Translations under genes and position numbers: made by a program | The notes under the pieces: generated by a model | What the model was told of the DNA's origin: nothing | The model's database searches: none | What the model saw: the letters and a program-made list of their open reading frames with translations, nothing else | Shown: positions 1-32,000 of the stretch, piece by piece | Layout: every line of letters starts with the position of its first letter | How positions within the stretch are numbered: the stretch's first letter is position 1 | NCBI RefSeq assembly: GCF_001049895.1 | Contig: NZ_CVPE01000006.1 | Span: 672,503-704,502, forward strand | Direction of reading: 5' to 3' | Length of the DNA: 32,000 nucleotides | Source of the DNA: Rubeoparvulum massiliense | GTDB taxonomy: Bacteria > Bacillota > Bacilli > Rubeoparvulales > Rubeoparvulaceae

Positions 1-198
1 CTCTGTATTCACGGTATGGCGGATATAGCAGATATTCATCATCGTCTCGATTCGATTACGAATCTGATTAATCGCTTTTGTCACTGCCAATTGTTCCTCT
101 GCGGTAGTGGCAGCCTGAAACTTGGCAAATGCTGCATTGAACTGTTGCTCCAATTCCGCTAGTTGCGGACGTTCATATGTAAACTGGGCAAACTTCAT
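1..198 (-). CDS. M3B oligoendopeptidase F-family peptidase, N-terminal fragment (gene continues past the window start)
   Basis: I translated the reverse strand from the ATG at the complement of 196-198: MKFAQFTYERPQLAELEQQFNAAFAKFQAATTAEEQLAVTKAINQIRNRIETMMNICYIRHTVNTE. It is colinear with, and clearly homologous to, the N-terminus of the 679..2379 ORF (..MKFSEFTYERLQFEE...INTIRNRVETMMSICHIRHTIDT). It is open at the window edge and absent from the supplied track. Confidence 0.7.
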   Translation of the reverse strand, partial: MKFAQFTYERPQLAELEQQFNAAFAKFQAATTAEEQLAVTKAINQIRNRIETMMNICYIRHTVNTE

Positions 199-678
199 TC
201 CATTCACATCCTTCATGTATATGTCATTCAAAGCTTATCATCTATCATAATCCTTATTGTGAAGAGGAACAAGAAAGGACGAGCGGAATCAGAACAGATT
301 TATCACTTTCTTACAGTAAGTAGGTAGGACAGATTGGCAATTAACAAGATGACACACATGAGCGTAATTGAAAATAGCTACGAATCTCCCGTTGAATGTG
401 AGTAAAAAACTGCTGCGATTATGGAATAGATAAGGAACGAGTTAAACACATAATAGGCTTTTTGCAGTCCTTGGAATGTAATATGCTTTTCCCCTTCATC
501 AATTGCCTCCGCCAATCCATCTCGGTACGAAATGTCAAGCATCTTCGGTAAATAGCGATTCGATCCACTTCTTCACCTCTAACTGACTTCATGGACATTT
601 ATATTAGAATTATCGTTTAATTAGAGGATTATCGATGCATTCGCCGAATAGAAAAAGATAATAAATGGAAAGGAAGAG

Positions 679-2379
679 ATGAGCATGAAGTTTTCGGAGT
701 TTACATATGAGCGCCTCCAGTTTGAGGAGGTGGCACAAAACTTTCAAGAAGAATTAGAGCGTCTTCGTCAAGCATCATCTGTGGAAGAGCAATTGCTTGT
801 CATCAAGGAGATCAATACCATTCGTAATCGTGTAGAGACGATGATGAGTATCTGTCACATTCGCCATACCATCGACACAAGAGAGTCATTCTATAAGGAA
901 GAGCGAGATTATTGGAATCATGCCCAGCCAAAAATGGAAAGCTTCATCTCTGACTATTACCAAGCCCTCCTTCAGTCTCCTTATCGGTCGGAGCTTGAGG
1001 TCGCACTAGGTAAACAGCTCTTTGCTTTAGCAGAATTAAAATTAAAGACTTTTTCACCTGAAGTGATCGAAGACTTACAGCTGGAGAATAAACTGACCTC
1101 CCAATATACAGAATTGATCGCGTCTGCAAAGATTCCCTTCCAAGGCGAAGAACGGACCTTGGCTCAATTGGGTCCTTTCCTGGAAAACCCTGAGCGACAG
1201 ATCCGCCGTAAAGCCAATGAAGCCTATGCTGGGTTCTTACAGGAACATGGCGCTGAGCTGGATGAAATCTACGATCAGTTGGTGAAACTACGTACCAAAA
1301 TCGCCAAAAAGCTAGGATTCTCCTCGTTTGTTGAATTAGGCTATGCCCGCATGAGTCGCGTCGACTATGACAAGGAGATGGTGGAGAATTACCGTCAGCA
1401 GATTCGCCAATACCTTGTCCCCCTTGTCACCTCCCTTCGTGAACAGCAAGCAAAGCGAATCGGCGTCGATCCACTAAAATTTTATGATGAATCATTCCGT
1501 TTTGCCACCGGCAATCCGACGCCCAAGGGTGACCCCAACTGGATTGTGAAGAATGGCGCTCAGATGTATGGAGAGATGTCCCCTGAAACCAATGAGTTCT
1601 TTCAATTTATGCTAAAACATGAGCTACTTGACCTTGTAGCAAAGCCAGGCAAAGCAGCAGGGGGCTACTGTACAAGTATCAACGATTATAAGGCACCATT
1701 TATCTTTTCCAACTTTAATGGTACCTCCGGCGATATCGATGTGCTTACCCATGAAGCAGGCCATGCCTTCCAAGCCTATATGAGCCGTGATTATGAGATT
1801 CCAGAATATCTCTTTCCTACCTATGAATCCTGTGAGATTCATTCCATGAGTATGGAGTTCTTCGCGTGGCCATGGATGGAGCTCTTCTTTAAAGAAGATA
1901 CAGAGAAGTACTACTACTCTCACCTAACCAGCGCCCTCATCTTCTTACCCTATGGTGTGGCAGTGGATCATTTTCAACATTGGGTCTATGAGCATCCAGA
2001 GGCGACACCGGCTGAGCGTCATGAAGCATGGAAGTCCATGGAGCAGATGTATCTACCCCATCGAGATTATGATGGCATCCCTTATTTTGAGAAGGGAGGC
2101 TTCTGGCAGCGTCAAGCTCATATCTACCGTACACCGTTTTATTACATCGATTACACATTGGCACAGGTATGTGCATTGGAATTTTGGCAGCGTACTCAAG
2201 AGGATCGGGAAGCCGCTTGGACGGATTATGTGGATCTCTGTAAGCAAGGTGGGACGAAACCCTTCCTTGAGTTGGTGAAAGTAGCTGGCCTTCGCTCACC
2301 ATTTGCTGATGGTACCATCGAATCGACACTGAAACCAATTCAGACTTGGTTGGAGCAGATCGATGATCAACAATTCTAA
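679..2379 (+). CDS. pepF: Oligoendopeptidase F-family zinc metallopeptidase (M3B)
   Basis: 566-aa ORF with the HEXXH zinc motif (LTHEAGHAFQ) and the length and layout of M3B PepF-type peptidases. A purine-rich SD (ggaaaggaag) lies upstream. ATG 685 (MKFSEF...) is an alternative start that matches the paralog's N-terminus. Confidence 0.9.
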   Translation: MSMKFSEFTYERLQFEEVAQNFQEELERLRQASSVEEQLLVIKEINTIRNRVETMMSICHIRHTIDTRESFYKEERDYWNHAQPKMESFISDYYQALLQSPYRSELEVALGKQLFALAELKLKTFSPEVIEDLQLENKLTSQYTELIASAKIPFQGEERTLAQLGPFLENPERQIRRKANEAYAGFLQEHGAELDEIYDQLVKLRTKIAKKLGFSSFVELGYARMSRVDYDKEMVENYRQQIRQYLVPLVTSLREQQAKRIGVDPLKFYDESFRFATGNPTPKGDPNWIVKNGAQMYGEMSPETNEFFQFMLKHELLDLVAKPGKAAGGYCTSINDYKAPFIFSNFNGTSGDIDVLTHEAGHAFQAYMSRDYEIPEYLFPTYESCEIHSMSMEFFAWPWMELFFKEDTEKYYYSHLTSALIFLPYGVAVDHFQHWVYEHPEATPAERHEAWKSMEQMYLPHRDYDGIPYFEKGGFWQRQAHIYRTPFYYIDYTLAQVCALEFWQRTQEDREAAWTDYVDLCKQGGTKPFLELVKVAGLRSPFADGTIESTLKPIQTWLEQIDDQQF

Positions 2380-2438
2380 GCTGAACTGCTTAGCTTGGTA
2401 ACACCACAACAAGCATTTAGCTACACATATAAATAGTA

Positions 2439-2475
2439 GCAACCCCGATTCAATTAGGATATGAATCGGGGTTGC
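2439..2475. terminator. GC-rich hairpin between convergent pepF and efp
   Basis: GCAACCCCGATTC (2439-2451) and GAATCGGGGTTGC (2463-2475) are perfect 13-bp inverted repeats with an 11-nt loop. The hairpin sits in the convergent intergenic gap. Confidence 0.6.
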
Positions 2476-2484
2476 CTGATCAGC

Positions 2485-2518
2485 AAAGGGCTGTGCAATT
2501 TCAACGCCACAGCCCTTT
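2485..2518. terminator. Second hairpin in the pepF/efp convergent gap
   Basis: AAAGGGCTGTG (2485-2495) pairs with CACAGCCCTTT (2508-2518). It is followed by gcttttg on the + strand and lies 40 nt downstream of the efp stop on the - strand. Confidence 0.5.
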
Positions 2519-2559
2519 GCTTTTGATCCCTATGTTTTTCAGCAATGCTACGGATATTA

Positions 2560-3123
2560 CTATTTGTTTGCACGGGAGACATATTCGCCTGTACGAGTAT
2601 CAATAAGGAGAATATCACCGACGTTAACAAAGAAGGGAACTTGAAGTTTATAACCTGTATCAGTCGTTGCTGGTTTTGAACCACCAGTAGCGGTATCACC
2701 TTTAATACCAGGTTCTGTCTCAACCACTTCCAACTCGACGGTGTTTGGTAATTCGATTCCGAGCATTTCACCCTTATAGGTCATTACCTTCACTTCCATA
2801 TTCTCCTTGAGGAAGTTCAATTCTTCTTCGATTTGAGCACGATTTAATTCAATCTGCTCATAGCTCTCCATATTCATAAAGGTGAATACATCACCGGCAC
2901 TGTATAAGTATTGATACTTATACGTCTCAACTGTAGCTTGCTCCAATTTTTCACCCGCACGGAAGGTTTTCTCTTGTAATTGCCCCGTCTTTAAATTGCG
3001 TAGCTTGGAACGAACAAAAGCAGCACCTTTCCCTGGTTTTACGTGTTGAAATTCGACGACCTGCCATGGCATGCCATCCATTTCAATCGTTAATCCTGTA
3101 CGAAAATCATTAGAAGTAATCAT
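2560..3123 (-). CDS. efp: Translation elongation factor P
   Basis: 187 aa. The N-terminus [47 protein letters not shown] is the canonical EF-P signature, including the KPGKG loop. It follows the M24 peptidase gene as in the B. subtilis yqhT-efp arrangement. Confidence 0.97.
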
Positions 3124-3172
3124 ACCGTTCCTCCTGTCTGATCAAGTTCCATCTTTTAATATACCCTGTTTT

Positions 3173-4243
3173 TTAATCGAGGACAATCAATTCCTTGGGA
3201 GAATGAACAATGATCTCGTTCCCGTCCTTTGTAATCACAATATCATCTTCGATCCGTACACCGCCAACACCTGGAACATAGATCCCTGGTTCGACGGTTA
3301 CCACCATGCCAGGTTGAAGCTCAACTTCGGAGCGGAAGGATAACCCGGGACCTTCATGGACCTCAAGACCAATGGCATGCCCTGTACTATGACCAAAGTA
3401 TTCACCATAGCCTGCTTCATCAATGATCGTTCGGCAGATGGCGTCTGCTTCTTTCCCGGTCATGCCCGCCCGAATCTGCTCGACCCCTGCTAATTGTGCT
3501 TGACGAACAATTTCATAGATCTTACGTAATTCTTCCCCAGGCTCGCCGATGGCGAAGGTACGGGTCACATCAGAGATATATCCCTCATAAATGGCACCAA
3601 AATCGATGGTGATCATATCCCCTTTTTCGATAACCTTCTTGGATGCCACACCATGTGGTAAAGCAGAGCGCAGACCAGAAGCGACAATGGTGTCAAATGA
3701 AGCACCAGAGGCTCCCAACTTCCGCATGGTAAATTCCAATTCATTCTTCACTTCAATCTCCGTCATGCCAGGCTTAATCCATGTTAGCAGATGGGCGAAT
3801 GCATCGTCGGCGATTTTGGCAGCATGACGGATCAGTTGAAGCTCCTCTTCATCCTTAAACATCCGTAGCTCTTCCACCAGGTTGCTGGTGGGAGTTAAGG
3901 TAAAGCCAGCCAGTTTTTCAACGAGGGTTTGGTACTCCCCATAGGTGACATGGTTCTGCTCGAAGCCCACATTGACTGCTTGATTCTTTTTAAGAACCTC
4001 TGCGACAGTTTCGAAAACTTTTCCTTCATGATTGACGATGGAAAATCCCTGACATTGTTGCTTCGCTTGTTCCACATAGCGGAAGTCAGTTATGAAGACA
4101 GCATCCTGCTTCGTAATGACCACATAACCCGCTGTTCCTGTGAAATAGGAGAGATAACGGCGGTTATATGGACTATAAGCCAATAATGCATCTAGATTGT
4201 GTTTATCTAGAACCTTGCGTAATTTTACAACACGTTGATTCAA
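3173..4243 (-). CDS. Xaa-Pro aminopeptidase / M24B family peptidase (YqhT/PapA-like)
   Basis: 356 aa with the M24 pita-bread fold metal-ligand motifs (DFGAIYEGYISDVTRT, HSTGHAIGLEVHE, TVEPGIY, RIED). It lies between aroQ and efp, as yqhT does in B. subtilis. Confidence 0.9.
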   Translation of the reverse strand: MNQRVVKLRKVLDKHNLDALLAYSPYNRRYLSYFTGTAGYVVITKQDAVFITDFRYVEQAKQQCQGFSIVNHEGKVFETVAEVLKKNQAVNVGFEQNHVTYGEYQTLVEKLAGFTLTPTSNLVEELRMFKDEEELQLIRHAAKIADDAFAHLLTWIKPGMTEIEVKNELEFTMRKLGASGASFDTIVASGLRSALPHGVASKKVIEKGDMITIDFGAIYEGYISDVTRTFAIGEPGEELRKIYEIVRQAQLAGVEQIRAGMTGKEADAICRTIIDEAGYGEYFGHSTGHAIGLEVHEGPGLSFRSEVELQPGMVVTVEPGIYVPGVGGVRIEDDIVITKDGNEIIVHSPKELIVLD

Positions 4244-4273
4244 GCTCTTCCACTCCTCTCAATTCTTCCTGCT

Positions 4274-4714
4274 CTATCTTTGCGTACGGAGGTGATGTAG
4301 CAATGCTAAGAGGGCTAATTCATAGCCATACCAACCCATTCCACTAATCTGTCCTATCACCACAGGCGCAATCACCGACTGATGACGGAATGATTCCCGT
4401 TGATAAATATTACTGATATGTACTTCTACGGTAGGGGTATTGATACTGGCTAGTGCATCACGAATGGCATAATTATAGTGTGTCCATGCTCCTGGATTAA
4501 TAATTATTCCGTCTGCTTCCTCATGAGCATGATGAATCATCTCGATCATTTCACCCTCATGGTTGGTCTGAAATGGGATAATCTCCACATCATGTTGGAT
4601 TCCTACATGGAGCATATGCTGGTTGATCTCATCCAGCGTTATGCTCCCATACACCTCTGGTTCTCGTATGCTAAGTAGGTTGAGATTAGGACCATGTAAT
4701 AGGAATAGTTTCAT
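4274..4714 (-). CDS. aroQ: Type II 3-dehydroquinate dehydratase
   Basis: 146 aa. MKLFLLHGPNLNLLSIREPEVYGS...INPGAWTHYNYAIRDAL...EVHISNIYQRESFRH matches the conserved AroQ motifs (HGPNLN, NPGA.TH, HISN...RE.FR). Confidence 0.93.
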   Translation of the reverse strand: MKLFLLHGPNLNLLSIREPEVYGSITLDEINQHMLHVGIQHDVEIIPFQTNHEGEMIEMIHHAHEEADGIIINPGAWTHYNYAIRDALASINTPTVEVHISNIYQRESFRHQSVIAPVVIGQISGMGWYGYELALLALLHHLRTQR

Positions 4715-4791
4715 AGCATCACATCCTCCCTATATGGAATGTATTGTATCATATTTACTGTTGGAAATAACAGAGTTCCTGAAGATGAAGA

Positions 4792-4817
4792 AAGACCAAA
4801 GTAGCCACCTTGGTCTT
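4792..4817 (-). terminator. Hairpin downstream of the cytochrome c gene
   Basis: AAGACCAA (4792-4799) pairs with TTGGTCTT (4810-4817), about 20 nt after the stop at 4837. On the - strand it is followed by tcttcatcttc. Confidence 0.45.
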
Positions 4818-4836
4818 CGTTCTATGCAATATATTT

Positions 4837-5190
4837 TTACTTTTGCTCTGCGAGCCATGCAGCCATTGCTTGTAGCTCTTCATCAGTGAAATTACCTTTT
4901 TGAGCAGGCATCGCACCACGACCATCACGAATGACTTGGTAAATTTCATCTTGAGAGAGACGAGAGCCTACATCATTCAAGGCTGGCATAGCACCTTGAC
5001 CTTCTAAGTTACCACCGTGACAACCAAGGCAAGAACTGCCTTTTACCAATTTTTCACCATCGAGTGCTGTTGCAGGAGCTGAAGTCTCAGTTTGTGGAGC
5101 ATCTGTTGCTTTATCTCCGCCAGAGGAACAGGCTGATAACAGTCCGATGGAAAGAATGAGGGCAAAACAGGTAAGCAATACTTTTTTCAT
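4837..5190 (-). CDS. Membrane-anchored (lipoprotein) c-type cytochrome, c551/CccB-like
   Basis: Single CXXCH haem site (CLGCHGG). The signal peptide has a lipobox (MKKVLLTCFALILSIGLLSAC). I prefer the start at MKK (ATG 5190), preceded by GGAGGTG, over the track start at 5208. Confidence 0.85.
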   Translation of the reverse strand: MKKVLLTCFALILSIGLLSACSSGGDKATDAPQTETSAPATALDGEKLVKGSSCLGCHGGNLEGQGAMPALNDVGSRLSQDEIYQVIRDGRGAMPAQKGNFTDEELQAMAAWLAEQK

Positions 5191-5358
5191 CTTGTCACCT
5201 CCTTCCACTCACCTGTATATCTTATCAGGATTTACCTTCACAAAAAAGACATAAAGGCTTGTGTTCACAGGTTTGTCACACATTCATTCACCCCTACATA
5301 CCCTGTACCATACATGAAGTACTAGGGGAGGTAGGCGCTTATCGAACAACTGCCTTCA

Positions 5359-6462
5359 TTGCTTTGTCGTATTGGACAAAAGAATTTTGCAACACAGAGT
5401 ACACGAATTATTCTCCATGTTCCACAGCGCTCCCTTTATCAGGAATGCTGTCATGCACTACAAACTGCGCGAATCGGCTATAAGCCTTATTTCTATTTCA
5501 ATATGATCCTCCTACCTGTGAAGGAAGAGAGTCTCTTACGTCTGATTCGCAAGCATGCAGAGGTTGGCGTGGTGGAGCTCGACCAGCCTGTTCATCATGC
5601 ACCGATCCGGTCAGGAGGCGCGCAAAATCAAGACCCCCTATGGAATCTGAAAGCCATCGATGCCCTCTCATTACCTATCAATCAATTACCTTATCGCCCC
5701 AAAATCGGCGTCATCGATACGGGTATCAGCTCACATCGAGATTTAACCGTCCTACGCAAATGGGGACGAAATTTTGTCACTCCCCATGGAAGAACCTATG
5801 ATGATAATGGTCATGGCACCCATGTAGCAGGTATCATTGCAGCAAAGCGTGGTCCTCGCGATAGCTTTGGTGTTGCCCGTGGCTTTCCCCTCATCCCCTT
5901 GAAGGCATTTAATGATCAAGGCATGGCTTTTACCTCAGACATTATTGCAAGCATTGAATATGCCATTCGTCATCGTATTAAGATCCTAAACATGAGCTTT
6001 GGTTTTGAACGGACACAGGCTTCCATGCATCAAGCCATCCGTGCTGCTTATCAAAATGGGATGATCATGGTAACCGCTGCTGGTAACACAGGGCGACAAG
6101 GAGTGGATTATCCTGCCCGTTACCCAGAGACCATCACCGTAACCTCCATGAATCAACAGCATACCATCTCAACCTTCTCAAGCTTTGGCGGACAGGTAGA
6201 TCTTGCTGCTCCTGGAGAAGGAATTATCTCCACCTGGCGTCATCATCGCTATCAAACGCTGAGCGGTACCTCCATGGCGGCTGCCCATGTGTCAGGTGTA
6301 ATCGCTCTACTCTGTGCTCGCTATCCCAAGCTAACCTCACAGGAAGCGCTGCATATTTTAAAACGAACAGCCCATCCTCTCCCCCACATGAGCCACCTAC
6401 GACAGGGAGCAGGAGTCGTTCAAGCGAAAAGTGCTCTTCAATATTTAGAACAGATCCTTTAA
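5359..6462 (+). CDS. S8 subtilisin-family serine peptidase with I9-like propeptide and no signal peptide (AprX-like)
   Basis: Catalytic triad motifs are present: IGVIDTGI (Asp), HGTHVAG (His), GTSMAAAHVSG (Ser). The upstream part (RIILHV...LLPVKEESLLRLIRKHAEVGVVELDQPV) reads like an I9 inhibitor propeptide. The start is uncertain; see the finding on the SD-positioned ATC at 5341. Confidence 0.85.
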   Translation: MLCRIGQKNFATQSTRIILHVPQRSLYQECCHALQTARIGYKPYFYFNMILLPVKEESLLRLIRKHAEVGVVELDQPVHHAPIRSGGAQNQDPLWNLKAIDALSLPINQLPYRPKIGVIDTGISSHRDLTVLRKWGRNFVTPHGRTYDDNGHGTHVAGIIAAKRGPRDSFGVARGFPLIPLKAFNDQGMAFTSDIIASIEYAIRHRIKILNMSFGFERTQASMHQAIRAAYQNGMIMVTAAGNTGRQGVDYPARYPETITVTSMNQQHTISTFSSFGGQVDLAAPGEGIISTWRHHRYQTLSGTSMAAAHVSGVIALLCARYPKLTSQEALHILKRTAHPLPHMSHLRQGAGVVQAKSALQYLEQIL

Positions 6463-6482
6463 AATCAAGCTATACATTGAAA

Positions 6483-6509
6483 AAACACTCTCATGGGTGT
6501 TTATTTTTC
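6483..6509 (+). terminator. Putative rho-independent terminator after the S8 peptidase gene
   Basis: AAACAC (6483-6488) pairs with GTGTTT (6497-6502), followed by atttttc. Confidence 0.45.
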
Positions 6510-6557
6510 TATTGATATAGTAAAATATAGTTAAAGTAAAAAGGTTGGTGATATCGT

Positions 6558-7496
6558 TTGGCCAAGCAACCAGTAGCGTATGGAGGACAGGCCGTCATCG
6601 AAGGCGTGATGTTTGGTGGAAAGCATTCTACAGTAACAGCCATTCGCCGAAAGGATCGGTCCATCGAATATTTTTCATTACCTAAAAAAAGTTATAAAGG
6701 CTGGTATGCCAAAGCGCGAAAAATTCCATTCCTCCGAGGAATTTTTGGGATTATCGAAGCCAGTGCCAACGGCTCAAAGCATCTTAATTTTGCAGCAGAA
6801 CGCTATGACGTTGAGCCTGGTGAAGAGGAGTATACACCGCAGGAATCATCAAAACTGGTAGAAATCTTGGGAATTGCTGTGGTTGGGGTTCTTTCCTTCT
6901 TCTTTGGTAAGCTTTTATTTACTGTGGTTCCCGCTTTACTAGAGGAGTATCTCTTTCGTACCTTTCCCCTCAGCTTTGTCATTCATAATTTGATTGAGGG
7001 TGGTATCAAAATTATCCTGCTCCTGATCTATCTATTTGCCATCAGTCGTACACCCATTATAAAACGACTCTTTCAATATCATGGGGCTGAGCATAAGGTG
7101 ATCAATGCTTTTGAGGCAGGGAAGGATCTGACCGTAGCCAATGTCCAAGCAGCAAGTCGCCTTCACTACCGCTGTGGCAGTAGCTTCATCATTTTTAGTG
7201 TACTTGTGGGTGTAGCGATCTACTCCTTCTTTGAATGGGATAGTACTTGGGAACGGATCTGGATCCGCATCCTCTTGATTCCTGTAGTACTTGGTGTATC
7301 CTATGAGGTCTTACAATTAACCAATAAAGTGCGGGATATCCAAGGATTACAGTGGCTAGGATATCCTGGCCTCTGGCTCCAATATCTAACCACTAGTGAA
7401 CCTACCGATGACCAAGTAGAGGTATCTATCGCCTCATTCAACAAAATGAGACAAATGGAAATGGAGTATGATGCAGATAATACATTCGTTATCTGA
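6558..7496 (+). CDS. DUF1385 family membrane protein (YqhQ-like)
   Basis: 312 aa. The N-terminus AYGGQAVIEGVMFGG and the YHGAEHKVI motif are characteristic of DUF1385/YqhQ. TTG start with aaaggttggtga upstream. The position matches yqhQ synteny. Confidence 0.85.
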   Translation: MAKQPVAYGGQAVIEGVMFGGKHSTVTAIRRKDRSIEYFSLPKKSYKGWYAKARKIPFLRGIFGIIEASANGSKHLNFAAERYDVEPGEEEYTPQESSKLVEILGIAVVGVLSFFFGKLLFTVVPALLEEYLFRTFPLSFVIHNLIEGGIKIILLLIYLFAISRTPIIKRLFQYHGAEHKVINAFEAGKDLTVANVQAASRLHYRCGSSFIIFSVLVGVAIYSFFEWDSTWERIWIRILLIPVVLGVSYEVLQLTNKVRDIQGLQWLGYPGLWLQYLTTSEPTDDQVEVSIASFNKMRQMEMEYDADNTFVI

Positions 7497-7514
7497 GTAA
7501 AGGAGTTGGACAGT

Positions 7515-7820
7515 ATGGGTAAGAAAAATCAAGTTTTCTTGGCCATCCTTCTCATTCTCTCTGCTTTCGGACTGATTTGGACATTGATCTATGATGCAAA
7601 ATCTCTCCTTATCCAAATCACAGCCATCCTCACTGCCTTCGCCTTGCTCTATTTAATCTTTCGCAGTCAGAATAAGCGACCATTTCACAAAACTGACCCT
7701 TATAATGCTGCACTTCGGCGTCAACAGAAAAAAACGCATACTCACAAGGAGCATGTCGCAAGAAGCAGAAAAAGGACAAAAGAGTATCCCTTCAAAGTGA
7801 TTGATGGAAACAAAAAATAA
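7515..7820 (+). CDS. Small membrane protein (positional equivalent of yqhP)
   Basis: Two predicted TM helices (VFLAILLILSAFGLIWTLIY; IQITAILTAFALLYLIF) followed by a basic tail. I prefer ATG 7515 (AAGGAG at 7500-7505, 9-nt spacing) to the track TTG 7506. Confidence 0.6.
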   Translation: MGKKNQVFLAILLILSAFGLIWTLIYDAKSLLIQITAILTAFALLYLIFRSQNKRPFHKTDPYNAALRRQQKKTHTHKEHVARSRKRTKEYPFKVIDGNKK

Positions 7821-7848
7821 CGCAGAGGTGAATATTCATCTCTGCGTT
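7819..7848. terminator. Bidirectional hairpin between convergent genes
   Basis: AACGCAGAG (7819-7827) pairs with CTCTGCGTT (7840-7848), followed by tc ttat. It lies between the 7820 stop (+) and the 7851 stop (-). Confidence 0.6.
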
Positions 7849-7850
7849 TC

Positions 7851-8777
7851 TTATACTGGACGGTAGCGCTCTTCCTGCCGCGCTTGGTAAACTGGAAAAG
7901 ACCAGTCGAACAAAAATCGTTCCGCTGCTTCCCTCCCCTGTTCAATCAGCCAATGCTGCTCCTCCTCACTCAAGCTAAACTGTGTTGCACGAATCGAACC
8001 TGTAGGAATAAAGATGGTCCGCAACGCATCCATGGACTGTACATACCGTTCATCATGTGCATCACGCATGGTGGCGAGAATTGCCTTCATGTAGGAGAAG
8101 AAGTGGGTAATACGCATGGTGGAATTGGGCGCTGATCCCTTCGTGGCAACACGAAAGCCAAAGGTTGGCCAACGAGGCTTCGTAGGCTGATCAAATAACC
8201 AAACGGGGTAGTTGCTGGTCACTCCTCCATCTACCAGCCAATTTACCTGACCTTCTAGTTTTAGTGGTACAGGCTCAAAGAAAAAGGGAAGGGCGCAGCT
8301 AATGCGAATGGCAAAGGCTACAGAGATCTCTCCTGGTTCCTTCCCTATTTTGAGCAGATCATCTGGCCAGACCATCATTTGCTGAGTAGAAATATTGGAG
8401 ATGATCACCTTCAATCGATCAGGTGGTAGATCGGCAAATGTCTGGATTCCCTTGTGCATTAGATGCTGATTAAGCCAATTCTCTAAGCCAGTTCCCTTAT
8501 AGATACCCTTCTTGACCAACAGACGAAGATTCTTACCGAGATAGGGTACATAATGAATCCATTCCTTTTTAAGCAGCTGTGGTAACTGTAATTGGCTCAT
8601 AATCTTTTCTAGTTCTTTCCCGTTATACCCTGCTGCTAACATGCCTGCCACAATGGACCCTGAACTGGTTCCAGCCAAACGATGCCAATGAAAGCCTGCA
8701 TGCTCTAGCATTTGTACTGCACCTACAAATGCGATTCCCCGTACACCTCCCCCTTCAAAGACAGCATCCACCTTCAA
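7851..8777 (-). CDS. Patatin-like phospholipase (YqhO-like)
   Basis: 308 aa with the oxyanion motif GGGVRG, the nucleophile elbow GTSSGS (GxSxG) and a DGG Asp motif (LVDGGV). TTG start with GGAGGGGG upstream. Confidence 0.9.
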   Translation of the reverse strand: MKVDAVFEGGGVRGIAFVGAVQMLEHAGFHWHRLAGTSSGSIVAGMLAAGYNGKELEKIMSQLQLPQLLKKEWIHYVPYLGKNLRLLVKKGIYKGTGLENWLNQHLMHKGIQTFADLPPDRLKVIISNISTQQMMVWPDDLLKIGKEPGEISVAFAIRISCALPFFFEPVPLKLEGQVNWLVDGGVTSNYPVWLFDQPTKPRWPTFGFRVATKGSAPNSTMRITHFFSYMKAILATMRDAHDERYVQSMDALRTIFIPTGSIRATQFSLSEEEQHWLIEQGREAAERFLFDWSFPVYQARQEERYRPV

Positions 8778-8830
8778 TGGTACGCCCCCTCCCCTACGCC
8801 TTACTACTATTTATGTAGGTGGAGGTAAGT

Positions 8831-9859
8831 TCATGTAAAATACTCAGTCACTGCCTCAGGAAAGTAAGCTTGAATCTGTCCACGAAAAAACTCCTCTAGC
8901 TCATGTAGATCTTGTTTAGGATACATATACTTAACGCGTCCATAACGTCCCCACTTCTTCTCCCGCTCCTCTTCATTCATCTCCAGTGAGGTCCTGGGAT
9001 AGTGCTGAAGAATAATATTCTTCGCTGTCATGGTATAGCGATGGCTGATCAATTCGAAGGTGATCGGTTCCACCACCTGTGCTTGCAGCTGTTCTGCCAT
9101 TTTCTCGAACATCTCTGTATAAGCGTCACGCCATTCGGGAAAGCGGAAGATCGGGGCAATTATAAAACCCAGTGGATAACCTGCTTGCGCCACTTGATTA
9201 GCCGCAGCGATACGCTGTTCCAAGGAGGAAGTATTGGGCTCGAACTGCTTCGTAATCGTGGCAGCATTCATACTGAAGCGAAAGCGAGTATGCCCTTGAT
9301 GTTCAATCCTTAATAATGGTTCCACCCAATGATACTTCGTGACAAAGCGGAGACGGCCCAAAGGCTGCTCAGCGAAGAACTGAATAGCCTTAGCCAAGTT
9401 ACCAGTAAGATGCTCAAGACTTAAGGGATCTGAGGTACATGCCGCTTCGAAGCGCGTCACCTCTGGTGCCCGTTCGTTGATGTACTTCGCCGCTTGTTCC
9501 AAGATTTCATCGGTGTTCACATAGATCCGAAGATAGGGCTTCTTACCCATGGTGGACTGAAGATAGCAATAATGACAGTGACCCATACAGCCTGTAGCAA
9601 GAGGAAGTGCATATTCAGCTGAAGGTAAGGAGGGTTCGAATTTGAGGGTATGACGTACACCGATGACCAGCGTACGTTTTGCATTACGATACTGTTCTAA
9701 TTCTGTCTCACCTGGAATTCCTCGTACCTGGTTATGCGAGGTGGTTTTCTGAATGGGGATATTGAGCTTACGGAAGTATTGGTAGAGCTCCTTCCCTAAG
9801 GGATACTCTAAGCTGGCTGGCTCAAAGAAAACCCGGTCTGGTTGAAATGGAAGTCTCAC
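8831..9859 (-). CDS. splB: Spore photoproduct lyase (radical SAM)
   Basis: Radical-SAM CX3CX2C motif (CMGHCHYCYL). About 340 aa, colinear with SplB (N-terminal ..PF.P..V..EP..LEYPLG.EL). I prefer GTG 9859 (GGAG 8 nt upstream, giving MRLPFQPDRVFFEP) to the track start 9868. Confidence 0.92.
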   Translation of the reverse strand: MRLPFQPDRVFFEPASLEYPLGKELYQYFRKLNIPIQKTTSHNQVRGIPGETELEQYRNAKRTLVIGVRHTLKFEPSLPSAEYALPLATGCMGHCHYCYLQSTMGKKPYLRIYVNTDEILEQAAKYINERAPEVTRFEAACTSDPLSLEHLTGNLAKAIQFFAEQPLGRLRFVTKYHWVEPLLRIEHQGHTRFRFSMNAATITKQFEPNTSSLEQRIAAANQVAQAGYPLGFIIAPIFRFPEWRDAYTEMFEKMAEQLQAQVVEPITFELISHRYTMTAKNIILQHYPRTSLEMNEEEREKKWGRYGRVKYMYPKQDLHELEEFFRGQIQAYFPEAVTEYFT

Positions 9860-10057
9860 TCTATCCACTCCTTTTACCCTTTATGTTAATTGGTGATGTG
9901 CTTGTACTTCATAGTAGGATTAGGTCTTCCCCTACATCATCACCTTCATACATAATCAGCACTCCCAGATTTGGGCTAGGGATTGGGCGTTTGTCTCATG
10001 GCTAATTGGGTAAATCCCACATAAATTGATAGTGGAAATGCGAAAGGAGGGAAGGAT

Positions 10058-10156
10058 ATGTCAGCTTGTGGAGGCGGAGGTTATGGCGGAGGGTTTACTC
10101 TCATCTTGGTTCTATTCATCCTGTTAGTGATTATCGGTGCATCACTATATGCCTAA
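10058..10156 (+). CDS. YjcZ-like small sporulation membrane protein (32 aa)
   Basis: Below the track's size cut-off. ATG 10058 is preceded by GAAAGGAGGGAAGG. The product is MSACGGGGYGGGFTLILVLFILLVIIGASLYA, a Gly-rich head plus one TM helix as in the YjcZ family. A hairpin (GGGCGGCTGTATAGCTGCCC) follows. Confidence 0.6.
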   Translation: MSACGGGGYGGGFTLILVLFILLVIIGASLYA

Positions 10157-10225
10157 TGGAGCTGGATGAACATAAGGGCGGCTGTATAGCTGCCCTATTT
10201 CATTGATCCTAAAAAAGCGGTCAAA

Positions 10226-10257
10226 AAAACAGCTTCAGATGATTCTGAAGCTGTTTT
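10226..10257. terminator. Bidirectional rho-independent terminator (csp / yjcZ-like)
   Basis: AAAACAGCTTCAGA (10226-10239) pairs with TCTGAAGCTGTTTT (10244-10257). A-run and T-run flanks give a U-tail on both strands. Confidence 0.75.
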
Positions 10258-10280
10258 ATACGTTAGTATTCAAACTCGGC

Positions 10281-10481
10281 TTATAGTTTAGTTACGTTAG
10301 CAGCTTGAGGTCCGCGTTCACCTTGAACGATTTCAAAGCTTACTCGTTGGCCCTCATCCAGTGTTTTGAAGCCATCACCTTGGATTGCAGAGAAGTGTAC
10401 GAATACATCGTCCCCACCTTCAACAGCGATAAAGCCATAGCCTTTTTCTGCATTAAACCACTTAACGATACCTTCTTGCAT
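10281..10481 (-). CDS. Cold-shock protein (CspA family)
   Basis: [18 protein letters not shown]...DVFVHFSAI carries the RNP1/RNP2 motifs. The 66-aa product starts at ATG 10481 with AGGAGG 8 nt upstream. The track's 5' extension to 10508 is rejected. Confidence 0.95.
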
Positions 10482-10589
10482 TTTCAATTTCCTCCTAACG
10501 CCTTGCACGTTCGTCGTGCAAAAACCTTGAATTTACTTATCAAACAAGGTGAACTCCATACTGGATTTGAACCCTATCTGACTACGATT

Positions 10590-10618
10590 AATATACTATG
10601 TTTCATGGGAGAAGTCAA
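10590..10618 (-). promoter_or_regulatory. Sigma-A type promoter of the csp gene with a long 5' UTR
   Basis: The reverse strand reads TTGACT-17 nt-TATATT (complements of 10613-10618 and 10590-10595). It is followed by a ~100-nt leader containing the hairpin TTGCACG-acgaa-CGTGCAA, as is typical for csp leaders. Confidence 0.5.
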
Positions 10619-11046
10619 ACCCAATGTGATGCAAAGGCATGAAAAATAACCACTATTTTCTTTAGAAATATCTGGCATCATGAACCTTTTTACAACACTT
10701 TGGTTTTGTATATTATGGTTCAAAATCCAACTTTGATCATCTTGCCTTGTCTTGACTCCATCATAAGTTTTCCCCTGAAATAGCATTTCATACGTATATT
10801 AGTCCACCTAAAGATTTCCATATTGATCATCTGAATTTCTCCTAACTCAAACAATATTTTTCTTACATATCTGTTTTATTTTTACTTACGTGAAATGTAT
10901 CACTTATCAGGAATATTAACGTGTTCCTCCATTTTCGAGCATCCAGAATACTCCATATTTCTTCCTAAATAATGGTGAGTGGTAAGGATTACCAACCCTT
11001 AACCAGAAAAACTCATGTTAGAATGCTAGGCAAGGAGGAGATGTAA

Positions 11047-11552
11047 ATGAACAGCAAATTCAAAAAGATGATTCTGGTACTCGTGTTCTTTTTGGAATCC
11101 TGGCCACATTTCCAATGCCTAGTCATGCAGCTACTGCTATACAAAGCAGTAGTACTACAAATCAGCTCATACAATTTGGGCTACGTTATCTAGGAACCCC
11201 CTATGAATTTGGCTCTAATCGTTATACCACCACAACCTTCGATTGCTCTGACTTTGTTCGATACACGTATAAGCAAGTGACAGGTATTGTTTTGCCCATG
11301 GATTCTCGAAAGCAAGCCACCTATGTGAAGCAATATGGCCATGATCTTACGACAAAGTGGACAAAGCTCAAAGTAGGTGACATCATGTTCTTCACTTCAC
11401 CAACCACAGGTAAGGTGTACCATGTAGGACTTTACATGGGAAATGGTAAGGTCCTCCATACCTATTCTTTGAAAAGCGGCGGTGTCCGTATCGACAAAAT
11501 TGATGGCACATGGCTAGAACGACGCTTCTATTTTGGCGGTAGTCTCTTATAA
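11047..11552 (+). pseudogene. Secreted NlpC/P60 cell-wall peptidase, frameshifted in the signal peptide
   Basis: ATG 11047 (GGAGGAG at 11034-11040) encodes MNSKFKKMILVLVFF, then leaves the frame at the T5 run 11089-11093. The NlpC/P60 domain ORF (11115..11552, with FDCSDFV catalytic Cys and HVGLY His) continues upstream in a different frame as GILATFPMPSHAATA with no start codon. Adding one T restores a complete signal peptide ending in SHA-A. Confidence 0.75.
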
Positions 11553-11704
11553 CGATAGCGATTGACTACGACGAATACTCGTCACGAATTAGTGAAGAAG
11601 TAGGTTGATATTAAAAAAGCCTCTCACAAATACAGTGATATGCTCCCCTTGTGGTAGACAGTTGAAATAATAACACTGTTTATCATAAGGAGGAGCTTTA
11701 TTTT

Positions 11705-12580
11705 TTACTTCGCCTCCAGATACTCCTCTAGACAAATTCCTCTTTCTTTGATTTCAGCAGCTACTTCTTTCCCTACGAATCTATAATGCCAAGGCTCGTA
11801 GCCTATTCCAGTAATTTCACTTTTATCAGTAGGATAACGGAGAATAAAGCCGTATTTATAGCTGTTTTCCATAAGCCACTGTTGCTCCGATGTGTTCTCT
11901 TGTGATTGATCAAGATTTTGATTGCTTACAGCAACAATATCAACAGCCAAGCCGAGTTGATGCTCACTGGTGCCTGGTGTTGCTACCCATTTGCCAGCTT
12001 CGATGACAGCATCCTCTTCGGAATAACCTTGAGATTGATAATTCTTAACCTGATTGTTAAATAATCTGGCTTGCTTATCCATTGTGCGATATGAAGAACA
12101 AATGATTGGGGACAAGCCTGCTGCTCTGCAATCATCCATCATCTCCTGTAGATCAGGATAGATTCGCTCATCAACAGATTGACCATTTTTAAGCTGTATT
12201 AGGGTGATATCTAGATCATCGGGAATTGCGTGCCACGGATTGACCAGAACCAAATTCCACCCTTCGGAAGAGGGATTGTTATGATCACTAGTTCTTAATG
12301 TTGGTGTTTTTATCTCAGGATTTGTATTGCTCGTATTCGTATTGCTCGTATTCGTATTGCTCACATTATTATTTCCCGTATTGGTTTGCTCCAAGGTCTT
12401 TTGTTGCTCTTGCGAAGATTCTTCCTGCATCAATGTTAGTACACTTACAATCGCAATGGTACAAAACAGAATACTTATTAAAAGTAGAAGAAGGCTGCTT
12501 TTTTGTCGCCTTGCCTTATGCCCCTGTTTCGAATGCTGCTGTTGCTTTTTTACTGTTTCATTCATGTTTCGATGCCCCAT
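11705..12580 (-). CDS. M15B D-alanyl-D-alanine / LD-carboxypeptidase (VanY/LdcB family), membrane-anchored
   Basis: The C-terminal domain carries SEHQLGLAVDI and the EPWHYRFVG zinc-ligand motifs of VanY/LdcB. There is an N-terminal TM anchor (LLLLLISILFCTIAIVSVLTL) and an Asn/Ser/Thr-rich linker. The start is uncertain (ATG 12580 or 12565), because the track TTG 12616 overlaps a TATAAT-like box. Confidence 0.85.
   Translation of the reverse strand: MGHRNMNETVKKQQQHSKQGHKARRQKSSLLLLLISILFCTIAIVSVLTLMQEESSQEQQKTLEQTNTGNNNVSNTNTSNTNTSNTNPEIKTPTLRTSDHNNPSSEGWNLVLVNPWHAIPDDLDITLIQLKNGQSVDERIYPDLQEMMDDCRAAGLSPIICSSYRTMDKQARLFNNQVKNYQSQGYSEEDAVIEAGKWVATPGTSEHQLGLAVDIVAVSNQNLDQSQENTSEQQWLMENSYKYGFILRYPTDKSEITGIGYEPWHYRFVGKEVAAEIKERGICLEEYLEAK
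12324..12364. repeat. 15-bp in-frame tandem repeat (about 2.7 copies) inside the VanY-like linker
   Basis: GTATTGCTCGTATTC occurs at 12324-12338 and 12339-12353, then GTATTGCTCAC. It encodes the NTSNTNTSNTNTSN stretch. Confidence 0.85.
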
Positions 12581-12752
12581 TTTGTAAAGTCTTGTTTGTA
12601 AATCTTGTTTGATCAATTATAACATGCTAACGTGCCCCAGCGCTTTTTCTTAAAATTCGGTAAGGTGGGAGATATCCTTCACTCAGTTATGCTCATAGAA
12701 TGTATCATCGTGCATGAATTTGGATAAGGGGCATCGATAAGGAGGCATTGGG

Positions 12753-13127
12753 ATGTTACGTTTGATTTGTAAGGGGAAAATTCATCTTGGAACGGTAACA
12801 ACAGCAAAGTTAGATTATGAAGGCAGTATTGCCATTGATTCATCATTGATGGAGCGTATCAATCTCCTTCCATTTGAAATGGTGCAGGTGACCAATCTTT
12901 CCAATGCAGTACGTTGGGAAACATATGCCATTCCTGCACCAGCAGGCTCCTGTGAAATCAGTTTAAACGGCCCGCCTGCCCGTCTTTTTCAGCCCGGAGA
13001 TCGCGTAATCATTCTTAGTATGGCTTACGTAGATGAAGCCGAACTTCCAACGATTCAACCCAAGGTACTCATATTAGACGAGCAAAATCGAATCCTCGAT
13101 CAGCAAGAGCATATCATCCTTAGATAA
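12753..13127 (+). CDS. panD: Aspartate 1-decarboxylase (pyruvoyl-dependent), stand-alone paralog
   Basis: 124 aa, colinear with PanD. All catalytic and processing residues line up by my numbering: K9, H11, Y22, G24-S25 (LDYEGSIAID), R54, T57, Y58 (VRWETY), N72 (LNG). GGAGG SD lies upstream. Confidence 0.9.
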   Translation: MLRLICKGKIHLGTVTTAKLDYEGSIAIDSSLMERINLLPFEMVQVTNLSNAVRWETYAIPAPAGSCEISLNGPPARLFQPGDRVIILSMAYVDEAELPTIQPKVLILDEQNRILDQQEHIILR

Positions 13128-13143
13128 GGAGGAAACACCACCA

Positions 13144-13896
13144 TTGGCAGATGCAATGAAATGGGAAAAGCATCAAATCCTGCAACGAAATTCGCTGCTT
13201 AAAGCAGCCTTGCCACCTACCGAACTCCTCACGCATAAAAGCCTCACCCATTGGCTTAATCAATACGGAGTCGTGATGCTCAAGCCTTCAAGCGGTAGTG
13301 GCGGAGTAGGGATCATCAAAATCTCTTCATTGGGTAATGAACGGTATCAAGTCCACTATGGCCAACTCATACAAAGGTTTCGAAAGAAAAGTGAGCTAGC
13401 GAATTTTATTAAAGCAAGGACTCGCGGACGTACCTATCTGATTCAACGCTATATCCCACTGATTCAAATTGAAAATCGTCCTATGGATATCAGGGTCATG
13501 GTACAGCGCAATCTTCAAGAAATGGGTTCTTGGCATGTAACGGGCAAAGCAGTGAAGATTGCTGGAACAGGCTATGTTGTTACCAATGTCCACCGTAGCA
13601 AAGGAACAGTCCTTTCTCTGGAAGAAGCATTCCAACGCATACAATTGGAAGCTAATTTTACGATGGTCGAGATTCACCAACATTTAGATGAAATTGCACT
13701 CCAAACAGCAAAACAGCTACAAGCCTATTGCCCACGAACTCATAGTATTGGGCTAGATCTGGCTATCGATGGTGATGGGAGGGTTTGGATTATCGAGGCC
13801 AATCTTCGTCCAATGATCGGAATGTTTAAACACCTTCCTGATCAAAAAATCTATGAGCAGATCCGTCACCTTCGCTATCAGCATGAATCCAGTTGA
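13144..13896 (+). CDS. YheC/YheD-family ATP-grasp ligase
   Basis: 250 aa. LKPSSGSGGVGI, IQRYIPL, DIRVMVQ and GLDLAIDGDGRVWIIEANLRP match the ATP-grasp nucleotide/Mg-binding core of YheC/YheD-type proteins. The TTG start lies 17 nt after the panD stop, with GGAGG at 13128-13132. Confidence 0.8.
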   Translation: MADAMKWEKHQILQRNSLLKAALPPTELLTHKSLTHWLNQYGVVMLKPSSGSGGVGIIKISSLGNERYQVHYGQLIQRFRKKSELANFIKARTRGRTYLIQRYIPLIQIENRPMDIRVMVQRNLQEMGSWHVTGKAVKIAGTGYVVTNVHRSKGTVLSLEEAFQRIQLEANFTMVEIHQHLDEIALQTAKQLQAYCPRTHSIGLDLAIDGDGRVWIIEANLRPMIGMFKHLPDQKIYEQIRHLRYQHESS

Positions 13897-13961
13897 GTGC
13901 TCTCGATAGAATAATAACACCCTGAGCTCCATTGAGATGGAATAAGAAAAGGCCAATAGAA

Positions 13962-14007
13962 AGGGGCGTTTCCATCGATCAGATGAACTGATCATGGGAA
14001 CGCCCCT
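13962..14007. terminator. Long bidirectional hairpin terminator (panD operon / nrdJ)
   Basis: AGGGGCGTTTCCATCGATCAG pairs with CTGATCATGGGAACGCCCCT (near-perfect ~20-bp stem). It is followed by cttgttt on + and tttctatt on -. Confidence 0.7.
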
Positions 14008-14105
14008 CTTGTTTAACGAATTGTACATTAATTACCGTCTTTGCGATATTCCTGAGTCTCTGCGAGATTCGCGATCTTTATTATCCTTGCAATAATGACG
14101 ATGAC

Positions 14106-16604
14106 TTAGCATCTTGAATAGCCACAATTAGCGCAGTGCTTACAACCTTCTTCATTGATGAGGGATGCGGAGCCGCACTCTGGACAGAGGTCGAAGCTTT
14201 CTGGTAGGTCATCATCCAGATCTAAAAATTCATCATGCTCTGCTGGCTGGAGGGTAGCTGTCTCTTCTTCATATGCATGATTATGCCTCATCTCCTCTTC
14301 ACCGCCATGGATATGGAATTCTAACGCCTTCGCCACTGCATCAGCCACAGATTCAACACGATTAGGACCAAAGCCTACAGCGCCTGAGCCACCAATTCCC
14401 TTAAGGTGCTTAATCAGAAGATGAGACTTATTACCATTAGGCAGTTCACCAAAGCGAAGGAAGAGCGTGGAAACCCGTCCAAGGGCCTCTGCCATGGCAA
14501 ATACGTCACTACCAGCCTTTCCAACATTGACGATTACTTCAAAGGGCTTGCCTTCAACATCATTGATGGTGATATAGGCTTTCCCCAATGGCGTTACCAT
14601 CTTATAGGTAGCACCCTGGAGCACTTTAGGACGACGGCGGTACTCTTTCCCATTCTCCTCTTGCTTCACTTCCTGTTTCTTCTCATCCTTGGTATCCTTA
14701 CTGGTCAATAATACTTGTTCGTCACGGCTACCATCACGATAGATGGTTACACCCTTACAGCCGAGATCATAGGCATATTCATAGAGTGCTTTTGTTTCTT
14801 CCACGGTAAAATCAGCAGGTGCATTGGCTGTTTTACTAATGGAGGAATCCACCCAACGTTGAATCGATGCTTGGACGCGAATATGATCATCCGCAGAGAG
14901 ATCCATGGCAGTAACGAAGTAATCGGGTACCTCCTCATCAGGATGCTCATCCAGCCAATTTTTCATGATGGGCACATACTGCTTGTCCAAGCCAAGACGG
15001 CTTTGGCGGAAATATTCGAAGGCGTAGTAAGGTTCAATCCCTGTTGAAGTACCAACCATCGTCCCGGTGGAACCTGTTGGTGCTTGGGTTAACAAGGTTA
15101 CATTACGGATTCCCTTCGTACGAATGGCTTCATGCACTTCTGCATCCATCCCTTGTATGAATCCACTTTGTAAATATTTATCCACGTCAAAAGCCTTAAA
15201 AGAGCCCTTCTCTTCAGCAATCTCTGTAGAGGCAAGGTAGGCTTCCTTCGCAATGAAACCATAGAGCTTATCAAGAAACTCTAAGGATTCTGGACTTCCA
15301 TAGCGGATCTTCAATTGGATTAGCATTTCGGCAAGGCCCATACTCCCAAGACCAACACGACGCTCATTCATTTGATTCTTATAATTCTCTTCAAAATGGT
15401 AAGGGGTAGCATCGATGACATTATCCAAGAAGCGGACAGATAGGCGTACCACTTCTCCAAGCTTGTCCCACTCTACCTCGCCATCCTTGACGAATTTGGC
15501 TAAATTTATGGAAGAAAGATTGCAGACACCCCAAGCAGGTAAGCCTTGCTCTGCACAGGGATTGGTGGAGATGATGGGATTAAAATACCAGCTATTGGAC
15601 ATTTTATTGTAGTATTCAAGGAAAACAACACCAGGCTCGGCTGATTTCCAGGCTGATTCAATAATCTGATGCCAGATATGGCGGGCTTTCACGGTTTTAT
15701 AAACGACGACCTTTTTGCCTTGTTCCTTCCATTTATTGAGGTCGCCATCCCAGAGCTCATCATATTCAGGATCAGAGGTGTCGGGGAAGAGAAGATCCCA
15801 TTCCTGATCCTCCTTCACTGCTTGCATGAAGGCATCACTGATGGCAACGGAAAGGTTGGCATTGGTGATCTGTGTATTATCTTGTTTTACCCGGATGAAT
15901 TCTAGTAGATCAGGGTGCCAGTCATTCAACATCAACATCAAGGCACCGCGACGAGAGCCACCTTGCTCGATTAAACCGGTGGTATAACTAAAGAGTCCTC
16001 CCCAAGAGACTGAACCGCTTGAGGAACCATTCACACCTCGTACAAGGGAACGGCGTGGACGTAATGAGCTTAGGTTAATTCCTACACCACCGCCACGGGA
16101 CATAATCTCTGTCATTTCAGAAAGTGTGGCCATAATTCCACCACGGCTATCCTTCGGTGAAGGGATGACATAACAGTTAAAGAGTGTCAATTCATCACTA
16201 GCTCCTGCACCTGCAGCAATACGGCCGCCAGGAACCAACTTCCAATCTTCTAGCAGATAGCGGAACTTCTCGGTCCACTCTTCCTGCTTCTCTGGCTTCT
16301 CCACTGCAGCAATGGCACGAGCCAAACGATCCCACATTTGAACTGGATTGGTCTCTAATGGCTTCATACAATGCTCTTTCTTCACCTTGATCACTTCACC
16401 ACTCCGTAATTGAACATGAACAAAGCCCTCTTCTTTATCGAGAATCTCTCCAACTTCTTTCTTTGGAAATTTGGGGTCGTCCTTGGTTAAAGCAATGACC
16501 GTATCCCCTACATGTAGATTCTCTGCGTCCAAATCCTTCATGGCATAACGATCCAAAAAGATCTTTTCACTAAGACCTTCCAACTGGTACTTCGCTGCGT
16601 CCAT
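14106..16604 (-). CDS. nrdJ: Class II (adenosylcobalamin-dependent) ribonucleotide reductase
   Basis: 832 aa from ATG 16604 (GGTGGAGGTG SD). Active-site finger TNPCAEQ, a long NrdJ-type body, and a C-terminal Cys cluster (CPECGS...CKHCANCGYSRC). The track's 34-codon 5' extension is rejected. Confidence 0.93.
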   Translation of the reverse strand: MDAAKYQLEGLSEKIFLDRYAMKDLDAENLHVGDTVIALTKDDPKFPKKEVGEILDKEEGFVHVQLRSGEVIKVKKEHCMKPLETNPVQMWDRLARAIAAVEKPEKQEEWTEKFRYLLEDWKLVPGGRIAAGAGASDELTLFNCYVIPSPKDSRGGIMATLSEMTEIMSRGGGVGINLSSLRPRRSLVRGVNGSSSGSVSWGGLFSYTTGLIEQGGSRRGALMLMLNDWHPDLLEFIRVKQDNTQITNANLSVAISDAFMQAVKEDQEWDLLFPDTSDPEYDELWDGDLNKWKEQGKKVVVYKTVKARHIWHQIIESAWKSAEPGVVFLEYYNKMSNSWYFNPIISTNPCAEQGLPAWGVCNLSSINLAKFVKDGEVEWDKLGEVVRLSVRFLDNVIDATPYHFEENYKNQMNERRVGLGSMGLAEMLIQLKIRYGSPESLEFLDKLYGFIAKEAYLASTEIAEEKGSFKAFDVDKYLQSGFIQGMDAEVHEAIRTKGIRNVTLLTQAPTGSTGTMVGTSTGIEPYYAFEYFRQSRLGLDKQYVPIMKNWLDEHPDEEVPDYFVTAMDLSADDHIRVQASIQRWVDSSISKTANAPADFTVEETKALYEYAYDLGCKGVTIYRDGSRDEQVLLTSKDTKDEKKQEVKQEENGKEYRRRPKVLQGATYKMVTPLGKAYITINDVEGKPFEVIVNVGKAGSDVFAMAEALGRVSTLFLRFGELPNGNKSHLLIKHLKGIGGSGAVGFGPNRVESVADAVAKALEFHIHGGEEEMRHNHAYEEETATLQPAEHDEFLDLDDDLPESFDLCPECGSASLINEEGCKHCANCGYSRC

Positions 16605-16726
16605 CTTGACACCTCCACCAATTCTTCCAGGCAGAATAATCACTTGATGATCTCGAAAAATATCAAAATATGTACCTGGACATGCTTTTAAAGTCTTATT
16701 CACCATACCATATTTTCGTGAAAAAA

Positions 16727-16790
16727 ATCAATATATTGTGTGGTAAATTTTCTTCGTTTCTAGATATTGTTTTTGACGAGATATTGTCAA
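16727..16790 (-). promoter_or_regulatory. nrdJ promoter with three NrdR-box-like ACAATAT repeats
   Basis: Reverse-strand boxes: cACACAATATATTGat (16727-16742), aaAACAATATCTAGaa (16758-16773), ttgACAATATCTCGTc (16775-16790). The first two are offset by 31 bp, the spacing known for tandem NrdR boxes. TTGACA (complement of 16785-16790) plus TATCTA form a plausible -35/-10. Confidence 0.5.
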
Positions 16791-16843
16791 GAAACTTTCG
16801 ACCTATTTTTTTGTGAAATTAGGTCTAAGTGTACAAAGAAAAA

Positions 16844-16864
16844 AGCGCCAACTTAATTGGCGCT
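16844..16864 (-). terminator. Rho-independent terminator of the metal ABC operon
   Basis: The reverse strand reads AAAGCGCCAAttaagTTGGCGCTTTTTTCTTT. The hairpin overlaps the stop codon at 16853-16855 and is followed by a U-run. Confidence 0.75.
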
Positions 16865-17734
16865 TTCACGTATACGTTTCCGTAGTAAATAGCGAATAAA
16901 GATCCCTTGGTTCGGTGAAAAACAAAAGCTGAAGATGAAGAGAAGAGCAGCAGATACGCTCATCATTCCTGCGATGCTCACATCAAACAAAGCAGCTAAC
17001 CAATAACCTGAGACTGCAGATAATACACCGAAGAACACACTCAATACGAGCATCCTATGAAAACGATTGGTCCATAGGTAGGCGATGGCCCCAGGAACAA
17101 TCAACATAGCAACGACGAGGATCGCCCCTACACTCTCAAAGGCAGCCACCGTATTGAGGGAGACTAAACCCATGGCTAGATAATGAAAGAAAAGTACGGG
17201 AATCCCTAGAGAACTTGCCAGTAATGGATCGAATGAGGTGATCTTCAACTCCTTATAAAATAGGAAGATTAGAAATAGGGTAATGAGAAACACGCTTCCC
17301 ATGACCCAAACCGCCTTCGGTAATGTAATCCCTCCTAAAGTGATAAGATAGTAAGGTTCATAGGCAATCTCGCCATAGAGAACATGCTGTAAATCAAGAT
17401 GAACACTATCGGCAAAGAGCGATAGCAGAACCACTCCCATGGCAAAGAGAGCTGTAAAGCTAATTCCAATAGCCGCTTCCGTTTGGATCCCGAGATGCTC
17501 CATCCCTTGAATAAAGATGGTTGCAAGCAAGCCAAATACTGCTGCTCCCAACACCATCACTGGTGTAGACATGCTATTACTAAAGAGAAAGGCGATGACA
17601 ATCCCTGGTAAGACCGCATGGCTGATGGCATCACCAACCATGGAGAGCTTCCGCAAGACCATCAGACTCCCGATCAATCCACAGGAGCCGGCTACGAGAG
17701 AACCAATCAAAATCACCCAAAGATCATGACTCAA
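16853..17734 (-). CDS. Metal ABC transporter permease (ABC-3 family)
   Basis: 293 aa, polytopic. GDAISHAVLPGI is the ABC-3 (MntD/ZnuB/TroD) signature. It overlaps the upstream permease gene by 11 nt. Confidence 0.9.
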   Translation of the reverse strand: MSHDLWVILIGSLVAGSCGLIGSLMVLRKLSMVGDAISHAVLPGIVIAFLFSNSMSTPVMVLGAAVFGLLATIFIQGMEHLGIQTEAAIGISFTALFAMGVVLLSLFADSVHLDLQHVLYGEIAYEPYYLITLGGITLPKAVWVMGSVFLITLFLIFLFYKELKITSFDPLLASSLGIPVLFFHYLAMGLVSLNTVAAFESVGAILVVAMLIVPGAIAYLWTNRFHRMLVLSVFFGVLSAVSGYWLAALFDVSIAGMMSVSAALLFIFSFCFSPNQGIFIRYLLRKRIRESAN

Positions 17735-18668
17735 TCATCCTCGCCTCCTTCCTTTCCATCCGTTCTTCCACATAGGCCTGCTTAATCCGTAGTTTACGTA
17801 GCTTTTCCATCAAGAGGCCTCGTTGTGGGGCGAAGAGCAGACTGATGACAAAAATACCGACTGCCATTAATACAATCACAGGCCCCGTGGGCATCCGTGG
17901 TGTCAATGCACTTAGAAAAGTACCCAATAAACCAGAGAGACCACCAAAAAGTCCAGCTAAGATGACCATCACATCCAAACGTTCTGTCCAGTAACGAGCG
18001 GCCACAGCAGGAATGATGAGAAGAGCTGACATGAGGACCACCCCTACAGCTTGAAGGCCAATCACCACCGTCAAAACGATGAGCCACATCATCATCTGCT
18101 CAATCAAGACCACAGGATAGCCTAATCCGGTGGCAAACTCTCGATCAAAGCTAATCACCTTCAGTTCTTTAAAGAAAAGAAATGTAAGGGTGATGACAAA
18201 GAGAGCGATACTACCCATCCACATCACATCCTCTTTAACCAAGGATGCCGCCTTACCAAAGAGAAATGCATCTAAACCGCTCTGATTTCCTGATCCAGAG
18301 TGAGCCACCCGTGTTAAGAGCACAATTCCCAAGCCATAAAAGGAGGTCAACACAATCCCTAGAGCTGCATCTTGCTTAATCCGTGAGTATTTCGTGATGA
18401 TTGTAATACAAGTTGAGCTTAACCATGCAGCAACAGCAGCGCCTAGCAAGAGCCATCCTAAGCTCTTACTCCCAGTTAGCATAAAGGCGATGACGATCCC
18501 AGGCAGTGTGGCATGGGCCATCACATCACCGATTAATGAATAACGTCGGAGATAAGCAAAGCTTCCCATTACGCCACTGCTAATTCCAAGCAAGAGACAA
18601 GCCATCATCACCCATTGAAAATTGGGCTGTTGAATCAAGTGAATCCATGTGTCCCACATCCTGCTCAC
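17724..18668 (-). CDS. Metal ABC transporter permease (ABC-3 family)
   Basis: 314 aa, polytopic, with the GDVMAHATLPGI signature. A 4-nt overlap with the ATPase gene suggests translational coupling. Confidence 0.9.
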   Translation of the reverse strand: MSRMWDTWIHLIQQPNFQWVMMACLLLGISSGVMGSFAYLRRYSLIGDVMAHATLPGIVIAFMLTGSKSLGWLLLGAAVAAWLSSTCITIITKYSRIKQDAALGIVLTSFYGLGIVLLTRVAHSGSGNQSGLDAFLFGKAASLVKEDVMWMGSIALFVITLTFLFFKELKVISFDREFATGLGYPVVLIEQMMMWLIVLTVVIGLQAVGVVLMSALLIIPAVAARYWTERLDVMVILAGLFGGLSGLLGTFLSALTPRMPTGPVIVLMAVGIFVISLLFAPQRGLLMEKLRKLRIKQAYVEERMERKEARMIES

Positions 18669-19435
18669 CTCCCCTGTAAGATGGCCATTTCGCCCATCTC
18701 ACTTAGCTGAGTAAGACGTCCTCCATAGGTATGCTGCAAGCGGTCCATCGTAAAGACTTCTTCTGTTGGACCAATGGCAATAAGGCACTTATTCAAGAGT
18801 ATAACCCAATCAAAATAATCCTGAACCGTTTGGAGATCATGATGGACCACAATCACCGTCTTACCCTCTTGTTTTAAATGAGTTAACAAAGTAATAATGG
18901 CCTTCTCGGTAGCTGCATCCACGCCGACAAATGGTTCATCCATAAAGTAGAGCTGCGCATTCTGTGCCAAAGCCCGTGCTAAAAAGACCCGTTGTTGTTG
19001 CCCACCTGATAGCTGACTGATTTGCCGATTGGCAAACGGCGCCATCCCAACTTTCTCTAGCATCGCATAGGCCAGCGCCTTGTCTTCCTTCTTGACACGG
19101 CGCATCATCCCGATCTGACCGTAGCGCCCCATCACCACCACATCTAGTGCTGTGGTAGGAAAATCCCAATCCACCGAACCTCGTTGCGGGACATATCCCA
19201 CCAGCTTCCGTTGCTGACGCAATGGTTTACCAGCGATCTTCACCTCACCTGAAAGCGTAGGAATAAACTCTAAAATTCCTTTAATCAAGGTGGACTTTCC
19301 TGCACCATTGGGTCCTATAATACCTACCAATTTACCTGGAGGAATCTGAAAGCTCACCTCCTCCACCACCCGCTGTTTATGATAAGCAATGCTCATATCC
19401 AGCACGTCCAAGATCGGTTCCTTGCTTGATTCCAT
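18665..19435 (-). CDS. Metal ABC transporter ATP-binding protein
   Basis: Walker A GPNGAGKST, signature LSGGQQQR, Walker B LYFMDEP, H-loop VVHHD. AAGGAGAGGTG SD. Confidence 0.93.
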   Translation of the reverse strand: MESSKEPILDVLDMSIAYHKQRVVEEVSFQIPPGKLVGIIGPNGAGKSTLIKGILEFIPTLSGEVKIAGKPLRQQRKLVGYVPQRGSVDWDFPTTALDVVVMGRYGQIGMMRRVKKEDKALAYAMLEKVGMAPFANRQISQLSGGQQQRVFLARALAQNAQLYFMDEPFVGVDAATEKAIITLLTHLKQEGKTVIVVHHDLQTVQDYFDWVILLNKCLIAIGPTEEVFTMDRLQHTYGGRLTQLSEMGEMAILQGR

Positions 19436-19453
19436 CTACTTCACCTCTCCTTC

Positions 19454-20407
19454 CTAACGTAATGCCTGAACAATAGTATTCACATTATGACGGAACATCC
19501 CGAGGAAGGTGCCTTCTGGTGTACCTGCTTCCCCCATGGCATCGGAGAAAAGCTCGCCTCCAATTTTCACCTCATGTCCTTGTACCTTGGCTCCTTCAAC
19601 TACTGCTTCAATGGCGGTTGGTGGGACACTCGACTCGATGAAGACCGCTTTAATCTTCCGTTCCACTAACATCTCTACAAGATTCTGAACATCCATCACA
19701 CCATACTCAGCATCGGTACTGATCCCCTGCAGACCCACTACTTCCATCCCATATGCTTCGCCAAAATACCCAAAGGCATCATGGGCGGTGACCAAGACAC
19801 GGGACTCTTCAGGAATAGTGGCAATGCTCTCTAAAGCATACTGATGTAATTCTTCGAGCTGTGTCATGTATGCCTCAGCATTCTGCTCGAAATCTGCTCG
19901 ATGCTCGGGAGCTAGCTCAATCAGTCCATCGCGAACCCGTTCAGCTGCTCTCTTCCAGAGATTAAGATCAAACCAAATATGGGGATCATAGTGACCAGCA
20001 AATGCTTCTGGCTCCATCAATTCCTCATCGCCTAAGTATTCTGAAACAGCGATGGCTGGCTTTTGACTCGCCATGCGCACAAAGATATCAGCCATCTTTC
20101 CTTCTAAATTAAGCCCGTTATAAAAAATGATTTCGGCAGCTTCCATCTTGGCAATATCCCCTTGCGATGCTTTATAAAGATGAGGGTCAACACCAGGTCC
20201 CATTAAACCACGGACCTCAACATACTCACCGCCTACCTGTTCTACCATATCTGCAATCTGCCCAATGGTGGTCACAACGATGATCTTCCCATCGCTGTCC
20301 CCAGTATTTTCCCCTCTTTGCTGAACACTGTCAGAACTACATCCTACGCTAATCAACAACATCCCAATTAATAATAATGATAGTATGGCTTGCTTACTCT
20401 TCTTCAA
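19454..20407 (-). CDS. Metal-binding lipoprotein, cluster A-I SBP (TroA/SitA/MntA-like)
   Basis: Lipobox LISVGC. Ligand-position motifs DPHLY, DPHIWFD, TAHDAFGYF, LFSDAMG. I prefer TTG 20407 (GGAGAGG 8 nt upstream) to the track GTG 20416, which overlaps the SD. Confidence 0.9.
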   Translation of the reverse strand: MKKSKQAILSLLLIGMLLISVGCSSDSVQQRGENTGDSDGKIIVVTTIGQIADMVEQVGGEYVEVRGLMGPGVDPHLYKASQGDIAKMEAAEIIFYNGLNLEGKMADIFVRMASQKPAIAVSEYLGDEELMEPEAFAGHYDPHIWFDLNLWKRAAERVRDGLIELAPEHRADFEQNAEAYMTQLEELHQYALESIATIPEESRVLVTAHDAFGYFGEAYGMEVVGLQGISTDAEYGVMDVQNLVEMLVERKIKAVFIESSVPPTAIEAVVEGAKVQGHEVKIGGELFSDAMGEAGTPEGTFLGMFRHNVNTIVQALR

Positions 20408-20553
20408 TGGACTCACCTCTCCTTAAATACATTGTTCAATAACCACGATTCATTCATACTTCTTTCACATTTGTCCGCATATGGGAATGTATCTTTCCCT
20501 CATGCAAATTTTTAATGAAAAAAAATTTAGAAATCCGCCCTTGGTTATTTAAT

Positions 20554-20582
20554 ATTGTATGATAATCATTCTCAATTTGCAA
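20554..20582 (-). promoter_or_regulatory. Promoter of the metal ABC operon with a Fur-type box filling the spacer
   Basis: The reverse strand reads TTGCAA (20577-20582)-17 nt-TACAAT (20554-20559). The spacer contains TGATAATCATTCTCA (20560-20574), one mismatch from the B. subtilis Fur 7-1-7 consensus TGATAATnATTATCA. Confidence 0.55.
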
Positions 20583-20592
20583 TAGTAAAATA

Positions 20593-20610
20593 AAGTTTCG
20601 TACAGGAAAC
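20593..20610 (-). terminator. Weak hairpin terminator after the displaced 3' end of the ABC ATPase gene
   Basis: The reverse strand reads AGTTTC-ctgtac-GAAACT followed by ttatttta, about 35 nt downstream of the reconstructed stop at 20645-20647. Confidence 0.35.
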
Positions 20611-20644
20611 TATTCAAACTATTGAACTTATTTTAACGTAGTTT

Positions 20645-20751
20645 TTACTCACCTTGAATCCACGTAAACGTTGCAAATTTCAATGCTTCATACGTCTGCA
20701 ATTCATCCACTTGGTCTGATGAATCATTCTGGATCATCACACTTCCATTAC
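20645..20751 (-). pseudogene. Displaced 3' end (35 codons plus stop) of the IS-interrupted ABC ATPase gene
   Basis: The reverse strand from 20751 reads (C)GT AAT GGA AGT GTG ATG ATC CAG ... GGT GAG TAA, giving RNGSVMIQNDSSDQVDELQTYEALKFATFTWIQGE*. It joins in frame to ...LLADVKYEV at 22436 once 20752-22435 is removed. Confidence 0.65.
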
Positions 20752-20941
20752 CGATTTTCCGAACGTGAAAGCCCACTATTGTGCGATAGCACACCCTTTA
20801 GGGGTGGGATGAAAGTGAGGTTGGATACGGAATATCACAGGAAACCGTATGTTAGTGGTACTGCAAGTATCCAAAACGTAACCTCACTTTTTTTCATATC
20901 TCATTGCTGTAGTTTTATTAATCAACCGATACAATGTGCAT

Positions 20942-21195
20942 ATGAACGAATACAGACGAACAAACACAACCGTATCATTAAATAAGTATCATTTCGTTTT
21001 TTTGCCCTCGATATAGAAGGAAAATATTCCTTCGTGCTGATGTAGAGAAACGCTTCAAACAGTTGGTACAAGAAATATGTGAAGAATTAGAAGCTGTCAT
21101 TGTTGCTTTAGAGTGTGATAAAGACCATACACATATGTTTCTAAATGCACTGCCAACACTTAGTCCTGCTGGTATAATGGCAAAAAACAAGGGGG
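20942..21195 (+). pseudogene. tnpA: IS200-type Y1 (HUH) transposase TnpA, frameshifted and 3'-truncated
   Basis: MNEYRRTNTTVSLNKYHFVF runs into a stop after the T7 run 20997-21003. The -1 frame continues (C)PRYRRKIFLRADVEKRFKQLVQEICEELEAVIVALECDKDHTHMFLNALPTLSPAGIMAKNKGG, which includes the H-x-H motif. It ends at the tnpB SD, so the C-terminal region with the catalytic Tyr is absent. Confidence 0.8.
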
Positions 21196-21204
21196 GTGAA
21201 ACGT

Positions 21205-22281
21205 ATGTCACAAACAATCACAGTGAAAGTCAAATTGCTTCCAACAAAAGAACAAACCTCTATCTTAACCGCTATGGGCAAAGAATATATCTCTACAATG
21301 AACACACTTGTTTCTGAAATGGTCGCTGAAAAGAAAAGCACGAAAAAGACGACAAAAGATGTCCCTGCACATCTTCCAAGTGCAGTGAAAAACCAAGCAA
21401 TTCAAGATGCAAAAAGCGTGTTTCAAAAAGTGAAGAAAAGTAAATACACGATGATTCCTATCCTCAAGAAACCTGTTTGCGTATGGAATAACCAAAACTA
21501 TTCATTGGACTCCTCTTATATCAATCTACCTTTGATGATGGATGGAAAAGCAAAGAAAGTGCCTATTCGTGCATTGTTGGTGGATAAACATAACCGTACT
21601 TTCGATTTGTTGAAGCACCAATTAGGTACACTTCGTATCACAAAAAAATCAAACAAATGGATTGCACAAATTTCCGTCACCATTCCTAGAAGTGAAGAAA
21701 CAGGAACAAAGACAATGGGCGTAGATTTAGGTTTGAAAGTCCCTGCGGTTGCGGTAACAGAGGATGAAAAGGTCCGTTTCTTTGGGAATGGCAGACAGAA
21801 CAAGTATGTCCGACGTATGTTCAAATCCAAACGCAAGAAATTAGGGAAACTAAAGAAATTAAACGCCATTCGCAATCTCGATGATAAAGAACAACGATAT
21901 ATGAAAGACCAAGACCACAAGGTTAGCCGTGCAATCATCAATTTTGCTAAAGAAAATAAGATTTCTGTCATTCGCTTAGAACAATTAGCGAACATCCGAC
22001 AGACGGCAAGAACAAGCCGTAAAAACGAAAAGAATTTGCACAACTGGTCATTCTATCGCTTGTCTCAATTTATTGAATACAAAGCGAATTTAGCGGGTAT
22101 TAAAGTGGAGTATGTGAATCCTGCCTACACAAGTCAAACATGTCCAAAGTGTTCCGCTAAAAATAAGGCACAGGACCGGAAATATACATGCGAATGTGGC
22201 TTCCAGAAACATAGGGATTTAGTCGGTGCGATGAATATTCGATACGCACCTGTGATTGATGGTCATAGTCAATCAGCCTAA
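21205..22281 (+). CDS. tnpB: TnpB (IS605 OrfB family RNA-guided RuvC nuclease)
   Basis: 358 aa from ATG 21205 (GGGGGGTG SD). The N-terminus TITVKVKLLPTKEQ is typical. The RuvC triad candidates are GVDLG (D), IRLEQL (E) and HRDLVGAMNI (D). Zn finger CPKCSAK...CECG. Confidence 0.93.
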   Translation: MSQTITVKVKLLPTKEQTSILTAMGKEYISTMNTLVSEMVAEKKSTKKTTKDVPAHLPSAVKNQAIQDAKSVFQKVKKSKYTMIPILKKPVCVWNNQNYSLDSSYINLPLMMDGKAKKVPIRALLVDKHNRTFDLLKHQLGTLRITKKSNKWIAQISVTIPRSEETGTKTMGVDLGLKVPAVAVTEDEKVRFFGNGRQNKYVRRMFKSKRKKLGKLKKLNAIRNLDDKEQRYMKDQDHKVSRAIINFAKENKISVIRLEQLANIRQTARTSRKNEKNLHNWSFYRLSQFIEYKANLAGIKVEYVNPAYTSQTCPKCSAKNKAQDRKYTCECGFQKHRDLVGAMNIRYAPVIDGHSQSA

Positions 22282-22451
22282 GATGCTAGATGCACTGTCT
22301 TAGGAGGGGCAATGAGATGCCCTCATCTTGCAGGCTGTTCAAAACAGAAATGGACTGCGAACGCTTAGTCATGCAAGAATCCCACCCGGATACCGTAAGG
22401 TAGAGGGCTTGCGTCTTTAGACGTGGGAGTCTCAAGGACCTCATACTTCAC
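22282..22451 (+). ncRNA. Predicted omega-RNA (reRNA) scaffold 3' part plus 16-nt guide
   Basis: By analogy with characterised TnpB elements, the guide RNA spans the tnpB 3' end and RE and reads into the flank. Structured segments are seen: GAGGGGCA-atgaga-TGCCCTC (22304-22324) and the RE fold 22381-22427. The guide would be GGACCTCATACTTCAC (22436-22451). The 5' boundary, probably inside tnpB, was not determined. Confidence 0.4.
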
Positions 22452-23045
22452 ATCAGCTAGCAATTGAATATCGTCCTTATTATGACTCGCAATGAGAATG
22501 GTCGCTCCTCGCTTCCGTTCCTCTCTTAAAATTGTTCTTACAAGCTGAAGACCCTCTTCATCCAATGCATTGGTAGGCTCATCGAGCACTAATAAGTCAG
22601 GAGCTTCCATCACTGCTTGAGCAATGGCAAGTCGTTGCTTCATACCTAGCGAGTATTTTTTTACAGGACGACGATCTTCTGGCTCCAAACCAACTCGGCG
22701 AATCGCTGCCTTAATCTCTTCCAAGCTAATCTTTTGCTGAATTGATGCAAGAATCTTCAGATTTTCTAGCCCTGTATACTCCTCCCAGAATGCTGGGTTT
22801 TCAATAATCACCCCAATGCTTTCTGGAAAGGAAATATCATGGTATAGTTGCTTTCCATTGAATAGAATCGTGCCACTGCTTGGCTTAATTAAGCCGCTGA
22901 TCGCACGAAATAACATGGTCTTCCCTAATCCGTTCCGACCAAAGAATCCATAGATAGTTGCACGCTCCAATGTTAGATTAATATCTTGGAGAATAGGCTG
23001 TTTCTTAATCACTTTACTAACTTCGATTAACTGTACTACACTCAT
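22365..23045 (-). CDS. ABC transporter ATP-binding protein (BcrA/LanF-like), 3' end replaced by IS right-end sequence
   Basis: Walker A GRNGLGKT, signature YSLGMKQRL, Walker B LLVLDEP, H-loop IASHN. The last 23 codons (LETPTSKDASPLPYGIRVGFLHD*) are encoded by the reverse complement of the IS RE structure (22365-22435). They are therefore not native. Confidence 0.85.
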   Translation of the reverse strand: MSVVQLIEVSKVIKKQPILQDINLTLERATIYGFFGRNGLGKTMLFRAISGLIKPSSGTILFNGKQLYHDISFPESIGVIIENPAFWEEYTGLENLKILASIQQKISLEEIKAAIRRVGLEPEDRRPVKKYSLGMKQRLAIAQAVMEAPDLLVLDEPTNALDEEGLQLVRTILREERKRGATILIASHNKDDIQLLADVKYEVLETPTSKDASPLPYGIRVGFLHD

Positions 23046-23059
23046 TGAAAATCACCTCC

Positions 23060-23677
23060 TCAGATCAGATCCATTTGATTGAAACGCCTGTTTCCTATGA
23101 AGACGATAATAAGTAACCCAATGAGCAAAAAGCTTAGTGAATCGATGAGATGGAATCCGACAATATGATAGTTCAACTCCAAGACCATGGGAGTAAGAGC
23201 AATCGGATCATGCCATGCATACAAGGTATGTACAAAGGGGAGCCAAAGTAACAATCCTTCCAGCATCGGAAGCCATTCAATCAACAGTCCCGCCAATAAT
23301 ACTGAACATAGCTGGAAAACTGTCACAATGACGAACCCATGAAATAGATCCATGAATAGTGAAAGTACATACATACCCCATAAGAGAAGAGTCAACATCA
23401 ATACCTGGAAGAAATAGATCCATAGAATCACCACGATACTATTTCCATCTTCCACAGGTGCCCAGCCCATCATCAAGCCCCCAAAAATTACAACAATCCA
23501 TTGAATCCCAAGATAGATGGACACATGGAGCAATCCCTGCCTTAAATGGCGATATCTTGTACATCGCCAGCATACATATACATATTGGTGAAGTACCAGC
23601 TGTTGAACAGGGCAAAGAGTATGGCGCCAATGATAAGAGGTCATATTTTTTTCAACCGATTCTCCATGATTATTCAC
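23060..23677 (-). CDS. Polytopic membrane protein, probable ABC-2-type permease component (possibly degraded at the 5' end)
   Basis: The C-terminal ~160 aa are strongly hydrophobic with several TM helices. The stop lies 14 nt before the ATPase start, which has a GAGGAGGTG SD. The first ~45 codons are Cys/His/Arg-rich and atypical, and an alternative frame reads as a clean TM helix (see finding). Confidence 0.5.
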   Translation of the reverse strand: MNNHGESVEKNMTSYHWRHTLCPVQQLVLHQYVYVCWRCTRYRHLRQGLLHVSIYLGIQWIVVIFGGLMMGWAPVEDGNSIVVILWIYFFQVLMLTLLLWGMYVLSLFMDLFHGFVIVTVFQLCSVLLAGLLIEWLPMLEGLLLWLPFVHTLYAWHDPIALTPMVLELNYHIVGFHLIDSLSFLLIGLLIIVFIGNRRFNQMDLI

Positions 23678-24050
23678 CCCAGCGAATATCCATTGCTCTG
23701 AAATATCTTTTCCCCAGCCACCATAGAAGCATGATCAATATTAGTAGAAAGATCAAAATTGCCACGGATTGAAGTTGTAGCATCATCAGATGGTATATTA
23801 GAACCAGTAAAAAACAGCCTAATAATTGAGATAACCATCCTTGCAACATGAATAGAAGGAAGAAAAGATCGATCTCCTTCCCATAACCAGTGAAGATAAT
23901 GAGCAGCAGTACAAGGAGATGAAAAGAAAGAGTGAGCGTAACAAGATAGAAGCCTGAACCTCTTAGTTGAAAGCTCCATAGTTGCTCGGGTGTCATGCGT
24001 ACAACAATCTGAATCCGATTGGCCATCCGCGTAAGCTTACTTATATTCAA
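23670..24050 (-). CDS. Hydrophobic membrane ORF (126 aa), possible permease fragment
   Basis: TM-rich (FYLVTLTLSFHLLVLLLIIF; LLGCFLLVLIYHLMML; VAILIFLLILIMLLWWL). No convincing SD. It overlaps both neighbours (8 and 14 nt). Confidence 0.4.
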   Translation of the reverse strand: MNISKLTRMANRIQIVVRMTPEQLWSFQLRGSGFYLVTLTLSFHLLVLLLIIFTGYGKEIDLFFLLFMLQGWLSQLLGCFLLVLIYHLMMLQLQSVAILIFLLILIMLLWWLGKRYFRAMDIRWGE

Positions 24051-24399
24051 GATGACTAAGGGGGTTATAAAAAATAGAAAAAGCGGATATAGAATGATCC
24101 TTATAGACAGACGACAGACCCCTCCACTTTATGAATAAAAGACTACTTAATAACAAAAATACAAGCCAAGCGCCCAGCACCCAAATGCTACCTGTATTTC
24201 CCATCAATAAATTGGTTAACTTATGGCGAAATCCTCCGAGGACATCCAATGCAATATCCACTACCAAATATCCAAGAAAAACACCACCCAAGAGGATAAA
24301 ACGTCCCTGATTGAATACGAAGTAGAGAGAATAGATAAACAGTGCTAAGAGTGCCCCAGTGATAGCGATTAAGAAAGAATAGATCAACTGGTAGAGCAA
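24037..24399 (-). CDS. Hydrophobic membrane ORF (120 aa), possible permease fragment
   Basis: TM-rich (LIYSFLIAITGALLALFIYSLYFVF; ILLGGVFLGYLVVDIAL; IWVLGAWLVFLLLSSLLF). TTG start without an SD. It overlaps the upstream 40-aa ORF by 16 nt in another frame. Confidence 0.4.
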   Translation of the reverse strand: MLYQLIYSFLIAITGALLALFIYSLYFVFNQGRFILLGGVFLGYLVVDIALDVLGGFRHKLTNLLMGNTGSIWVLGAWLVFLLLSSLLFIKWRGLSSVYKDHSISAFSIFYNPLSHLEYK

Positions 24400-24506
24400 G
24401 GGATGTTGAAGCTACCAATGGAAAATAGTAATAATAGGAGAAAAGAGAATAGGAATTCGTTTCTTTGAACGTAGTGCCTTAGTTCTATCAAGACCATTCT
24501 TTTCAT
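24384..24506 (-). CDS. Short N-terminal ORF (40 aa from ATG 24506), probably the true 5' end of a frameshifted permease gene
   Basis: GAGGAG SD upstream of ATG 24506. MKRMVLIELRHYVQRNEFLFSFLLLLLFSIGSF resembles the cytoplasmic N-terminus plus TM1 of ABC-2 permeases. It terminates after 40 codons while the hydrophobic reading continues in another frame. Confidence 0.4.
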   Translation of the reverse strand: MKRMVLIELRHYVQRNEFLFSFLLLLLFSIGSFNIPCSTS

Positions 24507-24611
24507 GTCTCTCTCTTCTCCTCTGTATATTATTATCAAGTATTTTCTATATACAAACACTTTTAACAAACATAATCAAATATATGGAATTACTACTAGT
24601 TTTAGATAATT

Positions 24612-24643
24612 AGAACCCCCTCTTCCACTGAAAAGGGGGTTCT
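24612..24643 (-). terminator. Hairpin downstream of mrfB
   Basis: AGAACCCCC (24612-24620) pairs with GGGGGTTCT (24635-24643), about 25 nt after the mrfB stop at 24669. The U-tail on the - strand is weak. Confidence 0.5.
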
Positions 24644-24668
24644 CTTACCATTCCATTCATTTCTCTAC

Positions 24669-25961
24669 TTATTTCCTTGCATGGGTTCCCATCTTTTTTT
24701 CTAATCGTACCAAGCGTTTAATTAACTCTTCCTCTTGACGGACAGTTCGTGCTGTGGTAAGTGTTTGCTTCAATCTGCTGAGACCATCCCAGGTATAGGT
24801 GAAGGCACTGCCATAATCATTCTGCTGATGCTCATAATACTTGGCCAGTTCTACATAGGGCTCCAAGGTGAAAGGCCGATTCTCGTCGAGACATTCCTGC
24901 CATAGGGTAACCGCATTGGGCCAGTCAGCATTTCTCTTATAAAATCGAGCGAGGGTTAATCGGTGTGCCACCCAATCCTCAGCATTGTCTACTGTTAAAG
25001 AATGAGTATAATAGCGCTCGGCTTGCTGATTTTTCTTCCGATCCTCATGGATTCTCCCCAATGCCACCGACTCATACGGTGTTGGTAAGACATATGAACC
25101 AGCCCCCATCTCGTCGTGAGAGTTGGACTCCATTTGCAGTAGGGTATAGAGATGGTGGAACAAGGTGACAAGGGAAAGGATATCCCATTCATTATGCTGA
25201 AAGACTGGGAAAAGACCCGTACTATCTCCTTCATTGACAAACTTGAAGTAGCGCTCCGGTACCTCTCGTCCTGGAACATCATCATGACGTATGACACCTA
25301 ACTTATCCTCTTCAATCTGCGCTAAAGAGCAGTTGTCCAGCTCCTTACGCCAGAGACGGCGTGCCATATAGAGGAGATCCAGCTGACGAGGCTGCTCTGT
25401 TAGATGAATACGTTGATAGAGCAGCCGGGTCTGCAGTAGATTCCAATCGAAGGCTTTTCCATTAAAGGAGGTAACAACGGGAAAGGCTTGCAGTCGCTCC
25501 ACGAATGCGGTGAGAAAGGCATGCTCCCCCTCCCAATGAGGCAGGAACCATTGCTCGAACCGAAAGCCCTCCGCTGTAAAATAGCCGAAGCCTAGGAGAA
25601 AGATGAGCGTACCACTTCCTTGGGATAAGCCTGTGGTTTCTGTATCAAAGAAGAGCAACTGCTGAAGCCATGGTTTCTTCTCATCCACCACTTTGGGAAG
25701 AAACGGATAGATTGTAGCAATCTGCTGTAAATCGATGTCATAGGCTTGTGCCAGCTGCATCTTTCCATGCTGTGTATTCAAGGGATATAGATAAGAACGC
25801 CCTACAAAGCTGCCATCCTCTCCCTGGAAAAGCTGAAACTTTGCAGACGTGAACTCTGTCCCAAGCTTCAGCTCCTCCCGCTGTGTATTTCCTTGTTTAT
25901 GGGAAGGAGATGATGAGGGCTTTGGGACCATGCGTTGTAATCGTTCACGCAAATTCAACAC
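24669..25961 (-). CDS. mrfB: MrfB/YprB-like DEDD exonuclease with C-terminal TPR-like region
   Basis: 430 aa. The RNase-H-like/DnaQ exonuclease motif FFDTETTGL plus the later H-N-E-W-D (QHNEWDILS) motif are present. It lies 3 nt downstream of the helicase-DUF1998 gene, as in the B. subtilis yprA-yprB (mrfAB) pair. Confidence 0.8.
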   Translation of the reverse strand: MLNLRERLQRMVPKPSSSPSHKQGNTQREELKLGTEFTSAKFQLFQGEDGSFVGRSYLYPLNTQHGKMQLAQAYDIDLQQIATIYPFLPKVVDEKKPWLQQLLFFDTETTGLSQGSGTLIFLLGFGYFTAEGFRFEQWFLPHWEGEHAFLTAFVERLQAFPVVTSFNGKAFDWNLLQTRLLYQRIHLTEQPRQLDLLYMARRLWRKELDNCSLAQIEEDKLGVIRHDDVPGREVPERYFKFVNEGDSTGLFPVFQHNEWDILSLVTLFHHLYTLLQMESNSHDEMGAGSYVLPTPYESVALGRIHEDRKKNQQAERYYTHSLTVDNAEDWVAHRLTLARFYKRNADWPNAVTLWQECLDENRPFTLEPYVELAKYYEHQQNDYGSAFTYTWDGLSRLKQTLTTARTVRQEEELIKRLVRLEKKMGTHARK

Positions 25962-25964
25962 CCA

Positions 25965-28259
25965 TCATCCTTCCACCAAGCGTTTTAATAAATGAAGGGC
26001 ATCACCTTTACCTGTCAAGCCTGTTTCTTCAACAGGCCCTGTACAGGATGGGCAACCCTGGGAACAACCACAATCCTTAATCAACTGGATGGCATGCTGT
26101 AATAAGGCATGTTCTACCTGAAAAAGGTGCTCGCTTAAGCCCACACCACCGGGATAGCGATCGTAGAAAAAGATTGTGGGCAGTCCCGAATGAACGGCTT
26201 TTACCTGTGCTACCACACGGATATCCATGGGATCAGACATCACGTAGAGAGGGGCAATACTTTGTAAGAGATGGGCCACCCCCACCAGTGCCTGACGTAA
26301 GCGATCCTCAGACCACCCCAGTTCTTGCAGCTCCTCTGCCTTGAGAGCAATCCAATAGGAAGAGGTATGTATCTCCTGTTCTGGGAGATGGATGGGGCCA
26401 GAGCCGATATTCTCATGGGTATTAAATTTGATCTTTTTGAAGATGGTGGCCATGGCATTAACCGTCACATCACCATAATGACTGGCGTGAAAGGTATGAT
26501 CCTGCCCGGTGAACTCTTCCAATACCTTCAGCTGAACAGCAAGATTGGCATCGGTGTAATAATCCACATCCACCTGGCGAACATAGGCCTTCTTCTCTTC
26601 ATAATCTAGCTTCTCCACTTGATATTGCACACCTTCATGGAGGTAGATGGCCTCCTCATGTACTAAGGTGAGGGCACTAAAACGATCCACCTCGCCCAGA
26701 ACCTTGGTCTGCCCCGTGATGGTGATGTCAATAATCACTACATTCTCCTGGGCAGTGCTACGAAGGCTAATATTATGGGCTGGAAATGAGGAGTTGGACC
26801 AATAGTAGCGGGCGCCTGAATGATGAAGAATTCCTTCTTCTACTAAAAATTGTGCAACTTCATCCACAGGTAGCGTACCAAAGGATTCCCCTTCTTCAAA
26901 GGGGAGCTCATAGGCTGCACATTTTACATGATCGACGAGAATGATTAGATTGTCTGGATTGATCCGTGCCTGTTCAGGCGTCCCCTCTAGAAAGAAATCG
27001 GGGTGCTGAATCACAAATTGGTCCAAGGGATTGGAGCTGGCCACGAGAAAGACGATGGAGGTCTCCATGCGGCGGCCCGCCCTTCCTGCCTGCTGCCAGG
27101 TGCTGGCAATGGAACCAGGATAGCCGGTCAAGACACAGGCCTGTAGCTGACCAATATCGATCCCGAGCTCTAAGGCATTGGTGCTCACCACACCTTGAAT
27201 CTCTCCTGATCGTAAGCCACGCTCAATTTCTCGGCGGAGCTTGGGCAGATAGCCGCCACGATAGCCCCGGATCCGCTTGCTTCCAAGTTCCTTACTGGTC
27301 AGTGCCTGAAGGTAAGTAAGGAGCAGCTCCACCTGTACACGACTACGGGCGAACACAATGGTTTGGATCTCATTTTTCAAGAGTAGGGCTGCTAATTGCT
27401 GTGCTTCCAACAGGCTACTTCTTCGAATCCCCAATGTAGGGTTCACTACTGGTGGATTATAGAAGACAAAATGCTTCTCCCCACGTGGTGCCCCATTATC
27501 ATTGATGACTTGGACAGGTTCCTCGATTAAGCGTTCCACATGCTCCTGGGGATTGGCGATGGTGGCAGATGCGCAGATAATCTGGGGATCGGAGCCATAG
27601 TAGCGGGCGATCCTTTTTAAGCGACGCAGTACGTTGGCTACATGACTGCCAAAAACCCCACGATAGCTATGGACCTCATCGATCACAATATAATGAAGGT
27701 TTTCAAACATCTGAATCCACTTGGTATGATGGGGGAGGATGGCTGAATGGAGCATGTCGGGATTGGTGATAACGATATGCCCGCCCTTGCGAATCACCTG
27801 GCGAATATTGGGTGGTGTATCACCATCATAGGTATGAGTGCGAATATCCACACCCATCAGCTCGATCCAGGATTGTAATTCAGCTAATTGATCCTGGGCC
27901 AGCGCCTTGGTTGGAAAGAGATAGAGCGCCCTTGCATCAGGGTTCTTCAAGATCCCTTGCAAAACAGGCAGATTATAGCACATGGTCTTCCCTGAGGCGG
28001 TAGGGGTAACCGTTACCACATGCTTTCCTGCTAAGACTGCTGCAAAGGCTTGGGCCTGATGGGTATAGAGCTCATGGATTCCCCGTTCCTCCAGCGTTTT
28101 TCGGAGGAAGGGATGCAATTCATTGGGAAAAGGTACCGTGCGAGCAGGCTGTGCTGGTACGGTTAGCCAATGCGTCACTTGTTCCATTAACTCTGGGATC
28201 CCTTGAATTTTTGTAATCAATTCATCTAGATTTTCCGCTTTTCCTGTGAGACGATTCAT
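25965..28259 (-). CDS. mrfA: MrfA/YprA-like DEAD/DEAH-box helicase with C-terminal DUF1998 Cys cluster
   Basis: Helicase motifs TPTASGKT (I), VIDEVH (II), ASAT (III), QQAGRAGRR (VI). C-terminal four-Cys cluster CGCSQGCPSC. I prefer ATG 28259 (AGGGGGAG SD) to the track GTG 28265. Confidence 0.88.
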   Translation of the reverse strand: MNRLTGKAENLDELITKIQGIPELMEQVTHWLTVPAQPARTVPFPNELHPFLRKTLEERGIHELYTHQAQAFAAVLAGKHVVTVTPTASGKTMCYNLPVLQGILKNPDARALYLFPTKALAQDQLAELQSWIELMGVDIRTHTYDGDTPPNIRQVIRKGGHIVITNPDMLHSAILPHHTKWIQMFENLHYIVIDEVHSYRGVFGSHVANVLRRLKRIARYYGSDPQIICASATIANPQEHVERLIEEPVQVINDNGAPRGEKHFVFYNPPVVNPTLGIRRSSLLEAQQLAALLLKNEIQTIVFARSRVQVELLLTYLQALTSKELGSKRIRGYRGGYLPKLRREIERGLRSGEIQGVVSTNALELGIDIGQLQACVLTGYPGSIASTWQQAGRAGRRMETSIVFLVASSNPLDQFVIQHPDFFLEGTPEQARINPDNLIILVDHVKCAAYELPFEEGESFGTLPVDEVAQFLVEEGILHHSGARYYWSNSSFPAHNISLRSTAQENVVIIDITITGQTKVLGEVDRFSALTLVHEEAIYLHEGVQYQVEKLDYEEKKAYVRQVDVDYYTDANLAVQLKVLEEFTGQDHTFHASHYGDVTVNAMATIFKKIKFNTHENIGSGPIHLPEQEIHTSSYWIALKAEELQELGWSEDRLRQALVGVAHLLQSIAPLYVMSDPMDIRVVAQVKAVHSGLPTIFFYDRYPGGVGLSEHLFQVEHALLQHAIQLIKDCGCSQGCPSCTGPVEETGLTGKGDALHLLKRLVEG

Positions 28260-28266
28260 GCCCACT

Positions 28267-28310
28267 CCCCCTGGGGGTCAGTCCCCCACTACACTATCGC
28301 TTTAACGCAA
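28267..28310. repeat. G5-N5-C5 palindromic repeat, copy 1 (single arm plus core remnant)
   Basis: CCCCCTGGGGGTCAGTCCCCC (28267-28287), followed by ...CGCTTTAACGCAA (28298-28310), which resembles the core of the other copies. It lies directly upstream of the mrfA SD. Confidence 0.7.
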
Positions 28311-28362
28311 TAATGTAGGTAGAGTTGATCCCATTACTTGAGAACAGTTATTCGTATCTTTT

Positions 28363-28391
28363 ATTGTAGTGAATCTTCGCCATTTGATCAA
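28363..28391 (-). promoter_or_regulatory. Putative sigma-A promoter for mrfAB
   Basis: The reverse strand reads TTGATC (28386-28391)-17 nt-TACAAT (28363-28368). It is located between repeat copies 2 and 1. Confidence 0.45.
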
Positions 28392-28395
28392 TAAA

Positions 28396-28448
28396 GGGGG
28401 TCAGTCCCCCATTGCTTTAACACACTACCGCAACGGGGAACTGACCCC
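28396..28448. repeat. G5-N5-C5 palindromic repeat, copy 2 (inverted orientation relative to copies 3 and 4)
   Basis: GGGGGTCAGTCCCCC-attgctttaacacactaccgcaac-GGGGAACTGACCCC. The arms are complementary with one bulged A. The last base is shared with the dsrE-like stop codon. Confidence 0.85.
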
Positions 28449-28930
28449 TAGATAAATAGATTCACTTTGCCGTCTTCTGCATCTGCTAGATAAGCTGCTA
28501 CACCTGCAAACTCTAAGCCATCGATTAGTTCCTCTTCACGAATCCCCATCACATCCATGGACATGGTGCATGCCACCATCTTGATCTCTAAATCTCTGGC
28601 CATCTCCATCAATTGATTCAATGAAGCGATCTGTTTCTTCTTCATGACTGCTTTCATCATCCTAGCTCCTAAACCACCATAATTCATCTTGGACAAGCCT
28701 AGCTTTTCTGGACCGCGGGGCATCATTTTTTCGAACATTTTTTCAATCCAGGTTTTCTTCAGCTTCACCTGCTCTGGCTTCCGTAATAGATTGAGTCCCC
28801 AAAAGGTGAAAAACATGGTCACCTCTTTCCCCATGGCAGCAGCACCTGTACCAATGATGAAGCTGGCAATGGCCTTATCGAGATCGCCACTAAAAACAAC
28901 CAAGGTGGCCTTTTCGTTTGACGTATTCAA
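28448..28930 (-). CDS. DsrE/DsrF-like sulfur-relay family protein
   Basis: 160 aa. ATLVVFSGDLDKAIASFIIGTGAAAMG...VTMFFTFWG and the C-terminal MVACTMSMDVMG (conserved Cys) are typical of the DsrE-like proteins found in yrk/cst-type clusters. TTG start with AAGGGGAG SD. Confidence 0.8.
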   Translation of the reverse strand: MNTSNEKATLVVFSGDLDKAIASFIIGTGAAAMGKEVTMFFTFWGLNLLRKPEQVKLKKTWIEKMFEKMMPRGPEKLGLSKMNYGGLGARMMKAVMKKKQIASLNQLMEMARDLEIKMVACTMSMDVMGIREEELIDGLEFAGVAAYLADAEDGKVNLFI

Positions 28931-28948
28931 TCATCATCTCCCCTTAAT

Positions 28949-29007
28949 GGGGTCAGTCCCCCGCCGCGTTAGCGCGTTAAATTAACGGGGGACTGACCCC
29001 CCTATAG
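28949..29007. repeat. G5-N5-C5 palindromic repeat, copy 3
   Basis: GGGGTCAGTCCCCC-gccgcgttagcgcgttaaattaac-GGGGGACTGACCCCCCTATAG. The 14-nt arms are perfectly complementary. It lies between the tauE-like stop and the dsrE-like SD. Confidence 0.9.
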
Positions 29008-29778
29008 AATATCCCACCAAATCTTTATTGTGGTGGCGAGTATTAATGTAGCTAAGATGCCTTGTAATACGCTGGTTTTGGTGCGCTTGCTCGCCCAAGC
29101 TCCCAGTGGTGTTGCTAACACGCTGGCAATCACCATGATGACAGCAGGTAGAAAGAGCACCTGACCGGTAACAACCTTGCCAACGGTGGCTCCGATGGAG
29201 GAGAGAAAGGTGACTGCTAAGGATGTAGCAATGGTGACACGCATGGGAATTTTCAGTACAACCAGCATCACAGGAACTAAGAGAAAGGCACCACCTGCTC
29301 CAACCACCCCTGCTGCAGTTCCAATCATCAACGCTAATGTACTCGCTATCCCTTTAGAAAATTGCACTTGATCACCTGACTGATCCTCGCGCTCCTTACG
29401 CGGTAGCATCATCATAATGGCAGCCAGTGTAGCCATGATAGCATAGATGATATTGATCCCCCGCTCTGGCATAAATGTGGAGCCATACCCACCGATAAAG
29501 CTTCCAACGAGAATACTGATACCCATATAGATAATTAAACTGGTATTAAGATAACCACCCTTGCGATAGGCCCAGACACCAGTCAGCGCTGAAAAGAAGA
29601 CCTGTATTGCGGTAATCCCTGCTACTTCGTGGGGTGTAAATGCTAGTAATCCCAGCATGGGAGGAATGTAGAGAAGCATGGGGTACTTAATAATGGCTCC
29701 ACCAATACCTACCATTCCTGAGATAAATGAGCCGATAAATCCAATGAGAAAGATCGTTATAAAGAGTAAGGGTTCCAT
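29002..29778 (-). CDS. TauE/SafE family sulfite/organosulfur exporter (YrkJ-like)
   Basis: 258 aa with about 8 TM helices and the Gly-rich internal repeat typical of TauE/SafE (GMVGIGGAII ... AAGVVGAGGAFLLVP). AAGGAGAA SD. Confidence 0.85.
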   Translation of the reverse strand: MEPLLFITIFLIGFIGSFISGMVGIGGAIIKYPMLLYIPPMLGLLAFTPHEVAGITAIQVFFSALTGVWAYRKGGYLNTSLIIYMGISILVGSFIGGYGSTFMPERGINIIYAIMATLAAIMMMLPRKEREDQSGDQVQFSKGIASTLALMIGTAAGVVGAGGAFLLVPVMLVVLKIPMRVTIATSLAVTFLSSIGATVGKVVTGQVLFLPAVIMVIASVLATPLGAWASKRTKTSVLQGILATLILATTIKIWWDIL

Positions 29779-29795
29779 ATGGTTTCTCCTTATAT

Positions 29796-29859
29796 TATAG
29801 GGGGTCTGACCCCCTGTGCGTTAACGCGTTAAATTAGTGGGGGACTGACCCCCCTATAG
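29796..29859. repeat. G5-N5-C5 palindromic repeat, copy 4
   Basis: TATAGGGGGTCTGACCCCC-tgtgcgttaacgcgttaaattagt-GGGGGACTGACCCCCCTATAG. The last 42 nt match copy 3 at 39 positions. It has terminal TATAG/CTATA inverted ends. Confidence 0.9.
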
Positions 29860-30979
29860 CACAACGATTCGGGCCAATCTCCAGCTCAGCCAATCGCTCC
29901 TCATCCACATGCTCAAGAACACCACGATTAATGGACACAATCTCTGTAAAATTAGGTGGCTTTACATGACTAGCCGATTCCTCCACCCTCTCCAAGAACG
30001 TCTCCTTATCGGTATTGAACATCTCCTGATTCCGCTGACGAATGGATCCTAAAGCTGCGCCAATATAGCCCTGTTCATTCATCTCTTCCTGTAGATTGGC
30101 ATAATGGGCTGGTAAAACTAAAACATCATCAGCGATCTCTGCAACCTTGGTATAGACGGTATCATAGAGCTGTTCTGCCCATTCCTGCACCTGACCTCCT
30201 AAATCGGGACGACCCAAGCCACTGATAAATATGGTATCCCCTGAGAAAAGCAGCTTCTGATTCAAGAAAAAGGAGACACTACCTGGGGTATGACCAGGGG
30301 TCTTTAAGGCGATCACTTCTAGCTCCGCCTGTTGAAACTGAATCTGCTCATGCTGCTCCAAAGGTTCAAATGGAAGAACAGCCCCTTCACTCTTCATCAG
30401 ATAGTAGGTTGCGCCAGTAAGCTGGGCTAAGGCTGGACCGCCAGAGATATGGTCCGCATGAAGATGAGAATCTGCAATCCGCGTAATCTTCACATTAAGC
30501 CGCTCTGCTACATCCAGATAGAACTGTGTAAATCGAGAAGGGTCGATGATTAACATTTCGTCACCAGAGATAACGAGGTAAGATAAGCAGCCTTTTCCCA
30601 CACGGATCACTTGATAAACCACCACATGGCCATCTTCATATACTTTCTTTTCATACAACTGCTCACTCCACTGCTTCATCCCACCTGCTAAATAGAAGAG
30701 ATTTTTATAGCCAGCTTCTGTAAGCTGTTCTGCCACAAAGATTGAGCTGCCTTCCTTCGCACAGGCGACGAGGATGGGTCCGTCTTGCGGAAGCTTTCCT
30801 TCCAGCTGATCCACACCATCCAAAAGCTCAAAGTATGGAATATTGAGGGAAGTGAAATACTTTCCTTCAATTCGCCAATTCTCATATTCCTCACCATTGC
30901 GAACATCTAGAATAAAAAGTTGCTCACCATCGACCAACCGCTGTGTCACTTCCGCCGCTGTCATCGCATGAATACTCAT
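29834..30979 (-). CDS. Rhodanese-metallo-beta-lactamase fusion (persulfide dioxygenase-like, YrkH/CstB-like)
   Basis: N-terminal rhodanese-like domain (FILDVRNGEEYENWRIEG...VACAKEGSS), then an MBL fold with HLHADH (HxHxDH) and a later GHTPGS. GGAGGGG SD. The last 8 codons are repeat-derived. Confidence 0.85.
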   Translation of the reverse strand: MSIHAMTAAEVTQRLVDGEQLFILDVRNGEEYENWRIEGKYFTSLNIPYFELLDGVDQLEGKLPQDGPILVACAKEGSSIFVAEQLTEAGYKNLFYLAGGMKQWSEQLYEKKVYEDGHVVVYQVIRVGKGCLSYLVISGDEMLIIDPSRFTQFYLDVAERLNVKITRIADSHLHADHISGGPALAQLTGATYYLMKSEGAVLPFEPLEQHEQIQFQQAELEVIALKTPGHTPGSVSFFLNQKLLFSGDTIFISGLGRPDLGGQVQEWAEQLYDTVYTKVAEIADDVLVLPAHYANLQEEMNEQGYIGAALGSIRQRNQEMFNTDKETFLERVEESASHVKPPNFTEIVSINRGVLEHVDEERLAELEIGPNRCAIGGSVPH

Positions 30980-31010
30980 CCATACCCCTCCTTCGATTCT
31001 TGAAAAAATC

Positions 31011-31580
31011 TTATAGCCTTTCTACAGGCCCTTGCCATTGGGACATTCCTGGAATTACATTCTTCACCTTGGTAATGCCCTTTTCTTGGAGAAGCTGACA
31101 AGCATAGTCGCTACGATTGCCTGTTCGGCAGATGAGATAATATTCTTCATCCTTGGAAAATTGATTTAGATTATCTTCTAATTGGTGATAAGGAATTAAA
31201 AAGGCACCCGGAATATGGCCAAAAGCAAACTCCGCAGGCTCACGGACATCGATGATCTTGATGTTTGCGTTTTCATTGAGCTTCTGTAGAAGTTCATCAT
31301 TATGAATTACTTGGGTGAACGTTGTCTCTTCCTTACGTTCATTGAGATTTGCCTTGCGAAGATAATGTTTTAACACACCATCCTCATCTAAACTCCCGAG
31401 ATAATGGTGACCTGTGGTCTTAGCAAAACCTTGAATATCTGCCAATGATCCTCGGTCAGTTGCTTGCACCTCTAATACCTGGCCTGCTTCCAACCCTTCC
31501 AATGCTTTTTTCGTCTTTACAATTGGCATTGGACATGATAAACCCTTGGCATCCACAATCTGATCCACAACAATGCTCAT
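31011..31580 (-). CDS. TusA/SirA-rhodanese fusion sulfurtransferase (YrkF/CstA-like)
   Basis: The N-terminal TusA motif DAKGLSCPMPIVKTKKAL (CPxP) and a C-terminal rhodanese with the active-site loop CRTGNRS are present. GGAGG SD 9 nt upstream. Confidence 0.88.
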   Translation of the reverse strand: MSIVVDQIVDAKGLSCPMPIVKTKKALEGLEAGQVLEVQATDRGSLADIQGFAKTTGHHYLGSLDEDGVLKHYLRKANLNERKEETTFTQVIHNDELLQKLNENANIKIIDVREPAEFAFGHIPGAFLIPYHQLEDNLNQFSKDEEYYLICRTGNRSDYACQLLQEKGITKVKNVIPGMSQWQGPVERL

Positions 31581-31604
31581 CCCAATATTCCTCCATTTCT
31601 AATA

Positions 31605-31618
31605 TACCCATAGGGGTA
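31605..31618. promoter_or_regulatory. CsoR/CstR-type operator (TACCC-N3-GGGGTA)
   Basis: TACCCATAGGGGTA is a GC-tract pseudo-palindrome flanked by A/T. It lies between the -10 box and the SD of the TusA-Rhd gene. This architecture matches known CsoR-family operators upstream of cst/yrk-type operons. Confidence 0.55.
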
Positions 31619-31633
31619 ATCGTGTTAATTTGG

Positions 31634-31662
31634 ATTATATTCGCTCACTTTCCAAATGTCAA
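31634..31662 (-). promoter_or_regulatory. Consensus sigma-A promoter of the sulfur-transfer operon
   Basis: The reverse strand reads TTGACA (31657-31662)-17 nt-TATAAT (31634-31639). Both hexamers are perfect. Confidence 0.7.
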
Positions 31663-31820
31663 CTATTATAGATTATGGCTATTCATGTAATTTGAACCTT
31701 CTTTTCCTATCTGAAGAACTGCACCTTCTTCATTGGTTAGGAACATTTACCTAGATCATGAGCTTCGTCACAGCAGGGTTGGAGATGAGGGTTAACGACC
31801 ACATGTGAACAATAAAAAAA

Positions 31821-31845
31821 GCAGGAGAATAATATATTCTCCTGC
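31821..31845 (-). terminator. Rho-independent terminator of an upstream - strand gene
   Basis: GCAGGAGAATA pairs with TATTCTCCTGC (31821-31845). The A7 run at 31814-31820 gives a U-tail on the - strand. Confidence 0.75.
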
Positions 31846-31940
31846 CTAACGATGAGTTGATCAAAGAGCTGACTGTTCTATGGATCCGTAAATCAATCCA
31901 TTCAATCATCAATTTAACTTTCTATAAGACTGAACTCCTA

Positions 31941-32000
31941 TTAACCCCTTTGGTAACGCACGATGGGCTTCCGAGCAGCGGTCACTTCATCTAAGCGACC
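31941..32000 (-). CDS. 3' end of an unidentified - strand gene entering from beyond the window
   Basis: The reverse strand from 32000 reads GRLDEVTAARKPIVRYQRG* in one open frame, with the terminator at 31821-31845 downstream. It is too short to assign. Confidence 0.3.
   Translation of the reverse strand, partial: GRLDEVTAARKPIVRYQRG

Follow-up and report, generated by a model that had tools for sequence, protein, structure and literature searches.

A PanD-like decarboxylase gene paired with a minimal YheC/D-type ATP-grasp ligase gene in Rubeoparvulum massiliense: a candidate module for amine supply and ligation

In the genome of Rubeoparvulum massiliense, a gene encoding a PanD-like, pyruvoyl-dependent decarboxylase lies directly upstream of a gene encoding a minimal ATP-grasp ligase of the YheC/D type, and the pathway of pantothenate synthesis is absent. 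The pair was found in a window of 32,000 nucleotides (the whole stretch of DNA that was analysed; contig NZ_CVPE01000006.1, positions 672,503 to 704,502). The pairing is conserved in related loci, and in some of these the place of the decarboxylase gene is taken by genes of the 2-aminoethylphosphonate (AEP) pathway. Whether the two genes constitute a module of amine supply plus ligation, unrelated to pantothenate and probably expressed during sporulation, is in our judgement a question with evenly balanced answers.

Both open reading frames lie where an earlier note on this DNA had placed them (Table 1), and no acceptor gene is evident within the window. The description of the two genes as one unit linked by a Shine-Dalgarno sequence stood, while the gap between the stop codon of the PanD-like gene and the TTG of the ligase gene is 16 nt and not 17 nt. 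An alternative ATG start at 13156 would give a ligase of 246 aa, which is the gene call in the protein collection. Only these two open reading frames, and no carrier-protein gene, lie between 12617 and the terminator. The hairpin that had been said to close the unit is indeed strong (-34.3 kcal/mol, z = -6.96; 0 of 200 shuffles fold equally well); it is followed by a weak U-tract (CUUGUUU) and is a probable bidirectional terminator. The neighbouring VanY-like and NlpC/P60 genes of the earlier note were recovered by profile matches. In Brevibacillus, a different DD-peptidase, a tandem PBP4/S13-like protein of 962 aa, stands beside the module. A tie between such cell-wall peptidases and the two genes is suggestive only.

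Table 1. Positions of the PanD-like and ligase genes, their signals and the divergent neighbour within the window
Feature	Position	Strand	Remarks
VanY-B/G-like membrane-anchored DD-carboxypeptidase gene (context only)	11705..12616	-	Divergent; 136-nt intergenic region common to the PanD-like gene
Candidate -10 box CATAGAAT of the two-gene unit, mother-cell sigma-E/sigma-K type	12694..12701	+	Motif kept in related loci
Shine-Dalgarno sequence AAGGAGG of the PanD-like gene	12739..12745	+	7 nt before ATG; direct sequence reading
PanD-like pyruvoyl-dependent decarboxylase gene	12753..13127	+	Open reading frame of 124 aa
Shine-Dalgarno sequence AAGGAGG of the ligase gene	13126..13132	+	Overlaps the PanD-like stop codon TAA (13125-13127); 11 nt before TTG at 13144
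YheC/D-type ATP-grasp gene, minimal amidoligase class	13144..13896	+	Open reading frame of 250 aa; TTG start
Strong hairpin between the convergent ligase gene and nrdJ-like gene	13962..14007	.	Folding energy compared with shuffles

The PanD-like protein matches the Asp_decarbox family (PF02261) with 137 bits (cut-off 25) and passes the panD model TIGR00223 marginally, with 109.1 bits against a cut-off of 106. Its residues can be numbered one to one with those of Mycobacterium tuberculosis PanD (2C45), and K9, H11, Y22, G24-S25, R54, T57, Y58 and N72 are all present. Its AF2 model (pLDDT 92.5) is a double-psi beta-barrel with TM-scores of 0.84-0.89 to 4CS0, 1PPY and 2C45, the models being monomers and the PanD active site lying between subunits. 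Fold and length are thus those of PanD from M. tuberculosis (2C45) and Escherichia coli (1AW8), with rmsd of 1.5-2.5 A. The earlier claim that every necessary residue is kept holds for the catalytic residues, but it does not extend to the site for the distal carboxylate, where Arg54 is retained and residues 74-75 are Pro-Pro, without NH. In M. tuberculosis PanD, the distal carboxylate is bound by the backbone NH groups of Ala74 and Ala75 (PMC6969166). Pro74-Pro75 therefore removes the two NH groups that grip this carboxylate, and together with Trp55, Phe79 and Cys6 it makes up the altered pocket of the window protein.

A tree of 86 sequences (22 canonical PanD rows and 64 PanD-like rows) separated the canonical and the PanD-like branches, each with SH-aLRT 100, and placed the window protein in the PanD-like group. 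The two groups also differ in their neighbourhoods. Canonical PanD genes adjoin panC in 21 of 22 rows, whereas PanD-like genes were never found beside panB or panC; 54 of their 64 rows adjoin an ATP-grasp gene and 32 a ThrC-like gene. Pro74-Pro75 occurs in 64 of 65 members of the PanD-like clade, as against Ala-Ala in all 21 canonical proteins, and Trp55, Phe79, Cys6, Thr47, Leu49 and Ala52 are further residues specific to the clade. The Gly24-Ser25 self-processing site is invariant across the clade, as are K9, H11, Y22, T57, Y58 and N72. R54, an indispensable residue of canonical PanD, is retained in 54 of the 65 members, including the window protein, and is replaced by L, I, T or S in the remaining 11. 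The presence of R50 and K56 beside R54 is typical of the clade; the window protein, an atypical member on a long branch (1.54), has S50 and E56. Pro74-Pro75 and the loss of R54 suggest that the clade as a whole may not use free L-aspartate, and the designation of the protein as a beta-alanine generator is, with such a remodelled distal site, not secure.

Three genomes (G242, G252 and G288) have the PanD-like copy as their only decarboxylase despite a kept panC. They were considered as proof that the clade makes free beta-alanine, which is undercut by Ile at residue 54 in place of Arg. Where PanD-like genes occur without a ligase, their neighbours encode a CotH kinase, catalase, 2-hydroxyacid dehydrogenase and transporters, which provide at most a weak link to the spore. 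Of 300 genomes sampled from the class, about 55 contained the PanD-like clade, all of them with Pro74-Pro75. The host of the pair studied here, R. massiliense, is a spore-forming gut bacterium; many bacilli from soil carry the pair as well.

The PanD-like gene is the only PanD-family gene in the 97%-complete assembly of R. massiliense, so that the term paralog, used for it earlier, is wrong for this organism. A canonical panBCD elsewhere in the genome was looked for; neither PanB nor PanC was found with Pfam profiles or with tblastn using Brevibacillus PanB and PanC, and the genome held no convincing candidate for PanE. The genome does encode a type II pantothenate kinase. The lack of panB and panC, together with this kinase, indicates that the PanD-like gene does not serve pantothenate synthesis. 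The earlier view that it is not a pantothenate panD is borne out by this and by the position of the protein apart from the panC-linked PanDs. According to the earlier note, the hypothesis of a dedicated module would fail if this were the only panD in the genome and its adjacency to the ligase gene were not conserved in relatives; since only the former is true, the hypothesis survives. In Brevibacillus panacihumi and similar genomes, a birA-panB-panC-panD cluster and the PanD-like/ligase pair are both present.

The ligase matches the YheC/D ATP-grasp family (PF14398) with 201.3 bits (cut-off 26.8) over profile positions 12-246 of 255. It comprises no more than the ATP-grasp core and lacks the N-terminal extension that its paralogs of 360-490 aa possess. 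Seven other YheC/D paralogs are encoded in R. massiliense, six of them in open frames of 372-487 aa, and the short ligases form a clade apart from the long paralogs (SH-aLRT 95). K47, D115, R117, D205, E218 and N220 are invariant in 75 ligase sequences and, on the pattern general to ATP-grasp enzymes, are taken to bind ATP and Mg. Modelling of the structure, as had been proposed, gave an AF2 model with pLDDT 94.9, whose closest folds in the PDB are those of tubulin tyrosine ligase (TTL), TTLL6 and RimK (E about 1e-9, TM 0.56-0.64), in a search that is unselective, with Ddl and PurK scoring almost equally. Weak Pfam matches to the TTL and RimK families were also obtained. The proposed chemistry, attack of an amino-acid amine on a carboxylate converted to an acyl phosphate, would be that of RimK, TTL and the TTLL glutamylases, which join amino acids to carboxylates of proteins and from which the window ligase differs in having only 15-19% sequence identity to them, and no relative of solved structure was detectable by sequence. 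Among 24 ligase homologues at E <= 1e-30, all named only 'YheC/YheD family protein' or hypothetical, no fusion of PanD and ligase was present. With YheC and YheD of Bacillus subtilis, the window ligase shares PF14398, a spore-forming host and a candidate mother-cell promoter (PMC517825; PMC7725329); it differs in its length of 250 aa, the missing extension, its place in a distinct short clade and its pairing with a gene that would supply an amine.

The co-occurrence of panD and yheC/D, which the earlier note had recommended for survey, proved to be strongly conserved. In the 80 closest ATP-grasp loci, which are phylogenetically related so that counts overstate independent support, a PanD-like gene lies directly upstream of the ligase gene in 43 (gap of 32-127 nt in 42 of those). 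In addition, a longer YheC/D ligase gene is the neighbour in eight of 20 further PanD-like loci, with the two genes either divergent or in the reverse order. In seven of the 80 loci and in one further genome (G033), the genes upstream of the ligase gene encode PEP mutase, phosphonopyruvate decarboxylase and AEP transaminase instead, and the AEP-linked ligases group as a single clade within the short ligases. As AEP (H2N-CH2-CH2-PO3) has no carboxylate, it can only be the amine partner in a ligation. The remaining 30 short ligases are without either partner; their genomes encode a canonical PanD, which fits free beta-alanine as a usable amine. Between PanD-linked and AEP-linked ligases, position 73 changes from G to E, position 127 carries an insertion and position 227 changes from L to H; these differences are uninformative because the seven AEP-linked sequences are one clade.

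ATP-grasp ligases flanking an AEP core have been described in Paenibacillaceae (GCF 841, 837, 805 and 453; PMC8942020). These clusters resemble the window pair in that amine-supply genes are followed by a ligase gene, and the ligase encoded after the AEP transaminase shows 38-40% identity to the window ligase and belongs to the same short clade. They differ in having PEP mutase, phosphonopyruvate decarboxylase and transaminase instead of a PanD-like protein, and usually two or three ligases; no PEP mutase was found by tblastn anywhere in the R. massiliense genome. In Paenibacillus, the pair is followed by a gene for a ThrC-like PLP enzyme (NCBIfam PRK08197, 464 bits), with MFS and EamA transporter genes nearby, and Brevibacillus loci carry a gene for an Ldh_2 enzyme; orthologs of the ThrC-like and Ldh_2 genes are absent from the R. 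massiliense genome. A literature search found no published function for the PanD-like/ATP-grasp pair, in agreement with what had been stated before.

Among 52 non-redundant related loci, 42 have a motif of the form CATAnnnT at a distance of 25-75 nt before the PanD-like gene, compared with a mean of 3.0 and a maximum of 9 in shuffles, 8 on the reverse strand and 0 of 16 in the same test of canonical panB. As a bare 8-mer, CATAGAAT does not occur above chance in the window; it gains meaning from its conservation in orthologous loci, which makes it a candidate for the -10 box of a promoter of mother-cell type (sigma-E/sigma-K). The earlier assignment was thus upheld as to the mother-cell type but not as to sigma-E specifically, which is inseparable here from sigma-K, and its coordinates were one base off. 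No sigma-70-like promoter was found in 12550-14150. The -35 regions vary, with cACc about 18 nt upstream in Paenibacillus and GGACA-N12 in Brevibacillus; neither is clear in the window, whose -35 region fits the spacing of sigma-E and sigma-K poorly. Sigma-E is encoded in the R. massiliense genome. In B. subtilis, yheC and yheD belong to the sigma-E regulon (PMC517825), and the YheC/D family is associated with the spore coat (PMC7725329).

We infer an order in which amine supply would precede ligation. By the chemistry of its family, the PanD-like protein would cleave itself at Gly24-Ser25 to generate a pyruvoyl group, and the mature enzyme would decarboxylate an alpha-amino acid, yielding a small primary amine with the general structure H2N-CH2-CH2-X. 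For a member that bears R54, such as the window protein, conversion of L-aspartate to beta-alanine would be the default, and a related substrate would also be compatible with the altered pocket. The 250-aa ATP-grasp enzyme would then activate a carboxylate of an acceptor as an acyl phosphate and couple the amine to it, forming an amide-linked group of the beta-alanyl type. The TTL/RimK-like fold, the membership in a spore-coat family and the mother-cell-type motif together favour a spore-envelope protein or peptide as acceptor over a free metabolite. A bolder reading is offered tentatively: that the PanD-like clade does not serve to process free aspartate, and that during sporulation, together with its ATP-grasp partner, it attaches an undescribed amide-linked modification (beta-alanyl, or 2-aminoethylphosphonyl in the sister loci) to a protein of the spore envelope or to a precursor of peptidoglycan.

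It is unlikely, in our estimate, that ligation comes first, with the ATP-grasp enzyme joining the side-chain carboxylate of Asp to an amine or thiol of the acceptor and the PanD-like enzyme then removing the alpha-carboxylate of the tethered Asp, to leave a beta-alanyl group with a free amino end and no free beta-alanine. If the distal carboxylate were no longer free, one would expect changes such as Pro74-Pro75 and the replacement of R54 seen in 11 of the 65 members, although R54 is kept in the window protein and most of its clade. The D-aspartate ligase of enterococci, also an ATP-grasp enzyme, links the beta-carboxylate of Asp to a peptidoglycan precursor, a parallel to be set beside the DD-carboxypeptidase genes that adjoin the module in two distant lineages. 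Precedents are further provided by CtaD/CtaF of closthioamide and BtrJ/BtrK of butirosin synthesis, where an ATP-grasp enzyme loads Asp or Glu and a decarboxylase acts only on the tethered residue, so that a beta-alanyl or gamma-aminobutyryl unit is installed; free aspartate is not a substrate of CtaF (PMC7183216). However, these are thiotemplated systems with carrier proteins and PLP decarboxylases, encoded in large antibiotic clusters, whereas the window pair is a two-gene unit with a pyruvoyl decarboxylase and no carrier gene between promoter region and terminator. The replacement by the AEP pathway is also simpler to understand if the upstream genes supply an amine.

Quite unlikely, too, is a product that is a free small molecule, namely a compound resembling a dipeptide, with beta-alanine or a similar amine at its end, comparable to phosphonopeptides and without a target in the spore structure. 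A peptide product has been proposed for the Paenibacillaceae AEP clusters with flanking ATP-grasp ligases (PMC8942020), the ThrC-like enzyme of Paenibacillus, near which transporter genes of the MFS and EamA types lie, could make a second building block, and the fold matches also include small-molecule ligases of the Ddl type. The window unit, however, comprises two genes, without a ThrC-like ortholog or an exporter. The conserved promoter motif of mother-cell type, the top fold matches (TTL, TTLL6 and RimK) and the spore-coat association of the YheC/D family (PMC7725329) likewise speak against such a product.

Another substrate of the decarboxylase is an improbable explanation. Candidates include L-cysteate and cysteine sulfinate, from which taurine and hypotaurine would arise, O-phosphoserine, which would yield phosphoethanolamine, and threonine; the ligase would attach the resulting amine. 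The PanD-like pocket is remodelled, and in most members R50, R54 and K56 bring together three positive charges, which would suit a sulfonate or phosphate, but the window protein has S50 and E56 instead. AEP is the phosphonate analogue of taurine and phosphoethanolamine. The cysteate synthase of methanogens is a relative of ThrC, and the ThrC-like neighbour in Paenibacillus could be seen in this light; it reaches, however, just 68 bits on the cysteate synthase model (cut-off 325). Similarly, the best NCBIfam match of the Brevibacillus Ldh_2 enzyme is sulfolactate dehydrogenase, with 306 bits, below the cut-off of 500. With both matches under their cut-offs and both genes absent from R. massiliense, a route from cysteate to taurine is unsupported, and the literature search found no pyruvoyl PanD acting on cysteate.

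A role in pantothenate synthesis deserves next to no credence: the barely passed TIGR00223 model would suit a housekeeping panD beside an unrelated gene, and the absence of PanC makes a replacement pantoate-beta-alanine ligase conceivable, but the former is ruled out by the missing PanB and PanC, the separate PanD clades and the conserved pairing, and the latter, for this genome, by the lack of PanB and of a convincing PanE, which leaves no pantoate to ligate, and by the coexistence of the module with a complete panBCD in Brevibacillus and others, while the AEP swap and the absence of the sporulation-type motif from panB promoters also speak against both.

YheC and YheD have been known for about twenty years as spore-coat components of the sigma-E regulon, and to our knowledge no reaction has been assigned to them. 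A minimal member of this family beside an amine-producing enzyme, or beside the AEP pathway in sister loci, suggests which substrates to consider and opens the chemistry to tests in vitro. The PanD-like proteins, annotated as 'aspartate 1-decarboxylase', probably have no part in making pantothenate, and free aspartate may not be their substrate. Metabolic reconstructions would then falsely credit genomes that carry them, such as that of R. massiliense, with a capacity for beta-alanine or pantothenate synthesis. If the reading of the PanD-like clade as part of a modification system is true, it would provide the first chemistry for the spore-coat YheC/D ATP-grasp family, and if the target is a spore structure, it would represent a new kind of spore-envelope modification.

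The PanD-like gene and the short YheC/D-type ATP-grasp ligase gene that follows it (together, the pair) are preceded by closely placed AAGGAGG motifs. The first, read from the sequence, sits 7 nt 5' of the first ATG of the PanD-like gene, while the second overlaps its TAA stop, 11 nt 5' of the ligase TTG; the gene call of the protein collection instead starts the ligase at ATG 13156. A hairpin lies between this two-gene unit and a convergent ribonucleotide reductase gene, and its earlier description as strong was borne out on folding. The PanD-like protein narrowly passes the NCBI panD equivalog model (109.1 bits; cut-off 106), and its AlphaFold model (pLDDT 92.5) matches solved PanD structures at TM 0.84-0.89. 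Every residue that the earlier note had listed for self-processing and catalysis is present, numbered 1:1 with Mycobacterium tuberculosis PanD. As the match to the ligase covers the YheC/D profile almost fully, the enzyme is an ATP-grasp core without an extra domain.

Coordinates of the pair and its associated signals in the window
Feature	Coordinates	Strand	Properties
PanD-like ORF	12753..13127	+	124 aa; Pfam Asp_decarbox, 137 bits
Ligase ORF	13144..13896	+	250 aa, TTG start; YheC/D ATP-grasp family, 201 bits
Candidate mother-cell-type -10 box, CATAGAAT	12694-12701		upstream of PanD-like gene
Hairpin	13962-14007		-34.3 kcal/mol, z = -6.96

One genome per species was searched with a ligase alignment, and the 80 closest loci were kept, mainly from Paenibacillus and Brevibacillus and also from Cohnella, Thermoactinomycetaceae and a few Bacillaceae. 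A PanD-like gene lies directly 5' of the ligase, on the same strand, at 43 of the 80, and in 42 of these 43 the two are 32-127 nt apart (ORF starts in related loci were picked mechanically). Genes for PEP mutase, phosphonopyruvate decarboxylase and a class-V aminotransferase, the pathway to 2-aminoethylphosphonate (AEP), hold this place at seven loci, and neither set is present at 30; the loci are kin, so these context counts and the motif counts below are non-independent events. Further, 8 of 20 other PanD-like genes, with no close ligase homologue beside them, adjoin a longer or more divergent YheC/D ligase in divergent, convergent or reversed orientation. Pairing that is kept despite changes of order and orientation is a usual sign of functional coupling, and the co-occurrence that the earlier note had proposed to survey is evident in both sets.

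Recurrent extra neighbours include a ThrC-like PLP enzyme (NCBIfam PRK08197, 464 bits) in Paenibacillus, and an Ldh_2 dehydrogenase with a tandem PBP4-like peptidase in Brevibacillus; no orthologue of these three was found in the window's genome, whether next to the pair or at another site. In two lineages that are far apart, the module has a DD-carboxypeptidase gene next to it, and the two genes come from unrelated families (VanY-like in the window, PBP4-like in Brevibacillus). Given these neighbours, a peptidoglycan precursor may stay listed as a target; neighbours alone are not evidence.

In a tree (all trees were quick searches without bootstraps), 86 PanD-family proteins taken from related loci fall into two groups, both branches with SH-aLRT 100. 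In the first, 21 of 22 sequences adjoin panC. None of the 64 sequences in the second lies beside panC; 54 are beside a YheC/D ATP-grasp gene and 32 beside the ThrC-like gene. The window protein is a long-branched member of this second, PanD-like clade. About 55 of 300 sampled genomes of the class have a PanD-like copy, and Brevibacillus panacihumi and others contain both kinds, a birA-panB-panC-panD locus and a PanD-like/ligase pair elsewhere.

The catalytic residues are all kept in the PanD-like clade, and fixed differences from canonical PanD occur at other positions: Cys for Met at position 6, Thr for Val at 47, Leu for Asn at 49, Ala for Gly at 52, Trp for Leu at 55, Pro-Pro for Ala-Ala at 74-75 and Phe for Val at 79. 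M. tuberculosis PanD binds pyrazinoic acid in the place of the substrate's distal carboxylate, and the acid's own carboxylate is held there by the backbone NH of Ala74 and Ala75 and by Arg54 of the neighbouring subunit (PMC6969166). Of the 65 PanD-like members, 64 have Pro-Pro at 74-75, as against none of 21 canonical proteins. Proline has no backbone NH of that kind. At position 54, 11 of the 65 members have Leu, Ile, Thr or Ser, while the window protein retains Arg. Thus, nothing is missing from the catalytic machinery, but the specificity pocket differs from PanD's; of the 'beta-alanine generator' proposed earlier, the full residue set stands and the product becomes a default assumption.

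Other arrangements of these genes were also seen. One genome (G199; locus L150, G199:C11:114200-117949) has three PanD-family genes, of which one canonical-clade copy (Ala74-Ala75) adjoins a YheC/D ATP-grasp gene and not panC. In a complete, one-contig genome without panC (G261; locus L132, G261:C1:2905000-2919000), the PanD family has a single gene, a PanD-like copy with Leu54 that is divergent from a 369-aa ATP-grasp gene. At locus L122 (G035:C1:736000-750000; 6743-9520), a PanD-like gene with no ligase beside it has a CotH spore-coat kinase gene two genes away.

With six long paralogues of the window genome as outgroup, the short ligases group together (SH-aLRT 95); within this group, the phosphonate-linked ligases are a single clade (SH-aLRT 100), alongside several clades of PanD-linked ones. 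The PanD-like gene and the AEP gene set hold the same position 5' of homologous ligases; the AEP genes were Pfam-confirmed in one more genome, G033. AEP (H2N-CH2-CH2-PO3) lacks a carboxylate and could therefore serve an ATP-grasp enzyme solely as the amine partner; beta-alanine (H2N-CH2-CH2-COO) is its carboxylate analogue. As two amine-producing gene sets share one position before homologous ligases, the most parsimonious account is that these genes provide an amine, which the ligase couples to an activated carboxylate. Partnerless ligases are found in genomes with ordinary PanD, which is compatible with free beta-alanine as the amine.

In G033, the AEP genes and a short ligase form one operon (locus L036, G033:C1:1519000-1535000; 7405-11359), followed by an ACC-deaminase-family PLP enzyme (TIGR01274, 555 bits); this core recurs in Melghirimyces, Marinithermofilum, Kroppenstedtia, Gordoniibacillus and some Paenibacillus and Brevibacillus. 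Among the eight YheC/D-family matches of the window genome, one outside the window (G000:C6:816332-817000) has an internal TAA and may be a pseudogene, and four others are in tandem (C3:467-472 kb).

Across 75 ligase sequences, K47, D115, R117, D205, E218 and N220 are invariant; from general knowledge of the ATP-grasp family, we take them to be ATP- and Mg-binding. No solved structure for the ligase was detectable by sequence search. By fold, its AlphaFold model (pLDDT 94.9) best matches three enzymes that attach amino acids to carboxylates of proteins: tubulin tyrosine ligase, TTLL6 and RimK (E about 1e-9, TM 0.56-0.64). These matches hint at a protein or peptide acceptor by a small margin, with D-Ala-D-Ala ligases and PurK close behind.

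The main rival to amine supply reverses the order of events. By analogy with closthioamide and butirosin biosynthesis, in which an ATP-grasp enzyme loads Asp or Glu and a decarboxylase then works only on the tethered residue (PMC7183216), the ligase would load Asp or Glu first. The Pro-Pro pocket and the dispensability of Arg54 in the clade favour this order. It is disfavoured by the phosphonate swap and by the absence of a carrier gene, and we consider it unlikely. Paenibacillaceae AEP cores flanked by ATP-grasp ligases 'may produce a peptide', according to an independent survey of phosphonate clusters (PMC8942020); a free dipeptide-like metabolite as the pair's product appears rather improbable. 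Use of a different amino-acid substrate by the PanD-like enzyme is distinctly doubtful.

Pantothenate-related readings are effectively excluded. In the R. massiliense assembly (2,843,796 bases; completeness 97%), the PanD-like gene is the only PanD-family gene, and PanB and PanC were not found by Pfam search or by tblastn with B. panacihumi proteins; the canonical panBCD suggested for a check did not turn up. The gene is thus a paralogue in the evolutionary sense of a separate PanD clade, not within this genome. A convincing ketopantoate reductase (top ApbA match 40 bits) and pantothenate kinases of types I and III were likewise not found in the genome, the sole kinase detected being type II (Fumble family, 100 bits; G000:C6:560409-561068, outside the window). 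On the simplest view, R. massiliense imports pantothenate, and the PanD-like gene would therefore have another job.

No sigma-70-like promoter was found at window 12550-14150 on either strand (shuffles average 3.6). A CATA-type -10 box is characteristic of promoters read by sigma-E and sigma-K, which act in the mother cell. The window's lone 8-mer has no meaning by itself; CATAnnnT, however, lies 25-75 nt 5' of the PanD-like gene at 42 of 52 non-redundant related loci, against a mean of 3.0 (maximum 9) in shuffled sequences, 8 on the reverse strand and 0 of 16 canonical panB genes. Upstream of it, many Paenibacillus loci have cACc at about 18 nt, sigma-K-like in appearance, and Brevibacillus loci have GGACA-N12. 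Two-block consensus promoters are described for sigma-E and sigma-K, and Bacillus subtilis yheC and yheD belong to the sigma-E regulon (PMC517825). The candidate -10 box that the earlier note had likened to sigma-E is conserved at related loci, although the window's own -35 region fits both sigma-E and sigma-K poorly. R. massiliense mt6 forms spores and was isolated from the gut of a child (PMC5198730), and its genome encodes sigma-E. Outside the window, a sigK-like gene is apparently split into an N-terminal and a C-terminal half (G000:C3:156199-156552 and 162368-162670) on one strand; their separation of about 5.8 kb suggests that a small skin-like element intervenes.

Cassettes that combine a decarboxylase with an ATP-grasp enzyme, and clusters that combine AEP genes with one, are already known kinds. 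No paper on the PanD-like/ligase pairing or on the function of the PanD-like clade was found in the literature, in agreement with the earlier note, and sources name the ligase homologues only 'YheC/YheD family protein' or hypothetical. We put the chance at about even that the pair is an amine maker with an amide ligase. The PanD-like enzyme would make a small amine, by default beta-alanine from aspartate in the Arg54-bearing window member, and the ligase would link it as an amide to an acceptor carboxylate. The acceptor is probably a spore-envelope component, and the coupling probably takes place in the mother cell during sporulation.

Follow-up and report, generated by a model that had tools for sequence, protein, structure and literature searches.

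The window analysed here is a stretch of 32,000 nt from Rubeoparvulum massiliense. An IS200/IS605-family element of the IS608 type occupies 1684 bp of it, at 20752..22435 on the plus strand, and is made up of a left end (LE), a tnpA pseudogene, tnpB and a right end (RE). On either side of it, on the minus strand, lie the two parts of a gene for a YybJ-like ABC ATPase. The features are listed below by their positions in the window, with the evidence for each in brackets.

20594..20611, minus strand: small hairpin AGTTTC/GAAACT, then TTATTTT; a possible weak terminator (fold)
20645..20751, minus strand: 3′ fragment of the ABC ATPase gene, from the second base of codon 204 down to the stop at 20645-20647, (R)NGSVMIQ...WIQGE (in-silico excision, family alignment, HMM)
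20748..20751, plus strand: TTAC, target tetranucleotide and left cleavage site (CL), assigned to the host flank (sequence, 42 of 45 relatives, IS608 parallel)
20752..22435, plus strand: whole IS200/IS605-family element (blastn to 80 loci, 15 listed plasmid matches, composition)
20752..20941, plus strand: LE (single-stranded DNA fold, relatives, IS608 guide tetranucleotide)
20942..21195, plus strand: tnpA pseudogene (three-frame translation, NCBIfam profile, DNA alignment to intact relatives, IS608 TnpA alignment)
21205..22281, plus strand: tnpB, intact, RNA-guided endonuclease (Pfam, NCBIfam, structure-aligned motifs)
22253..22435, plus strand: RE and predicted omega-RNA scaffold (64-sequence alignment, ends of 57 relatives, IS608 parallel)
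22365..22435, minus strand: IS-derived tail LETPTSKDASPLPYGIRVGFLHD, with stop, of the annotated 226-aa protein WP_076850182.1 (translation; P0001 100% identical)
22436..22455, plus strand: predicted omega-RNA guide GGACCTCATACTTCACATCA (position directly 3′ of RE and published TnpB biology; the 20-nt length is assumed)
22436..23045, minus strand: 5′ part of the ABC ATPase gene, codons 1-203 and the first base of codon 204 (Pfam ABC_tran, 2.4e-32; homologues 59-69% identical)

Extent and ends of the element

The initial annotation, made from the letters of the sequence, proposed that an IS605-family element bounded by 20752 and 22435 splits the ATPase gene. Profile scores for TnpB and TnpA bear out the identity of the element, and blastn its ends. 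Alignments to 80 related loci start at 20752 or about 4 nt earlier, at a conserved TTAC, and stop at 22435. Similarity to 57 relatives of the element in other Bacillales genomes stops exactly at ...GTGGGAGTCTCAA and gives way to immediate divergence. The element also matches 223 plasmid records, the best 15 of which, annotated with tnpA and TnpB, all end at 22435. Related copies were checked for differing ends, and the 57 genomic copies and best 15 of the 223 plasmid matches finish at the same base; because these two sets fix exactly those bases independently, the ends are beyond chance.

The element adjoins TTAC (20748-20751) on its 5′ side, starts with CGATTTTCC at 20752 and finishes with TCAA (22432-22435), and the right flank runs on from 22436 as GGACCTC. 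In 42 of 45 related left ends, the left hairpin foot is preceded by TTAC at a distance of 19-21 nt. No repeat is shared by the flanks, ...CCATTAC and GGACCTC..., so there is no target-site duplication. Terminal inverted repeats are absent, with subterminal imperfect palindromes at both ends instead, and tnpB lies downstream of the tnpA remnant on the same strand, which is the gene order of the IS605 group. GC content is 39.8%, against 44.4% for the window.

The top strand of the element appears to be on the leading-strand template. This is reportedly, after Ton-Hoang et al. 2010, the disfavoured orientation for the IS200/IS605 family, and we counted it against our best explanation.

Structures at the two ends and comparison with IS608

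The guide tetranucleotide of the left end, GL (AAAG at 20768-20771), stands directly 5′ of the foot of the left hairpin. Folded as single-stranded DNA, this end forms a branched subterminal palindrome (IPL, 20772-20808), CCCAC[TGTGC-GATA-GCACA][CCC-TTTA-GGG]GTGGG, after which comes a second structure, GGATAC...GTATCC. The left palindrome of the relatives is simpler (CCCAnnnCC-TTTA-GGnnTGGG, with an A-T/C-G exchange). At the other end GR is GAAT at 22377-22380, part of a GAATC that is invariant in 64 aligned sequences, and is followed by IPR (22381-22427, CCCAC...GCGTC-TTTA-GACG-TGGG), the spacer AGTC and the terminal TCAA, which is CR. The RE hairpin, GCGNC-TTTA-GNCG, covaries across the 64 sequences. 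Single-sequence folding z-scores of the two ends are modest (-1.5 and -1.8), which was likewise weighed against the best explanation.

IS608 (ISHp608) of Helicobacter pylori is the paradigm of the IS605 group, and has the same tnpA/tnpB orientation as the R. massiliense element and, like it, no terminal inverted repeats. In IS608, CL is TTAC, 19 nt from the left foot (PMC3201880), GL is AAAG (PMC3201880; PMC5934647), and GR and CR are GAAT and TCAA (PMC5934647). All four tetranucleotides are identical in the R. massiliense element, as the initial annotation had recognized for TTAC at the left and TCAA at the right, and the combination of AAAG with TTAC and of GAAT with TCAA, the guides by which IS608 recognises its cleavage sites, matches IS608 as a sequence pattern only. 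The spacings given there, 20 nt from TTAC to the left foot (CCCAC, 20772) and 8 nt (AGTC plus TCAA) from the right foot (GTGGG, ending at 22427) to the cleavage point, are also correct; the first compares with 19 nt in IS608, whose TCAA is described as 10 nt 3′ of its right foot. Further differences are the host, here a Firmicute; side hairpins in both palindromes (TGTGC-GATA-GCACA at the left, and at the right an insert of about 35 nt belonging to the conserved RNA scaffold); and a tnpA that, unlike that of IS608, is deleted and frameshifted.

Genes of the element

tnpA pseudogene. The Y1 HUH transposase characteristic of the IS200/IS605 family was found, but only as a pseudogene. The initial annotation had mentioned neither this decay nor the intact tnpB, the omega-RNA scaffold or the additional genomic copies. 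The remnant retains the HUH motif DKDHTHMF and scores 81 bits against a cut-off of 55 with the NCBIfam model transpos_IS200 (NF033573), over profile positions 1-80 of 126 only. It has gained one T in the run 20997-21003 and one G in the run 21191-21196, and has lost 143 nt, with the edges joined in the A-run 21182-21187, which costs the gene its C-terminal third and with it the catalytic Tyr. TnpA of intact relatives matches the IS608 TnpA structures (1.4e-29), and Y127 of IS608 aligns with Y124 of the 132-aa relatives (the Y of IKRYVEQQ), within the deleted part. The 3′ region of tnpA is intact in all eight relative loci of the alignment, and TnpA homologues are typically 132 aa long. Because the deletion removes the helix with the catalytic Tyr, this copy cannot excise itself, and excision would need TnpA supplied in trans; the copy at 20752-22435 is probably immobile at present.

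Two candidate features were rejected. A catalytic Tyr in the motif RSYF was ruled out by the alignment to IS608 TnpA, both RSYF and IKRYVEQQ lying inside the deletion. A direct repeat (23/27) shared by the tnpA remnant and the omega-RNA region exceeded all 60 shuffles, but it falls to 9-14/27 in distant relatives and is not a conserved functional feature.

tnpB. The tnpB product has 358 aa from its ATG, in a frame open from a GTG at 21196. It matches Pfam OrfB_IS605 (PF01385) and Cas12f1-like_TNB (PF07282), scores 189 bits against a cut-off of 100 with NCBIfam guided_TnpB (NF040570), and resembles P0242 (WP_048602280.1, 358 aa, R. massiliense), a match made by eye. The RuvC-type motifs GVDLGLK, IRLEQL and HRDLVGAMNI and a zinc ribbon CPKC...CEC (CxxC...CxC) align to solved TnpB and Cas12f chains, and the RuvC catalytic triad and zinc ribbon appear intact by these motifs.

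Predicted omega-RNA. In 64 sequences, a conserved structured RNA overlaps the 3′ end of tnpB and RE and stops at the boundary of the transposon. RNAalifold on these gave 55 pairs, 27 of them with compensatory changes, and a covariation term of -7.09 kcal/mol; an Rfam search returned no omega-RNA family at gathering score. The TnpB/omega-RNA homing systems of ISDra2 and Geobacillus IS605, as outlined by Karvelis 2021 and Meers 2023, share the RuvC and zinc-ribbon motifs, have a structured RNA at the tnpB 3′ end and RE that runs into the flank, and lead one to expect a TAM equal to the target tetranucleotide; for the R. massiliense element the TAM and guide length are put forward by this likeness. 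The mechanism behind this reasoning is that of PMC8612924 and bioRxiv 10.1101/2023.03.14.532601. By that reasoning the guide would be host ABC sequence and, with TTAC as TAM, would match the restored ABC allele. TnpB and its omega-RNA may well be active at this element.

Other copies and relatives

At least two further copies with the same deletion junction are present in the R. massiliense genome by protein-level evidence (P0121/P0243 and P0241/P0244). The least-decayed form, P0241 (445 aa), has the TnpA HUH half fused in frame to TnpB by the 143-nt deletion. No cognate full-length R. massiliense TnpA was seen among the top 120 hits, and a scan of genome contigs with the element returned no Rubeoparvulum locus. 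Searches for loci by exact product, with the TnpB of this element (358 and 361 aa) and with P0121, P0241, P0242 and P0243, likewise gave no entry.

Elements with the same ends are found in other Bacillales, for example on plasmids of Bacillus mycoides, B. cereus and B. subtilis, where PGAP annotates an 'IS200/IS605 family transposase' and an 'RNA-guided endonuclease TnpB family protein'. The best plasmid matches have 77-83% DNA identity over the whole element, and the relatives' TnpB and TnpA (N-terminal 84 aa) are each at most 89% identical to those encoded here. The R. massiliense copies share the 143-nt deletion, whereas the eight relative loci of the tnpA alignment have an undamaged 3′ part of that gene. 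In some relatives (L001, L002) a further small ORF separates tnpA from tnpB.

It is a long shot that a tyrosine-less TnpA′-TnpB derivative spread to at least three loci without classical TnpA peel-and-paste. Homing or recombination driven by TnpB and omega-RNA could have carried it, or the HUH remnant could have anchored TnpB at the IS hairpins. More ordinarily, a helper no longer present would have mobilised the copies in trans.

The interrupted gene and its restored frame

ABC_tran (PF00005) is found at 2.4e-32, with Walker A, signature, Walker B and H-loop (H188) all in the 5′ part of the gene; G36, N38, G41, K42, the signature YSLGMKQR, D155/E156 and H188 are invariant or nearly so in the homologue alignment. 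The product shares this domain with YybJ/ABC-2-type and LanF-like ABC ATPases; its closest homologues are 59-69% identical, the closest named one being YybJ. The earlier description as BcrA/LanF-type holds as a resemblance only, since the best NCBIfam model is indeed the lantibiotic-protection TIGR03740 but the score of 182.1 bits is far under its cut-off of 309.75. Three small membrane proteins encoded upstream (23060-24399) gave no Pfam or NCBIfam family match.

The interrupted ORF (22365..23045, minus strand) ends in ...KYEVLETPTSKDASPLPYGIRVGFLHD and a stop, its tail being the reverse complement of the IS right end. Deletion of 20752-22435 in silico makes it continue as ...KYEVRNGSVMIQNDSSDQVDELQTYEALKFATFTWIQGE to a stop at 20645-20647. 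Excision therefore does restore the reading frame, as had been claimed, although the reconstructed protein has 238 aa and not 239. The restored junction KYEVRNGSV fits the ABC pattern as proposed: NGSV aligns with the family motif K[FY]K[VM]xxGxh, the near-invariant G206 is regained, and the family HMM alignment gains 6.6 bits as it grows from residue 205 to residue 211. Homologous sequences back the new C-terminus up to about residue 211, six residues past the junction, but the last 27 residues have no counterpart, and an open frame of 33 codons is, by itself, no rarity in AT-rich DNA. No empty site of the ABC gene was found at DNA level in the data searched; the best non-self homologue among 5.8 billion proteins is 69% identical.

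About 35 nt past the restored stop is the small hairpin that the initial annotation had noted. It is present, at 20594-20611 rather than 20593-20610, and its region folds (20570-20650, minus strand; -8.5 kcal/mol, z = -2.0), but it is weak and the terminator scan made no call there.

Alternative readings

Four-nucleotide register. The ends could be shifted by 4 nt, with TTAC belonging to the element (20748-22431), TCAA to the host, and an original gene reading ...KYEVLDGSV.... If TTAC stays in the host, the donor joint is ...CCATTACGGACC... (...CCATTAC/GGACCTC...); if TCAA is host, it is ...CCATTCAAGGACC... (...CCAT/TCAAGGACC...). Either register removes 1684 bp and keeps the conserved glycine, and the protein evidence is neutral because the RNG and LDG junctions score nearly alike on the family HMM (358.2 and 356.3 bits). 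Comparison alone is equally neutral, TTAC and TCAA being conserved in all relatives. A related plasmid copy, L081, is flanked by TGAC instead of TTAC, and no plasmid spans its joined flanks as an empty site. Against the shifted register stands IS608, which has identical CL, CR, GL and GR, inserts 3′ of TTAC, and leaves TTAC in the donor joint and TCAA in the circle (PMC3201880; PMC5934647); the TnpA of this clade is homologous to that of IS608. On the strength of those IS608 experiments, TTAC would belong to the host and TCAA to the element, and we give the shifted register only a slim chance.

Natural form of the ABC ATPase. In the NCBI annotation the 226-aa product is entered as an ordinary protein, and its homologues, at 210-223 aa, are nearer to 226 than to 238. 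If 226 aa were the natural form, the IS would lie at or just downstream of the natural end and the in-frame continuation would be coincidental, a chance open frame of 33 codons being not improbable. However, it is the IS right end that encodes the final 23 residues, and that tail cannot be ancestral to the ABC gene because the right end is conserved in 57 unrelated genomic contexts. The tail also has no equivalent of the family's conserved glycine, whereas the restored frame does. We consider this reading very improbable.

Assembly artefact. A false join at a multi-copy repeat, with the flanks not both next to one IS copy, has a negligible probability: the element is indeed repeated (at least three copies in the genome) and two of the lesions in this copy are changes in homopolymer length (in a T-run and a G-run), a class that sequencing errors can produce, but at the precise IS ends the flanks together rebuild a single frame of a single protein family, which is unexpected from a random mis-join.

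Proposed course of events and implications

We hold with high confidence that an IS608-type element of the IS200/IS605 family inserted inside the ABC ATPase gene of R. massiliense, 3′ of TTAC. The insertion itself is confirmed, and is an ordinary case of a well-known family. The element would have entered as single-stranded DNA directly 3′ of TTAC, at codon 204 of a 238-codon YybJ-like gene. The gene now continues into the IS right end, read as its reverse complement, for 23 codons before a stop, giving the annotated 226-aa protein. With the HUH motif kept but tnpA frameshifted and short of 143 nt, the copy is non-autonomous, and precise excision, from after TTAC to the end of TCAA, would await TnpA in trans. 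Both tnpB and the right end with its predicted omega-RNA scaffold are preserved. If TnpB works here as published, its omega-RNA would be guided by the neighbouring ABC sequence with TTAC as TAM, and a precisely excised, restored allele would be cut again and converted back to the IS-bearing allele.

The annotated protein WP_076850182.1 is chimeric, part ABC ATPase and part antisense reading of an IS end, and the true gene can be reconstructed; this is mostly a matter of annotation hygiene. Knowledge of the IS200/IS605 family is unchanged by the locus, in which a Firmicute presents a clean natural case of the IS608 rules (TTAC/TCAA, AAAG/GAAT). For this TnpB clade the locus offers TTAC and GGACCTCATACTTCAC... 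as predicted TAM and guide. It belongs, besides, to a multi-copy lineage in which tnpA is dead and tnpB apparently alive, which fits the current view that TnpB/omega-RNA modules outlive transposases.

The insertion and its boundaries

An IS608-like element that is widespread in Bacillales is present here as a new copy, disrupting an ABC ATPase gene at its 3′ end; the case is a textbook one, in which the element's ends and target match known rules. The initial annotation had found it correctly, and the sequence features and coordinates it described agree with the sequence on inspection.

20748-20751 (+), TTAC, host flank left of the element
From 20752 (+), element start, CGATTTTCC
20942-21195 (+), remnant of the Y1 HUH transposase gene (tnpA), upstream of tnpB
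21205-22281 (+), TnpB ORF, with Pfam OrfB_IS605 and Cas12f1-like_TNB matches
22432-22435 (+), TCAA, last bases of the element
From 22436 (+), resumed host sequence, GGACCTC

A scan taking one genome per species found 80 related Bacillales loci (TnpB identity 57-86%). With a BLASTN query made up of the element and 100 nt of flanking sequence, similarity at the right end stops at 22435 in almost every locus of the 80; its left limit is 20752 or falls 4-5 nt before that, at the conserved TTAC. A terminus ending in GTGGGAGTCTCAA is shared by 57 copies, with unrelated sequences beyond it, and TTAC lies 19-21 nt 5′ of the hairpin foot in 42 of 45 recognisable left ends. The element also matches 223 plasmid records, mostly from Bacillus; the right boundary is identical in the best 15, all annotated with tnpA and TnpB. 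Copies in other genomes, which might have ended elsewhere, thus agree with the boundaries first proposed.

In IS608 the cleavage tetranucleotides are TTAC, 19 nt 5′ of the left hairpin foot, and TCAA, 10 nt 3′ of the right one, with AAAG and GAAT as left and right guides (PMC3201880; PMC5934647). Here TTAC is 20 nt, rather than 19, from the foot (CCCAC at 20772), AAAG (20768-20771) directly precedes that foot, and GAAT (22377-22380) directly precedes CCCAC at 22381; the closing GTGGG of the right palindrome ends at 22427 and is followed by AGTC and TCAA, bearing out the likeness to IS608 in tetranucleotides and spacing that had been noted. GAATC is invariant across 64 aligned right ends, IS608 TnpA is homologous to the TnpA of intact relatives (1.4e-29), and the element's two palindromes are branched forms of the simple CCCAnnnCC-TTTA-GGnnTGGG hairpin of other relatives. 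One apparently intact copy with tnpA and tnpB, on B. velezensis plasmid NZ_CP026534.1 (locus L081, 598-601), has TGAC, not TTAC, as left flank; its guide is still GAAAG.

The interrupted ATPase

The interrupted ORF (22365..23045, −) encodes a 226-aa ABC ATPase of Rubeoparvulum massiliense, the source of the window (WP_076850182.1, 100% identity); its last 23 residues (LETPTSKDASPLPYGIRVGFLHD) are encoded by the right end of the element, read as the reverse complement. Excising 20752-22435 in silico (1684 bp) links GAG GTC C with GT AAT GGA, and the frame continues, as had been proposed, with RNGSVMIQNDSSDQVDELQTYEALKFATFTWIQGE to a stop at 20645-20647; the product counts 238 aa rather than 239 aa. 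The nearest homologues (59-69% identity, 210-223 aa, one named YybJ) have in common K[FY]K[VM]xxGxh after the H-loop, with which the restored KYEVRNGSV agrees in the alignment, and the near-invariant G206 is absent from the interrupted form alone. With an HMM made from 119 homologues, the alignment of the restored protein extends to residue 211 (358.2 bits), that of the interrupted one only to 205 (351.6 bits). The homologues support the restored C-terminus to about residue 211; residues 212-238 have no counterpart among them. The alternative register, with TCAA kept and TTAC removed, gives LDGSV and 356.3 bits on the same HMM; since 358.2 and 356.3 do not discriminate, the choice to retain TTAC in the host rests on the IS608 experiments. 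The label 'LanF-type' describes a resemblance rather than membership (TIGR03740, 182 bits versus a cut-off of 309.75). Only the last conserved strand is lost through the insertion, so that the chimeric ATPase could still be functional or could be inactive.

Upstream of the ATPase, at 23060-24399 (−), lie three short ORFs for hydrophobic products of 205, 126 and 120 aa. They have no Pfam or NCBIfam match and are presumably the membrane parts of a YybJ-like transporter.

Elsewhere in the window, the Rfam cspA thermoregulator (RF01766) matches 10225-10682 (−) at 84.7 bits (gathering score 78) in this Firmicute host, overlapping an ORF for a cold-shock protein of the CspA family (10281-10508, −); conserved coding sequence probably accounts for much of the score. 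Plus-strand GC skew is negative across the whole window (−0.02 to −0.17), and the minus strand carries most of the genes, so on these 32 kb the template of the leading strand would be the one that bears the IS top strand (+), an orientation that Ton-Hoang et al. 2010 reportedly found to be disfavoured for IS200/IS605 excision and insertion.

Transposase decay

Judged by sequence, the transposase gene is decayed and the RNA-guided nuclease module preserved. TnpB scores 189 bits on NCBIfam guided_TnpB (cut-off 100), and its RuvC-type motifs and zinc ribbon can be aligned with solved TnpB/Cas12f chains. On transpos_IS200 (cut-off 55) the tnpA remnant reaches 81 bits, with the match confined to positions 1-80 of the 126 in the profile. 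It differs from intact relatives by a surplus T in the run 20997-21003, a surplus G in the run 21191-21196, and a 143-nt deletion between short direct repeats, joined in the A-run 21182-21187. The homopolymer insertions may reflect either genuine decay or errors of sequencing. The deleted stretch includes the position of catalytic Y127 of IS608 TnpA (Y124 of the 132-aa relatives by alignment); on this alignment tnpA is dead here, and the copy would therefore be incapable of excising itself.

At least two further R. massiliense copies have the same deletion junction at the protein level. Their products P0241 (445 aa) and P0121 (405 aa) join a tyrosine-less N-terminal part of TnpA (TnpA′, with HUH) in frame to full-length TnpB, spanning the same 143-nt deletion, and P0243 and P0244 are the matching 358-aa TnpBs. 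In the window copy the extra T and G break this fusion frame. When the 84 N-terminal residues of TnpA served as query, the intact TnpAs among the matches listed were from other taxa only (≤89% identity), so no cognate helper is visible; R. massiliense could hold a divergent one.

Within the remnant, just upstream of tnpB, lies a promoter-like site (21150-21178, +: CTGCCA, 17-nt spacer, TATAAT, TG extended −10); relatives have GATATTAT or GATACAAT there, and the window copy has the better −10 box. Two Bacillus relatives (L001 and L002, each about 2590-3007) have about 416 nt extra between tnpA and tnpB by BLASTN coordinates, including a small Cys-rich ORF (VQIICSNCGFEQFMKDHKF...), possibly a passenger gene.

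Omega-RNA and guide

With compensatory changes in 27 of 55 predicted pairs (64 sequences), the right end reads as a conserved structured RNA, as expected of an omega-RNA scaffold. A direct repeat links this region (22348-22374, +) to the tnpA remnant (21143-21169, +; codons LNALPTLSPA) with 23/27 matches, a score reached by none of 60 dinucleotide shuffles; it falls to 9-14/27 in distant relatives, and we rejected it as a conserved relation.

Under the published outline of the TnpB mechanism, the guide would be the host sequence adjoining the right end, GGACCTCATACTTCAC..., and the TAM would be TTAC. Joined together, TTAC and GGACCTCATACTTCAC... give precisely the sequence of the restored ABC allele; the prediction is therefore that TnpB would cut every precisely excised product again.

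The main value of the finding is a correction of the annotation; the locus also supplies a natural, predicted pair of TAM and guide for the TnpB clade of this element.

Follow-up and report, generated by a model that had tools for sequence, protein, structure and literature searches.

REP/REPIN-like palindromic repeats in a sulfur operon of Rubeoparvulum massiliense and their probable link to a RAYT-type transposase

Results

The gaps of a sulfur operon in Rubeoparvulum massiliense hold four short repeats that very probably belong to a REP/REPIN-like family of non-coding palindromes tied to a RAYT-type (TIRYT-like) Y1/HUH tyrosine transposase. The repeats had been noticed in a sequence-only reading of a 32-kb stretch of this genome (hereafter the window, meaning the whole stretch analysed), which took them for mobile REP/MITE-like units rather than a fixed operator. 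The observation is real, and the interpretation as a mobile REP-like unit is supported, as is the rejection of an operator; the MITE label is unfit because the elements have neither target-site duplications (TSDs) nor an association with a DDE transposase. As far as we could find, this family of the REP/REPIN-RAYT type, documented here in Bacillaceae, has no name.

Between positions 28273 and 29854 we located seven 15-nt arms (G5-TCAGT/ACTGA-C5), arranged as three double-arm elements and one single-arm element (Table 1), so that all four copies claimed within 1.6 kb were found in their places. A search for GGGGKYCWGWCCCC with at most one mismatch gives 12 strand-matches in the 32 kb, every one at the four copies, where shuffled sequences predict 0.08; inspection by eye had found no copy in the other ~30 kb, and this holds even at three mismatches to the 15-mer. 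The arm is, as described, a small palindrome, the 15 nt folding as a 5-bp hairpin, and the two arms of copy 3, said to be perfectly complementary over 14 bp, are 100% complementary over 15 nt. The description of the core had to be corrected: it is TTAACGCGTTAA, a 12-bp perfect palindrome composed of AACGCGTT 8-mers. Copies 3 and 4 do match at 39 of their last 42 nt, CCCCCCTATAG included, and have 21 identical nt in common, flank included. Copy 2 is inverted relative to them, its reverse complement fitting copies 3 and 4 at 83% and 77%, compared with 71% in direct orientation. The same copies are present in all of five further R. massiliense assemblies (six Logan contigs); no presence/absence polymorphism was seen among assemblies of this species, so that recent mobility of the copies is no more than a possibility. 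The TauE protein encoded in the window is 100% identical to that of R. massiliense.

Table 1 Features of the repeat-bearing operon and its surroundings in the window.
Feature	Position	Strand	Description
mrfA (DEAD/MZB helicase)	25965-28259	-	Downstream gene; its leader holds copy 1
Copy 1	28273-28321	.	Lone arm GGGGGTCAGTCCCCC at 28273-28287 plus a palindromic linker-like hairpin, ACTACACTATCGC-TTTAAC-GCAATAATGTAGG, to about 28321
Copy 2	28396-28449	.	Double-arm; arms 28396-28410 and 28435-28449; linker inverted relative to copies 3 and 4
Copy 3	28948-29007	.	Arms 28948-28962 and 28987-29001; linker GCCGCGTTAGCGCGTTAAATTAAC; CTATAG flank in common with copy 4
Copy 4	29796-29859	.	Arms GGGGGTCTGACCCCC at 29800-29814 and GGGGGACTGACCCCC at 29839-29853; linker TGTGCGTTAACGCGTTAAATTAGT; flanks TATAG/CTATA
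Rhd-MBL 3' end	29834-29851	-	Last five codons (G-S-V-P-H) and TAA stop, sequence supplied by copy 4 (arm and linker)
Host operon	28448-31580	-	TusA-Rhodanese 31011-31580; Rhodanese-MBL (Rhd-MBL, persulfide dioxygenase-like) 29834-30979; TauE 29002-29778; DsrE2 28448-28930
Operon promoter and CsoR/CstR-type palindrome	31605-31662	-	TTGACA-17-TATAAT at 31662-31634; TACCCCTATGGGTA at 31618-31605

Each copy had been placed exactly between the stop codon of one cistron and the Shine-Dalgarno sequence of the next. The location in the gaps stands; the notion that the element begins strictly past the stop does not hold for copy 4. On the mRNA strand the arm of copy 1 stops 1 nt ahead of the mrfA Shine-Dalgarno sequence AGGGGGAG (ATG at 28259). 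Read on the minus strand, the first nucleotide of copy 2 is the G of TAG, the stop codon of DsrE2, and UUUAUUGAUC comes after the element. Copy 3 has the TauE stop codon (TAG within CTATAG) on one side and the DsrE2 Shine-Dalgarno sequence (28938-28945) on the other. Both TauE and DsrE2 have a stop codon that directly abuts or overlaps an arm. The gap between Rhd-MBL and the Shine-Dalgarno sequence of TauE (29785-29791) contains copy 4, and here the Rhd-MBL reading frame runs on into the element and takes its last codons and its stop from it. The resulting protein has 381 aa, compared with 374-376 aa in four orthologues, whose C-termini read ...GPNRCAIG or ...CAVS before the stop. Copy 4 has rewritten the 3' end of Rhd-MBL.

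The promoter of the operon carries a palindrome of its own, TACCCCTATGGGTA, of a type met again in orthologous loci; it is the candidate operator of the operon and is unrelated to the repeats. Comparison with relatives, proposed by the sequence-only reading as a way of finding empty sites, did reveal them: four orthologous sulfur operons of other genera (L169, L171, L258 and L259) are without the repeats. In other genera, unrelated GC hairpins occupy these intercistronic positions.

Beyond this locus the motif recurs at unrelated intergenic sites in many Bacillaceae and at four more sites on an R. massiliense contig. In a two-arm pattern scan covering one genome per species, the figures for which refer to the matches listed (at least 120), at least 51 loci from at least 25 other Bacillaceae species carry the arm-linker-arm unit, and the consensus of the Bacillaceae loci listed is tGGGGTCAGTCCCCC-G.caCgtTAACGCGTTAAagCa.c-GGGGGACTGACCCCc. 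Arm clusters at the 51 loci, counted away from the locus edges, are intergenic in 67 of 79 cases, 39 of the 67 lying between tandem genes, 17 between convergent and 11 between divergent ones. No homologue of the operon in the window occurs near any of the 51 loci, and among 423 neighbouring ORFs the only gene families that recur beside the repeats are ABC ATPases and two-component systems, with no recurrent transposase. An arm, a 24-nt linker and an inverted arm, the arrangement of copies 2-4, make up 34 Bacillaceae elements, and eight more have a 16-nt linker. The arrays consist of one to three arms in the orders LR, LLR, LRR, RL and LRL, at an exact pitch of 39 or 31 nt, with TTAACGCGTTAA-type linkers. 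One orthologous site has two arms in one species and three in another; the arms are invariant and the linkers about 60% identical. Within R. massiliense we counted eight element sites in about 50 kb sampled, in regions that were not randomly chosen.

Outside the arms, no conserved tetranucleotide, GTAG-like or other, was found in the 34 aligned elements, and the CTATAG flank is confined to copies 3 and 4 of the window; the cleavage tag of classical REPs is therefore missing. A scan of viral contigs for the arm returned 42 single matches and no family, BLAST of the consensus against plasmid and phage collections gave none or chance matches, and a literature search for the arm sequence returned chance primer matches only. 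The variant arm GGGGTCTGAC has 10 nt in common with what we take to be the start of the Tn3 terminal repeat. This identification was dropped, since the likeness covers the first 10 nt only, concerns the rarer arm variant and comes with a spacing that does not suit the ACGYTAAG box.

The sequence-only reading had proposed looking elsewhere in the genome for a RAYT/IS200-like tyrosine transposase, and such a protein is present in R. massiliense with the same repeats around its gene: WP_048601431.1 scores 82.6 bits on the NCBIfam REP_Tyr_transpos model (cut-off 80). On contig L260, which comes from a Logan assembly of samples that contain the operon of the window as well and is not the NCBI contig itself, full elements stand on both sides of the gene. 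The upstream one ends 19-25 nt before the RAYT start codon, and the downstream one overlaps the last 10 codons; two more elements, at 5147-5200 and 6429-6482 of this contig, lie within 6 kb of the gene. In addition to the RAYT gene, the elements of L260 adjoin a glpP-like gene and a HAD hydrolase gene. All three short-read contigs with the R. massiliense RAYT break inside the upstream arm.

The same arrangement is found in other hosts. Neobacillus cucumis has a 189-aa ORF (Pfam Y1_Tnp, 1.7e-12) that is preceded by an arm, at a distance of 157 nt, and followed after 18 nt by a full element. The RAYT homologues of Bacillus sp. V5-8f and B. aerolatus have arms on both sides, and the genes of 38% identical homologues in two Actinomycetota MAGs are bordered by arrays of this arm. 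An intact arm is missing beside the RAYT gene in two of five Bacillaceae examined, B15-48 (a degenerate GGGGTCCCCC only) and V. oceani (none), and the 20.8 kb sampled around the sulfur operon of two genomes with a RAYT homologue are without an arm; thus the presence of a RAYT is no guarantee of abundant repeats. The HUH histidines and the catalytic tyrosine are invariant in 14 Bacillaceae homologues, and the NCBI homologues of the protein are mostly recorded on one contig.

The arm GGGGTCAG matches GGGGWSAS, the motif that flanks TIRYT genes (PMC3733652). A complete G4N5C4 arm occurs near the RAYT gene only in the two closest of 80 metagenomic relatives, and relaxing the pattern to GGGGWSAS revealed an upstream motif: in 40 of 58 metagenomic relatives GGGGTCAG(G/T) is found 45-55 nt ahead of the ATG, the background being 0.17 per 300 nt. 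In Bacillaceae GGGGWSAS is found 19-157 nt upstream of the RAYT gene. By eye, the protein looks similar to the rows pca 3049, gbm 2474, dau 2153 and rba 2408 of the published alignment.

According to the folding model, all copies would form very stable hairpins in polycistronic mRNA. The double-arm copies have computed RNA hairpins of about -31 to -43 kcal/mol (copy 2, -39.7 kcal/mol, z -7.0; copy 3, -43.2; copy 4, -30.8), and copy 1 folds as two adjacent hairpins with -27.1 kcal/mol. As DNA, a single arm gives -4.6 kcal/mol and the copy 3 doublet -23.8 kcal/mol. The U-rich tail ascribed to copy 2 only was borne out: its hairpin is followed by UUUAUU and is picked up by a terminator scan, and the complete hairpins of copies 3 and 4 are without a U-tract. 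The mini-hairpin of the upstream arm of copy 3 (29002-28987) is likewise listed, with a tail, GUUAAUUUAA, that is the element's own linker. To judge from its tail, copy 2 most likely ends transcription of the sulfur operon. Copies 3 and 4, if they behave like E. coli REPs, would most likely be 3'-exonuclease barriers or decouplers of adjacent cistrons, and the roles that the sequence-only reading had suggested for them (stabiliser, processing site or attenuator) are hypothetical. In E. coli, ribosomes reportedly stall where a REP lies no more than about 15 nt from a stop codon, a result attributed to Liang, Rudd and Deutscher in 2015. Rfam has nothing at the gathering threshold and nothing relevant at permissive ones, the best hit at the repeats being freshwater-2 (E=4.4; 19.7 bits, where 49.9 are needed).

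Discussion

The following picture would account for these data. The unit is a 15-nt arm (G5-TCAGT-C5 or its inverse) plus a 24-nt (or 16-nt) linker of AACGCGTT palindromes; two inverted arms around one linker make the 54-nt doublet of this locus, the analogue of a REPIN, and longer arrays, at an exact 39-nt pitch, are BIME-like. By extension from the IS200/IS605 and RAYT enzymes, the transposase would recognise the hairpin that the arm forms in single-stranded DNA and, acting in trans, may have seeded or maintained the copies in the short gaps of the operon.

The closest parallels are the REP/REPIN-RAYT systems of Gammaproteobacteria (E. coli REPs with RayT/YafM, Pseudomonas REPINs), which likewise consist of short, intergenic, multi-copy palindromes (PMC2817692, PMC3116915, PMC5581495). 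Both form doublets of two inverted repeats around a spacer, both are without TSDs, in both the repeats flank the gene of a Y1/HUH tyrosine transposase, on one contig per assembly, and the R. massiliense protein passes the NCBI REP_Tyr_transpos model. The differences are that the arm here is only 15 nt long and itself a near-perfect G5-N5-C5 palindrome, that it has no conserved GTAG tag, that the host is a member of the Bacillaceae, and that the copy number may be modest. The passages of PMC3733652 and PMC5581495 reached by a text search for 'Bacill' describe no Bacillaceae repeat family. With the TIRtrons and their TIRYTs (Di Nocera et al. 2013, PMC3733652), a published set that includes no Bacillaceae, there are these likenesses: (i) a RAYT-like protein, in which the motif M(A/P)R..R...PG..HhtqRGN at the N-terminus, the YCLMxNHxHL HUH block and the Y...NP...WSS tail recur; (ii) flanking repeats with GGGGWSAS, which GGGGTCAG fits; and (iii) moderately abundant families that occur as singles, dimers and clusters. 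Unlike in TIRYTs, the GGGGWSAS core is completed here to a self-complementary 15-mer, with a AACGCGTT-based linker at a fixed pitch.

Mosaic arrays of short palindromic units in alternating or mixed orientation, with conserved linkers and regular spacing, are also seen in the BIMEs of E. coli and in the NIMEs of Neisseria, built from dRS3 repeats, although the sequences of both are unrelated to the present ones. BIMEs are bound by IHF, gyrase or Pol I, and dRS3 is the target of a phage integrase. Bacterial MITEs (bcr1 of B. cereus, Correia/NEMIS, RUP, ERIC) resemble the present elements as small non-coding repeats by genes, co-transcribed, with strong RNA hairpins able to alter the expression of neighbours; they differ in having TSDs and an origin from DDE insertion sequences, whereas the partner here is a Y1 transposase.

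Three other explanations were weighed. The one that survives best, yet is improbable, holds that the host has selected the repeats as structural elements of RNA or DNA and that recombination or gene conversion spread them with no transposase involved; they might serve as intercistronic stabilisers, terminators, or sites for nucleoid or topology proteins as BIMEs do, and the RAYT link would be incidental or historical. Arms that stay invariant across genera while linkers drift suggest selection or homogenisation, and the tight fit of the copies between stop codons and Shine-Dalgarno sequences points the same way, as do the unrelated GC hairpins of other genera at the same positions and the uniform R. 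massiliense assemblies; the stretch common to copies 3 and 4 looks like a local duplication or conversion. Against this, RAYT genes stand between the arms in R. massiliense, in three further Bacillaceae and in two Actinomycetota, which makes an incidental link very unlikely, and the occurrence of the elements in both orientations and in divergent promoter regions is unlike a single RNA function. A host function and membership in a RAYT family are not mutually exclusive.

A classical MITE, that is, a deletion derivative of a DDE-transposase IS with the arms as terminal inverted repeats (TIRs) and mobilised by cut-and-paste, would be short, intergenic, dispersed and bounded by inverted arms, as these elements are. 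This origin is nevertheless very unlikely: there is no TSD excess at 46 elements, where flank matches equal those of shuffled partners, no DDE transposase recurs near the copies, single arms and three-arm arrays at fixed pitch are unlike a two-TIR element, the gene that the arms flank encodes a Y1/HUH transposase, and the plasmid and phage collections hold no match beyond chance.

Finally, the idea that the sulfur (cst-like) operon has its dedicated operators or regulatory DNA sites in these repeats, for a repressor that reads palindromes, is suggested by palindromic, G/C-tract-rich sites clustered in one operon (the operators of the CsoR/RcnR family also use G/C tracts) but is effectively refuted by their position at cistron 3' ends rather than at the promoter, which has its own CstR-type palindrome, by the four orthologous operons without repeats, and by the same element at the at least 51 unrelated Bacillaceae loci and around the RAYT, glpP-like and HAD hydrolase genes of R. 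massiliense.

The REP/REPIN-RAYT assignment opens a broader reading, which we put forward tentatively, as one that may well prove wrong. The 15-nt hairpin G4-5-(T/A)C(A/T)G(A/T)-C4-5 could be the conserved recognition module of one deep RAYT/TIRYT clade, with an identical arm in Bacillaceae and Actinomycetota and probably in Planctomycetota, Acidobacteriota and Betaproteobacteria. In Bacillaceae a BIME-like mosaic not described before could be built from it, in units of arm plus linker at an exact 39-nt pitch; this mosaic would be domesticated rather than purely selfish, favour gaps between stop codon and Shine-Dalgarno sequence and give host operons stop codons, terminators and intercistronic hairpins.

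Work on REP/REPIN-RAYT systems has been done almost entirely in Enterobacteria and Pseudomonas, and the present family offers a clean Gram-positive example. With a very short, nearly symmetric recognition hairpin, modules at fixed pitch and the transposase gene in place, RAYT recognition, copying and retention by the host become testable in a new lineage. For annotation, the elements create spurious or extended ORF ends, as at the C-termini of Rhd-MBL and the RAYT, break short-read assemblies and can be mistaken for operators or terminators. In the sulfur-detoxification operon itself, they may help to set the levels at which the persulfide dioxygenase, the TauE exporter and DsrE2 are expressed relative to one another.

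Repeat copies in the window

The 15-nt arm, GGGGGTCAGTCCCCC or its inverse GGGGGACTGACCCCC, occurs seven times in 28.2-29.9 kb, once as the variant GGGGGTCTGACCCCC. A degenerate motif search of the window gave 12 strand-matches, against 0.08 expected, every one of them at copies 1-4, and no arm was found in the remaining 30 kb even with three mismatches. The linker core TTAACGCGTTAA is a perfect palindrome in its own right. Several details of an earlier, sequence-only reading were borne out: the two arms of copy 3 complement each other perfectly over 15 nt, copies 3 and 4 have 39 of 42 nt in common, CCCCCCTATAG among them, copy 2 lies in the opposite orientation to them (83% identity inverted vs 71%), and a U-rich tail follows copy 2 alone.

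Repeat copies and neighbouring features in the window
Feature	Position	Strand	Remarks
Copy 1, single arm	28273-28287		Palindromic linker then runs to ~28321
Copy 2, double arm	28396-28449		24-nt linker
Copy 3, double arm	28948-29002		24-nt linker
Copy 4, double arm	29800-29854		24-nt linker
Last codons and stop of Rhodanese-MBL	29834-29851	-	Supplied by copy 4
CsoR/CstR-type palindrome TACCCCTATGGGTA	31618-31605	-	Downstream of operon promoter, just 5' of TusA-Rhodanese Shine-Dalgarno
Operon promoter	31662-31634	-	Perfect sigma-A type, TTGACA-17-TATAAT
23-nt GGAGATGAGGGTTAACGACCACA	~31758-31806	+	Single; just downstream of gcvPB terminator
gcvPB terminator	31819-31847		
cspA thermoregulator, Rfam RF01766	10225-10682	-	84.7 bits vs gathering score of 78, full-length model

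The same copies are present in five further R. massiliense assemblies (six Logan contigs), one of which differs from the window by 24 substitutions in 7.6 kb, three of them inside the repeats. The window TauE is 100% identical to an R. massiliense protein, the next homologues being only ~70% identical. A 99.4%-identical strain has a tandem duplication of the 23-nt sequence near the gcvPB terminator.

A dispersed intergenic family

The window repeats belong to a dispersed family with an intergenic bias. Scanning one genome per species with the pattern GGGGTCWGWCCCC-N15-45-ACTGACCCC gave at least 120 matches; among those listed, the arm-linker-arm unit occurs at no fewer than 51 loci in at least 25 Bacillaceae species (Neobacillus, Peribacillus, Virgibacillus, Heyndrickxia, Metabacillus and several Bacillus spp.), with the consensus tGGGGTCAGTCCCCC-G.caCgtTAACGCGTTAAagCa.c-GGGGGACTGACCCCc and an alternative version with a 16-nt linker. 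The window's operon has no homologue at any of these 51 loci, and no recurrent gene family was found beside the repeats. With clusters at locus edges excluded, 67 of 79 arm clusters among the matches listed are intergenic, and every gene arrangement is represented. The arm is absent from the orthologous operons of Virgibacillus campisalis, Thalassobacillus devorans, Bacillus sp. V3B and a Halalkalibacter-like contig. Since the unit is missing from these four operons and stands at unrelated loci in other Bacillaceae, it is not specific to this locus, as the earlier preference for a mobile unit over a fixed operator had implied.

Arms are laid out singly, as doublets (including RL) or as three-arm arrays (LLR, LRR, LRL), at a pitch of exactly 39 or 31 nt, and linker-like sequence often continues beyond the outer arms. 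One orthologous intergenic site has two arms in Bacillus sp. V5-8f (locus L054, 3054-3107) and three in Peribacillus glennii (L115, 2259-2351), with identical arms, linkers ~60% identical and flanks ~90% identical; arrays therefore expand and contract while the arms stay conserved. Target-site duplications showed no excess over shuffled partners. In the plasmid collection the family consensus matched nothing, and in the phage collection it gave just a partial match at chance level (E=4; one Klebsiella phage, present as two records).

An associated tyrosine transposase

The inverted repeats flanking RAYT-like 'TIRYT' genes have GGGGWSAS in common (Di Nocera et al., PMC3733652), to which GGGGTCAG conforms. 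A tblastn search of all the collected loci with E. coli RayT matched a 189-aa Y1_Tnp protein of Neobacillus cucumis, whose gene is preceded by an arm at a distance of 157 nt and followed by a full doublet after 18 nt. Homologues occur widely across Bacillaceae, in most cases with a record on a single contig per assembly; among the best 120, at least six repeat-bearing species are represented. The HUH histidines and catalytic Tyr are invariant in 14 Bacillaceae homologues. Arms stand on both flanks of the gene in Bacillus sp. V5-8f and B. aerolatus; two-sided flanking was not seen in B15-48 or V. oceani.

The sequence-only reading had proposed looking for such an enzyme elsewhere in the genome, and one is there, with doublets on both sides. 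WP_048601431.1, annotated 'REP-associated tyrosine transposase [Rubeoparvulum massiliense]', lies on a contig other than the window's. Its score on NCBIfam REP_Tyr_transpos is 82.6 bits, against a cut-off of 80, and it shares 61% identity with its N. cucumis counterpart. On the RAYT-bearing contigs, which come from samples that also hold the window's operon, the upstream doublet ends 19-25 nt before the start codon, and the first arm and linker of a second doublet encode the last ten codons and stop (...EEGGQSPSDLTL*). Two more doublets lie 4.5 and 5.8 kb from the gene in unrelated intergenic regions. All three contigs begin within the upstream arm, as expected of a repeat-induced assembly break. 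The R. massiliense RAYT locus is a REPtron.

Beyond Bacillaceae, two Actinomycetota MAG loci matched by the pattern scan (Thermoleophilia, Miltoncostaeaceae; L063 5900-6800 and L083 1350-2200) carry a homologue, with 38% identity to its Bacillus counterpart, between tandem arrays of the same G4-N5-C4 arm at 17-nt pitch. Of 80 metagenomic relatives (40-52% identical), only the two closest have a complete arm beside them. In 40 of 58 metagenomic loci, GGGGTCAG(G/T) stands 45-55 nt before the ATG, the background frequency being 0.17 per 300 nt. In these 40 genes (within L178-L257) the conserved sequence reads GGGGTCAGG(T/C)(C/T)TTG... and adjoins a -35-like TTG hexamer. The transposase gene would seem to have its promoter fused to this conserved end motif. 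Repeat families of other phyla have the outer arms GGGGTCTGTCCCC ... GGGGACTGACCCC in common and entirely different interiors; they occur at Pirellulales loci (L045, L053, L071, L100, L106, L109, L141) and Pseudoduganella loci (L059, L074, L075, L085, L105, L119), the latter often as REPIN-like inverted pairs ~38 nt apart.

Classification and mechanism

This repeat-transposase system works like a REP/REPIN-RAYT system, agreeing with it in most of the features compared and departing from it in that no GTAG-like tag is present at the arms; the TIRYT/TIRtron variant is probably a more precise match, and the mosaics are BIME-like. The repeats lack the defining features of MITEs, so that of the 'REP/MITE-like unit' first proposed the REP half stands and the MITE half falls. 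The NCBI and JGI pipelines already have an annotation for the transposase family. A literature search by arm sequence returned no description of the repeat family, and neither PMC3733652 nor PMC5581495, searched for the word 'Bacill', describes it or a Bacillaceae example. The arm is identical across phyla, and the 39-nt modularity is strict.

As single-stranded DNA, an arm alone folds at -4.6 kcal/mol and the copy 3 doublet at -23.8 kcal/mol. From what is established for IS200/IS605 and RAYT enzymes, the transposase would bind the arm as a single-stranded-DNA hairpin, and copies would be made or maintained in trans.

Consequences for the host operon

All genes at the locus (TusA-Rhodanese, Rhodanese-MBL, TauE and DsrE2, then mrfA and mrfB) lie on the - strand; the Rhodanese-MBL product is persulfide-dioxygenase-like. 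No repressor gene adjoins the operon in the window. ATACC..GGTAT operators resembling the palindrome at its promoter are present in the four arm-free orthologous operons. L258 and L259 are among the orthologous loci with this type of operator, and L259 also has a PF02583 repressor gene.

Read along the mRNA, copy 2 shares its first base with the DsrE2 stop codon, and copy 3 directly adjoins the TauE stop codon, TAG. Copy 4 has rewritten the C-terminus of Rhodanese-MBL: the reading frame enters it and ends ...GPNRCAIG-GSVPH*, giving 381 aa vs 374-376 aa in orthologues, which end ...CAIG* or ...CAVS*. The RAYT gene likewise borrows its final codons and stop from the element, in a different frame (GGQSPSDLTL*, 601-633 of the Logan contig L260).

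As mRNA, copies 2, 3 and 4 fold at -39.7 (z = -7.0), -43.2 (-6.8) and -30.8 (-3.3) kcal/mol, respectively. Copy 2 with its UUUAUU is probably the operon terminator. Copies 3 and 4 are full hairpins with no U-tract behind them, ending 3-8 nt before the next Shine-Dalgarno. On the model of E. coli REPs, copies 3 and 4 would shield upstream mRNA against 3' exonucleases, and could impede terminating ribosomes because they abut or include stop codons. At the same junctions between genes, the sulfur operons of other genera have GC-rich intercistronic hairpins of their own that are unrelated to these (L169 4945-5010; L171 4611-4690 and 4905-5005; L258 9947-10001), such as GGGGGACAGAC...GGCTGTCCCC in Thalassobacillus devorans. 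The comparison suggests that hairpins are common in these operon gaps regardless of their origin.
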